From: Microbotryum violaceum
Taxonomy: Eukaryota
Assembly (NCBI GenBank): GCA_001244265.2
Contig: CDLV01000012.1
Location: 1,240,001 to 1,304,000, forward strand
Direction: 5' to 3'
DNA: 64,000 bases
The first letter of the stretch is position 1. Every line of letters starts with the position of its first letter. The notes under the pieces were generated by a model. It ran no database searches. It worked only from the letters and a program-made list of their open reading frames with translations, and was not told the origin of the DNA. Below are positions 1 to 64,000 of this stretch, piece by piece. The position numbers and the translations under genes are program-made.

Positions 1-121
1 TCGGTAAACTCCAAGTTATTGTGTTGCACGGACTCGCAGTTATCACACGGTGCCTTCCATAGGGAGGTCCTTAGTCTGCAGTGGTCCACGCCCCACAGAA
101 AATATTGCCCGAGGGCCGGGG

Positions 122-486
122 TGTCAGAACCCAATCATATCTGATTCTCTTCCAATCCTATTTACTTCTCATGCCACTATTTCACTTCTACTTTGCACTC
201 CCTCTTTAGCCTATTCCCACTACGCCGGATCCCAGCACCTGATTGAGACTCGGTTGACACGTTGGCTTGGGTTGAAGTCGCGCGCCTTGCGGGCACTCGT
301 CTCTCTTCCTTCTTCATCCATCTTCCATCCTCAATCTTGTGCTTGTACTCAACCCCTTGAGTTGGGATTCAGGTCAGTCCTTTTGCAATGCTTGATCCAT
401 CTTCCATCCTCAATCTTGTGCTCGTACTCAACCCCTTGAGTTGGGATCCAGACTTCTAATACGGGGCTCGGACAAACTGACTGACA
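122..486. mobile_element. Possible LTR-like element (365 bp) with an internal ~50-bp direct repeat
   Basis: Termini TGTCAG (122) and CTGACA (481-486) form a 6-bp inverted repeat. A purine-rich GAGGGCCGGGG lies immediately 5'. A near-identical repeat TCTTCCATCCTCAATCTTGTGCT.GTACTCAACCCCTTGAGTTGGGAT occurs at ~321-368 and ~400-447. No target-site duplication found. Confidence 0.4.
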
Positions 487-1049
487 GAGCCAAACCGATT
501 TCCTGCGCTTTCACTAGTTCAACTCGTGTCGGATCCAGCCCCGCTTCGATTGAAGGGAAGTTTCTCAAGCCCATCGTGTTCAGGCTCGGAGGAAAGCCCC
601 GCGAGCGTGACGGCCGAAGCCAACCTTGCACAGTGAGTCGTCTTACCCAACTGTACATCGCATCCCAGCTTGACCTACCGAGCATGCCTTGTATCGTATA
701 ACCGTACAAGCAATTACCTTGGGAGGGTTCTTTCATCCGGTCCAAGTTTGCCTAGTTTTAAGAAGAGTGAATCAGTGGACTGCGCGAATGCTATTTAGTC
801 CTAATGATCCCATGGTAGCCCGAGACTAATGTTATTCCGTTCTACCATTCTTCGTTCGCTCACAGTGCAGTGTTTGACGCGTTCACGTCGCTCCTCAAGG
901 CCACAACAGACACCTCGTCCGCTCCCAGTGACGCCCTGCTGCGAGGTGTGTTCCCCACCCTCAGCGTCACGCGAGTCAACAGTTTACGAGTCATGGAAAG
1001 GTCAGAATCATGCAATTCTTGCTTGGCTTGAGCTACTTTTGGAATAAGC

Positions 1050-2062
1050 TTACTCCTCTGCGACCAGGACCCTCTTAATCTGACGAATGATTCGACGTTG
1101 CTGTACACGGATGCGGGAGAGAGGACCGCGCGCTTGTCATTCGACGCTCCTATTGCGCTTTTGATTGCCCCCGGAGCAACGCAGACGACCTTGATGCCGA
1201 ATCCTGCGATTTAATGGTGAGTGGCAGTATCCAATTTCAGTCTCATTTTTTCAGCGTTGTAGAGTACAGTACTTCGCGATGCACATACCCCTGAGTTCCA
1301 TTCTGAGTGTGTCGCTGAGACTGTGCACGGCAGCTTTGGTCGCACAATAGACACCGGCCCACGGCGTCGGCACGTATGCGACGATTGATCCAATATTCAC
1401 AACTAGGCAAAAAGAGTCGTTCGAGCTGGCTAATAGTCCACTTCGAACTCTCGGTTGACTCACTTGTACCAGACCGTTGCTCTACCACGTGCGGCGCCCC
1501 GGCTTGAACCATCGTCAAAAGCCCGAAAACGTTGACGTCAAATGTCTTGCGGAGCTCAGCCGGATCGACCTCGATTAACGGTGCAACGCAACCTTGGCCT
1601 GCGTTGTTGATGCAGACGTCTGTGGGCAGCTCAAGAGAGGTTGGCTGCCGATTCCGAATCTAGCAGGGATGGCCTTCACTTGAGTTATCCCCTAGCTCAC
1701 CAATCTTGCCCGCTTGCCGAATGATCTCGGCGACGCCGGCCTTGACGGAGAGTTGACGTCGAGCTCGACCGGGATGATGCCTTGCGATAGGCCCTGCATC
1801 TTGTCAAGCGAGCGCGAGGGGGCGAAAACTCTGTGGCCCCTTCTGTTCCATTCTTCACAAAAGGCCCAACCTGATTGAGTGATGGGAAGTGATCATCGTT
1901 GTGATGTGTATAGGTAAGGTCAGTGGACGGCACTGATGAGTCAAGGGTAAGCTCAGCGGACGGCGTTCCACCTCATTCGACGAGTCAAAGATCATCAAAG
2001 GTCCTGAACACACCAATTCCTCCTCTCGAGCATCCGGTGATCACGACTATCTTGGCGGTCAT
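1050..2062 (-). pseudogene. Short-chain dehydrogenase/reductase (AYR1/IfcH-like), frameshifted and apparently 3'-truncated
   Basis: Spliced exons give MTAKIVVITGCSRGGIG (TGxxxGIG), DVCINNAG, FDVNVFG, VVNIGS and YCATKAAVHSLSDTLRMEL (YxxxK), then FGIKVVCVAPGAIKS. In exon 2 only 2 nt separate ...ELDVN from SVKAGVAEIIRQAGKI (~1749-1752), a frameshift. No normal C-terminal helices are recognisable below ~1050. Confidence 0.75.
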
Positions 2063-2329
2063 CTCTCGTTGAAGTATGTGGTGTGTGTGTGCTCTGCACA
2101 AGCCAATGCGAGGAGAGATCAGGAGCGATCCCACTCCGGCGCTAGCTGCACTCTCACATTGACTTGGCGCGCTTACTCGCTCCCCCACCCCCGCGCTCCC
2201 CCGCGCGGCCAACGCGCTTGCTCGACACATTCGCGCATAAAGGTACCTTCCTCGGCTTCCTCTCGATCGGTGTCAGTGCCGGTTAGCATTAGTCTGATCG
2301 TCCGCGACACGAACAAATGGCCTCTCATA

Positions 2330-3030
2330 TGCTGGCCCTCTCGGCTGCAGTGGGCGCTGGGCGGCTTGGGTACATTGCTCGTCATCTTCACCTTTCCCGA
2401 GACAGCCGAGTCAACATCGATCGCTTTCACTTGTTCCCGACGGGCACCATATCGATTCAGAAAAGATGAGCCACGAGAGCAAGACGCCGAGCATCACCAA
2501 GGCCGAGATTCCGGTGTTCAGGACCTGCCGGGTCTGGGGCCAGAAACTCGCCTTGGTCAATGGCATTTTCACCAAGGAGCCTCTGAGGATCTTCATTCAT
2601 CGTTCGGTCTCTTCTTTCTCCTCGCTGTGCTATGGTCGACACCCGTCTTCCCCATCGCCATCGGCTTCCTTGTCGGCTCACGTGAGTCCAACTTTGCCGT
2701 CGCGCTCGTTTCGCTGCTATACAATTTTTTTACTCTGCGAACGTGTTGTACTTTGTCGACGGCTTGATCGGAGGTCTTGTCTTTAAATCTTGGTTGTTTT
2801 TCTCACTATTTTTTTCGTCTTTCCCTGGTCACTTTGGTGATTGATTCGTAATGATGGCCAAGAGGACGAAACGGAGTTACCCGCGAACCTGAAAGATAGC
2901 GCCTCTCCGCTATCTACTATTCTCACATCGGGATTGAAGTTTTGTCTCTCGTTCTTTACGGCGTCGATATTCATACCAGCTTGCTTGTATCTGCCTGACG
3001 ATGGGTCTGGCGTTGCTCTTGTTCGTCTTC
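2330..3030 (+). pseudogene. Degenerate MFS (DHA1-like) transporter fragment
   Basis: Segments in different frames resemble DHA1 transporters: WALGGLGTLLVIFTFPET (LPET-type motif after TM6), KEPLRIF..SSLCYG, FPIAIGF, TASIFIPACLY. There is no continuous frame and no clear start. Confidence 0.4.
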
Positions 3031-3642
3031 GTCGCGTCTAACATAGGTTTTCTTTTCATGGATTGGAAGCAAACTTGAAGTAGTCTTTCCTCTTCGCCGG
3101 TTGTTTCGAATACAAGTTGACGATACAAGTCATGGCAGTAAGAGAATATCTCAGTTTGCCGGAATATCAGAAGTAAATGTGACCTCGACCCATTCTGAAA
3201 AGGAGCTCGGTTATAAAACCTGGAGGTCGGAGGCTGGGTCGCCAAGTTTCGAAGCCAGAGGATCTGCAGGGGGGACGATCGACGGTTCCTGGTCCTGGCC
3301 CGGCTTGCTCTTGCCGTTGTCTCGAACTGCTCAACAAGTCGGTGACCTCGACCACCAGCAGAACGAGGCCAGCGCTAGTGAAGACGTGGTGAACCCTGCA
3401 AGATCCATCGTCTTTACTCTGCCGCTCGCCTTCCGTTGCTGCTCCACCCCACCCCACCCACTCCGACCACCACCGCCTGAGACCGCTTTCCCTGGACTGG
3501 ACGCTCGAACGAATACCTTGGTCGCAACCCAGCGCCCCACCTCAACTCAACCCGCATCTGATCGTCGAGGGCGTACACCAAACTCGAAGCACGCTCTTCA
3601 AGATCGACTCGTTCGTGGCCAGCCAAGAGCTCTCCTCTCGCG

Positions 3643-5795
3643 ATGGGCGTCCACCCACGCGGATCCAACACCTCCTCGCGTGACGGATCCCCCTTGCACG
3701 CCTCCAGCTCGGCCAACACGCCCTCGGGCCAACCCAAAGCCAAGAAAGCGCGTCGATCCAAAGTCGCCGAAGCATGCAAGTTCTGTCGTCGTTCGCACAT
3801 GTCGTGTGATGCCGCTCGGCCTTGTTCGCGTTGCGTCAAGAGGGATATCGCCCATCTGTGCATTGATGAAGGATTACAACTACAAGCTCAGGCTCAGGCT
3901 CAGGCACAGGCACAAGCACAACAATCGAGTCAAGCGGGTAGTAGCTTATTACCACTACCACAGCATAACCACCCCCACTTCCACGACGATTCGAGTGCCC
4001 TTCGAGCGACGAGCGGTTCCCCCGCACCGGCACCAACGCCCTCCCTCGCCACCTTGGAGCCTCTGCCTTCCTTACCCAACCCGAGTCCATCACCGCAGTT
4101 CACAAGAACGATCCCACCCAATTCCTATCCGACTAGTTCGATGGCGCCAACTTCGTCGCTCGTCAATTTCGGTCCGCAATTGACCCTGTCGGGCTTTCCG
4201 CCCTTGCTCAATAACAATTTCAACCTCGCTATGGTCAGGCGTACTTGAGAATTGTTCCTGAGAGCTATAGAAGCTAACCGAACTTGAGATGTCTGTTCAG
4301 CTCGACCTGGCAAGCGATCGAGAAGGGATAGGCGCCGGGTTAGGTCTCGACATGTCGGCGGAGAATGGAGATTTCCAAGGACTTGGTCTGAGGTGAGCAA
4401 GAAGAATCAAATGAAGATGCTTCATATCCGTATACTAACCCTCAATAACGACGCACAGTGAATTCCTGCAATCGCTGAACGACTCCCCCTTCGCCCTCTC
4501 CGAACCGCTCGACCCGACTCCCAACTCGGCGCAGCAGCAACAACAGCAGCAATCGCAACAGATGTCTCAACCGATACCCCAACTCGATCTGGATGGTCTT
4601 CCAACGAACACCAAGACGGGTTTAGAAGGCGAACCGAATGCAGCGGGAACGGAACAACCATCCAACAACCGAAGTGCAGGTCCGAGCGTACCCGGTAGTC
4701 CTATCAACAAGTGGGTCATATCTGCACAGAAAGGCAACGGTTCAGATCGCTGATCATACACTTCCGAGGCGTGGTGACGCACAGAACCGAACGCTTCCTC
4801 CTTACCGCGGCTGATCAAAAAGACGGCTCAAGGTCGGATCGGTTGGCGCGAGTTATTCACGCCAAGTTCGAGGCGGGCTTGTTGAGACCTTATAACCATG
4901 TTGCGGGGTATACGAGGTTGATGAGGTGGATGGCGGATAAGTGAGATTGTATCTGATGTGTTCATAAAGAGTGGGGTACGTCGTGCTCATCCGCTATTGT
5001 TCTCTCGATCAGCATGTCGCAGAGCTCGCGACAGAGGACGTTGCAAACCCTTTCAGAATTCCGACCGGCGTTCAGGGTAACATATTCACTCCCTACGAAG
5101 CCCTTTTGCTTGTTCAATAGTAATGACCTTTTCATTTTTGCCTCACAGGCCATCGCCTCGGGCCTAACGGACCTTGACCTCGTTTTCATCGAAGAGGCCT
5201 TCGAGCGCCTTCTCCTCGACTACGACCGCGTGTTCTCCTCCATGGGCATCCCCTCTTGTCTCTGGCGACGAACGGGAGAAATATATAAAGGCAATAAGGA
5301 ATTCGCCGCTTTGGTCGGGGTCCCGATTGAGCATCTACAAGGGGGCAAGCTGGCAATTTATGAATTGATGGCCGAGGAGAGCGCGGTCAATTATTGGGAG
5401 AAGTATGGGAATGTGAGTTGGGCGTTCGGGGCTGGCCAAATAAGAGTGGGTGGAGTTGGGTTTACTCTTACTGTGATTTCTTCTTTATGGATCGCTACAG
5501 ATCGCTTTCGACGCTGGTCAAAAAGCCGTCTTGACTAGTTGCGTCTTGGTCAACCAATCGATTCTCAAAAGGAAGAAGAAGAAAGCCGGCGTCGATAAAG
5601 CCAAGTTGAGAAAGGACGCCATGATCTCGGTGAGTAACACCGCTTACTGCCTCAAAAAATCAAATGGGAGGTATCTTGTCTTGGGATGCTGATGCTTCAC
5701 TGTCGGGATGCCCACAGTGTTGTTTCTCGTTTACGATCCGCAGGGATAGTTATGCGATCCCTTCGGCTATTGTGGGTAATTTCCTTTTGCAGTGA
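3643..5795 (+). CDS. RDS2: Zn(II)2Cys6 transcription factor with C-terminal PAS-like domain (RDS2/AcuM-like gluconeogenesis regulator)
   Basis: ACKFCRRSHMSCDAARPCSRCVKRDIAHLC cluster; TERFLLTAADQKDGSRSDRLARVIHAKFEAGLLRPYNHVAGY; IEEAFERLLLDYDRVFSSMGIPSCLWRRTGEIYKGNKEF; ends CCFSFTIRRDSYAIPSAIVGNFLLQ*. Multi-exon. Confidence 0.88.
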
Positions 5796-6017
5796 ATGAC
5801 GAGGAGCCTAGTGGGTGGGTGGGTTCTGGGTCTATGTGTTGTAAACTATCGTCAATTACGTTTTAGCTCCATGATTTACAAGTTTCCCGGTCTCTCTTCC
5901 CGAGCGTGTACTGCTATAGTCTTCAGTCAAAATCAAAGTTCTTCATTTCATTCACGCACATAAATCTATCACCACCAACCAAAGGCTTGTTAAGCCCATT
6001 TGCACTCGTTCTGCCCT

Positions 6018-7507
6018 CTACTCCTTCGCCAAGGCGTTCTTGAACCTCGGCTTCAACGCATCGACCCTATCCAAAGCGGCTTGCAAGTCCATAACGCCTT
6101 GTTTCCTCGCCGCCCTCGCTCGATCATACCCACTTTGTACCTCGATCGAATCGAGCTTCAACAAGGCTTGAAGTAATGCTTCGGAGAGGAAGATCAAAGT
6201 CCTTGGGTTCGGTTTCTCCATCCCGATTTCCGTTTCCCCTTTGGTCTCCGTTTCCATCTGCGGCTTTCCGGTTTCACCTTGTACGTTCGCGATCCATCGT
6301 TCCACCTTTTCCAAATCCGGTATCAAACTCTTCAACTTATTCTGCGCGACTTGATCAACTTTTTCAATCACTTCTTCTTCCGTCAAGATCGATTTTAAAG
6401 GTACGATCTCTTCAGCCCCCGTGGGGAGTAAATCGGCGCGATTCATGAGACGATCATCGATTTGTGAAGAAACTTCTTTGGAACCTAGAAGGACCAGTTT
6501 CTTCAATTTACGTTGGGAGGAGGAGGGACCGAGGAGGGACCAAGTGTCCCAGAAGGATCTTGTAGAGCTGGGAGTGGTCGAGTGGGAGGAGGAGATGGGT
6601 TGAGGGTTATCGATTAGGCCGAAGGAGGAGAGAGGCGCGAGGTCGTCTTTGAGGATCGCGCCGGAGTAGATCAATTTTTGGTGGTCGGGGGCTACGCCGG
6701 TGATGTTGAAACTATGGTCCCGTCCAAGGAGGTGGGGTTAGTCCGAGTGCTGCTGGGGATTGAGAGGGTCATCAGAACGTACAGGGCTGCTTTGAGCGTC
6801 GAAAGGGGTGAGTTAGGGGGTGGGAGTGGAACTCGAATCCTGTAAACGACAACCGTCCAGAAACTTTATCAACTCCAAAGCCCCTAAACGCTCATCCCAA
6901 AGCTCTAGGAACTCACTTCTCCTTCCCCCACTGCACCTCAACTTCCCCCCACCCTTTACCGCTCCCACTCCCACTGGGCATCCCTTCAGCACTCGGCGTC
7001 CCCAATCCAAGGTCAAACATCTTGTCCGTAATGGCGTAAACTCGCGCTTGGAGGCGGGCAGAGATGTGGCGCTCGATACGACGTTGTTCAGAGAGACGGG
7101 ACGAACGACGCGAGTAGAGGGAGGTGAGCACGATCAGGAACGCGGGGAACCAGTAGGGGGAGTAGGTGGAGATGAGTTGGAGAGTTTGGGTTGTTGTGGG
7201 ATGGTCTGATTAAGGGAGAAGGAGACGGAGAAGGTGGGAGTGCGAGAGAGCACGTGGGGAGGACGAAGCACAGGGAGACCATTAGCCCTTCGCGCACACC
7301 CACATACCACAGAGACCACCTTCTAAACCTACCCAACAGCTGAATAGCCTTGTTCGCGAGTACGTTATCCGAAGCACGCAAGAGCGAATTGAACTGGGCG
7401 AGTTGCGACGAGAGAACGTCGAGCACGTCCGAGCGAGCGGAAGAGGTCGACGAGCTGAGGTGATGCGCTTGGGTGCGCCACCACAAGGGGTCCAATAGAT
7501 GGGCCAG
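6018..7507 (-). CDS. Ubiquitin-like + BAG domain Hsp70 co-chaperone; first AUG at 7020, candidate upstream CUG start at 7507
   Basis: Ubl: VEVQWGKEK|IRVPLP..LSTLKAAL|FNITGVAPDHQKLIYSGAILKDD. BAG: FLSEALLQALLKLDSIEVQSGYDRARAARKQGVMDLQAALDRVD. Introns at 7332-7206, 6916-6840 and ~6783-6713. The start is inferred. Confidence 0.85.
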
Positions 7508-7827
7508 CTTGAACGAAAACAACGAGCGAGAGCCACCGGATCCGCAAGGGTAGTGAGCTTCGGGCGGTGCTTTACTGGTGCGCAGGTGGAACGAGCCGCG
7601 AGCGAGCGAGCGAGCTGGAGCGAGCCACCGCCGCCTCGTAGGCCAAATCCTGGATGATAATGAGAATTCGAATTCCAGCTATAGTCTACAATAAGAGACG
7701 ACCCTTGTCGGGCTTCAAGGCCTTAGTAAAATTAGATTCTATGGGAAAAATAAAATAAATGCGGGCGCTGGCCCAGAGTAACTAGGCTATCGCCTCTGAC
7801 CTGACTACGACGTCCAACTGTTTCCTC

Positions 7828-9430
7828 TTACCCCCCTGGACGAGAGGATGCCGCTGATGACATCATACCTATCCTGTTGGAGCCACCTTGGGCCTTTCAG
7901 TCTCCGGAAGGACGAGTTGAATTTGAGAGGGGTGAGATTCCAGTCGATCATGCACAGCGAGCCGTCATCGCACAGTAGCACCTTACGAAGCTCCCGGTCC
8001 GAGTGGTCGATCCCGTACTCGTCGAAAAGACGACAAAGTGGTGTTCAGCCTCGCTTGGACAGCGAGCTGCATGGTGGTTATACGACATGGGCGGATGGTT
8101 CCGGAAGGCCCTTATTCTCTGATTCACTTGGCTGACCTGTCCTCTGTCTCTTGTTTTCTAGCCCACTTGGCTGTTCCCCGTCACCTTCCTCTGAGCGTTC
8201 AAGCTTGGTCTGCCCCTCGACACCCGAGCCTCCGCTAGAATCGTCCCGATGCTTCCCCGTACCAAACAGAGAGTTGAGAATATCGTCGGGCGGAGGTGGG
8301 ACCTTGACGAGATAGTCTAGGATAATCGCGAGGAACAAAAGCGGAATGGATTTTGGCCGGAAATCGAATGCATATCGATCCCGATCCTTGACGTCATTGC
8401 TGGTTTTGAAGATGGGGGTGTAGACGAGCCCAGCTTCTTGATCGTTGTTCGGGTTAATGACTGTCAGGAAACCAGAATACGACTTAGGGATGAGCAAGCT
8501 CAACTCGTCATGTCCACTCCAACTTACCCGACTCGGCCAGAATGGCAAAATGAGTGCTCTCAATGATGCCGAAGCGCACCGGTACCTCGACTTCACCCGT
8601 CTTTGGGTCACGCTGAATTGCAGACTGCATCCTCCAGACGAGCTGGAGACCCAAAGAAAGATACAGTTAGCAATCTAGTGACCATTGAGCGAAGCACTAG
8701 GGAATACAAGATGCTCACCTTGTTCAGCATCGCCTGCGCGCCATGGCTCCTGCCACATGGATCGAGCGGGATCGGCTCACCCTCGTTGAGGAAGAACTTG
8801 CACTCGGAAGAACTTGCACTCGTCCTCGCGGGCAAACCCGTTCGGCTGACATCCAAAGGTCAGGAAGCTCGAGTCTTCCTCAAACGATATGGTCGTGTTG
8901 GACGCCACTTTCGTTATCGTGTGCCTCAGAGCAAAGGTGATCCCGCGAGGGAGTTGGGCTTGAAGGGGGTCTTCGGGACGATAGTGGAGGAGGTAAAGAC
9001 CGCCCGCCTTCTTGCCGCCCTCTTCGATCTTGTCATGATATTTTTTTCAGCACGATCGTGACGAGGGGCTCGAGTACTCGGATACGCAGGTCGTGCATAC
9101 TGACTGTGCACTCGGGTGAGTTCGTACAGAAGAGTCGTGCTTTCCCCAGGGGCATCAGCAGCTGGCGCGTCTCGTTGTACACGGGTTCCACCAAGTCATG
9201 TGCGCCCATAAAGTCAAGTAGCGCGCGTTCCAGTCGTTGTTGAAGTGAGGTATCCAGTATTGCTGAGACTGGGAGCTGTGACGAGGGAGGAAGGGGGTCT
9301 CCTTGGAAGGGCGTGCCGATCGCACGGTCGCTGAACTCGTCCACCTTGCCGCAGGGGTGAAGGTCAGAGTTTGGCACATCAGGTAGTAACGTGTCCGGGG
9401 ACTGGAAGATGTCCTGATTCGGTTTCATGA
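7828..9430 (-). pseudogene. Decayed fungal protein-kinase-like gene (nuclease-like N-terminal region plus kinase C-lobe)
   Basis: Terminal segment GIDHSDRELRKVLLCDDGSLCMIDWN (catalytic loop with N->K, IDW at the DFG position). Upstream fragments GAQAMLNK|LVWRMQ..RFGIIESTHFAILAE|..GLVYTPIF..PLLFLAIILD. Several stops and frameshifts, and no recognisable kinase N-lobe. Confidence 0.6.
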
Positions 9431-10014
9431 TCTGACGACACGAAACGGGGATTGGCGTCCTGAAGTCTTTGACGCGAGCAGTTCAGCGAGCAGAGGTAAC
9501 TTGAAGAGTAGTGGAGCACGGTCGACATGAACTTGCACACGCGCCTATTACTCTCACACCCATACATAATGCCGCGAGCAAATGGTGCAACTACCAATTA
9601 CGCGCGCGCGTTTACCCCCGAAGCTTGACGCATCTACCCCGGTAGAAAGGCGCAAACTTCACTTACAAATGGTGCATTCTTCGCGCAAGTTTGGTGCGTT
9701 TGCTCCGGAAGAAAGGCGCGTTTACCAATTAAGGATGGTGCATCTACCACGTAGCGCGGCAATCCGCTGTATCTCGTGTAGTATGCCATGTATCACGCTG
9801 AAACTTGACGAGCCCTCTTACTTTGACCACCAAGTACGTCCCCCTTTAGTAAGGAGCACTCTCACCAGGATCTCATGGAAAGGTGGCATGCTGTCTCGGA
9901 CAGCGGACTCAGCCTCACTGGTGACCGAAGATGACAGGTGCAAGTGATATGGATTGCAACTAGCTTCTGTGTCAGCTCGAAAAGATACGATAGTGCTGAG
10001 ATACGGAACACCAG

Positions 10015-10310
10015 TACGAAAAAGTCACCAAGCGCGACACCCCCAAACTACCGAGGACCAATCATCGTTGGACCTGACACTTGTCAGCGTGCACCTCAAC
10101 CTCAACAAGTTCCCGATCATGGTGATGGGTCTGCACACCGTTACACCGTTAAGGTAGGGGTCAGCCATCTGCTTTCTACTCCTCCTGTCAATTTCCGTGA
10201 ATTTGACGCACTGGAACTTGTTGAGGTGTGCGCTGACACGTGTCAGTTACAACGATAATTGGTCTTCGATGGTTTTGGTCGTATTGCGCGCTCGGTGCTT
10301 TTATCGTATG
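10015..10310. repeat. Imperfect ~100-bp inverted repeat with ~95-bp spacer
   Basis: 10015-10115 (GACCAATCATCGTTGGACCTGACACTTGTCAGCGTGCACCTCAAC..CAACAAGTTCC) matches the reverse complement of 10210-10310 (GACCAATTATCGTTGTAACTGACACGTGTCAGCGCACACCTCAACAAGTTCC). Confidence 0.85.
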
Positions 10311-11295
10311 GGCCATCGATAGCGCAAGAGTCGGCATTGACGGGGTGGTCGTCAACGTTGCCGAGGCTTGCATGGGCCAACGAGATCTTGTACTTGAGTT
10401 GCCTCAAAAGGGGTACGCCAGAAATTGTGAAGCAGGTACTTGTCGAGCGTTCCCTTGGCTGAGGTGGCACTCGTGGCGGAAAGTCCGCTCACGATCAAAC
10501 GGTTCGAACATACCTCTGACAATCCGGCTTGGATGGCGGCTGCACTGGTGAACTTTTAGAAGTTTGCCATTGCTTTCGCTTTTGGTGTTGTGTTGGGCTG
10601 GGTAAGGGCGGTTGCAAGAGGTGATTGGATGGGCTGGCGAATCAGTGAGATGGCGAAGGAAGAAGAGCGTGGCGCGGCGGATCAGGCGGTAACATGTTTT
10701 ATTTACCCGGTCAATTGTTGATTAGTTGATCGGGCAACCGCAGCAACTGGGTAGTGGGGCATGAGCGTGGGTTCGCTTGTCCGGTTGCCGAGGCGGAGAT
10801 TGTCGTTCGTGAGAATGGGTGAAGCGCGAGAGTCCGAAGTGACCTCGGAGCCTATAGAAGAGTCCGAGCCCTTTGATAGCGCGAGCTAATAGCGAGCGAG
10901 GCTGCTCACCTGAGTTTCACCCTGTGTATAGGCTCGGATAGGTCGCAAGCGAGCCACTGAATCAGGTGGAATTGATTGTACAAGAAAAAGCAAAGGGGTA
11001 AAGAGCGTGATACTGAAAGGTATGGATGGCTAGATGGTTGGATGGATGGATAGCCTTGGCAAAGTCTGGCAAATCGGGCAGCGAGCGACGGAGGGTTAAA
11101 AGCTGGGGTCGTATTGGACAAGGCTTTGTGTGTTTCCACTTTTCGCATAAAAGCGTGGTTACAACAATTTTTTCTCTCATTTGATGATGACAGCACACTA
11201 CGAGCTCCATACTTCATGCGGACCCCTATCATCTCGATCAAAAAAAAAAACTCTTCCCCTAGTCCTCCCCTCCTCAGCCCCTCGCCACCAAAGCT

Positions 11296-12068
11296 CTAGC
11301 CCTTGATCGCATACTTTTCCAACATCTTTCTCTTCTCCTCATCCGCTGCGCTGACCGCTTGAGCCCACTTGGCATGCGTAGACTGTACCACGACCCTCGG
11401 CACGATCGCCTCTCCCTCCGGATGACTCTCACTCGCTTTCACGGCTTCCCACCACCTCGAAGCGCACAAACACCAATAACACGCCCCTGGTGCGCCTGGT
11501 ACTTGATTCGCTTTCTCCCAGGGTGAGGAAGGACCGGTGCGAGGGAACAAGGAGGAAAGGTCGTTACCTTTGGAGGCGGAGAAGGTGAGGAAGGAAGGCG
11601 TGATCAACGCGGCGATGGTGTGCGATCCGGGGTCGAGGGGGGAGGCGTCGCAGTAGTTGGTACGGAAGAAGCCGGTTGCAGGTTGGGTTGAATTTGTCAG
11701 GGACGTCGTGGGTATCGGTTGGAGAGCGGTTCCGAGCACTGAGGTGGTGGGATGATGACGTCGTTTTGGAGATCGAGCAATCGCAAGTGGGGGAAGGCAA
11801 AGATCGCGCGGGGCACCGTAGGGTGTTGGATAGTAGCTATATCCAGTCAGCACAAAGTCTAACTCCCATCGCATCTTAGTATGTACTGACCATTCACCCT
11901 CGGCGCAATCATGCCCTTGAGCGCACCCAACGCCGAATCATTGTCGCCACCTTCATACGGATCACGGCTGCTTTGATCATTGAGCGTGGGGAAAGCACCT
12001 GGGTTGGCCATGGTAGCGAAGGGTCGAGCGAGGGCTAGGTGCTGGGTCAGGTTTGTGAGACGGCGCAT
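11296..12068 (-). CDS. DUF2237 family protein
   Basis: After the intron at 11890-11739 the frame reads NVLGTALQP..TGFFRTNYC..DPGSHTIAALITPSFLTFSASKGNDLS..WCLCASRWWEA..PRVVVQSTH, the DUF2237 signature. In-frame ATGs at 12068 and 12011. Confidence 0.88.
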
Positions 12069-12328
12069 GCGTGTGGGGTGGGCTGTTTGGTTCTGAGAGG
12101 CAACGCGATCGCAAGGATCGGAGGCGAAAGCGATCGGACGGAGAGGTGGAGCTCCGGGTGCGCAGCCTAAATGGGTCATTAGCCGCGATTAGCCCATTAG
12201 TTAGTTGGTCGATTTCGTCGAGCTCGGCTCATGCGCTCACGCTCCGCTGCCCACTCTCTTCCCCCACAAACACTCGACTCCCAAGTCTCAGCAAGCAAGC
12301 TCATCATCACCGCTGTCTCCTCGTCGTC

Positions 12329-13432
12329 ATGGGTAAACGCAGCAGTGCTAAAAAGCCTCAAACCCGAGTCAAGTTGACCCTAGGTCAGTCTCGCTACTAC
12401 CAGCCCTGACTCCTCGACGGTCTGCTCGTGCCGTTGGTCCAAGGTAACGCATGCGCTGACACTTCTCGTCTCCCACATTATTGTCCCCCTCTGCACGACC
12501 ACCGTTCCCCCCGGCGCCTGCCCCGACACATTCTCATCGGACATGATGATCCTGCTCCTCAGACAAGACCTTCAAATGCATGTTCTGCCAACACAATGGC
12601 ACCATCACATGTAAAATGTACGCTTTCAAGCGAACTGGGAACTGCAGTGCCGGGGAACCTCGACTCGAAGCCTGACTCGAGGAGATCTTGTCCCCCCCCC
12701 CCTGTGATTTCATAGTGATAACAAGACCAAAGTCGGCAGGTTGGATTGTAAAGATTGTGCGCAACACTTTGAGGTGCGTTCCCTCAGCTTCACAACACGA
12801 CGAAGGATGATCACTCTTTCGAACGGCGGTCTTGGCGGAGAACTAAACTGATCTCCTTCTCCTACCTCGTCGAATAGACCGATATCAATCGTACGTGACT
12901 CCTCAGAGACACGCTATCAAATGCATCCTGACTAAGCCTCCATCTCAACCCACCTCTTTCAACGACAGACTTGACCGAACCGATCGACATTTACGCCGAA
13001 TGGATCGACGCCTGCCGCGCCGTCAACCCCGAAGGTACACGACTTCAACACCGTGGACAAGCTCCCGCCGTGGTACGATCTAACCCTACTAGTACTCAAG
13101 GGACGAATGCTGCGGGGGGGAAGAAGCGACGGGGTTCACATGATGATGATCAAGAGGAGGAGGATGAAGATGAAGACGATTTACCGAATCCTGTTGGACA
13201 GAGGAAGAAGAGACGCGCTTTGGATGAGGATGAAAATGAGGATGAAGAGGAAGATGAGCAGGAGGAGGATCGGGATTTACCGGAACCGGTCGGGAAGAAC
13301 AGAGTGGGGGTACCGCAGCAAGTGGAGGAAGAGGATGGGGATGACGACGACGATTTACCTGAACCGCAGGGAAGGAAAAATCGGCCGGGAGTCGTAGTTG
13401 ATGATGAGGAAGATGAGCGAACAAATACGTAG
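12329..13432 (+). CDS. ELF1: Transcription elongation factor Elf1/ELOF1 with acidic C-terminal tail
   Basis: MGKRSSAKKP..L|DKTFKCMFCQH..CKI|DNKTKVGRLDCKDCAQHFE|TDINH|LTEPIDIYAEWIDAC. Exons 12329-12383, 12563-12617, 12716-12773, 12878-12890 (13 nt) and 12969-13432. Confidence 0.93.
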
Positions 13433-13988
13433 GATGGATAAGTGTGAAACGACATATCTCAGCTTTAGTTGCGTACGGGAAGCAACATTAGCTCAGTCGA
13501 TAAATACTTTCGGCCCGGAGCTTCAAACAGATACTTCCTGGTCAACGAAGCAAAGAGCCTGCATCTACCTCCGTATCTTTCACTTAAAAAGAGTCCATTT
13601 CAGACGGGGGCCATGAAGAGCCGTTCATCAACGTGGTGCTACGAGAGCTGACCGGATAAGACCAAGCTTCCCGTCGCTACCATGTTCGTCAAATGAAGAA
13701 ACGCCGTCCTCTTCCCAAGAGTTCGCTCACTCCGAGACATGCGGTGTATCCCCCGACAACATTCGACCCAACATTGATGAAGTGGCGACTTCTGTGAGAT
13801 TGACAACCTCCTGTGTTTCCTTCTCGCATCATGTCTCCTTTTCTCGGTCTCGTTTTACCTCCTTTGGTCTGCCTTTCACACCTTAGCTCTCTTCCTTTCT
13901 GGGCTGGGTCCGTGCGCCTGACCCAGGCGGCTGGCCCAGCTGCGCGCTCACCCGAGCCAACTGGCTCCGCGCTTCTCTTTCTCCTGCT

Positions 13989-14205
13989 CAAGCAACTTCT
14001 TGGTCTGGTCTCCTTGGTCCGTCGATCAGAGCCTTGCCACCACTTGAGCAGGTGAGCACTACACTTCCTTCTTCCTTTACTTTTACTAGCTATTATAACT
14101 CACTGTAGTACTTGAGCAGGTGTGTAATTGAAGCAACTTCTTGGTCTGGTCTCCTTGGTCCGTCGATCAGAGCCTTACCACCGCTTGAGCAGGTGTGTAA
14201 TTGAA
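13989..14205 (+). repeat. ~65-bp direct repeat upstream of the copia fragment
   Basis: AAGCAACTTCTTGGTCTGGTCTCCTTGGTCCGTCGATCAGAGCCTT.CCACC.CTTGAGCAGGTG at ~13990 and ~14130. CTTGAGCAGGTGTGTAATTGAA also occurs twice. Confidence 0.9.
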
Positions 14206-14686
14206 AGTTGCCGGCTCCCTTCCGTCCACCGGTTGTGGCTCTGTGCGCCTATCGACTCCAGCTGGCCCTGTCGTGGCGACCGATGTCCTCTTGGTGCCCT
14301 CCCTACCGTGCAACCTGCTCTCCGTTCGGCGCTTGGATCGTCTTGGGTTCAGCATCTCCTTTGGCTCCGGCTGCGCTAAGATCAGCAACTCCTCTGGCAC
14401 CGTCGTTGCCACTGCTCAAGCCGTTGTGAATGACCTGTACGCGTTGGACGTCGCACCCTCACCCTGTATGCCCAATGCCCTCCTTGCCACCCCTCACAGA
14501 GTTCCCTTGCTGACTCTGCACCGTCGCTTCGCGCATTTACCCATTGCGCAACTCAAGAACGTCGTGCAGAACGGCTTGGTCACTGGGGTGGATTGGGTAT
14601 ATTCAGAGGAAGAGGTCCGGTCTTTCAATTGCAATGCTTGTCTCGCTTCCAAAGTGCATGCTCTTCCCTTTGCTCGGGGCAGGGCG
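14201..14686 (+). mobile_element. Ty1/copia retrotransposon pol fragment (protease end and GAG-pre-integrase zinc-binding region)
   Basis: GCGSVRL..DVLLVPSLPCNLLSVRRL..GFSISF..DLYAL..LHRRFAHL..CNACLASK..LPF (H-x4-H ... C-x2-C). It breaks off at the palindromic repeat. Confidence 0.85.
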
Positions 14687-15800
14687 GCATGGGCGGAGGC
14701 TGCACGAGTGTAGTAGGCAGGACAAGGCGACCCAGGAAGGAGTTGGTTTGGGACGGGCTCAATGGGCTTGAATGCAAGATCAATGAAGATGACGACACCT
14801 GGTCCTATCGGTAGACCGGTCTCAGCGCGCGTCGAGTCGCCGCCCATCAACCATGGCACCTCAATGCAGTGCTTGTTCGATATGCTCGCTATGGTGCTGA
14901 ACTGCCAACTTGAAGTCAAGGCTCCAACCTAGGAGAGGGGGCGTTGTAGGACTTGAGCCTGTCGATGTGGGGATACTGGAGGTATTTATCCGGCGGGGTT
15001 TCCGAATCTGCCGACGACAGATAACCGGAAGGTTCGTCAGAGGTGCGCGGAGTAGGTAGGGCTTGTGATGTGGCATGCCTGGTGTTCGTTGAGGGGCCAC
15101 GAGGCGCACTGGTCTTACGAGATATCCCTCGAGACGTCGAGTGGAGCTGGCTGCAGACTCCGCCCATGCTGCCCTGTATTGGCCCTCGCTCTGGCTGAGG
15201 AACGACTCGCCCTAATAGGGGTGAGTCGGCCCGCTAGCCTAACTCGAAGTCTCGAGGGCGATCTCGTAAGACTTGTATGCCTCTTGGCCCCTCGACGCGA
15301 TTCTCGAGCGCCAGGTGCACCACGCCACAAGCCCGATCTACCCCGGCCCGCGAACCCCTGACGAACCCGCCAGTTATCTGTCGTCGGATCCGGAAACCCC
15401 GACGGAGAAATATCTCGACCGTATCTCCACATCGACAGGCTCAAGTCCTACAACGCCCTGTCCTAGTCTGGAGCCTTGACTTCAAGTCGGCAGTTCAAGA
15501 CTACAAGCGAGCATGTCGAATAAGCATTGAGGTGCCATGGTTGATGGGCGCCAAGACGCGTGCTGAGACCGGTCTACCAGTAAGATCACTTGCCGTCATC
15601 TTCATTTCCCTCTCTTTCGATCCGACCGATCCCGTTCCCAAACTGCCTACACTCGTGCAGCCTCCGTCCATGCCGCCCTGCCCTCGCTCTGGCTGAGGAA
15701 CGAATCACCCTAACAGGCGGGTGAGTCAGCCCGCCAGCCCAACTCGATGTTTTGAGCGCGATCTGGTAAGACTAGTACGCCTCGTGACCGCTCGAACGGT
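14687..15800. repeat. ~505-bp gypsy-integrase-derived repeat unit: inverted copy (14687-15150), full direct copy (~15152-15656) and partial tandem copy (~15656-15800)
   Basis: Shared strings such as CACATCGACAGGCTCAAGTCCTACAACGCC and GCATTGAGGTGCCATGGTTGATGGGCG occur on opposite strands. The head CCCTCGCTCTGGCTGAGGAACGA repeats at ~15183 and ~15681. Translations PIYPGP...HIDRLKSYN resemble the GPY/F region of Ty3/gypsy integrase. Confidence 0.85.
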
Positions 15801-15949
15801 ACACTCATTCGAAGCAGTGAGCGCAACAGTGGTTGGCGAGATTGAAGCCGAGGTCGAGGGCGACGGCGGAGAACGAGTTGTGTGAATTCGCCACTCCATC
15901 AATGTTGGGTCGAATAATGCTGGTGGATACACCGCATGTCACGGAGAAT

Positions 15950-16845
15950 ATGCTTCAGTGAGTTTTGAAGTGATCCGTAGGGCAGAGGCAGTCAAACAAG
16001 CAGGATGAAACATACCGAACATTCACACTTGAAAAAACGGAAGTGAGAGGAGCAAAAGGAGGCGGCAGTCGTACGTAGCACATTGGATGAGACGATGTTC
16101 ACGAACGATGTGCGGATACAGCTAGAACCGGAACCGCGATGTGGAGACAAAGTCTCGAGGTTCCGGACTAGGTACATCCTGATGCCTGTACTATTGCAGG
16201 TCGTGCGGAGAGGCCTCAACTGGCCGTTTCGGCGTCGTAATGGTCCAGCAGATGCTCCGTTGCGGATTTCAACAAGTTGTTGAAGAGCAGTATGAACGCA
16301 TCGCTAGCGTCGACTTCACTCGTACGACGCAGGTCTCGGAAAGTGGTGCTGGCGCCTGAGTCCAGGTCGGCCATCTTGGCGCGAAAGAGGTCCAAGAGGG
16401 AGTGGTGTCTCTCGAGCAAACGGTGGAAGGAGGCGACGGCCCGACTAGCCGGAGACGATTTATCACTCCATTCTAAACCCTCCAGCCATACACCACATCG
16501 GAGAGAGGTGGTGCCACGGCGGGACATTTGGCGTGGCGCGGTTGAATGACATGCGGGAGCGTCGAACCAATCGAACGGCGCACCCGAAGACAACAAGGCG
16601 TTGAATTGTGAGAGCGCATCGGTGTTGACCGTTGCTGAAGGAGACGACATGCAGCACAAAGCGTTCGAGATGAAGAAGGCCCCGAGCGAATGGCAGACGC
16701 CGTAGCGTGTCAAGGCAGAAAAGATTGCTGGAGCGCTGGGGCCCCCTGCCAGTGTGGGTTGCCAACGCACTTGCGATTGAAGCGCTCGCTCGCGCTCAGC
16801 CAGCAGGTATCGCAAGTAAAACAAAGTGAAATGCATACATTTCAT
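15950..16845 (-). pseudogene. Uncharacterised gene relic
   Basis: A 209-codon ORF with a helical, protein-like segment (AVASFHRLLERHHSLLDLFRAKMADL..AFILLFNNLLKSATEHLLDHY) followed by stops and frameshifts. No family recognised. Confidence 0.35.
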
Positions 16846-16941
16846 GAAGCAGCAAAAATTCAGAGGAGAGAGTGAAGCAACAAGCGCGCAGAGGAGAGAG
16901 GACTAGAAAAACGAGGGAAGAAAAGAAAGTTTCACTGGAGT

Positions 16942-18800
16942 TCAAACTCGAAGGTCCAGATAGGCTCGGCCCCAGTCGATGAGGCAGAAACCGCCGTCGT
17001 TGGGCCGGAGCAGCACGTTGCCGGCGCTGACGTCATTATGTATGACGCCAAGTTTGACAGGCTTCGCCTCAAACGCCCTGACCATGAACCCAAAACGGTG
17101 AACAAAGGTCGGGCGAGCGAACAAGCAAGTTCCAAGGGCGACCCCTTGAGCGATCACAAAGCATCTCAAGGCGGGGCCACTGCACCGTACCCCAGCCAGC
17201 CTTACCACCATTTGCCCAACGATTGCTAGAAATCGCGTTCATTCAGACGAGTCCCAACAGTGTCAAACACCAGCTCAAATCCGTTCCCGTGTCTTCCTCA
17301 ATACGTGCCGTGGTATCGAGGCAGGTAGGAGCGGAGATCGTGATTCGTCCTGGAGGTGGGCAAACGCCTTTTGCAGTGGTAGAAAAGCGTCTCGTGGATT
17401 ACAGACCCGACGAACTGGCAGGACAAGAGTTTAAGCAAAGAAGCTCGCGTTTGAGAAAGGACCGTCGACAACTGAAATTGTCTTGTCGGCCACGAGGGGA
17501 CGATTGATTCGATCCACCTTGGCGAGCCACCCGCCCGCAGTGCTTCCGGTTCCGACCAACTTTTCCAGACGATGATCCGCAGTCGACTCGGTTTGACCCA
17601 AAGCCCAAGAGGATCCGACCGTCTTCAAGCTGTTCTTTAGCATTCTCAGCCCGTCACTGCAGAGTCGGGTCGGACATACAAACCTACAATGAGCTTGTCT
17701 GGAAGGGAAGGAGTGCTCGGGGAACGGGAGATCAATGGGCTCGAGACCGATGAGACAATCTCAATATCAAGCTCGACCAGATCAACACAGCTCGTCCCGG
17801 TGTAAGACTGCACAAGGGAAGATATGATTCAGTGAAAAAGTCCCAAATGAGCAAGTCGACGGGGTTAGCAAACCATAGTCGACCAGTGCCTATTCGACAA
17901 TCTCGCCTTGACCTCCCAATGCCAGTCTTTGGTCACCGTGATCAATTCCGAGTGAAGTTGCGAGCTCCACAATAGGGACGCCGCTGATCCAATCCACTGG
18001 TATGGGACTGGGAGAGCGGCCGTCTCCAATCAAGTTGTAGTCGACTTGAATCTCTGGTGACTGTCCGTGGATCAGGCGCGAGGAATACTAGTAGTGGGCT
18101 GCGGTTTGATCGGGGGCCGTCTATTGCGCTTTTCGGGTCGGTCCCCGCCGTTACGAACACCCTCGTTCTTGGCGTTGTCGACGGGCCTCAATGCGTTATC
18201 TTAGAGGAGCAGTCTAATAATGAAATTATAAGGGGCAGACGTTTCGTGCACAGCTGCCGTCAGTATTATACGGTTGTACCGTCCTTCGCCTGATTATTGC
18301 TCCTAAGATGGTATTTGGGATTGAGCCCAACGTCGTGCTATTCGTTCCTCTGGTAACTCAATCTCCCTACTCTACTACTAGTTTAATTTATTAGGCGCTC
18401 TATGAGTCCCGCACTCTCTCCCCCTCCTCCCCCGACCCCTTTAATTGACCGAACGATGAAGTTTCACCAACCTCGCGCTCATCTTGTCGACATCGCTCAC
18501 GCTCTCGAACGCTTTGACCGTCGCGGGGTGATGACGCGAAGGTGATGATCAGGAAGGTGATGATCACGAGGTCGTCGACGCGAAACCCCGAGCCTCCTGA
18601 TGCTGAATCTCAAGCTTGCGGGCCACCAAACTAAACTCAGGGGTGTCAGCGCGGTCGGCCAGCGGGCCACAAAAGTCCGCGTTCGAGCTGAGACGAATGC
18701 TCTCTAGGTAGATTTGGCAACATTCCTCGATATCGTCTACAAATGAGACCAGACCGTTCGGTTCCATGAGAGGCGGATGTTTTCCACGTCAAACAGAAAG
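16942..18800 (-). pseudogene. Second decayed fungal protein-kinase-like gene
   Basis: KLGVIHNDVSAGNVLLRPNDGGFCLIDWGRAY (HxDxxxxN loop plus IDWG) at ~16960-17060. Upstream frames are broken and the 5' extent is uncertain. Confidence 0.6.
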
Positions 18801-19078
18801 ACGGGGCTCTTGGTCTGTCACGCGCTCCTTCCCCAGATCCCTATCGACACTGCGATTTCCATGCGCAAGCTGCAAGAGGGTTTTATACTGTCCGATCGCA
18901 ACGCCGAATGAAGCTCGTTCCATTCACGATGTTGAGGAGACGGTGGTGGCCGATCACGAGGGAACCCGTGGTTGAAAGGGTTGCGTAGACGGTGAGAGAA
19001 TGATTGCACACTGCTTGTCCGTGAGTGGAGAGGTCGAGCCCACGAACTAATTAAATGCTGGATTCGGCCAATGAAAGT

Positions 19079-19119
19079 ATGTGAGGCGAATGTGAGGCGA
19101 ATGTGAGGCGAATGTGAGG
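19079..19119 (+). repeat. 11-bp minisatellite (ATGTGAGGCGA)x3.7
   Basis: Read directly from the sequence. Confidence 0.95.
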
Positions 19120-19225
19120 GGGAAGGCGCGAAGGGGGACTTTGTAGAACTTTCAAGTTGCTGCGTTTAGTTGAAGGCGATTGTCGCTACTGGCTCTCAAG
19201 GCGGTGCTTGTCGGGCCAGTCGTGC

Positions 19226-19834
19226 TCACGTCGGCGGCACTTGTTGTAATGTACGGAAGCCCGAGCTCCAAGCGGCCAGCCACTTGAGTCCGACTTGCTT
19301 ATCGACGAACGTATCTAGACGTTCACAAATCAGAACGGCGAGAAGATGCTTGCACTGTAAGTTGTTGTCGAAAAGGTTGGGGATCAGGACTCGAAGGAAG
19401 ACACGCCGAGCAGAATGTGGGGGGCTTGACTTGCGAGAACGTTTTGCTGCGTTTTGAGGACCGAGTAAGCGAAAGCGGGACAAGGACAGAAGCCCAGTCG
19501 ACCGATCGAGGCTGCAGAAGGAGTGGTGTGAACAGTGTAGGCCTTGGTTGATCCCGAGACTTGGTACAGCGATTGCCTGTTGGGCAGATTGAGTCGAGCG
19601 ACTGGAAGGGTGGGAACAGGGCGTTAGCTTTTTAGTGCGGAAGCCGGGCCAAGTCAGAGGTTGAGCAGATGTACCGCCTTGGGTGTCGATGAGATGAAGC
19701 GCATCAACGATCAAGTTGGTGGACCCCACGAGATGGGCGAGGACGATCAGGTGGTCGTCGGTGAGGGTCGAGTCAATCGACGCGAGGTGGGAAGCGATCA
19801 AGGTTGAGAGCGCAACATTGGTGGGCGTCGTCAT
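19226..19834 (-). CDS. SWS1: SWIM zinc-finger Shu-complex protein (Sws1/ZSWIM7)
   Basis: LIVDALHLID..|..RQSLYQVSGSTKAYTV..GFCPCPAFAYSVL..|CKHLLAV (SWIM motif CxC-xn-CxH). Two introns. Confidence 0.85.
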   Translation of the reverse strand: MTTPTNVALSTLIASHLASIDSTLTDDHLIVLAHLVGSTNLIVDALHLIDTQGGTSAQPLTWPGFRTKKLTPCSHPSSRSTQSAQQAIAVPSLGINQGLHCSHHSFCSLDRSTGLLSLSRFRLLGPQNAAKRSRKSSPPHSARRVFLRVLIPNLFDNNLQCKHLLAVLICERLDTFVDKQVGLKWLAAWSSGFRTLQQVPPT

Positions 19835-20307
19835 GAGGGTGGTAGTCGCCGCGACAGAGCATCCGAAGCTATGGTTTGAGGTGAGAGAGCGAGCGCACTG
19901 CACCGAGTGATCGCGCGTGAAAGGACGGAAAGGAGCAAGGACGGAAAGGAGCGCAGCCGGTCCGAGCGGCAACGTCAGCGCAAGTGCAAATGGACCGGGA
20001 CTCACGCCGAGCAATCAGGTGGGTTTCCTGCCTCCTCCTTCCCACCTCTCTCTAAAACGCGAATCGCCAGCGGACGAGTGCAAGTGTACAGCAATTTTCA
20101 GGCGTTCCGCTTCAGTGTCCGGCCGTCATCTTCGGTTCCATCGTCAGCCGCGATCGACTGATCATCCACTTCCTCGACCGCTGCCTGCTCCTCTGAGCAC
20201 CCCTACACCACCCCACCGATAACCCATACCATTGTTACCGATCCAAGAATTGGAAGAATCCGTTCGATTCCCCGCCCAAGCATCCCTGCCCCTACCAAGA
20301 CGTCAAC

Positions 20308-21783
20308 ATGCCGTTAGACCTCGACGGCGCGATCGCGACCCTGTTGCGCAAGCGGTTGCTCGCCGAATCCTTGGTCAAGGAGATATGCGAAAAGACCAAA
20401 GAGCTTTTGATGAGGGAGTCCAACGTCGTGCATGTCCAAGCACCCGTCACCGTCGTCGGCGATATTCATGGGTCAGCACGGAAGCGCGGAGCTAGCTGGT
20501 CGAAGAGCGACTGAGCGGTCGTTGCTGACCCACTGCGCGCTTCTTGCTTGTGGTGCAACAGACAATTCTACGACCTAATCGAGATCTTCCGGATAGGTGG
20601 CTATTCACCGCATACCAACTACCTCTTTCTTGGCGACTACGTCGATCGGGGCCTCTTTTCGGTCGAGACCATCTCGTTGCTCACGTGCCTCAAGCTGCGG
20701 TACCCAAATCGAGTCCAACTCATTCGAGGGAATCACGAATCGAGGGCCGTCACACAGGTGAGAGAGAATTTTGGGTCGACTGCAGTGCAGCTGTTACAGG
20801 CGACGCGAATACTGAATTCCTCCGCCGACTTTGCGCACAGACGTACGGCTTCTATTCGGAATGCGTACGGAAATACGGCTCCCCGGCCGTATGGACCTAT
20901 TTCACCGACATGTTTGACTTTTTGACACTCTCCGTCGTCATCGATGATCGGATCTTTTGCGTTCATGGAGGTAAATTCCTGTGAGAATCTCTTTCGGCGA
21001 GATGAGAGGCAGGAAGCATGACTGACTCGTTTTGATCACACCAGGTCTCTCACCGTCTGTTCATACCCTGGACCAGATCAAGATTATCGATCGGTTCAGA
21101 GGTCAGTCCATCAACTTATAAGCTCATTATGCTCATTGGACTGACACTTCCAACTTGGCCCATTCCGCAGAAATCCCACACGAAGGGCCAATGGCAGATC
21201 TGGTATGGTCCGATCCAGATCCAGACAAGGAGGAATTCTCAATCTCACCAAGGTTCGTCACCCAACATACTGCACTCGCTTAAACTCAACCCCGTACTGA
21301 ACCCCAACCCTTTTCTAATTACTCGCTCCACAGAGGAGCAGGCTACACCTTTGGTTCGTCCGTCGTCAAATCGTTCCTGCACACCAACTCGATGAACCAC
21401 ATCCTCCGAGCGCACCAACTCTGCATGGAAGGTTTTTCAGTACTCTACGACGATCGTCTTTCAACCGTTTGGTCCGCGCCTAATTACTGTTATCGATGTG
21501 GGAATATGGCTTCGATTTTGGAGGTCGGTCCTGGGGGGGAGAAGCATTTCAACGTATTTGATGCGGCGCCGGAGAATGAGAGGGATGGGCCGGGGCAACA
21601 GCAGCAAGTGCAGCAGCAGCAACAGACGGGGATGGTTGGGGATGGGGTCATGGCTAGTATAGGGGGACCGAATGTGAGTCGTGCGGGTTATGCATCATCG
21701 AACGGGGCTGAGTGCGCGGACGCTGATCCGGTTTTCCTTCTTCTTCTTTGTGATTGCGACAGCAAATCGAGTACTTCCTTTAA
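20308..21783 (+). CDS. PPG1: PP2A-like Ser/Thr phosphatase catalytic subunit Ppg1
   Basis: GDIHG, GDYVDRG and RGNHE motifs, [31 protein letters not shown]-terminal IEYFL*. The [15 protein letters not shown] and [15 protein letters not shown] segments are typical of Ppg1. Confidence 0.92.
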
Positions 21784-22182
21784 TCAACGATCTTGGACTC
21801 TCTCTTATGTATAGATATCGCAATTCTTCGCCCCGTCCATCGCAATCATCCTTCAGTACCCACTTCTGCCCACCTACTCCGTAGCATTTCCAACGACATC
21901 GCCCCCTGGACGGATAACGATGATCTCTGCAGTTCCTACTCCTTTCAAAACATGTTGCAACAAGTTCTTTTGGTCTTGAACCAAACTGTTGTCGCGCCGC
22001 TTCCAACTTCGATTCTCTTTTGATACAGACCAAGAGGTTGGCATAACAAGCGGTCCCACGAGTTTTGAAACTTTCAAAAAAGAAAGAAAGATGATTTCGT
22101 TTACACACCTGCTGTCGAGTTAAGCAGCACGTGGCGCGAACGTTCATCTTTTTCGTCATAGCATTCGCTCTAAGATTCTCGT

Positions 22183-23148
22183 TCAGAGGTTCTTCGAGTC
22201 CATCTTCTTCTTCATATCGCTCCTCGAGTCTTTGCTCGAGCCTCCGACGCGGTTCACCCGACCTTCGTGAGCGAACAGGAGCTGGAATCGGTGAATCAAA
22301 GGATACATCAGCATTCATCCTTGGATTGAAGCGGATGAAACCCATAAAACTCACGGCCCATACACCCCACAAGCCCAAACCGGCACTCGGTCCAGCGACG
22401 AGGTACATTCCCAAACCGTAGTAAGTCTCGTACGCGATCGCGGAGAGGAAGAGTACGCCGACAAAGATGGTCGGAGAACGGAAGGGGGCGAGCGAGTTGG
22501 ATTCGATTATGCTCGCCGAGGCTGAGAGTGACGAGGTAAGTGGAAGCGCACCGGTCTGAGAACGGGCTTACTGGATTGTTCAGCGGGGATGTTCTCTTGA
22601 CTGGGGGCAGTGTAGAATCCGCTCACCTGGATGAGCAGCAAGCTAGCCAGAGCCAACAGGGTCATTCCCGCCAATCCGGCCATGGAACGTTCGAGCGGGT
22701 TGAGCTGACGGATCACCTCGGTCTCGACTTCATCGGTCACGGTGTTGGTCGTCAGCGCTTTGGCGAATACGATCGAGAGGATGCGAGGGAAGAAGATGAG
22801 AGGGATGCCGAGGATCGAAAGCCTGATGCGGCGGCAATTTTCCGTAGAGGGGACGAGGAGGAGCGGCCGAAAATCATGTGGGGGTCATCGGTTGGCAGGG
22901 AGCGACGACGATGGCGGGGTCACACAGCAGAGCGGCAAGATCATTAAGTCAGTTTGCACCAGATTACCGAAAAGGACAGATAATTCATCTTGGGGGTGTG
23001 TGGTGACTCACCAAGCCGCACTGGCCGCCGACCAACTGACATGCACCCCCGTTCGGATCGTCGCCTGTGCATCCTTCTCGACGAATGGTGAGATGAGCGA
23101 CGAAGGATCAGTGACGCTGCTGTCGGTGTGATCGGGTGCGATGGACAT
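22183..23148 (-). CDS. Conserved-looking multi-pass membrane protein of unknown function
   Basis: Spliced hydrophobic exons: LSILGIPLIFFPRILSIVF..LNPLERSMAGLAGMTLLALASLLLIQ|TGALPL..APFRSPTIFVGVLFL..AGLGLWGVWA|LLFAHEG..KKMDSKNL*. Confidence 0.7.
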
Positions 23149-23712
23149 GCTGCTCGCGGATGAATTTGGGGTAGTAGTGGGGGTGGATATGTTCAAGAGG
23201 TGAGCTCGTGGCGGAAAGTAGGGAGGACAATTGAAGTCTAGAGCTTTTTTCCTTCATCATCAAGGACGTGTCCACTTTCGCGCAGTGACGATTAACGACG
23301 ACTAATAGCTGGGCTAGCTGGGCTCCAACGCGATCGATCGGTCGTCATCGAGCTGCGGGGAGCTTCTGCGCGACGTCATCCCACCTGCAGTGCATGTGGG
23401 GGTTCGTCGGCCGCGGCGCCGATTCCCTCGGCTTCGTATTTCGAATGCGATTTTCTCTTCATGAAATGTGGTCTACTTCCCGGGCGCTCACCGTCTTATT
23501 TGTTCATTTGAAATTATGACAAGCCATGAGAATGACACGCCGTGACCAAATTCGAGCTCGTACCTCGGCCGGGGTTCCAATTCGGCCCGGCGGGTTGTCC
23601 GCGCTGAACTGCCGCACTACCACCGACAGTAACACAAGCTGCGCAACCAAGCATCGTTCATACCACCTCAACCCAATATTTCGAGCAAAACCCACCACCC
23701 CTCAACACAATC

Positions 23713-24493
23713 ATGTCCGCCCCAACAGCCGAGGAACTGCGCGCGATCCAAGCCCCACTCAAGCAGGCCTATTCGTCCGATGCGACCGCCGCACAAGTCA
23801 CTCTCAAATCGACCTCTACTTTGGGGTCCGGCGTTTCATGCTCCCTTTCGGTTGGCAAGGCGATGAAGGAGGCTGGCTTGTCCCCTATGGCTGGCGGGAC
23901 GGGCGATCAATTGTGCAGTGGGGATCTGTTGCTCGAAAGCTTGGCGGCTTGTGCAGGAGGTCAGTCGGGGGGCTGTCGTATCCATTATCCACTCAAACTT
24001 ATGCAGGCTGATATATTGCCTTATCATTTTGCTATGCGTTGCAGTCACTCTGAAAGCCGTAGCGACGGCACTATCAATTCCCGTCGAGAGTGGAACCGTG
24101 GCCGTTGAAGGCGATCTCGACTTTCGGTCAGTCTCTCCACCAAGATTGCATTCTCCAAAATTATAACTTCCTCAATCATGCATACGTACTGAAGCCATCC
24201 TCCTTGGATGTCGGATCCAGTGGGACACTCGGCGTCGACAAGACCGCTTCCGTCGGCTTCACGGCCATCAGGGTCAAATTCGACTTGGATTGCGGGGACA
24301 CACCGAAGGAAAAGGTCAGTAGCGTTATTCAGAAAAGCATGAAATGCCTCCCTAGATGTCTTGCTGATAAAGGTCCGGTGCTTCCTCCCTGAAATAGGTC
24401 GAAAAATTGATCTCGTTGACCGAGCGGTATTGCGTCGTCTTGCAAACGCTGAGCAAAGGTGTGCCGACTAGCAGTCAGCTCGTGACAAAGTAG
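23713..24493 (+). CDS. OsmC/Ohr-like peroxiredoxin family protein
   Basis: LRAIQAPLKQAY..LCSGDLLLESLAACAG|VTLKAVATAL..EGDLDFR|GTLGVDK..VGFTAIR..|LTERYCVVLQTL, with both OsmC cysteines. Three introns, all with GTCAGT donors. Confidence 0.88.
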
Positions 24494-24787
24494 CGGAAAA
24501 TCATAATCGCAGCGCTATAGTATAGGCTAAAGAGCTGCTCCGAGTACGCCTGACCCAGGTACCGCTCCTGATCAATCGAGGTCCTGGCATTGCAGTGCCA
24601 GATTCGGACCCGACGGCGAGAGCTTCTCTCCGAGAAAGACATCTGAACAGTCATATTATATGGCATACACAACAAGAGCTATAGGATTGAATATGCAAAA
24701 AACTACTGTCGCAAAGAAAACGTCGGGCGCAATCCTCCTGGAGCTAGGTATCCGAAAACCGAAAACCCCCCAAGCTGTCGCCGAAGG

Positions 24788-27700
24788 CTACAGCTCGTCG
24801 TCGTCATCAAGCATCGTAAACAACTCAGTCCTCACCCATCCCAGCACGCCGTCCCCATGTTTCCTTCCCAACAACCACCCGCACCCACCCTCCGCTTGAT
24901 CGGCCTCCTCATGCTCGACATCGATCCGATTCCCAACCTTGAACACCAAGATGGGAAACCCGCCTCGTAAATCCTCAACCCCTTGATAACGTTTCAACGA
25001 CGAGTCTTCCATAGCCTCGGCGACGTAAAGTGTTCGATCTTCGTTAAAGTAATAATATTCGGGATCGGTTTCGTCCGAGGGAGACTCGGACTCACTCGGA
25101 CCGATTCGTACGCCCGAGTCACCGACGTCGTGGCGGGGAGCACCTTGGGTAGGTGAAGGGTTTGATGAGGTGCTCGAATTTTCTTCGTCCAGTGCACCCG
25201 AGCACTGGGGAGAACCTGGAGGTCGAGTCGCGGTAATAGAAGATCCGGTAGAAGCGTCGTCACCTGATCCCGAACGACCTCGGAACGAAGGCCCTTGCAA
25301 ACGGGAGTGTAAGCTTTCGTCCGGGGTGGACGAAGGGATAGGAGCGATGCCGCGCTCGATCTTTCGACTCGTCGCTCTCGCTAAGGGAAGCGCCACGCCA
25401 GAGGGGAAGGGCTGCTTCGATGAGCGTTGCTGCATGTGTTGGCCTTGCTTGAGCTGATGCTCCTCTACCGGAGGAGTGGCGGGACCATTGTTCGATGATT
25501 CGCCACTCTTGGAGGATACGGTGAAGGACGGCGTCGAGGCGTCCGAGGTGATACTATTTCGATTCACGATCACGGGAGCTTCATTCTGGGAACGGGCGCT
25601 GAACTGATACTCTTGAAGGCGAAATTGGATGTTGTTGGCTCCACCACCCGAGTTGGAGATGGACACCGTGCTCGCCGGTCGAGGAACACCACTGGCGATG
25701 ATGGACTGACGCCTGATCGACGTCGAGCCCGTCGAGCTCATCGAGTTACGCGAACCATTTGTCGCATGACGAAGATGACGCTTGCCAATTTCTCCCGAAG
25801 TTGATCCAGGAGCTGGGACGAGCAAAGGGGCAGAGACGCCGAGTCCGACAGCAAGTCGATGCATCAGCTCATTCGCAAGAACTTGCTGACTCCCCATCAT
25901 GCCTTGCTCGTCTCGGAGACGAAAGCGTTCGGCAAAGAAGTCCCAGAGCTCTTGTACCTCCACTTTATACGCTTCTTGCGCGCCGGAAAAATGACCGAGT
26001 ATGATGTCGTAATACTTGGACACACTCGCAAGAAAGCGGGGCAGTTCTTCGAGCAGGCGAGCCGAGAGGTCGAGAAACTCGTCCGAGCCTCGACGATCGG
26101 CGGGTAGCTTCTTGGCGATATAGCGCGAGTGAGCGAGCATTTTGTCGTTGCGCTTCTGAATGAACTGGCGAGGCGATTCGAAGAGAGAGAGTAGGTGGTC
26201 GCTCTTGAGCAAAAGCGAGTGACGAACCTCGTGGGCCTAAAGAGAGAGTTCCACCATTAGCGCCAATCTCTTCTCTCAAATAATCTGACGGAAAGGCACT
26301 CACCACTTCGCGATAAGGTCCATCGATGACCGGGTCAAGCACTTCCTCGAGGAACACCATCAGACGATGGTAGAGCGAATCTTGCGCATCCGGCTCTTCG
26401 GACAGCGATGCATACATGTCGATCCACCCTTCGACGACGATGACCTGGGTTTCAAGTTCAGCCTTGGTTCCTTTAGACCACTCCCTCATCTCACTCGACA
26501 ACCTCAGCACCGATGATCGGGTACTATCAACGAGCGCGGCAAGGGTATCGAACATGTCGTCGCGCTCTGCTGCTCGTTCAGTCGAAATCTGTGCAGTCGA
26601 CGTCTTGCTCGATGTACGCAAGAACTTTTTCGTCATCGACGACGGCAGCGAGGACTTGCTTTCTCGACGAAGCGCGGGTGAGGGCACCTCTTGTCGAATC
26701 TTGGTCTGATTGATCGACTCGGCGACGAGCAACATCTTCGAGTTGGCGCGAACCAAGTCAGAAGACTCGCGAGGTCCCAAGCCTTGGTACGACCATGACT
26801 GAGCGTCTTGCATTCGGAGAGATAAGTGCGCAGCGTGGGTTCAAGCTCTTGAAGTCGAACGATCGCACGGTGGTGACGAGCGCAATAAGTTGCGTAGACC
26901 TTTTGAATTTGGGGAATCTAAAACGAAGGAAAGCGTTCAAGATGAGCGACGGGCTCGCAAACACAACGGTAGGCGCATCAGTACTTACCAAATTGACAAA
27001 GACCTCGCCGATGTTGTCGTCCATTTCCGCACCATCGACAGCGGTAGCGCCTTTAGCCTTAGACAGCAGGTGGGCGAAACGCTCGGCCAAGTCAGCCACC
27101 TCTTCCAAATTGGCGAAGATGACATGTAAATCCTTGGTCGACATGACTGGAATCCCTGGGGCACCCAAGCCCGCACTGGACGAAAGACGGGCTTTCGTTG
27201 CTCGACGTTGCACCAACTTGGCTGAAAGCTAGGGAGCTGAGCTGACCCTTCGCCCAGCCTTTGGGATCGTTCCAGCGGCCGAGTTGAGATTGAGTGAGCT
27301 CATCGTCAATCGACGCGCCTCTGAACGAGAGCTGAAGGTGAGCGAATCGAATTCGCTCTTTACTGGGGGAGAGGAAGGCGATGCTGAGGCGCTGAGTCCA
27401 AGACCCGAGGCCATAACGTGGTCCGCTATCGAGTTCAAGTCTGTACGAAGGGCTCTCACCAATGTCAGGCCCTTCTCTACCCTTTCGTGTAGAGCGGCGG
27501 GGATCACGTACCCAATCCTCTGGCTCTGGCCAAGTAAATGCCTCGGACGACCATCATATCGATAGCGTAGCTTTGCTCGGTCTCGATCAATTCTTGGATC
27601 GTCCTCCGTCGCTTCTGCGCCATCTTGGCTCGGGCGTCATCACGATCCCGTACCTCGGAGCTGCTGTCAATATCGGATTGCGGGTTTGAATCGAGGGTCA

Positions 27701-29484
27701 CGCCCGATAAACGTGCTCCATTCTGAATCACAGGAGGTTCAGTGGCGGAGGGAGAAGGGACTAGAAGCAGCGTGGGCGAGTTTCCGTATTGCTCCGCTAG
27801 GGTGTGCAAGCCAAGACCCGTTCCAGACGGGTCTTGGACATAACGCAACTCAGGACGTCCGTCTTCGAGCTCTAAGGGGCTGAGGGGAAGAGGGACATTG
27901 TCGACCATGTCGGCGGTGTAGAATACGGTCGTACGTTTAGCGTTGGCGCTGGAATGATCAATGTCGGCACCTGAGACTCGCGAAATGCGAGGAGGTACAG
28001 GAGTCGACGTGTTGAAGCCAGCGTGGCTCAGCTCTTGACTAGGAACAATAGCAGGAAAAGGATTGAGGGATTGAGGAGTGGCTGGTGGGAATCCATTCGG
28101 CATAGGTGGAGAAGCCGAACTCTCGGCAAGTTGTGACAGAGACTTGGCTGGCGCTTGACCAGCTCGCGCGGGGGCCGTCTCGGGTAAGACCTGGCGCAAT
28201 GAACGTCCTCCTTCCATTGCCGAGGCGGCTTGGTCGAGGAACGTAGCCAAACGTTCCCTTTGATCGGTCGCTTCGCCATCGTCGAGCCCGTTATGCACGC
28301 CGGTCGAGCCCACACTGAGATTCTGTGTCGGCGAAATGTCGGCGTCCGAGTTCGAAGAGGTACGACGTTGCCCGCCCATGCTTAGATTGCTCATTTCCGA
28401 GCTGGTATTAGATTCGAGTGAAGTGTACGAGATCGCCGAAGGTCGACGATGTTCGGAACTCGCAGAAGTGAGTGCGCCTCGACCGAGGGATCGGTCGATT
28501 CTAGTCGAAAAGCTCGACTCGCTCGAAAAGGCCCGTGAGATGGAAGGTCGTTTCGACGGGAAAGATCGGGTCGATCCGTTGCTTGTGGTGCTGTGGAACG
28601 AGGAACGTACTGGTGAACCTGTTGAATGGAATCCAAACCGTGTCAGTGATCCGAGCACGTTTCCGAGAAGGAATGCATTGCGAGTACTTACGAGAGGCAT
28701 AGGCGCTAATCTCCGTCGGTCCATTCGAGGTATAAGACTCTCGACGCTTCAACGATTGGAAATAATCGACCCCACTCGATCGATTTCTCTCGTAGGTCGG
28801 AGCCGAACCGGCGCTACTCAGCGACGATCGCCGCCTCTCCAAGTAACTCCTGACTGGCGGTTCCTCGTCCAAGAAGCCAAAGTCGAGGTCCAGACACCTC
28901 TGATTGACGACCGCCGAACGAGGCATCATCATTTTCTTCTGAGTATTGATCTCTTCGCCGCTCGTTTCGTAGACGTTGTTGAACGAGCTCTTCCTCGGCA
29001 ACGGAGGCAGTCCGGCCTTTGACGTAGACACTCCTCGGGACGACGTCGACCGAACTGCGGAGGGGAAAACATATGACGAAGAACCGGCCGAAGTGGATGA
29101 GGTGGGTATATCGCGGTCACTGGAAGATCGACGAGAGTAGTTGGTAGTCGATGCCGAAGAACGGGAAAGTAAAGAATTGCCTGAGTCAGGCGGAGTTGCC
29201 GGCGCGAGGTTCGATGGCAAAATGGCGGGCACTTTGAGCGGGGCCGGGGCGGAGCGAACATTGCGACGTGCCGAGAGGGGCATCGTAGGACTGCTGAATG
29301 CTCCGACGCCATGTCGGGATCCTGGTATAGGTGATCGATCCGTTTTGGAAGGGGTTGGTGGAGTTGCGGGGATAGGAGATAGCCTTGACCCGCCGTCGTC
29401 GCTCGAAAAGCCACCGGAGGCATCGCCTGCCGTCGTCATTCTGTCCCCGGACGCGCCAATCCGCAATTTCGACTGCGACGACAT
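24788..29484 (-). CDS. Rho guanine nucleotide exchange factor, DH + BAR + SH3 (Gef1/Tuba-like)
   Basis: DH: KRRRTIQELIETEQSYAIDMMVVRGIY, DLHVIFANLEEVADLA, WDLASLLIKPVQR-like exon, VAESIN. BAR-like: PRQFIQKRNDKMLAHSRY..LLEELPRF. SH3-like: GFPILVFKVGNRIDV..GWLLG..LGWV. Long S/P-rich N-terminus. Confidence 0.85.
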
Positions 29485-32400
29485 AACGTTGGCGATGGGT
29501 TGATTATGTGAATGTTGTAAAGACAAGTGTTGGTGGTGTCGAAGAAAGAAGATTGACGATGCCGACGGCGTCGGTAATCGATTCCGAGGCACTAAGTCGC
29601 GTCCCTGAGGTCGATCGCTCGGTGCTGCGCGCTGCGTGATCTTCAGGGGCTCGGCCCTGGACGACGGATCTGGACGTGGCGAGGTGGGAGACGAGTCAGG
29701 GGTTAGCGCGGTCAGGTCAGCCAGCAATCCTCTGCGCCGAGCACCCAGCCACAAACCGAGGTACAGTACTCACGACGAAAGGGGACGCACGAAAAAGCCT
29801 CAAAGACCTCGTTTGGGTAGGGTAGTACGCTGGTGCGTGGGGTTGCCGGAGCTTGTAGGCACGGAGGCCCGGGCTTGCGCGAGCGCGCGCCGAGCGAGAG
29901 GGAGGCTGAAGAAGGAAGGTGCGGGCGCTTCGAGTGGAGAATATCCTTAAACCCCGCGGACTTCCACTCGCAATGATGGCACGCAGCCTCGCGTACTCGA
30001 CGCAGTCAACCGAATGAACCGGTGGAAGGACTCGATACCAATGGGTTGCAGTCGAGGTAAACCTTGGGGTTGAGCTGGTCGGAGAGAGAGGCACACGTCG
30101 GCGGTCGGAGGTAAGCTGCAGTTGGGGTCGTGTCCGCCGTCGAAAAGAGGGTGCTCGGCGATCGAGTCGCCCCGCAGCGGGGAAATAAGGTTAAGCAAGC
30201 TTTGACGTCGGGGCTAACGACTCCGACCGGGTGGACACCTGGGGGGCGATGAGTGGTCGTGAGAGTCTTGTTGACGGTTCTTGACGCAAGTAGGTAGGTA
30301 GCAGGTAGTAGTTTAAGACAGAGGCTGGTGTAGATAACGGGTCATCAAGGGAGCGTTCGCCCGTAGCTCTAATGACAACTTCACCTCTGGATCTCATACG
30401 CCTCAGGTACCTGGAGCCAGGGTCGGAGCCCCAGATGCTTTCGACGTGCCGGGAGCAGGGGATCGCCCACGCGCGGCACGGTTCGTAGGCCTTGAACACA
30501 GCAACATTGAACGTCAACTCTTTGTGTGCCTAAGTCGTCAAAAGTTTGATCTACACCAGAAGATTCGATTCGAAGCAGCAGGAGCTTGATGCGAGCACCA
30601 TGAGCCCCTCTGGAGCAGGGATCATAGAGCTCGACTTTGAGATGCGACCGTTTGGCCAAATCACGTGACCCGTCTCGTCACCGCACATCCCGGCCGATGA
30701 CGGCGTCTTCTCAGGGGTTGCTTCGCCTTAATGAGCACTGGCTGTAGACCAGCTCAATCAGCTGTTGAAGCGAAATATTCGCGTTCTTCGCGTCGACCCA
30801 GCCTAACTGCCGTCGCACGCCAAATGGTACATTAACTCGAACATGGCAAATTTTTAGCGACTCGAGCGAGGGCTGGGCAAACGTTCCCGAATAGCCGACG
30901 GCCACTGGTGAATCCTTAAAGTAGGTGAGTGAGGAGGTTGCGATTCCGGCCACGCGGAACGAAGCTGATTAATTAGAGCGGTCCACTCAAAACCTTAGCT
31001 CCCCCACACGCCCCATGCCTCCGAATCGGCGGGCAAGTGCGTGGCTTAAGCCGACGATGCATGGCCGAGCATAAGTAGGACGGTCGCAATTATCGCTAAT
31101 CGCCCAATTCGGAAAGACCGTCTAAGGTCCAAAGGCCCTACGATCAAATGAGCGCGGCCGAGCGCCCTGGTGCGCGGTTTGCCGCCTCGAGCCAATGTCA
31201 GAGCCTACAAGTAGTGTGTACCTCCTACTCGCAGGTCATAGTTGCCCACCCCAGTAACTTGTTCTATTCTTGTGTTTGCGGTTGCGCGGTTGCGCGGGCT
31301 AGTAACTTGCTCTTTTTCTGGTTTTTCGCACTTGCACCGCTTTCTGCAGAAACGAAAGGCGTATGAGGAGCAGCGCAGTAAGCAGAATCTAAAGAGGTCC
31401 GAGCGCGCCCGAGTTCCCATCCCCCAATCTCCGTATGCTGGAGTTGAGAGCGCCCCTGCAATGTAGTGTACACGATGACAAGGCGAACCGTTGCGTAGTC
31501 ATATAGTTACACAGCCCTGTTAGACAACAGCTTGTCCCATGAAATAGCTTCACGGCATCTCACGGCACCCTCGCCCGAGTAGGAGACCCCCAGGGCAGCT
31601 GGCGCGGTTCGAGGAAAATTCGGCCGGATTGAGTTGTGAAGCGTTGTGCTACTTTTACCCCGTGCCGGCTTCCGCGGCACGGACGGAGCGGCGCGCCATC
31701 AGCATCATGCGGTCCATCATGCCGCGCCGGCCCCTTCAAGCGCTGTCAGGGTGTGTTGCCGACTTCAACGTCTCCCCCGAGACATGAACGTAGAAGGGTA
31801 TCTGGTGCTTGATTTTAGTGGCGATCAACGACCCCTTTTAGGAGATTGCCCGGGGGGGGGGGGTGAGTGTCCAGCTCGAGATTTCAATTCGACATTGGCT
31901 TCCAACATGTTTGGTGGGGTATCTTTGGTCGGTTCCCCCCCTCGCCTGCGACATCGTATTCGAGAGTAAGTCATTTTCGAGAGTTTGGCTAGAAAGGCGA
32001 ATGGTAGTTGTAGTTAACGGCCATTATTATTGTCTTTGTCAAATCGGTCTCAAAACTTGGCCGTGCGCAATGTGGGCGGAGACCTCAAGCTCCTCGGTCG
32101 ACCTCCTCGGTCGACCTCATCGCTTGCCTAGTTTGTTCTATCGCCGACTCCGAGGGACGTGATCGATCCGCGATCAAGATAAGTTTGGTTTTAAGGTTTT
32201 CGGGGTCAGCTCTGCCGTGAGTGGGGGTCGGGATCCTGCATCTTTCTCGTTGAGCTCGAGGGGGTGGGCAGCTGAGGGGCTTCGGCTCCACTGATTGGCG
32301 GCGCGATCTTTTAAGCAATTGCTCATTAGCAGCTCCCGCTAATCGAAGGTCCCCGTCAGACACACCTTGCGAGCTTGTGCAATCTGCCCGCACGCCCTTT

Positions 32401-32568
32401 TAGAAGACTTTGATCTCTTTCATAGTTTTAAAAAGAAACGAGACATATCACTACACTTTGGATTGACCAAACCACATCTAACGAACGAGAGACACCCATC
32501 CCTCCATACTTGAACACCTGATCTACCACTCCACTCTAGATCCCACGAGTTGATGATACGCTCTAGCA

Positions 32569-33551
32569 TCAAGCGGTGTAGCTCGAGTAGTTGACCATGG
32601 GGAACTCGACGTCCGGATTCGAAGGCACGACCTCCTTTGACGGTGCCCACTTGAGCTTCAACCCAGGCGCGATGGGAGGCTTCCATACCTCGGTCGAAGA
32701 AGCGGGCGAGGCAGAAACGAATAGACTCGACAGGCTGGGTATTTTGGCGGAGCCGTCGACGAGAGCTTTGGTCGAAGGTGGGGAAGAAGGAGCGGCGATC
32801 GAGGGGATACTGGAGAGGTAGAGTAGGGTTAGCTCAGAGGTGGGGATGGGTGCTGGACAACGGGACTCGATCGACGTACGAGTTGATGCCACCTTGGGTG
32901 ATGAGAAGCGCGGAGAGATCGGATTGTTGAAGCACTTCGGTCATGGGGTATTGGCTGCAAGAGGTGAAAAGGGGTCAGCTTCGGGCACGGCTCGGGTCGA
33001 CGGCGAGCAGCTGACGCCAAAAACAACTCACCGGCGGTTGTCTCGCTTCCAGTAGGGGTTTTGTGCGACTGCAGAGAGGAAGAGTTAGGCACCAAAGCGG
33101 GGCATTCTGGAGGTGTAGAAGCGGGTGTGGCGGAGCTCGGTCCGAGCGCCGACGGCGAACGGCCCCGTCGTCCTATGCCGCCGTTTCCTTCATCCCCCCA
33201 ACAGGGTATGGTCGACTTACCATCCGAACTCTTGCTAGCGGGGACCGAAAACTTTTCCTCCCTTGAAGCCGGCTCGGGCTGCCGATGCGCTCGCACCTAA
33301 AAAGAGACCGCCGCCGAATCCCGACACCACACCAGCTTTCAGTAGGCTTGCGCTGCATGATCTCATCGGTTGAGAGTGAATACACTTACCAGAGGGTTCC
33401 CACTCGAGATGTCGGGGTTGACGACCAAGGCTTCGCGCACCTTCTTCCAGAACGGGCTCGTGTCGGACGCGTGCGTCGCCCACGGGTCCGCGGACATGCG
33501 TTGTCGCACGATCGTGTTGAGGCTCAGTCGGAGGGAAGAGGAAGCATGCAT
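32569..33551 (-). CDS. Mitochondrial complex I accessory subunit, 21.3 kDa (NUZM/NDUFA7-like)
   Basis: PFWKKVREALVVNPDISSGNPL|VRAHRQPEPASR..SD|VAQNPYWKRDNRR|QYPMTEVLQQSDL. Start at 33551 or 33497. Confidence 0.85.
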
Positions 33552-33807
33552 ACTGGAGGTGGGTAAGTGGTGGCGTTGGAGGAGAGCGGAGAGTGCGAGA
33601 CGCAGCTGAGCTCTGACGCGGCTTGGCGCGCCTTGTTGGAGAGACTAATGGTCCAACAGAGGCTAATCAATCTTAGTAGCGGCAATTGATTAGGCGGTGC
33701 TCCCGCGCGCCAAGACCCAACTGAGCTTCCTCGAGCCTGCAGTCGAGTGGAGTGGCTCTCTCTTTCTCACCTCTTTGCACGCATCTGCACAACCCACAAA
33801 GCCCGCG

Positions 33808-36667
33808 ATGGACCTCAAGGACGTGCCCGAATTCTACGAGGTCGAGCTCGGCGAGTCGCTCATCTCGCGTACTGAAACACTAGGTACGTGGCGTGCGAAT
33901 CGAGTCGCGGTGCTGAGCTCTCCCTGACCGAGTGCAGCCCGACTTGAAACTGAACTCGGCGCTTTCCTGTGGAGCTGCAGCCTCGTTCAGGGAGCTCGGA
34001 CCACCCGATCTGTGTCATGTGATCAAGACGACGGGCAAGGCTGGGTCCAAGGATGTGAGTTTGGGAAGGGGTCGACGCGCGATCCTGACGACGGCCGTGG
34101 TGTGCTCTCCGCCTACGTCACGCACCAGAAACACAACTGACCACTGCCTTATACTTTGCTCGCACACCGCTCGACAGATTGGATCATACCACTATGTCTC
34201 GGGCGTAGATGGTGAGCGGTCCTTCCCGTAGAGGAAGCGCTCCAGCCCCACAGCACAGGAGCTGAGCTGACCCACTTCCCCTTCCTCCTCACCTCCACGC
34301 AGCATCCTCCTCCGCCTCCCTCGCGGCCTACCTCAACTCGCTCCAATACACCGTCGAGGAATCCGCGTCCTGGTTCTTCGGCTCGACCGCCACCAAGGGA
34401 GCATACAAGATCCGTGGAGGCGCGTTCTGTTCCTTCAACGCCTTTTCGAGGGTCGACGTCAGGGTCGAGGTCAAGATCCCAGGTGGGGTCGAGGCTTATG
34501 TCATTGACTTGAGGGGCGACAAGTAGGTCCGCTCGCACGACGGCGTGTGAGCAGAGTAAGCGACTGATTTCCAGCGACTTGACTTGGCGCTGACAGGCAC
34601 GAGGCGACACCGGCAATTTGGCAAGAGGTCTACCTTTCGGCTTTGCTGCGTGCCATCCTGTATGCCGACGATGCCAACTACGTTAGTATCATCATACTCA
34701 CAACAATTAGATGTTGGACGCACTGACGGTCTACCACGTTCCTCACAGCGCTTGGCCGGCTTTCGGAAAATGGACCCCATCACCTCCATCGAGGCCGAGT
34801 TACGGTTCGTCGCAGCTGCAGAGGCCGCATTCTTCAAAGGTAAGATATTTCTCGGGCCCTGCAGAAGCGATGACGAGCACATTCAGTTGGCTTATCCAAC
34901 CACCCCCCCATCAGGTTGGCAACTTGGTTCGGAACCCGAAATCCAGGTCGCGACCGTCGTCTCGAACCACCTCACCGCCGGTTTGATGAAGTACTTTGGC
35001 GACGCGTTCCGATTCGGGCCAGCCGTGAACCTGTTTGAAAAGCTGATCGTCAAGGAGGGTGAAGTCGCTTGTTTGTTGGCGCAGAGTTATATTGGGATGG
35101 GTAAGTGGTATCCCCAACTTCAGCTGTAAGCGTTCGACGCTCATGCTGGCTTTTTCCTCATCACAGACGAGGAAGTCAAAGCAATCAAAGTTCTACAGGC
35201 CGCTTTGGAGAAACAACCCCAGTCGTACGCGTTGCTGCATGTTCAGTGTGACTTTTTGCGTTCCAAGGGGAAAGGCGAGTGGGCGCTCAAGTTGGCCAAG
35301 GAGGCGGTCAATTGCGCACCATCGGAATTCGTTACCTGGGCCAAGTTGACCGAGGTCAATATCGAATTGGGGAGGTATACCGATGTGAGTGTTCGCTAGA
35401 AGCCCTCAGTTGCAAATAGCGAGGGCCGTCAAGCTGAGCGACTTTGAACTTCTTCCGGCAGGCCCTGTTGACGCTCAACTCGTGTCCGATGTTCACCTAC
35501 AACGAACGCGATCTACACCGCATGCCCACACCCGCTCGCTCTCACCTCCCTATGAAAGAATTCATCTCCGCCTCCGGTATCCTCGACGACGAAGCCACCG
35601 CTTCGCACAACAACGACGCCGACGTCGCTCTACTTCGATTACCCGCGCCTTCACTACGAGGCACGTTCGCCAAGGCGTATGCGTTGTTGGCGAAATTGGT
35701 CGCTCAGATCGGTTGGGACGAATTGCTCAAGTGTCGGAGTCAGGTATTTGTGATGGAGGAGGAGTATAGGATGCAGAAAGCGACGGATCCAGTCGGGATA
35801 CCCGCGACGGGGTTGAATGGGAATGGGGTAAGGAAGGGGGTTGAGGAAGAGGATAAGGAAGGGTTTGGGCCTCTAGCTTTGGAAGAGGAGGAGAACGATG
35901 TTGAGGATGAGGAAGAAGGTGCGGATGAAGACGCTTCGACGAGGGGTGTCAATGATGGCACACAAGGCGGTCAACCGGTCGATCGGAATGGGAATGTGCA
36001 GAAACCGAGAACGGCGCAGGCACCACCGGATGATGCGGCGAAGGAGGAGGAGGCGAAGTGCGGACCGGGCTCGTTCAGTAACAAGAGGTTGTGTGAGAGG
36101 TGGTTGGATAATCTGTTCATGGTCTTGTACGAGGTGAGTTGAGGCACGAATGAAAGAGGGTCAAAAGTGTGGGCTCTCCGTGCTGACTCTGCCGACTCGT
36201 CACAGGATTTGCGGGTGTACACGATTTGGCGAGCCGAAGTCGCACACTTCAAAGCGCAACACCTCTCGTACCGCAAAACAGGGACCGAATGGGAGATCCT
36301 CGGTGAACTCGCCGCGCGTCTGCACCACCCCGAAGAAGCCAAAGACGCATTCCAACGCGCGCTCGACGCCAAATTCTCCGCCAAAGCTTGGCAACGCTTG
36401 TTGGAGATGTACGCTGACGAAGGGGACGTTCAACGTGCGCTGAACGCGGCTATTCGTTTGAGCGCGTATCAACATCGTTGGTACATGGAATGCGCTTACC
36501 CGACGAATGTGGCGCATCAGTTGTTCAAGTTGATCAGGAGGGATGGGTTGGCCAAGATCAGTTATTCGTTGGTGTCGATGAATGTGCCGCAGGCGGTTCT
36601 GAAGGGGGTCATGCAACCTTATTTCCAGTGGGCGCAGGCATTCAGGGTTGAGGGTTCCGAGTTCTGA
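33808..36667 (+). CDS. BCH1: ChAPs family exomer cargo adaptor (Bch1/Bud7)
   Basis: FRELGPPDLCHVIK, IGSYHYVSGVD, APSEFVTWAKLTE, ALLTLNSCPMFTYNERDLHRMP, LVAQIGWDELLKCRSQVFVMEEEYR, KRLCERWLDNLFMVLYEDLRVYTIWRAE, KTGTEWEILG. Many introns. Confidence 0.93.
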
Positions 36668-36916
36668 GGGAGTGGTGTGTTAATGGGAAAGGTATAGTTC
36701 GTACCACTCGTACGATTTTGTGGTCTGCGTTTCCGAGGTTCCTATTTTCTGTCGCTCCTGTAGTCCAGATTCCTCCGTCTTCTCAAAAAGATGGAGATTC
36801 AACCATCTCTAACGAATTACGATCAAGAGCCTCGTTCAGACAGATTCGAGTAGCAAACGTGTTTGCATTGCGTTATATTGATAGTCCAAAAAATGTAAAG
36901 AGTCCATATTTCATTA

Positions 36917-39900
36917 TTACGCTTCTACCGCGGCCGTCGGCAAATGCTGCGGACTCGAGTTCGGCATCTCCGCCTCAAGCACTGCTGGCAAAGGTGACGA
37001 GGGGAGATGGTCAAAGATCCGACAACTTTGATCCTCGCCCAACTCGATTCCATCATCGTCCGAATCCTCATCTTCGTCATCGTCATCATCATCATCTCGC
37101 CCGCCGATCCCAACCAACAAACCCTCAGCAGGGATACCTCGGTTAAGATCGAAGCTCGTTTGCATTGCCGCGAGTTTATCGGTCCCCATAGAACTTATGG
37201 AATCCATCGAGTCATCACCTCCCTCTAGAGGATGTTCCAACGAAATGTCCGTCCCCTGAGCAGGTAAATCGAAAGGAAGTCCATCATCTGGATGGCCCAT
37301 CGCTCGGACGAAAGCGGAGATATTGGACGACGTTGAATTGAGTTCGGTGGCGTTCAAGGTTGGAGAAGGGGGACGACGAAGGGGAGAGGTGGAACTTTCA
37401 ATTAAAGAATTGGTGGGAGCAATGGGACTTGATTCGAAGTCGAATGCGGAGTCGAAGTGACCTGAAGGAGGGGGGCGAAAGAGGGCTGAGAGGGGCATGA
37501 TGTCGGAGCCGGTCTGATTGGCATCGTTGGCAAGTCAGTTACAGGTAGCAGAGAAGTTTTGAACGGTATCTCGACTCACATCGCTTTCTCCCAGACTCAA
37601 TACGTTCCGATGGCCACTCGTCTTGAGCGCCCTCTCGAAGGTCGTTGACACGCTCGAGCCTGAGGAAGACGACGGCGAATGTGGTGAAGCGCTCAACAGC
37701 GATCCGGACTCTTCATTCGAGACCTCTTTGAGCTTCGCTTGATCGACTTGGTCCAGATCAATTTCTTGAGGCAAGTTCGAGGCTTCTGGGAAGCTGGTGG
37801 ACTCGTCGTATCCACTTGGCGAAGCCTGGGCGTACTCGGCGAAGATGGCGTCTTGAGGTGTCGTTTCGTCCCAGAGTTGTCCTCCCTCGGTGACCGTCTG
37901 GGGACCATCTCTCACGTGCACCTCTTGCTCTTCTTCCTCGGGTACTTCTTTTGTCTTGGTGACCGAACCGTCGGTTCGATGCTGCTTGAACTGAAGGGGC
38001 GAAGGAGGCGCACCTCGTCGCTTCGGCGAAGACATCAACTTCGAAAAGGACCCGGTTGGACTAAGGGTGGAGGGTGTCTTGGTCGCAGATACGAAGTACG
38101 GTGGGTGAGGAGGGTAGAGCTGGAAGTATGGGTAAGTGACCTTGGCCGCCGAAGTAAGCTTGTTGGTGGGCTCCAGTTCGGTAGAAGGGGTTGTTTGGTG
38201 GGCCGCCGTTCTAGGATCATCGACGACTGCTGCTGCGGATTCGCTTGGCGCGTCGCCATGCAGCAGATCAAGACTCTCGCCCCGTGACGAACATTGGTGT
38301 TCCACGTCCTCCGCAGAGCATTTGACGTCCTCGCGTTCAAAGTCTCCGATCGACTTGTTGCCAGAGCTGGCCTGCTCGCCATCGCTCATCGAGACCTGGT
38401 GTGGAGGGGACATTTTTTTTTGAGATAGATCAAGCAAGGTGACTTCATGAAGATCGGATACTGCCTCAATCGAGGTCATGGCTTGTCCATACTCCACGAT
38501 AGCCGTCGATTCGTGTTCGTCCAGAGACGACCGTTCGGCGAGTGGTTCGAGACAGCAACTCATAGCGTGTGTTTCACGCCTCGGCGACCCCATCCCATCT
38601 CGATCTTGCGTGCTCAGCTGGCGATTTACAGAACTCGATGGTCCAGGAGTCGAAGTCAAGAAATGATCAAACGACTCGAACGCCGTCAATTCGGATCCAA
38701 CCTCGACGGTCTGAAGATCATGAAGCACCTCGAGATCCGTCGTCGAGTCGTGGGAAGTGACGTCAGATGGTACATCCGAGTCGGGCTCTTCCGAATCTTG
38801 GTCTTCATCCTCAAACCCTACGTCGCTCATGTCGCGGAGCATCATACCTCCAAAGCTACCGCGTTCCAAGCCTTCGAGACTCTTGTCCAATCGTGGATCA
38901 AAGTTTGAGTCGTCGCGATCACCAAAGTGCCCACCCAGGGTGGAGCGAACGAGCTCATGCGGGACTTCTTCATCCGTTGAGCGAGCTGGGGTCGTTGATC
39001 GCTGTTCGTGCTCCTCAGGTTGATGCCACACGTAAGACATTGAGCGCCCTCTAAGTCCGACTTGACTTCCACCTCGGTTCCCTTGCAAAGCTCTGTGGGC
39101 CACCTCAGATCCGCGAGGGACATGTCGAAGTTGAGGAGCCGAGAGTATGGGTGTCGAAATGTGGGATGAAGATTGCACAGCTGGTGTCGAGTGGTGGTAT
39201 TCGTTCGGATCGGACGATGAATAGCAATTTGCTAACCAGTACGCTCGTCGAGGGTCAATGTCGAATTCGAGGATACCAGCGATCGCTGTTGAGAAGCGAG
39301 CACCAAGTCAGTGGTTGACGAACTTCACGCGTTTCAGCTAACCCATTGTGCGGAACTCACCGAGCGAAGGACCAAACGGCCCTTGCACACTTTCTCCGAC
39401 AACGCCAAGCGGATCCAAAAATGCGGCCCACAAGGTCCCCCACGTCTCTTCCAATATCCTGGGCTTGAACATCTCGGGCTCGTGAAACTCGTTCGTCGAC
39501 AGCATTGAAGTTGGGCGACTCGATACATCGTCCGGCGCTGTGCTGAGCGAGGCCGAAGTAGCACGAGATATTCGTCTGGCCATAGGAACGGAGGTGGTGA
39601 AGTTGGTCGAATTGTTGAGACAGAGATAGAGAGCGACTCCGCCGATGGAGGGCAAGGAGAATTCTCGCGCGATCAAAGCGACTTGAGCCGAGAGCTATGC
39701 ACGTGGACCAGGATGTGAGGGAAAAAAACAAAAACATCGAAGTACTTGGAAAGCACTCACACTGTTCTGCAGTGGCATCAATACACCACCATCGTATCGT
39801 CCCGAAGCACCGTACGCTCTGGCGAATCCACTTGCCTGTGTTGTGCAAACAAAGCCGAATGAGCCCCTATCCTCTTCAATCATGTCCCTGCAAGCTTACA

Positions 39901-40511
39901 TCATTAGGTGGTGGTGAGTGGGGCAAGATGGGTGGACCCTTGACCATTACCAACCACTTCTTGCTTGTCGGCGCCGGGAACGGAGATTGGTGAGTGCCGG
40001 CGTGGCTGCCACCGAAAGCCCCGTTCTTGAAGTGGACACCCGCCGACAGGGGGGAGCTCGTCGCTCCGATCCGATTGATGGACGATCTCGACCCGACCAA
40101 GTTGACCCGACGTAAGGGTGGCAGTCGAGCGGGTGTCGTCGAGGCTGTTCCAAGTTGACCATTGGAAAGGGGTCTTGCTCTCGCGGCGGTCGGATAGACC
40201 CCATTCGAGGACAAGGGCCTCTGCGCCGTGTCTGGGGGTGAGGGAAGACCGGTTGAAGAGCCTTGAAAGGGCGTATGGAGTGATGCTGCGAAACGATGGG
40301 TCGGCTGGCTGCGGGATGAAGTGTGGTGCACGGTCGTCACAGCAAACGCTGGCCCGTTCGATCCTTGCGAATCGTCCGTGTCGTGGCCGTGGCTGTCGCC
40401 GTCGTCTGTGTCGTCGTCGTCACGGCGCGAGCGTCGGTCGTTGAACGTGAACGACGCCGCCTGCGATGACTCCTCTGCCAGTCCGACGTGCAGTGAGCGA
40501 ACTTCACCCAT
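36917..40511 (-). CDS. Large S/D/E-rich protein with a small ordered N-terminal domain, function unknown
   Basis: The ORFs join through canonical introns. Ordered part: KKWLVMVKGPPILPHSPPP..GVLMPLQNS|LSSQVALIAREFSLPSIGGVALYL..KPRILEETWGTLW..IAGILEFDIDPRRAYW, followed by a long low-complexity region. Confidence 0.7.
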
Positions 40512-41029
40512 CACCCTGGTAGCGGCGGGATCTACGAGGTCAAGTAAGATGACTGAGCTGACTCCGGGCGCGCTGCACCAAAATGTATGTACCGGGCACG
40601 ACACGATCAAACCGATGCTGCAACGCGCTGAGTCACAACGGTCGCGCCCGCGCTCGGCTAGCCTCCTTTCTCGCGCAACGGGCCTGAGCGCAACGCGCTT
40701 ACCCAGGGGCCCCGGTCTCCCCTTCGCACAGACCGAGTCGATCAACCTTGGTGCGCTTTTCCCGTCCTTTTGTTGCTTGGTACAAACCCCAATGCCTATG
40801 AAAAATCACAAGGTGTAGGAAAGTTGAGCTCACACAGAACGCTCGTGGCGGTGAAAAACTTTAGGTTCTTCAATTCTTCAGGCTATCCGCCCCGCCACGC
40901 GTATTTTGGATCCGCGTCGAAAAAGATTATAATTTTCGTAATTCGAGCCTTGCTGCGTTGAGCTGTGCGCATCATGGTGTAGACCATTCTGTGTGTCAAT
41001 AGAGTGCTTTGTGGAAACTACTTAACCAT

Positions 41030-41142
41030 TGAGCGGCCCCAGCCGCCAAGACCGGCCGGATCGGACTTTCCCCATCAAGCCGGAACGAGGTGCGCGCTCG
41101 GTCCGATCTCGGCCAATCTCTTCGGGTCAATAGCACTGCATC
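41030..41142 (+). promoter_or_regulatory. Conserved upstream block of secreted ACBP-like gene 1, paralogous to 42431-42541
   Basis: CCGCCAAGACCGGCCGGATCGGACTTTCCC..GAACGAG..GATCTCGGCC..CTTCGGGTCAA..GCACTGCAT aligns with CCGCCACGACTCGGTCGGAGACCTTCCC..GAACGAG..GGTCTCGGCC..CTTTGGTCAC..GCACTGCAT. Rich in CGG/CCG triplets. Confidence 0.55.
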
Positions 41143-41338
41143 GTGAATGCCAATGGCGACCCTCGCTTCTCCCTCGCTGAGGAATATCCCCGGTTCCTTG
41201 TCTACACGACCGCAACCGCTACTTGCTCTCTCTCGCTTATCCCACTAACTTTGCCGTCTACGTAACTAGTATAGCACCTGGCCGCCTCAAGAAATACTTT
41301 TCGCAATCGGCTTTACCACCCAAGCCACCAAACGCACA

Positions 41339-42080
41339 ATGAAGCTACTGCTCCTGCTTTCCGTACTCGCCTCGGCGCTTCATTTGTCAATGGCGGTCGC
41401 CGTCGAACGACGTGCAGGGATTCTGGCACGTGGAAGTGAGTCAAGAACACGTTCAGTTCGCTCTTGCATTCTGGCATGAAAGTGTTGAACAATGTCGTGC
41501 TGACGGTGCTTTTTTGGCCCCGTTGACTGGCAGTGAGGGCTTGGGCAAATTGTGCTGGGAGAGTTCAACCTTCGCCCGTTGTTTGCTCTGTTCCCAGCGA
41601 TCCGACCCAAGACAGTGAGCCCCCCCCCCCCTTTTTTTTACTTTTTAGATCAGTGTCCTTCCTAGGCAGCTGTTTCCCCCTGGATGAAGACACGCTGACC
41701 CTGGCCGGAACCTTTTAACCATATTTGTGTACACTGACCCCGTCTGCCTTCGCCGCAATGCAGAGATCTATCGTCAATTTGTGAAATCAAAGATCTTCAT
41801 CGATATGGTAGCAATCTGGCGGGATGACTACCTAGTCGAGTTTGGTAAAAAGGAGTCGATGTATGGTCTGTATCAACAAGGAAGCATTGGCGACGTCAAC
41901 ATAGAACAACCATGGGCAATGGTAATGGTCGCACGCAGCAAGTGGGATGCCTGGAACAGGCTTCAAGGAATGCCGTGTAACGAAGCACGGGAGCAATATG
42001 TGAAACAAGCACTCGTCTTTGCTGTTTCCATGGACCAAAAGATTATCGATCAATACGGGAAGCCCATCGTGGACGCTTGA
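41339..42080 (+). CDS. Secreted ACBP-fold protein 1 (164 aa: signal peptide, Cys linker, divergent acyl-CoA-binding domain)
   Basis: Exons 41339-41435, 41534-41614 and 41764-42080 total 495 nt in frame: MKLLLLLSVLASALHLSMAVAVERR..NCAG..VVCSVP..MYGLYQQGSIGDVNIEQPW..SKWDAWNRLQGMPCNEAREQYVKQA. Confidence 0.88.
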
Positions 42081-42707
42081 CTCGTTCCCTTTGAAATAAT
42101 CTCGGTCGCTAGCATATCCATATTTGAAGTCCGAACAGCTCACTGGGCGTAGTGCCATAGATTCGTGGTCTCGAATTGGTGTTAGTAGCCATGAAACGTG
42201 CGAAGGAAAGCGAAGCGGAAGGAGACCGCGAGAGAGACATGGGGCGTCACAGTGGGACTCCTAGTGCCAGCTGACGTAAATACGCTAAATACTCTGCCAA
42301 TTGAAGCCCTAAGGTGGACGCTGCTGAATTATTCCGTCACTGAGCTGAAGTGCTAGGCAATGTATTATGGCCGTGTTTCTGTGAAGTACAAAACATGCAA
42401 GTTATCGCTGGATGAATTCGCCCCGGTAACCGGCTGCCCCGCGCGCACCGCCACGACTCGGTCGGAGACCTTCCCGTTCGAGCGCGAACGAGACGTTCGA
42501 TCGGTCTCGGCCCGCTTCTTTGGTCACTTGCGCACTGCATGCCGGGTCATGCATCGGATCCGGTGTGACGGCTCGCCAGGGTGGATCGGATTCTTGGTCC
42601 ACAAGACTGCAACCTATGCGCTCTTCCTCTCCTTCTCCTTCTACCTGGCACCTTACACACCTCTTGCACCACTGTCATCTTCGGCGGCACGGCCACCCAT
42701 CCGCACA

Positions 42708-43429
42708 ATGAAGCTCCTGTTCCTGCTTTCCGTGCTCGCCTCGGCGCTTCATCTGTCAACTGCGGCCGCTGTCGAACGAAGAAGGGACATAACACCCCGA
42801 GGGAGTAAGTGGTTACCCTCCGATTTACTCTAGCTTCGGTCGAACCATTGGAAGCAAAACATCTTGCTGATGTTATTGTACGACTTTTCCGATGGGCAGT
42901 GAGCGCAACTGTAGATTGCGCCGGCTCGGCGGGGCCCGTCGTTTGCTCCGTTCCTAACGATCTCTCCCGAGACTGTAAGTCACAATTTGCGCCATCATTT
43001 AACCGGTGGTAGACCGAAAACCTTTGGAGAGGCAGATCGAATCACAAAACCTGATACTTCCCACTATTCTATTTGCTCAAACCCACCTCGTCGCCTGCGT
43101 CATGTCTTGCAGGGATTTATCGCCAGTTCGTCAAAGCGCAAGACTTTTTCAGTATGGTGGCCAAGATGCGAAAAGACGATATCATCATGCTCGATGACAG
43201 CATATCGATTTATGCTCTCCTCCAACAAGGCCAGTTCGGCGATGTCAATATACCGATTCCATGGGCTCTGGAACTTCACAAGCGCAAGAAGTGGGAGCTG
43301 TGGCGCGAGGTGAAGGGCATGTCGTGCTTGAACGCCAGAGCCAGGTATACGCAAGAAGCGCTCAGGATGATGTCTAAGATGGACTGGGAGGTTATCGATG
43401 AATACCAGCAGGCTATTATGGAAGCTTGA
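42708..43429 (+). CDS. Secreted ACBP-fold protein 2 (162 aa), tandem paralog
   Basis: Exons 42708-42804, 42900-42974 and 43113-43429 total 489 nt, with the same intron positions and phases as gene 1: MKLLFLLSVLASALHLSTAAAVERRR..DCAG..VVCSVP..IYALLQQGQFGDVNIPIPW..KKWELWREVKGMSCLNARARYTQEA. Confidence 0.88.
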
Positions 43430-44004
43430 TCCGCTACGGGGTTTCAAGTCGTTACCACACCTTGTGTCGAACCCCATTTAGTAGGACTCTGGTGCTTCGT
43501 CAGCATTTCCAGTATAATCGGCATATAGAGATATAGAACCTTGAAGAGAAATTGATTCAAGGTCGCTGAAGATTGTAACCTGAGGCGTCACCAACATGGG
43601 ACGGAGCTCGGCAGGATACAGACTCAGTAGAAACCAATTAAACAAGCCACCACTTCGTTAGGATCCCGCTCATAGTGCCCGCAGGTGATAATATACGATG
43701 CTGCTCCTACCGAACTTTAATGATCAAGTCAACAAGAAACACTTTGAAGAACTAGGGTGAACCACGGCAGCCTACTAGCCATGCCGAAAACCTGAGCTTC
43801 CGCGAGACCAGAGAGCGGAGCCGGCCCAGCCTCAAAGAACTTCCCCTTTGGGCCTAACGGACTCGGAATTGTCCCTTTGTGAAGACGTGGACGCATGCTT
43901 CAGGGCCGTGATTCAGAAGTGGTGCAGAGAGCGGTCAGCGCTCAAATTACACTGGATCATACTCCGACACTAAACTTCCTCTACCTTTTCTTGTTGTCTT
44001 GGGC

Positions 44005-44374
44005 ATCAGTGAGCGCGACCAGTGAATACATGTCTTTTCTCTACCTGTGAGTCACGGCCTTTTCACCCTCCCCTCCGAACCCGTCAGGTCTCTTCGCGTT
44101 GATCCCTGTCATACCGTGGTCAGTATACGCTGAGAGATCCAAGGAGATTTTACCCCTGTTGGCATTGTTCGTTCTCAATGTATCGTTGAGTAAGCTCTTG
44201 CCTTTCGACCTTGAGTTGGAGCAGTTCGAATTCATTCGTCATGCGCGCGCTCGACGAGCAGAGGCGCGACTCTTCCCCTTTGAAGATCAAGGAGACTCAA
44301 TGACAACGTACGGTCTTTTCGAACAAGCCTCCAAGGGAGACATCACTCAATATCGTCCCGAGTTGACTATGTAA
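44005..44374 (+). pseudogene. Third, truncated ACBP-like paralog
   Basis: DSMTTYGLFEQASKGDITQYRPELTM* matches ACBP helix 2 and the GD..P loop, then stops before KWxxW. CAGTGAGCGCGAC at ~44007 resembles the exon-2 acceptor of gene 2. Confidence 0.6.
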
Positions 44375-44624
44375 TTTCATTATTATCTCCGATTATCACC
44401 TCCACCCCCTGCAGCAACTTATCCCCCGATCCATCACCCAAGAGACGCACAGGTCTCCTCACGCGAGCATGTTGCATTCACACCAAAAAGAAAGAGGAAC
44501 AAAAGTCCTGCACTGTTCTCTATCCATATCAAGGGTAAGACTTTGTTACTGTATGGTTTCTTCGAAGCGCTCCCTGGTTTTGATTCTGACAAACGTTGAA
44601 GTCAGGGTCAAAATTCGGGGGCAT

Positions 44625-47331
44625 TTAGACGTGTGTGATGACGCCAGCTTCTTTCCGCGCTTTAGTCATGGCTGCAAAATAGCACGTAACCAACGATTCA
44701 TCAGTTCCTACGCCCACGCCACTGCACAAAGAACCTGCAGATCGCGACGTACCAGCAATAACGGCCGCCCCAACGCCGGACCCGTCTTCAGCATGGTAAG
44801 TCTTGATGCCTCTGTAAGCAAATCGTCGCCATCACACATCAGTCCAGCCCCTCAATGCGGGGCACCTGATGCCACCGAGGGTGTCGTCACACACCGTCCC
44901 TTCTCGCCAAAGATGTCCTGCAAGGCCTCGGAGATGCGTTCGGGGAACTTGGGATATTTCTGTGTCACGATCGCAACGAGAGCTGGAAATTAGGATACAT
45001 TTCTACCTCATCTGAACACCTGGGCCATGTTGGGACTGACGTTGTAAAGCGATCCATCCGTTGCGACGCCGCACCCTTCCTCGAGGTAACCCTGCTTCGA
45101 AACGATGGCCGCGATACCGCAGGCCGAAAGTCGAGCGGCACGGGTTCCGATGAGTTGCGCGAGACGGCGGAAGAATTGACGTTCCTTGATCGTAGTGTCG
45201 AGCGAGTAGAAATGCGCGAACAGGCCGGTGACCGTCAAGAGCTCGTCCGTGTTGTCGCTGTGCGAGAGAAACTCCCCCCGACAGTGATCAGCTCCAGCGA
45301 TCGGGATCAGGACTGTGCTTCGCTCCACGTACCTCTCGATCAAGGACAAGAAAGCCGTATCGAACGCATAAGGCTTCTCGACCTTGTACGCCTCTTGACC
45401 GAGAAACAAAATGCCCTCATCGATCATCTCGCACATGACCAAACGGAAGATCTCGCCCAAGTACAAGCCCGCAATCATCTTCTCGAACGCCTGTTCGCCC
45501 GGCTTGTTGGACGACTCGTCGATGACGATGTCGTACGAGGTGCGGGGGAGGTTCTCGTGCGTCGACGAGTCAAAGGCACCCCATTCGCAGTTGATCGCCA
45601 TCTCGGCGTCCGGGGGAAGTCCGAGGTCCTTGATCTTGGTGATGGCGGAGATCTTCTCCATATAGCTGATACCTCCCCCGAGTGAAAAGACGAGGTCAGA
45701 TAACCGCTCCCCCAGAAGTGCACCGCCCTTGCCCTCACTCGCTCTACGGGACGTACGCAGCATTGCACCCCGTTCCAAAGATGACACCCGCACGCGTCCT
45801 GGGCTCGACATAAGCAGAAGCGATCAAAGTTCCCGTCGTATCATTGATAAGGGCGACGAGCTCGACGGGGACGTCGAACTTTTTAAGCGAATCTTTGAAC
45901 ATCTGAGCGACGTCATGGTTCTCGATGTTGGGAGCGCCGAAGCCTTTGGTCCAGCGCAACAAGACACCGTGGTCGATCCTCTCTTGGCTGTTCGGGATCG
46001 GGGTCAGTCAGGATGGCCAACAACGCGTTTTCGACGACTCCTCGAGGACGCGAGACTGACATGCAAGGATAACTAAACGTGAACCCGAGTGCCAACGGTT
46101 CCTCGAGGATGACCTCGCCGTTCTCATCGCCGTAATAATCCTGGATGAACTTGTTGAGGCACTCTGAGCAGAAGTCGATCAGATCCTGGCCCTCGCCTTG
46201 CTTCTGTTCCTCGGTCCTGATAAGGCCGAGAGGGACCCAAATCAGCCACCTTGCCTGCTCCGCGGGAATTCCTCTGAGGCGCGAACGTACAACCGGTACT
46301 TTGTCTGCGTAACCTCGAACTTGCCATCACCTTCAAGTTCGACGTGGCAAACGCGCAAGTTGGTTCCTCCCAGATCGACGGCGAGGTATGACCCGATCTC
46401 TTTGCCCGTCGGCCAGCCAAAGACGAACGTAGGGATCATAGGCTGTGTCCCCCGAGTCATTGCCATAGCGTGAGCGATCCCGACTACGGTACGGCTATTA
46501 CGATCTCACTCACCACTTCCTGACCGGTTTGAGTCAAGCCGCGTTCGAGAGTTTCGATAAAGGCGTTGACGATCATACGGCAGCGTTGTGGCGTGACCGA
46601 GAACTGATGTTCGAGCTTGCTCAACCACTCGGCCATATCCTACCACCCACCCAACAAGTACACCATTTGATCAGTCTAATGCATCCCCGTATTCAGTGCT
46701 GTATACGATGTTCCCCCATCTGCTCTCTCGCTTTGCTTTACGCTCGCCAGCCCCGTCCTCCTCGGTCGCTTCACCCCCCCGCGGACTCGATGACGATGAT
46801 GATGACGCCCCACATCCGCTCTGCGCCAATGCTCCGCCCGCGCTGCCTACGAAAAAGCCCCGCCACGCCGCGGCGTCCCCACACCCGAAGTAGGGGGGAA
46901 ACTTGGTCGTCCAAAAAAAAAAACTGACCTTCTTTGAAGCCGAGGGGGGATTGTGCTCCTCATGGGTACGATGGAAGTGCGATAACAGCTCGCTACGACG
47001 TCCCGTACCGGAGATGGAGCCTCGCGCGGTGGTGGACGCCTGTCAAACACAGAGAGCAGGGGTTATCAAATTCGTGCTTCTTGATCCGTGTGGGGTAAAG
47101 AAGGAAAAAATAATGAGTAGGAGCTTACCCTGCGGAAGGTAGCGCCACTTGGGATCTGCACCGATACGAATCGGGGAGGGAGGAGGAGCGAGTCAGATCG
47201 ATCAAAAAGTCCCGGAGTGGACCCACTCGGGCCCTGATCTTCGTTCGATCATAAGGTACGGTACTCACCTCGGACCTACTCGAACGACGAGTAGACGGTC
47301 TAGATGAGTCGGTCGGCGTAGGCGTGGACAT
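44625..47331 (-). CDS. HXK1: Hexokinase
   Basis: PMIPTFVFGWPTGKEIGSYLAVDLGGTNLRV, LGFTFSYP, LLRWTKGF, ALINDTTGTL, IFGTGCNAAY, INCEWGAFD, FEKMIAGLYLGE, GTRAARLSACGI, DGSLYN, AEDGSGVGAA. The 5' exons include a 27-nt exon. Confidence 0.95.
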
Positions 47332-47781
47332 GGTTTCGAGTCTGCAGAGTGGGGAGGGGACGGAGCGGGATCGAAAGGGATCGGAGCAAAGCGAGCTAGT
47401 GCAAAGAAGCTCTCATTAAATAGGCGCAGATAGGCGCTTCGTTTAGCTGGCAGAGGTGAAACTAGTAACTGCGGCGCGTGCTAATAGACCGAAAGCCAAA
47501 CTATTGAACCTCGTTCAATCGGATCGGGGCCGAGAAAAACTACAATAAGCACGCTTCAGTTCCGTAGGGTAGCCGCAACTATTGACCGACCACCCTCACG
47601 GCAAATGATGTTCCTCTTCCAGTTAGCCGGTACCCGTCGGAAGAAGCTGAGAAACAGCTGACCGGACAATCGGTTTGAAGATCACTTATAAAATCGTAAA
47701 GCGTAAAATATGGGCACAACAATTCTAGACTAACTAGTAAAGAGTGCCAAGGCGTAATGCCAGACCTACGCCGAGTCAACA

Positions 47782-50104
47782 TCATGCAAACGACGGAGGA
47801 ATCGTCAATCCGACATGCTCGAACGCCCATGGAATCCCAATCGTCGCGAACCAGCCGATACCCGAATACTTGCAGACCATCCCCCAAAAAATCAGTACGT
47901 AAATATCTACCCTGTAACGCTCACCACCTTGAAAGTACTCACCACAAACACTTTGGTCAACACATCCGCGTCCCTCCTCACGCGATCGCCATCCTTCTTA
48001 CTCGTGCTTTGACTCAATTTCTCATACCCTTCCCCAACCCCCTCCCCATTCTCGCCCTTGATCTCCCTCTTCTGCTTTTGTCTCAACAAACCTAAAGGAT
48101 CAGTCTCGTCCACCATGACGGAAGGCGAAGGGGAGGAATGGCCTGATCGACTACGGAGTTGATTTTTGAAAGAGGGTGACGAGGCGCCGGTGTAAGATGA
48201 GGTGAGAGGTGTTGGGGTAGGGTCGAGGTCAAGGTCGTTGAGGGAGGGCAAGTCGATGATGGATGGGACAGGGTGGAGCCCTTCGGTTTTCTGATAGGCG
48301 TCGTCTGAGGACGAGAGGGAAAAATCGAGTCCGTCAGGATAGGCGGAGGCTTCGAATCCGCACCATGGGACTTACACTCTGTCGCATCGTGATAATGCCT
48401 CCGAGGCAGGAGGAACGATGAAAAGAACCTAAACAACGGGGGTAGGGTCGCATGACACACTTCCTTGGCGACGAGACGCCATGTGAAGATGGTCAAGATG
48501 CCTGGGTACAACAAGATTGAATAGGGTTCAGCAGTCATTCTCTACGATGACCTCAACGCCGACCCAGAGAAACTGACCCACAACCAATTTAAGCACGACC
48601 GTCCCCATCCAAACGAGCTGTAGAACGCTCTCCCCCCATCCTTTGCCCACGCCCCATCGCACCGTCTCCCCCAACAATTCCCTCGGATGAAAATGATGCC
48701 CCAAGACGATCCCCGCCGCAACACTAACGAACGCGACGGCGTCTTCGAAACAGGGACAATCTTCCGCCGGGGCGGGGTGGACGAAGACGAGGAGGAGGGT
48801 CGAGGGGGCCATGATGAGAGGGACGAGGGGTCCGTTTCGGAGTGTGAAGTGTTCGACGGAGGTTTCGTATACGTAGTACCAGAGCCAGCAGAGGACGCCC
48901 ATGAGGGTTCCGACAATGACGTCTGTGATGGAGTGCTGAGGGATGAGGTGTGGGTTTAGTTCCGATGTAACAGCCAGATGATAGAGAAGGATTCAAACCG
49001 CTCACCATTCCCGTATAAAGCCTGCCAAACACCACACTGACGCAAATAATCGCCAGCACGATATAGCCGACCAAATTGACCAACGAATTTTCGAACCCGG
49101 AATGCCACAGCAACCCCGCAAAATACAACGCCATCGAGACCGTCGTTCTGCGATTCATCGAAGGAAGAAGACAATGAGCCTCTTCCCAAGAATCAAGGCT
49201 AGCTGTGCTCCTGACCTCGATCGACTCACGTCGAATGGGTCGAAGGGAACCCGTATTCCAGGGCGTGGGTCCCGACGGATAACCTCACAAGTGGGGGGGA
49301 ATACGGTCTTGGGACGCAGAGTAGATCCTTCAATACCGAGGTGGTGTATCCTCCTGCGGCCAAAACATAGAGTAACCTGAAGAATGCGGTGTGAAGTGAT
49401 CAGTTTGGTGAGTTCCAACCCCCTGAAAAAACCTTGAAGCATACGAACTGACCCTCTGCCCACACTTCCATGGCCGAACCAAAACGGCATCGGCACACAA
49501 ATCATAAAGAACGAATGGGTGCCCAACAAACTCGTCTTGACGAAGTAATCATCCCTCGCTGGGGTTCTCAAGCTCGCCTGTTCGTCGTCGCATCACCAAT
49601 CAGAGCGTGTAATCGATCGATCAATCAGTCAACTAACTCCCTTTCCCCGTCCCACCTAGGGAAGAATTCTCGCAAGAGTGACGAGTGTAGATGTACCTGT
49701 ATCCAAACCAACGTCCCCATCTCCCTCTGCAAATTCCTCACCAACAGCTTTCTCAAACGATCCCTCCAACCCGGTAACAACGTCGCATAAGTTTGATCGG
49801 ACAACCGACCCAAAGCGAGCTCGCGTACGTGTTCGACGGGGTTTTGTTGAAGCGATCGCGATAGTTCTTGGGGGGAATAAACGACGTCGGTGTCGGATGA
49901 AGTGAGCGGGTGGATGTTGGATGAGGTGCTGATGGTGGGGGTGTCTAGGGGTGTGAAGGCGGCGATGGGTATGTCGTAGGTCGGTGTTGAGAGCGTTGCG
50001 AGGGACGGGCTCGGCAGCAGAAGCGGGGAGGTCGTGGAGGACGAGGTTGAGACATCTACTGATGGCGGGTCTTGGGCAACATTCGACGTGCGTGGAGGTG
50101 CCAT
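47782..50104 (-). CDS. LCB3: Long-chain-base (dihydrosphingosine-1-phosphate) phosphatase, PAP2 family
   Basis: YFVKTSLLGTHSFF, KDLLCVPRP (C1), EYGFPSTHS (C2), GRLYTGM|HSITD (C3), HPAPAEDCPCFEDAVAF, DADVLTK..YSGIGW. Confidence 0.92.
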
Positions 50105-50698
50105 CGTGGGAAGAACGACGCCCGCAACGCGTTGAAAAAACCACGAGTCCGAAAGGAAAGAGGGTCCTCGCGTTCGCTCACAGCAGATCGCCGATCCAAG
50201 CTCAGATCGAAGCAAAACTAATCATGATCCATTTGGAGGGTGTAACCCCCCAGACGATACGTCGCGCGTCGAAGAAACTACATAAACCGGTTTTCCGGCA
50301 AAATTGTCAGACTCACTGCAAGCCTTTTCTGCACAGATCGAGTGGGACCACAACGGCCACAACCGCATGGAGGCCTGCCGCATTCCAAATAGAGTAGTAC
50401 GGATAACACGTGCAGATCAATGCCGAAAAGGTCGAGGCGCTAGACTCTATTTCCTTTCCTTTTTCCTACTTTTAATTGCACCATTTTGCTCGCTGCATTA
50501 GCTCATTTTTCTTTTTATTTCGTCGAGTTGGATTCTTCAAGACGAACCCTCCGGCACAAGCCAGCCCGGCAGGGAGCCGATGTCGTACCCGGGTCCCGGG
50601 CGATAAGCCCTGCTTGGCCCATTTAAACTCTCAAAATCTCATGATGATCATCGACGTTCATTCGCCAAACAGAATTACGAAAACAAAAGGTCCCTCGC

Positions 50699-52509
<1,811 letters not shown>

Positions 52510-53273
52510 CTCGAGGGTAGAGATGGGGGGCAAAGGTAGGAAAAGAGTCGAGGAGGAGGTGTCTAGGGTCGTCTACGCTGTGCGGACGGGGGCGATGACG
52601 CGTGCGTGGGGAGAGCGCGAACGACGCGGCGAGCGGCCTGCGCCTAGCATACCCAGACCAGCCAGCCGCCTGCGCCTTTTGCAAGTGGGCGCACGGACCT
52701 GTCCGGGAGTTCGGACCGAGGTTTGACCGCCTCCCGTTGTCGTGCGCCATCTTTGTTCCCATCGCTCGCACCGTCGCCACATCACCAGCCTCGGCTGCGT
52801 GTGTGATCAGCGTGATCGAACAAGCACAACCATGTGGCCTTCACTTGCCAACCCAGAGGCGAGTCATTCTTCTTTGAAGCATGCGGACTGGTTCGTTCCG
52901 GTTCGATCGCCCGCTCTCGACTGAGTACTGAGCGCCGAGCGTTCCCGAACACAACGATGGGTGTTCAATCACCGCACAATGGGTGCTCGATTACGCCTAG
53001 ACGTCCTTGTCGAGCTCGGCATCTCATCGTGACAGTGGTTTCCACCAGTCCCTCACACCAGCCCTGCTCCAGGCATCAGGAGCGTGTGCTTGCGGGGATC
53101 GCCGGCCTTGGCTGTTCCTGTTCGAGATGACTGGTGACTTCCTCGGACGGCCGGGACCGGGGCTGGTGGGGGTCTGTCCGACTACTAGGTCACTTCTCTT
53201 TCCACCACCTCGACACCGGAAGCCCATCACGGTGCAGTGCATGGGAGCTGACCTTTAGACCATCACTCTACAG

Positions 53274-55446
53274 ACGCTGGACACCTGGAAAGTGCAGTAT
53301 CGACACAAAGTCGTGCTCATACTCCTCGTCTACCTCCTCATACCGGCCGCTCCAGGCTCAAATCGGCCGGCGCCCTATACGGATCTGCTGGGCTCCAGCC
53401 TCTCGTCTTCTGTGGATGCCCTTGACCATGCACCCTCAGCGATCGTCAGTTCGAGCAACTTTCAAGTGGATCCCTTGGCAGGTCGCTTCGAGCCTCGAAG
53501 GCATGATCACGTGCTGCCCCAAGAGCCTTCGGCCGCGCCCCTCTCGATCCGCGATTTACCTCATGACGAAGCGGACAGGCACACGTTGCCCATCAATCTC
53601 AGGAAATCGACCTTCATGCTTCAAGAAGCGACCGAGAGCACATCTTTATCTTCTCCCTCACCGTCGGATTTACCTTCACCGGCCGCAACGCGCGCCGAAG
53701 ATTCTGCTTCGATATCTGTGCCCGGCTCCTCCTCTTCTTCTTCACCCGCATTGTCCACGGACGAATCCGAATGTCCCATCGACTATCGAGGTCGGTCCAT
53801 GTGCCCCGGTGTCGAACGCGAGCACCCGTCCTTCTCGGCCCGTTCCGCCGAACTCTCCTCCGAGTTCGCGGACGCCGTCCATGAATTCGGACTGTGGCTC
53901 CTCTCGCAATTCCTCTCATTCCGCATCACTTTCTCACCTTTCAAACTCTTCGTGCTCATCATCCACGCCCTGTCGGTCGTTCAATTGGTCGCGCTCGTCG
54001 TTGAAGATTCGATCATTCGAACGACCTTGGCGAATCCGATGCCACCGCCTTTCCCGAGCGCGGCAAATTCCTTCTCCAAGCGCATGAGTCGGTATAGGTG
54101 GAGACTTGAAGCGACCTGGAGCAGGTTCTGGAAGTCCATTCTCGTGTTGGGGTTGTTGTTGGTGGGTGGGACGGCTGTGATTCGAGAGGGACAGTGGGGT
54201 CCGAGGAATGCAAAGAGAGGAGGGTGGGATGATGTACCGTTCGCGCAGTGGGTGCTCCCGGGGGTCATTGAGGTTCATGAGGGGGTCAGCAAGGGGCCTT
54301 TAAGGGATCTTGTACTGCTTGAGGTGAGTCGCAAGAGTTCTGCGATCGAGTGGTTTCTTTTCCTAATATTTTTGAATACCATTACAGGCATGTGGCTTGA
54401 TGCTCTGTCTCTTACAACCGCTCAAGCATCTCATTCCAACCTCGATACTTCCCTCCACCCTCCCACCCCCCGCATCCCTATACCCTCCCATTCACACCGG
54501 CCCCTCTTCCGATTCTTCCCAGCGCAAACCACAGCATCTACCGCCCCAACTCCAACTCGACACCTCATGGCTCATCTCTCTCTTCGTCGATGTGACACTA
54601 TCACTCATTACCCTCCTCCAACTTCTTCGCTGTGGGCTCCTCCTCGCCACCGTCTCCCCTCTTACGATCGCACCGCATCTGCTGTTCCATACGGCCAGGG
54701 GAAGGGTTCACGCTATCGTTCAAGCGAGGATGACGCTCTTGAGAACGATCGAATGTCTTTTCACCGTGTTCAAATTGTTTCCCGAGGAACAGGACACGTC
54801 TCCCACTTCCACGAACAAGACCTCATTGGAAGGATCAGACGATTCCGAATGGGTTTGCACGATTTGTTTCGAAGGGACTTCCGTCGAGGAAGGCATTGAT
54901 CCCAAGGCTGAGTCAACGACAAGTGGGGGAAGTGGTGACGATCAGATGGTCGCGAGAGGTCCTATGATGACCGTTAGAGCCAAGTGTAGGCTGCCATGTG
55001 GACACAAATGTGAGTCCGGGAACGAGCTGCTCCGAACACGCCGCTCGAAGGAACTAATCCACCCCCTCGAAACGTTTTTATCGCTCTTTTTCTTCTTCGC
55101 CGCATGCTGGCCAGACCACGCCGGTTGTCTGACCCAATGGTTCCACCACCAAACGTTTTGTCCATGCTGCCACGTACCTATCTCCTCTTCCACACCTTTA
55201 TCCTCTCCAGCGAATTCATTACCGGGTTCTCCGAGGTCAGGAGGAGGTGGGCGGAACGGTGGGGCTTTGTTCGGACTGCCACCATTGGGGGAAGAGGAGG
55301 AGGATACGAGTGATTTGTACCCCGCTCAGCTGAGGATGGGAACGAGGACTGAAGAGATGGAAGATGTGAGATTGAGGAGGAGGGTCGTGGATGTTGGACC
55401 TCCCGATGAGGTTGAAAGGGAGCACGTTCCAGGCGAGGTAGCCTGA
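53274..55446 (+). CDS. Membrane-associated RING-H2 E3 ubiquitin ligase (5' end unresolved)
   Basis: CTICFEG..CRLPCGHK|YHAGCLTQW..CPCC (RING-H2) with several hydrophobic segments upstream. The frame is closed by a TAG just 5' of the CTACAG acceptor at 53273, so an upstream exon must exist. Confidence 0.8.
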
Positions 55447-55766
55447 CTTGGGGTTAGGGCGTATAGCTGTTTGCATGCGTTGGCTTTTTGTTTGTTTGTC
55501 TGATGGGTCTTCTCATCTCGTGTGTGTGTCGCTTGTTGTTGTTGATTCGGCTTTTTTGAGTTTTGTGGTGTGCAATCAGACGATTTTGTGGCTTGTCATC
55601 ACGAGTTCATCACGCGCTCGCAGTTGAAAGCGGGCCCCCACAGTTGTGAGCGGGGATTCCCTTTTTCACCACTCTTGAGCTCCAAAGCGAGCCCCAAAAC
55701 CCCCACGACCAACCCCTCCTCCTGTACGTCGACCCCGATCCGGCCCCCCCCCCCCCCCCAAGAACC

Positions 55767-56801
55767 ATGTCCATCAAACGCATCATAGCCACGACTTCCA
55801 ACTCTGCCACCACCTCCACTTCCACTGCCACGTCCCCCTCTTCCTCCTCTCTGTCCGCCTTCGCCTCCTGCACGACCTACATCCAGTCCTTACCCCCTAC
55901 CCTACCCAACAATACCAAACTACATCTCTACGCTCTCTACAAAATTGCCACTTCATCCCCTTACCCTTCTACTCCCCGTCCCGCAATTTGGGATTTCTCT
56001 ACGAGGGCTAAATGGGACGCTTGGAATGAGTTGGGTCGAAATCAAGTTGCGTTCTCGATGGGTGGGGAAGAGAGTAGGTCGAATGCGATGGAGGCTTATG
56101 TTGAAGAAGGGATGAGGTTGGGATGGAGACCTGATCGAGGGGTGGAGGAATTGGAGAGGGAGGGTTTGGACGTTCCTGAGGGGGAGGTGAGCAGTGCGGT
56201 TGAGGGGAAGGGAAAGAAGAAGGAAGGGAGTGGTGGGGGTTCGGGTAGTGCGATGGTCAAGGTTTCGACGATGTTGAGTCAGGAGAATGAAGAGGATGAT
56301 GACGCGTCAGTTTTTTAAATCGGTGAAACGAGTCAGCCTCGAGCGACAATCTCATCGATTGAAAAATTCCTCCTCTTTTCAGCCCTAAATCACCTCTCCA
56401 CGAACTCGCCCTCGACGGCGACGCCACAAAACTAGAAGTCTATCTCCAACAAAGAGCCAAAGAAGATCTCAACGTCGATGAACTGGATTTTTACGGTTTC
56501 ACACCGATACACCTTGCCACGGACCGAGGTAGGAGTGAAGCTAGCAAAATTGCTCGGAGGTTTTCATGGAGGAGACCTGACCAAATTGATATCACTTGTA
56601 CACAGGTCATTTGGACCTTGTCAAGATCTTGCTTCGGTATGGGGCAAATAAGAATATACCTGTAAGCTCAACCCTTCTGCTAAACTTCTCGACGAAGTAC
56701 GAATTATCGAACCTTTCCTCCATCAGGACCAAGATGGGAACACGCCGCTCCAACTCGCCGAGATGGCGGGCCACGACGAATTGCTCGAACTGTTGCGGTA
56801 G
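55767..56801 (+). CDS. Acyl-CoA-binding domain + ankyrin repeat protein (ACBD6-like)
   Basis: KLHLYALYKIAT..PRPAIWDFSTRAKWDAW..AMEAYVEE. Ankyrin repeats: SPLHELAL, GFTPIHLATDRG|HLDLVKILLRYGA, DQDGNTPLQLA. Confidence 0.92.
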
Positions 56802-57278
56802 TAGAAATACTACTGTCTGCTTCTGAGAATTGTGCAATGTATTTCCTTATACCCAACTCAGTGAACGAAGCATCCCATCGCTCCTTTTAGCGAGCTCGAC
56901 GACCAGTGATCAATCTCTGCTCGGTCCCGGCGCCCGGGTCAGGTTCAACGACGGGAGTGTGCTCAATTTTCAAGCAATGTCGTTTCAATACGAAAAAGAA
57001 CAAAATACTCGACCCACTACTACGTAAAACTAAGCCCGTCCCAAGACCAAACACGCTCAACCACATAAGCGAGCATGCCAGTGAGAGAAAACGCTGGGGT
57101 ACTCGAAACGAGGTGAAATAAAACGGCAATAACATTCTACGAGTATACAAGAACGACTGCATGCGATGTGAGGGTTGAGTTGGGGTGTCGAACGAGGTGT
57201 GATGAGACGAGAAAAGGGCGTAGATGGGGAAGGAAAGCCTATAAAGAAAGAGCAAGAAAACTTCGTGAAGCAAGAAAG

Positions 57279-57280
<2 letters not shown>

Positions 57281-57320
<40 letters not shown>
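57281..57320 (+). repeat. (AG)20 microsatellite in the G-alpha 3' region
   Basis: Read directly from the sequence. Confidence 0.97.
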
Positions 57321-57322
<2 letters not shown>

Positions 57323-57388
57323 TGTCAAGAACAACCCCAAGAGGAAAACGAAAACGGGAGGATATAAGGTTGCCTGAGAGGAAGCGCA

Positions 57389-59634
57389 TTATAACAAACC
57401 GCAGTCACGAAGGTTGACTTGGATGACGATATCGTTCACGGCCGAGAGCACGAACTTGATTTGGTTTGTGTCGGTCGCGCAAGTGAAGTGTGTCTGTTTT
57501 GAGCGAGATAGGGGGGGAAAGCTCGTCAGCTCACCCGACCAAGGTAACTGGTCAACCTTGAGATTGTACTCACGTAAATCTGTTTCGCGGAGCTCTGGTT
57601 CAAGCCGACGAATCGACTGCTAAAGTAGTCGCACGCAGCTTGCAAGTCGGCCCCACCGGTGTAGTCGGGGAAGAAGTTGGCGACCGGCGATCGCGGCAGC
57701 TTCTCTCGGAATAGATCGATCTATTTGCGACGGGCTAATTGTGAGCTGACGAGATTCGGGATTCGCTCGAGAGTATGGAGGAGCGGAAACCCACCTTGTT
57801 CAAGAAGAGGATGATGGAAGTCCGTACGAACCAGCGCGAGTTGCAGATCGAGTCAAAGAGCACCAGCGCTTCTTGCATTCGATTGATCGATTCTGCAACA
57901 ACCACTGCATGTCAGCGCCTTGAACAGCAAACCAAGGTACAGCAGCTACACTCACCATCTTCATACAGCATCTGATCGTACTCCGAGATCGCGACGAGGA
58001 ACACGATCGCGGTGACGTTCTCGAAGCAGTGGATCCACTTTTTCCGTTCGGACCGCTGCCCTCCAACGTCGAACATGCGGTACTTGAGCTCCCCGATCTC
58101 GAAGTTCGTTTCTGTAATACCTGTTGTCTTGACACGGGATCGCAGCACATCTTGAGAGAGCATGGAAGCAAGCACGTTCGTCCGGGGTCAGTTCTAACCT
58201 TCTTTCGATGGGCATGCACCTGCGCCTGAACCTACCTTGGTCTGAAGGCATGTAGTTTCTCGACCCTATTCGTGCGATCGAATCAAAGTAGCTGAACACC
58301 CAAACATCACAGTCAGTATCCGGACAGACGCGTTCGAAGAGGCAACCGCGGGGCGTGTGGGAAGACTGACTATTGAGCCGAATCATTCAACTGGTACTCC
58401 CGACTCCTCCCAAAGCATTCCTGCACGCCAGCGTCCTTCCACAGCTCCATAATGGCCTCTGTCACTGCCGTGTCGAGGTAGTCGGCCTCGATTTGGTGCG
58501 GTTGCGTCATGATCACCTCCGAGTACCGTGCGCTCGAGGATGATGACAAAGGGATCCCCATCGCGTCCATCGCGTCCAAGATGACCTGCGCAACAGAGAA
58601 ACGCGAGCAAAAACGTTCCGAGTCAGATGACCATGCGCTACAGATGGGAATACTTTGACTCGGGGGTTGGCAACGAGACATCGATTCAGGAGATCGATGG
58701 TCCCAACAAGTGGAGCCAACGCAGGTTCCGGAGGAGTATGATGCTTGAATGCGTGGAGGGTGGTACTCGTGATTCGTGGAGCTACTCACATGCATCGACT
58801 GAACCGTGTTGCTATAAATGATCTCCTTGTAACTCTCTCGCTCCTTGTCCGAGTAGGTTCCCTGGTGAATGAGCTTCATCTGCTTGAGGATTGTCGACTT
58901 GCCCGATTCACCTGCACCGAGCAGCAGCATTTTTCTAGTGGGTCGGAAGAATTGGTCGCATGTCAGTACAGATGTCTCAATCTCAATGTAGTTTTAGAGA
59001 TTGGGAATGTCCCTCGAAAGGCCCGTCCGCAGCCGCGTGGGAAACGAGTTCGGCCACTGGAGTAGCCCCTTGCGATTGCCAAGATCGAGGCTGGGCCGAA
59101 CGAGTTTTGCCGAGCTCGACGACCGGAGGCGGGGCCTGAGCACACGACTCACATCTCATTCCTGGAGGGCGGCGACAGAGTGGGTGCAAGGTCAGTGAAC
59201 TGATAGTCTCGCAGTCTTTTAAGTGATGTGTTCCATGTATGCCAGGCGGAGGCGGAGGCGGTGGCGGTGGCGCTGCTGTGCGTCTCGAGCACTTCATAAC
59301 GGAGGAGCACTCTCCCGAGTGTGAGCCGCCCGGGAAAAGGGCGTGGCCAGCGCGAGCCAGCCCAGACAAGGGAGGCTGATCGCGCCTCGCCCCGCACGAG
59401 GGAACGACAGGGCGACCACGCCACGAACGCATCGACCGCAACACGACCACCACAGCTCATAAAACCACTTGGCCAACCCACGGAACAAAGACCGGAGTCG
59501 TTCCTGGTCCCCCTGACCGATGCAGTAGGAAGATCGACGTACCTCATCATCATTCTGTCCTTCTTCAACTGGGCGTCGATCGCCTCGTTGCGCTGCTTGG
59601 CCGACGAGTCCTCTTTCGATCCACCGCACCCCAT
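57389..59634 (-). CDS. Heterotrimeric G-protein alpha subunit, fungal class I (Gi-like)
   Basis: MGCGGS (myristoylation/palmitoylation), [47 protein letters not shown]-terminal NLRDCGLL*. Needs a 9-nt micro-exon at 59161-59153. Confidence 0.96.
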
Positions 59635-61722
59635 CTCTGGCTCTGGCTCAGGCGCCCGGCGGTCAAGAGTAGCGTCCGCTGAGGGGGTCGACGTCGAAGG
59701 CCGTTCAATTCGGTGCGCGTGTCGGCGGGCGCTTCCTAAGGCGGTAGGTCGAGAACGAGTGCTTGGGAGGGGTCGGGACCTGCCGTTCGAGAGGGTAGAA
59801 GACGATAAGCTGTTGCAAAGAAGGGGGCCGGGAATGGGTTCGACAAAGAGGGCGAACGACGGGGCCTGTGGGTAGATCACAGAGGACCGGTCGGCCGCTA
59901 CCAGCCGCTACCCATGCCAGCGCACCGCCAGCGCGTGCCCTGTTTGTCTGGCGGGGGTTTTCATGACGGGCGAGGGTAGCCTCAGCGCGCTCAGCGTCTG
60001 TGGTCTTGTGGGGCCACGGGGCCACACGGGCCACGCGCGTGTGCAACGAGCGATCAAACGCGCGCACAAGCAGGCACGCCAATTTACCGGCCATTGTAAT
60101 TGATCACCGCCGTCTGGTCGGTAACGCACGTACGTCGTTCCATGGGTGGTGTACTGTCCCCATGCGGACCTATTTTGTAGTTGGACAGCGCCTCACAGTC
60201 AACTACACAACCGCTTTCCGGGCGAGTGAACTTTCGCCGTTCCCCTTTTAATGCGCCGAGCAGCGCTTGCACCCGGCCGGACGGCTCCGGTCCAGCATAA
60301 TTGTAAGCTTAAGACACAATCTCAACGACGGTCACGTGTGTATATACATAACTTGTAAGATGAACATGCTTCGAAACTCTACTAAATAAGCTAAACCATC
60401 GCATTGTTCAGCGGTCGCCGCCGGTCATCAGTAGTAGTAGAAGCGCATGGCAGCTTAAAGCCAAAACTCGGGAACGACTCCAAAAATATCGCCTCATCGC
60501 AGATCTCCGCTAAACACCGACGACTTCTGAAGGCTGTGCATTGTGCAGGTATCGTCTCTTACTTTTCGACATGGGACAAAGGGAAGATCTACAAAGCAGC
60601 GTTGAGCAGTCCGCCGCCGCACAGGACCGTGTAGGCAAATAACCCGAGCAGATATCCGCGCCGGCAGATCATCCCGGCCGCTAGACCCGGCTGGCTTGCT
60701 CGTAGACGCTCGTGTCATGACATCGTTTTCCGACACCACTACTCACACTCGGACTCCCGCGTGCGATCGACCTAAAAGAGTGGTCTCGGTGAACACCGTC
60801 GTTTGCAAACTCCTGATAAGTTATAACAAGGGCAAACTTATCCGGCCCAAATCTCGCAAGACGAATGACATCAAGGATTAACTAATGAAGGACCTTGCTC
60901 CGGTACGCTGCGGCTCGAGCTTCATCATAGGAGGGCCCAAGCGCACTCCGCGTAAGGCCAAATGCAATCTGGGACACAATCCACGCTCGCTCACTCCGAG
61001 ATTTGGCAGCTTTCCCCAGTGTCAAAGGGGGCAGCAAGATCAGGCAGGAAAACGTGTCCTGAGCGTCTCATCAACTTCAACTTCAGTTGACGATGCTTCT
61101 TGTTTGGACAAAGGTCTTGAAGCAAAATACACCGAGAGTTGGTATTAATAGCTGGCCACGGGTTTCGGTCCGCCGCGAGCGCCTCAAAGCAAAGTTAAGG
61201 TTTTGACTGGACCTCGGTCTATGCCGACGACCGAAAACGTAATCGAGGACTTGCCGAGGCTAGCCGATCCTGCTTCCACGCCATAGTAGGCAAGCAGGCC
61301 TCTCAGGTAGATGATACAGACACATGACCAGCATCGCAATACATTTGTTATACACTGTTGCTTCCCTGAACCGTCTAGGCGAGAACGAACGTGGAAGAGA
61401 GGTGAAAAAGGAAGGTGACCGGTGACTGGCAAATTCTTCCGAGAAGCGAGAAAGCGAAACAAGAGAGGTGTGAAATGTCGTACAGGACAGCGATATGAGT
61501 CTTGTGATAACATGGTCGCTATGATTAAAGTGATCCTATTCATCGAGAAAAGCGAATGGCCTTCGAGGTTGGTCGACACCGACGAGTGGGCGTCGGTGAG
61601 AGGCTGGTGTGGCCAACGGTAGGGCATCGCGCTGAAGATCAAAAGGTGATGACGGCGGTACGGTACCACAAGTCGGAGAACTAACAGCGATGTAACCACC
61701 TTTTGGTTACGAATGCCGCAGG

Positions 61723-63973
61723 TCAAGCGTCGGGTTTGCGTCTGAGAAGAATGATCTGCACCTCGAGCTCGAGAGGGTGCGGGCCTTCTTCTTCAAGCTT
61801 CTCCTGCAAGTAGAAGGATACACATGCCTTTATCAGTGCTCCACTCTCTTTACTCCTCAAGAAGAATGGGCTGTACGCACTTTGACGACATTCCAGAGGC
61901 AGTCGAGCGTGAACTCGCACGCCGCCCGGGAAACAAGGGCCTCACGCATGATCGACCGGATTTCGGATTCCCAAAACACCTTGAGCAACTGTTTGTTAAA
62001 GACATCGGAACGTCAGGACTCAAAAAATTGGCGTTTCCTGAAAAGATCGAGGTTCTTACCTGAATTGATTGATCGGCGTACGACGCCGGGGACACCGTCT
62101 CGTGTTTCAACCCGGCCCAAGCAGGATGGGACAACTTGACGATCTCTTCCGTCTCGACGTCCCAAGCATGCTGCATCGACTTGAGCACGGCCTTGGACTG
62201 CTTCGGCGTCCGCGGATGGATCGGCAACGCGAGCAACTGTCGAGCGACTGCAGGTTTGAGTAATTCCGTCGATACGAGGCGTTGGATCGCCAGGCTGAGG
62301 ACGCTGGTGAACACCTCCCAAATGTCCTTCCGCAGGGTGGGGACCACAGGCGTGGTTGCTGATCGATGGCGCAGCGAAGGACGAGACGACTCGAGCGAGG
62401 AAGACACGGAAGCCGGGTTGAACCCCTCGGGATCCGAGCTGGCCGACACAATTGTCGGTCGCGAAAGCCCTTCACCGCCTCCTCCGATTCGAGCCGCAGC
62501 CGAAGGGCCTCGATTGAGCCCGCTCGCTGCCTTGTCCTCCGATCGAGCGATGTACGCAAGGGCAAGCAGACCACCGGTCTTGAACTCGGTCGCTCGCGCC
62601 GACAAAAAAGCCATCAACTCGCCATGGGCGATACTCGCCGGGGCCATACGATACTTGCGATCGGTGCTGAGCCAATGCAAGGCCATCGCCGAGAATCCAA
62701 AGGTGACGGACTTGCGCGGCATCACTTTGGACCCGAACGGCCGCGTAACGAACGACAAAAATACCTGGTTCTCCAACGACGGTCGATGCTCGCTCAACCA
62801 GTGCGCGTTGAGGTACGAGTCCGACGACGTCTCGAGCAATTTGGCGAGCGGTCGAAAATCAGCTTCTAGTCGGTCGGCGTGCGTGATCTGGAACGAAAGC
62901 GCGTCATCATCTCCACCGACGTTGGGTCCCTTCTCCTTGCGCAGCAACTCGTGTCGAATGGCCAAATTCGAGATGACGGCGGGGAACAATGAAGCTGAGC
63001 GCGAGTTCATCGCCCCGTACTCGACCATGTGAATGACCTCGTCCTCTGCCGAGAGTGGCACTCGGTCAATAGCCTGACTTATCGCCGCAGCGAGTAGTTC
63101 CCTCGTCGCCGGACCAAAGTGCCCTCCTCCCGACCCAGCCATCAAATCGTGATTGTTGACACGTTTGCCTCCATCGACCGGGGATCCAGCGCTCCTCGAC
63201 TGGGTGTGATGCCCTAGTGGCATGCGCTGTCGTTGAGGAGCGGCGGTCATGTCCTGCAGCGACATGAGATCGTCGGCCATGCCTTGCTTCGAACTGGTCG
63301 CGGCCCTCGTGGCCGCAGCGGCGGACTCGCCTTGCGGGAGGCGGTAGTCCATGCTGGCGTAGCTCATGCTCGAAGCCGCGACCCCGAGCACGTCGTGCCA
63401 AGCACCGGTCGAACTGAAGATGGAGTGTCGACCGCTCTCCGAAACCGACTCGGGCGGAGTCAGGGGCATCTCGTTGGCTCGCGACAATGATGTGCTGCGC
63501 GACGACGACGAAGTCGAGGTTTGATACGGTGGAATCGATGCCGAAGGCGATGATCGATCATAGATGGAGACAGCGTGACCGCGGCCCCTCGCGCGAGGTC
63601 CGCCACTGTCGGGCTGGATGGGTGGGGAAGGCAGAGCCTGCAAGCGTCGAGGCAGCGACGTTGGCGGCGACTGCGACATGGACAACCCACCATCGTGGAA
63701 CGACGACGTCGTCGAAAAGGGTGAAGCGGGAGCCGAGACGGCGTTCGTCGACGAAGCCGAGCTCATGCTGATTGGAGAGGGGCCAGCCCCAGGGCTCGAA
63801 GACGGAAATGGGAAATCGCCTTGCAATCGAGGCGAAATCAAGTCAAAGCCAAAACCAGCTCCAGAGCTCCAGTAGTCGTCCGAGGTGATGTACGAGTTGC
63901 TCAGCGGTGACGGGAGCGTCGGCACGTAGTCTTTGCGGTTCGCCGAGCCGCCGGACGAGACTGCACCGGGCAT
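61723..63973 (-). CDS. SABATH-like (SAM-dependent carboxyl methyltransferase fold) protein with long disordered N-terminus
   Basis: IHMVEYG, FQITHADRLEADFRPL, PFGSKVMPRKSVTFGFSAMALHWLS and LMAFLSARATEFKTGGLLAL parallel SABATH motifs. Two 3' introns give ...PLELEVQIILLRRKPDA*. The start could lie beyond the window edge. Confidence 0.72.
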
Positions 63974-64000
63974 GTCGACCTGCCGCCTGCTCGACTCGAC

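What the first reader, a model, noticed from the sequence alone, without database searches (positions are those of the whole stretch)
7020..7860. BAG co-chaperone with a likely CUG-initiated, membrane-anchored long isoform
Seen: on the minus strand there is no ATG in any frame between 7021 and 7860 except two inside a canonical intron (7332-7206: GTAGGT donor, GCTAAT branch, CAG acceptor). Removing that intron leaves the frame open for about 120 codons upstream of the first AUG (7020, MFDLGLG). It reaches a CTG at 7507 in strong context (TTCAAG CTG G; A at -3, G at +4). The extension (AHLLDPLWWR...YSPYWFPAFLIVLTSLYSRRSSR) contains a hydrophobic stretch followed by basic residues. Established: mammalian BAG-1L starts at a CUG; yeast Snl1 and S. 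pombe Bag102 have N-terminal membrane anchors whereas Bag101 is soluble. Inference: one gene makes anchored and soluble isoforms by leaky scanning.
Basis: partly seen in the sequence, partly recalled or inferred. Interest (0 to 1): 0.8.

Follow-up and report, generated by a model that had tools for sequence, protein, structure and literature searches.

The report
CUG-started membrane-anchored BAG co-chaperone isoform
A smut-fungus gene for an Hsp70 helper protein seems to make a membrane-anchored long form from a non-standard CUG start and a soluble short form from the first AUG, a design shared by its relatives.

Summary
On the minus strand the only ATGs between 7863 and 7020 are two inside an intron. 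Spliced contigs of run X10 confirm that intron exactly (7332-7206) and reach 89 nt upstream of CTG 7507. The spliced frame is open for exactly 120 codons from CTG 7507 to ATG 7020.

The gene is the UBL+BAG co-chaperone of Microbotryum lychnidis-dioicae, MVLG_05661. Between this species and M. intermedium, the extension is 94/120 identical with no gaps. The body is 226/280 identical. The 60 residues upstream of the CTG leucine are 12/45 identical with 30 gap columns. Protein conservation therefore starts at the CTG.

A Rhodotorula-like orthologue has the same CTG, context and peptide (LAHLLE). Sporobolomyces-like loci have GTG at their boundary. Fourteen orthologue extensions contain 0 Met in 1437 residues. 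Public gene models fuse the gene to unrelated upstream genes, which supplies an ATG.

Translation itself has not been shown. I class it as a new member of a known kind (near-cognate start plus leaky scanning).

The parts
7508..7596 (-). 5' leader present in the RNA-like contig, 89 nt with no ATG. The contig end at 7596 abuts a (CTCG)n repeat, so it may be an assembly break and not the true transcription start.
   Evidence: X10 record 9 begins at 7596 with no loose end; 0 ATG; repeat sequence.
7505..7507 (-). Proposed near-cognate start codon CTG of the long isoform (context ttcaagCTGgcc). AAG 7510 directly precedes it.
   Evidence: Conservation boundary. Same CTG and context in L004.
7333..7507 (-). 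Coding part of exon 1: the pre-membrane segment LAHLLDP...SDNVLANKAIQLL (58 codons plus 1 nt).
   Evidence: Codon-usage score 0.225 in frame against -0.16 in the other frames. Motif shared with orthologues.
7206..7332 (-). Intron 1 (127 nt, GTAGGT...CAG, phase 1). It holds the only two ATGs of the region (7305, 7282).
   Evidence: joint 7205/7333.
6917..7205 (-). Exon 2: the end of the extension, the internal start and the beginning of the UBL domain.
7114..7164 (-). Hydrophobic stretch YSPYWFPAFLIVLTSLY, the proposed membrane anchor.
   Evidence: The best 19-mer has mean Kyte-Doolittle 1.23, against 1.26-2.02 in orthologues outside Microbotryum.
7066..7113 (-). Basic cluster after the anchor (SRRSSRLSEQRRIERH). 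It predicts that the C-terminal UBL and BAG domains face the cytosol.
   Evidence: K+R: 1 in the 15 residues before the stretch, 4 in the 15 after.
7018..7020 (-). First AUG of the mRNA (gacaagATGttt, A at -3). Proposed start of the soluble 284-aa isoform. This Met is conserved in all orthologues.
6840..6916 (-). Intron 2 (77 nt).
6783..6839 (-). Exon 3, 57 nt (IRVPLPPPNSPLSTLKAAL), inside the UBL domain.
6712..6782 (-). Intron 3 (71 nt).
6018..6711 (-). Exon 4: the rest of the UBL domain, a linker and the BAG domain (about 6218-6030). Stop TAG at 6020-6018.
7679..7681 (-). In-frame TAG that closes the frame upstream. An ATG further upstream cannot feed this frame without splicing.
7597..7620 (-). 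(CTCG)n microsatellite just upstream of the contig start. It varies in length between strains (4 nt missing in X1).

Best explanation
The gene is the single-locus UBL+BAG Hsp70 co-chaperone of Microbotryum lychnidis-dioicae (MVLG_05661). Its mRNA, at least 7596 to 6018 with three introns, has no AUG before 7020.

Proposed mechanism. A fraction of scanning ribosomes start at CUG 7507, which has A at -3 and G at +4. They make a 404-aa protein. Its 120-residue extension carries a 72-residue N-terminal segment, a hydrophobic anchor (residues 73-89) and a basic cluster. This places the UBL and BAG domains on the cytosolic or nucleoplasmic face of a membrane, as in S. pombe Bag102. Ribosomes that pass the weak CUG meet no other AUG in any frame. 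They start at AUG 7020 (A at -3) and make a soluble 284-aa protein like Bag101. One gene thus supplies both forms, and the stringency of start-codon selection sets the ratio.

What is shown: the gene structure, the AUG-free spliced leader, protein-level conservation of the extension starting at the CUG, and the recurrence of near-cognate codons at that boundary in other lineages.

What is inferred: initiation at the CUG, production of both isoforms, membrane insertion and its topology, and Hsp70 and proteasome binding (by homology).
For: 1. RNA-like spliced contig. X10 record 9 covers 7596-7333 | 7205-6917 | 6839-6783 | 6711-5717 with 0 mismatches. A separate contig of different depth (44.6 against 107) carries the upstream gene unspliced down to 7649.

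2. The spliced frame is open, with CTG 120 codons before the first AUG and 0 ATG in the 449 nt of leader plus extension.

3. Conservation boundary. Against M. intermedium the extension is 94/120 identical with 0 gap columns. From the Met it is 226/280. The 60 residues upstream of the Leu are 12/45 with 30 gap columns. Against M. saponariae the figures are 111/120, 236/265 and 22/57.

4. Locus L004 (43% identical in the last exon) reads cccACG CTG GCG CAC CTA CTC GAG, which is LAHLLE. It has the same A-3/G+4 context and no ATG in any frame for 816 nt upstream of its internal ATG. The R. toruloides model P0014 begins MHLLE.

5. L008 has CTG with A at -3 at the aligned position. L001, L007 and L009 have GTG at their conservation boundary. 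There P0011 has M, the S. salmoneus and S. phaffii models have V, and S. koalae has L.

6. All 7 loci with enough upstream DNA have 521-816 nt free of ATG before the conserved internal ATG. There are 0 Met in 1437 extension residues of 14 orthologues, against 39 in 3743 residues downstream.

7. Architecture is conserved in 14 of 14 extensions: a hydrophobic 19-mer followed by 3-6 K/R, against 1-2 before it. The phase-1 intron just before 'HP' is conserved in the window and in L001/L007/L009, and is available in L008.

8. Codon usage of exon 1 is coding-like in this frame only: 0.225 against -0.16 and -0.17, with the off-frame 95th percentile at 0.116.

9. Gene predictors treat the extension as coding and fuse it to three unrelated upstream partners: a gene with no Pfam hit, DUF2237, and UPF0203.

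10. Precedents. CUG-started BAG-1L with leaky scanning (PMC6821271, passages). Near-cognate dual targeting in basidiomycetes, and repeated exchange between weak AUG and near-cognate codons (PMC7214817, abstract; PMC7049704, passages).
Against: There is no ribosome profiling, proteomics or tagged-protein evidence. Contigs cannot place the transcription start, and a minor start downstream of 7507 is not excluded.

The hydrophobic stretch of Microbotryum is weak on the Kyte-Doolittle scale, at 1.15-1.53 against the usual cut-off of about 1.6 (cut-off recalled).

Exon 2 upstream of the Met has only a marginal codon-usage score, 0.015.

Pairwise similarity of the extension to distant lineages is weak, with a best tblastn E of 0.005. 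Deep homology therefore rests on architecture, motif and intron position.

No stabilising hairpin lies downstream of the CUG (z -0.19 in the window, -0.48 in L004).

The boundary is resolved only to within about 6 codons. TTG 7522 and AAG 7510 also lie in frame, and 'xLxxFxK' before the Leu is partly shared with M. intermedium.

I could not see DNA of the other three Microbotryum species, so their Leu codon is unknown.

The L001 group keeps an in-frame ATG 132 nt upstream of its GTG. The peptide after that ATG is disrupted by 1-nt and 2-nt indels between L001 and L009.

The sequences counted are related, so the Met count overstates independence.
Confidence: 0.7

Rival explanations
1. The extension is translated from the CUG, but the two isoforms arise from two transcription starts and not from leaky scanning. 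A shorter mRNA beginning inside exon 1 or exon 2 would give the AUG form. Both routes could also operate together.
For: Contigs cannot show transcript starts. In Cryptococcus some dual-localised genes back up start-codon choice with alternative transcription starts (PMC7049704, passage).
Against: With separate transcripts, nothing would need to keep 360 nt of coding sequence free of Met codons. Yet 0 of 1437 extension residues are Met, and all 7 loci have ATG-free stretches of at least 521 nt. The X10 contig is continuous from 7596.
Confidence: 0.15
2. Only the long, anchored protein is functional. Met-121 is an ordinary conserved residue, and any AUG-started product is a by-product.
For: The motif M-x-D-[YLF]-G-L-G is conserved as a peptide, which could reflect a structural role. 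Bag102 in S. pombe is a dedicated anchored protein (PMC3907333).
Against: Near-cognate codons are generally read inefficiently (abstract starts in the search listing), and the first AUG after this one has a purine at -3 in all 5 lineages read. Most ribosomes should therefore start there. The complete absence of Met codons and ATGs between the two sites is what selection for access to that AUG predicts.
Confidence: 0.1
3. The long form starts at another near-cognate codon close by (TTG 7522, AAG 7510, TTG 7495 or 7486, or CTG 7585), not at CTG 7507.
For: All are in frame. 'L' at -5 and 'K' at -1 are shared with M. intermedium. Tandem near-cognates are used in U. maydis PGD (PMC7214817, abstract). 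L004 has ACG directly before its CTG.
Against: CTG 7507 is the only one of these with A at -3 and G at +4, and it is the one conserved with L004. A low-depth strain contig (X1) carries a 2-nt insertion behind 7552 and a 4-nt deletion at 7598. These would break the frame for any start upstream of 7552, but depth is below 5, so this is weak.
Confidence: 0.1
4. The region upstream of 7020 is only a long, intron-containing 5' UTR. The open frame is a relic or is conserved for RNA-level reasons, and only the AUG protein is made.
For: No direct evidence of translation exists. 5' UTRs are generally depleted of AUGs. The exon 2 codon-usage score is marginal.
Against: The extension is as conserved as the body, without a single gap across 120 codons at 72-81% identity, and conservation stops at the CTG. 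The layout of anchor, basic cluster, Met and UBL persists where the sequence itself has diverged. Intron phase is kept. Exon 1 has in-frame coding codon usage.
Confidence: 0.05
5. The long form starts at the ATG of the upstream gene, as the public models MVLG_05661 (640 aa) and its relatives predict. That would be a genuine fusion protein.
For: Four Microbotryum and four Sporobolomyces models are built this way.
Against: X10 RNA-like contigs show the upstream gene colinear through its stop codon down to 7649 at a different depth. None of the predicted bridging introns appears, and no joint to the BAG contig is seen. The fusion partners are unrelated between species: a gene with no Pfam hit, DUF2237, UPF0203. 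Similarity between species ends at the CTG. An in-frame TAG lies at 7681-7679.
Confidence: 0.03

Closest known systems
Human BAG-1 (isoforms BAG-1L, 1M, 1S)
   Same: It has a UBL domain followed by a BAG domain. Nested isoforms come from one mRNA by leaky scanning, and the longest starts at a non-canonical CUG. The isoforms differ in localisation (PMC6821271, passages).
   Different: The BAG-1L extension is not a membrane anchor. Its mRNA has four in-frame starts, an IRES and a G-quadruplex. The fungal extension shows no sequence similarity to it, so the likeness is probably convergent (inference).
S. pombe Bag102 and Bag101
   Same: Bag102 has a single transmembrane segment near the N-terminus followed by UBL and BAG, sits at the nuclear envelope/ER, and has its domains facing cytosol and nucleus. 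Bag101 is a soluble UBL+BAG protein (PMC3907333, passages). The two predicted isoforms here reproduce this pair.
   Different: In S. pombe these are two genes. The Bag102 anchor lies within the first 31 residues, whereas here 72 residues precede it. Here one gene with a near-cognate start would give both forms.
S. cerevisiae Snl1
   Same: It is a BAG-domain protein anchored to the ER (PMC3962485, start of abstract in the search listing).
   Different: Snl1 has no UBL domain (PMC3907333). No alternative start is described for it (recalled, not searched).
Near-cognate-initiated dual-localised fungal proteins (U. maydis PGD; Cryptococcus LeuRS and ArgRS; yeast AlaRS and GlyRS)
   Same: An upstream near-cognate codon adds a targeting extension, and the AUG form stays cytosolic. 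Weak AUGs and near-cognate codons have exchanged repeatedly during fungal evolution (PMC7214817, abstract; PMC7049704, passages).
   Different: Those extensions are peroxisomal or mitochondrial signals. Here the payload is a membrane anchor. The Cryptococcus survey found no enrichment of signal peptides followed by an alternative start (PMC7049704, passage).
N. crassa cpc-1 conserved extension from near-cognate codons
   Same: It was identified by the same comparative logic: an extension as conserved as the main ORF, with near-cognate codons in good context (PMC5487733, passages).
   Different: It is a transcription factor with uORF control and has no targeting role.

Membership tests
BAG family (Pfam PF02179) | BAG domain scoring above the Pfam gathering threshold | tested here: met
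   Last exon: 42.7 bits against a cut-off of 23.4. Public model P0034: 41.6 bits.
BAG-1 / Bag101 / Bag102 subfamily | Ubiquitin-like domain N-terminal to the BAG domain | tested here: met
   PF00240 scores 30.4 bits against a cut-off of 25.4 in P0034, whose C-terminal 404 residues equal the spliced translation. The last exon alone gives 21.8 bits because the domain is split over three exons.
BAG-1 / Bag101 / Bag102 subfamily | Binds Hsp70 through the BAG domain and the proteasome through the UBL domain | not testable with these tools
   Inferred from domain homology only (PMC3907333).
Bag102-like membrane-anchored BAG proteins | Single N-terminal transmembrane segment with the C-terminal domains in the cytosol | tested here: inconclusive
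   The stretch is a 17-residue hydrophobic run at residues 73-89. Its best 19-mer has mean KD 1.23 (Microbotryum range 1.15-1.53). Of the 10 orthologues outside Microbotryum, 9 score 1.65-2.02 and JL221 P0007 scores 1.26. K+R is 1 before and 4 after the stretch, which fits a cytosolic C-terminus. No dedicated TM predictor or experiment was available.
Conserved N-terminal extensions initiated at non-AUG codons | Frame open upstream of the first AUG, with no in-frame AUG back to the nearest in-frame stop | tested here: met
   Window. L004, L008 and L010.
Conserved N-terminal extensions initiated at non-AUG codons | Extension conserved at the protein level as well as the main ORF, without frameshifts | tested here: met
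   Extension 94/120 identical with 0 gaps, against 226/280 for the body, versus M. intermedium.
Conserved N-terminal extensions initiated at non-AUG codons | Near-cognate codon in good context at the 5' boundary of conservation, conserved between species | tested here: met
   CTG with A-3/G+4 in the window and in L003/L004/L005. CTG with A-3 in L008. GTG in L001/L007/L009, in weak context (C at -3). DNA of the other Microbotryum species was not available.
Conserved N-terminal extensions initiated at non-AUG codons | Initiation at the near-cognate codon shown by ribosome profiling, reporters or peptides | not testable with these tools
   No run on record as RNA was listed, and no ribosome profiling or proteomics data were accessible.
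Leaky-scanning dual isoforms | No AUG in any frame between the two starts, and the downstream AUG in good context | tested here: met
   0 ATG in 360 nt of extension. ATG 7020 has A at -3. Purine at -3 of the internal ATG in L004, L008, L010 and L001.
Leaky-scanning dual isoforms | Two protein species from one mRNA | not testable with these tools
   Needs western blotting or proteomics.

The most novel reading that the evidence does not exclude
Across the class Microbotryomycetes (Microbotryum, Rhodotorula, Sporobolomyces and others), a single UBL+BAG gene encodes both a Bag102-like membrane-anchored co-chaperone and a Bag101-like soluble one. The long form always begins at a deliberately weak start codon, which drifts among CUG, GUG and AUG between lineages. 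The cell could then shift Hsp70 and proteasome delivery between membrane and cytosol by changing start-codon stringency, for example under stress. Mammalian BAG-1L reached a similar solution independently. Because gene finders require an ATG, the anchored form is missing or mis-fused in most of the public annotations examined.
Probability: 0.5. Interest if true: 0.7.

Novelty: new member of a known kind. Interest (0 to 1): 0.6.

Why it matters
If confirmed, one fungal gene would do the work of the two S. pombe genes bag101 and bag102, through a conserved non-AUG start.

It would add a membrane anchor to the list of targeting signals delivered by near-cognate-initiated extensions. So far these are mainly mitochondrial, peroxisomal or nuclear signals.

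It would also give a natural series of CUG, GUG and AUG variants at one start site. Such a series could be used to study how start-codon strength sets isoform ratios in basidiomycetes.

There is a practical consequence as well. Public models of this gene are truncated at the internal Met in 10 of the 19 models I fetched. They are fused to unrelated neighbours in all 4 Microbotryum models and in 4 of 6 Sporobolomyces models. Annotation pipelines that insist on ATG misdescribe this locus repeatedly.

Tried and rejected
- Hairpin downstream of the CUG that might boost initiation: none beyond chance, z -0.19 in the window and -0.48 in L004.
- Pairwise tblastn of the window's extension against the upstream DNA of 8 loci: best E 0.005 (exon 1 against L001 and L007), the rest not significant. 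Deep homology had to be argued from motif, intron phase and architecture.
- Codon-order shuffles to test depletion of out-of-frame ATGs: not significant. Zero ATG occurred in 4713 of 20000 shuffles for the window, 8235 for L001, 8391 for L009, 12953 for L004 and 20000 for L008.
- L004 against L005 substitution pattern: 13 substitutions, 12 of them upstream of the CTG and 1 just after it, but none in the introns either. It does not separate coding from non-coding sequence.
- An upstream mini-exon carrying ATG 7866/7863 with a GTAAGA donor: rejected. Those ATGs lie in an unspliced contig of the upstream gene, they are out of frame, and TAG 7681 intervenes.
- The look-up of sequencing runs: no RNA holder listed. 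X10 has no kind on record. I call it RNA-like only because its contigs skip four GT..AG introns.
- The part 7597-7648 has no X10 cover. I did not use this as evidence.
- No whole genome is held for the window, so I could not test for a second BAG gene in this species.
- Searching with the L004 exon 1 peptide found no protein among 749 candidates.
- Exact introns of L004 and L010 stay unresolved. Frame-preserving GT..AG options exist, 22 and 18 respectively. At the conserved position L004 reads G|ATACGT, not a GT donor.
- Papers: no paper holds MVLG_05661. None of the 4 papers holding both Rhodotorula and non-AUG concerns this gene, judging by titles and abstract starts. None of the 10 papers listed of 566 mentions Microbotryum. 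Subscription journals and preprint supplements were not searchable.
Full report
**1. What is in the sequence**

On the minus strand the ATGs near the site are at 7866, 7863, 7305, 7282, 7020 and 6981. That strand of the window averages 13.4 ATG per kb. The 558-nt gap from 7863 to 7305 is its fourth longest ATG-free gap.

Run X10 has no kind on record, but its contigs skip GT..AG introns, so I call it RNA-like. It gives a 3451-nt contig (depth 107, 0 mismatches) covering 7596-7333, 7205-6917, 6839-6783 and 6711-5717. The joints skip 127, 77 and 71 nt.

The high-depth DNA run X6 (depth 230) is identical to the window over 5700-8312. No assembly error hides an ATG at 7507.

After splicing, the frame is open from TAG 7681-7679 to the stop at 6020-6018. 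CTG 7507 (ttcaagCTGgcc) lies exactly 120 codons before ATG 7020 (gacaagATGttt). No ATG in any frame lies in the 449 nt from 7596 to 7021, while the 855-nt main CDS has 10.

**2. What the gene is**

The last exon scores 42.7 bits on the Pfam BAG domain, against a cut-off of 23.4.

The public model P0034 is 100% identical and is named MVLG_05661 of Microbotryum lychnidis-dioicae p1A1 Lamole. It also passes the ubiquitin family threshold, 30.4 against 25.4 bits. The gene is therefore a UBL+BAG co-chaperone of the BAG-1 / Bag101 / Bag102 type.

**3. The extension is coding, and conservation starts at the CTG**

All 4 public Microbotryum models read through the region, because each is fused to an upstream ORF. 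This allows a protein comparison on both sides of the CTG.

| Compared with the window | 60 aa upstream of the Leu | Extension (Leu to Met) | From the Met |
|---|---|---|---|
| M. intermedium | 12/45, 30 gap columns | 94/120, 0 gap columns | 226/280 |
| M. saponariae | 22/57 | 111/120 | 236/265 |
| M. silenes-dioicae | 36/60 | 118/120 | 261/265 |

The extension is as constrained as the body of the protein, and the constraint begins at the CTG leucine. The resolution is about six codons, because 'xLxxFxK' just before the Leu is partly shared.

Codon usage agrees for exon 1: 0.225 in frame against -0.16 and -0.17 off frame, with the off-frame 95th percentile at 0.116. It is only marginal for exon 2 before the Met, at 0.015. 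The training set was small, 11 long ORFs and 4850 codons.

**4. The same design in distant relatives**

The first protein search gave 31 hits among 1329 candidates, and I fetched 19 of them.
- 10 begin at the conserved Met (M-x-D-[YLF]-G-L-G).
- 4 carry an upstream extension with a hydrophobic stretch and a basic cluster (P0007, P0011, P0014, P0020).
- 5 are fragments or have odd N-termini.

The 'M' of these extended models needs care. P0011 and P0020 come from spliced contigs with an unknown gene caller. The Met of P0007 and of P0036 lies just upstream of the 'DH(P/R)' that opens exon 2. That is where the window has intron 1, so these Mets may be ORF calls running into an intron.

A scan of metagenome contigs gave 12 loci.
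- 7 have enough upstream DNA. All 7 have a long ATG-free stretch before the conserved internal ATG: L001 521, L004 816, L005 615, L007 537, L008 527, L009 541 and L010 570 nt.
- L003 is cut after 201 nt.
- L002 and L006 lack the region.
- L011 and L012 are distant.

L004 is Rhodotorula graminis-like and 43% identical in the last exon. It reads cccACG CTG GCG CAC CTA CTC GAG, which is T-LAHLLE. The window reads ttcAAG CTG GCC CAT CTA TTG GAC, which is K-LAHLLD. Codon, context and peptide are the same. The R. toruloides model P0014 begins MHLLE.

L008 has agcACA CTG TTC at the aligned position. L010 has a CTG with G-3/G+4 about 40 codons before its SDN motif, but it aligns less well.

In the Sporobolomyces clade, conservation also begins at one column. 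That column is M in P0011, V in L001, L007 and L009 (GTG in the DNA) and in the S. salmoneus and S. phaffii models, and L in S. koalae. That GTG has a weak context (C at -3).

L001 and L009 also keep an in-frame ATG 132 nt upstream of the GTG. The peptide after it is scrambled by 1-nt and 2-nt indels between the two loci.

Across 14 orthologue extensions there are 0 Met in 1437 residues, against 39 in 3743 residues downstream. The sequences are related, so this count is not a probability.

All 14 have a hydrophobic 19-mer followed by 3-6 K/R, against 1-2 before it.

The phase-1 intron directly before 'HP' is shared by the window and L001/L007/L009. It is available in L008 as a 66-nt GT..AG intron.

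**5. Why the public models are fused**

All 4 Microbotryum models are joined to upstream ORFs. 4 of the 6 Sporobolomyces models are joined to the upstream neighbour. The partners are unrelated: a gene with no Pfam hit, DUF2237 in M. intermedium, and UPF0203 in S. salmoneus. I checked the last of these only for P0041.

The X10 contigs do not support a fusion here. The upstream gene runs unspliced through its stop to 7649 at depth 44.6, and no joint leads into the BAG contig. I read the fusions as what gene finders produce when a coding-looking exon has no ATG. This is inference.

**6. Mechanism proposed**

Initiation at CUG 7507 would give a 404-aa protein. It has a 72-residue N-terminal segment, an anchor at residues 73-89 (7164-7114) and a basic cluster (7113-7066). 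These orient the UBL (6948-6609) and BAG (about 6218-6030) domains to the cytosol or nucleoplasm.

Ribosomes that scan past the CUG meet no AUG until 7020 and would make a soluble 284-aa protein.

By homology, the two forms would correspond to S. pombe Bag102 and Bag101. Bag102 has a transmembrane segment near its N-terminus and sits at the nuclear envelope or ER. Bag101 is cytosolic (PMC3907333, passages).

The translational logic matches three precedents.
- Human BAG-1, whose longest isoform starts at CUG and whose isoforms arise by leaky scanning (PMC6821271, passages).
- Basidiomycete cases of near-cognate dual targeting (PMC7214817, abstract).
- Cryptococcus, where weak AUGs and near-cognate codons have exchanged repeatedly (PMC7049704, passages).

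**7. Weak points**

- Nothing here shows translation, two protein species or membrane insertion.
- The Microbotryum hydrophobic stretch scores 1.15-1.53 on Kyte-Doolittle, below the classical cut-off (cut-off recalled). Of the 10 relatives outside Microbotryum, 9 score 1.65-2.02 and P0007 scores 1.26.
- Contigs cannot place the transcription start. The contig end at 7596 abuts a (CTCG)n repeat that varies between strains.
- No downstream hairpin was found.
- The lack of out-of-frame ATGs is not significant once Met codons are absent.
- Similarity of the extension to distant lineages is weak in pairwise searches.
- I could not see DNA of the other Microbotryum species, and I could not scan this genome for a second BAG gene.

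**8. Novelty**

No paper in the searched library holds MVLG_05661. None of the 4 papers holding both Rhodotorula and non-AUG concerns this gene, judging by titles and abstract starts. None of the 10 listed of 566 mentions Microbotryum.

Each ingredient is known: BAG-1L's CUG start, Bag102's anchor, and near-cognate dual targeting in fungi. I therefore class this as a new member of a known kind.

It has three unusual features. The payload is a membrane anchor. The design is conserved across a fungal class, with CUG, GUG and AUG exchanging at the start. And it has repeatedly misled annotation.

**Verdict**

Confidence in the two-isoform, CUG-initiated reading is 0.7. Interest is 0.6.

Noticed in passing
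window 6018-8700 (minus strand); proteins P0034, P0035, P0039, P0040, P0041-P0044: Public gene models of this locus are chimeras. All 4 Microbotryum models and 4 of 6 Sporobolomyces models join the BAG gene to an upstream neighbour. The partners are unrelated: a gene with no Pfam hit, DUF2237, and UPF0203. RNA-like contigs show separate transcripts in the window.
   Followed up: yes
window 6783-6839 (minus strand): A 57-nt exon inside the UBL domain is confirmed by spliced contigs. It is skipped in the M. silenes-dioicae and M. saponariae models, which read GKEN-FNITGV.
   Followed up: yes
window 7597-7620: A (CTCG)n microsatellite sits at the 5' edge of the BAG mRNA contig. The low-depth run X1 lacks 4 nt here and has 2 extra nt behind 7552. 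The M. silenes-dioicae model changes frame in the same place.
   Followed up: partly
window 7649-8078 (minus strand): The upstream gene's RNA-like contig runs about 430 nt past its TAA (8080-8078), which suggests a long 3' UTR. That stretch holds a short ATG-ATG ORF at 7866-7828. It ends about 50 nt from the start of the BAG contig.
   Followed up: no
window about 5600-5717: The X10 contig carrying the BAG mRNA continues for 1846 more letters past 5717, through a joint. It probably runs into the convergent downstream gene on the plus strand, so the two 3' ends overlap.
   Followed up: no
L004:3425-3440: At the conserved phase-1 intron position before 'HP', the Rhodotorula-like loci read G|ATACGT and not a GT donor. 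Other frame-preserving GT..AG introns exist, but the true splice site is unresolved.
   Followed up: partly
L012:378-620: A distant relative (GC 46%) has a hydrophobic stretch and a basic cluster directly before the Met that opens its UBL domain, with no in-frame ATG in that exon. It does have one out-of-frame ATG at 505. The design may extend beyond Microbotryomycetes.
   Followed up: partly
L001:1064, L009:604, L007:1212: The Sporobolomyces-like loci keep an in-frame ATG 132 nt upstream of the boundary GTG. The sequence after it differs by 1-nt and 2-nt indels between loci. It could be a uORF start, or it could lie upstream of the transcription start.
   Followed up: partly
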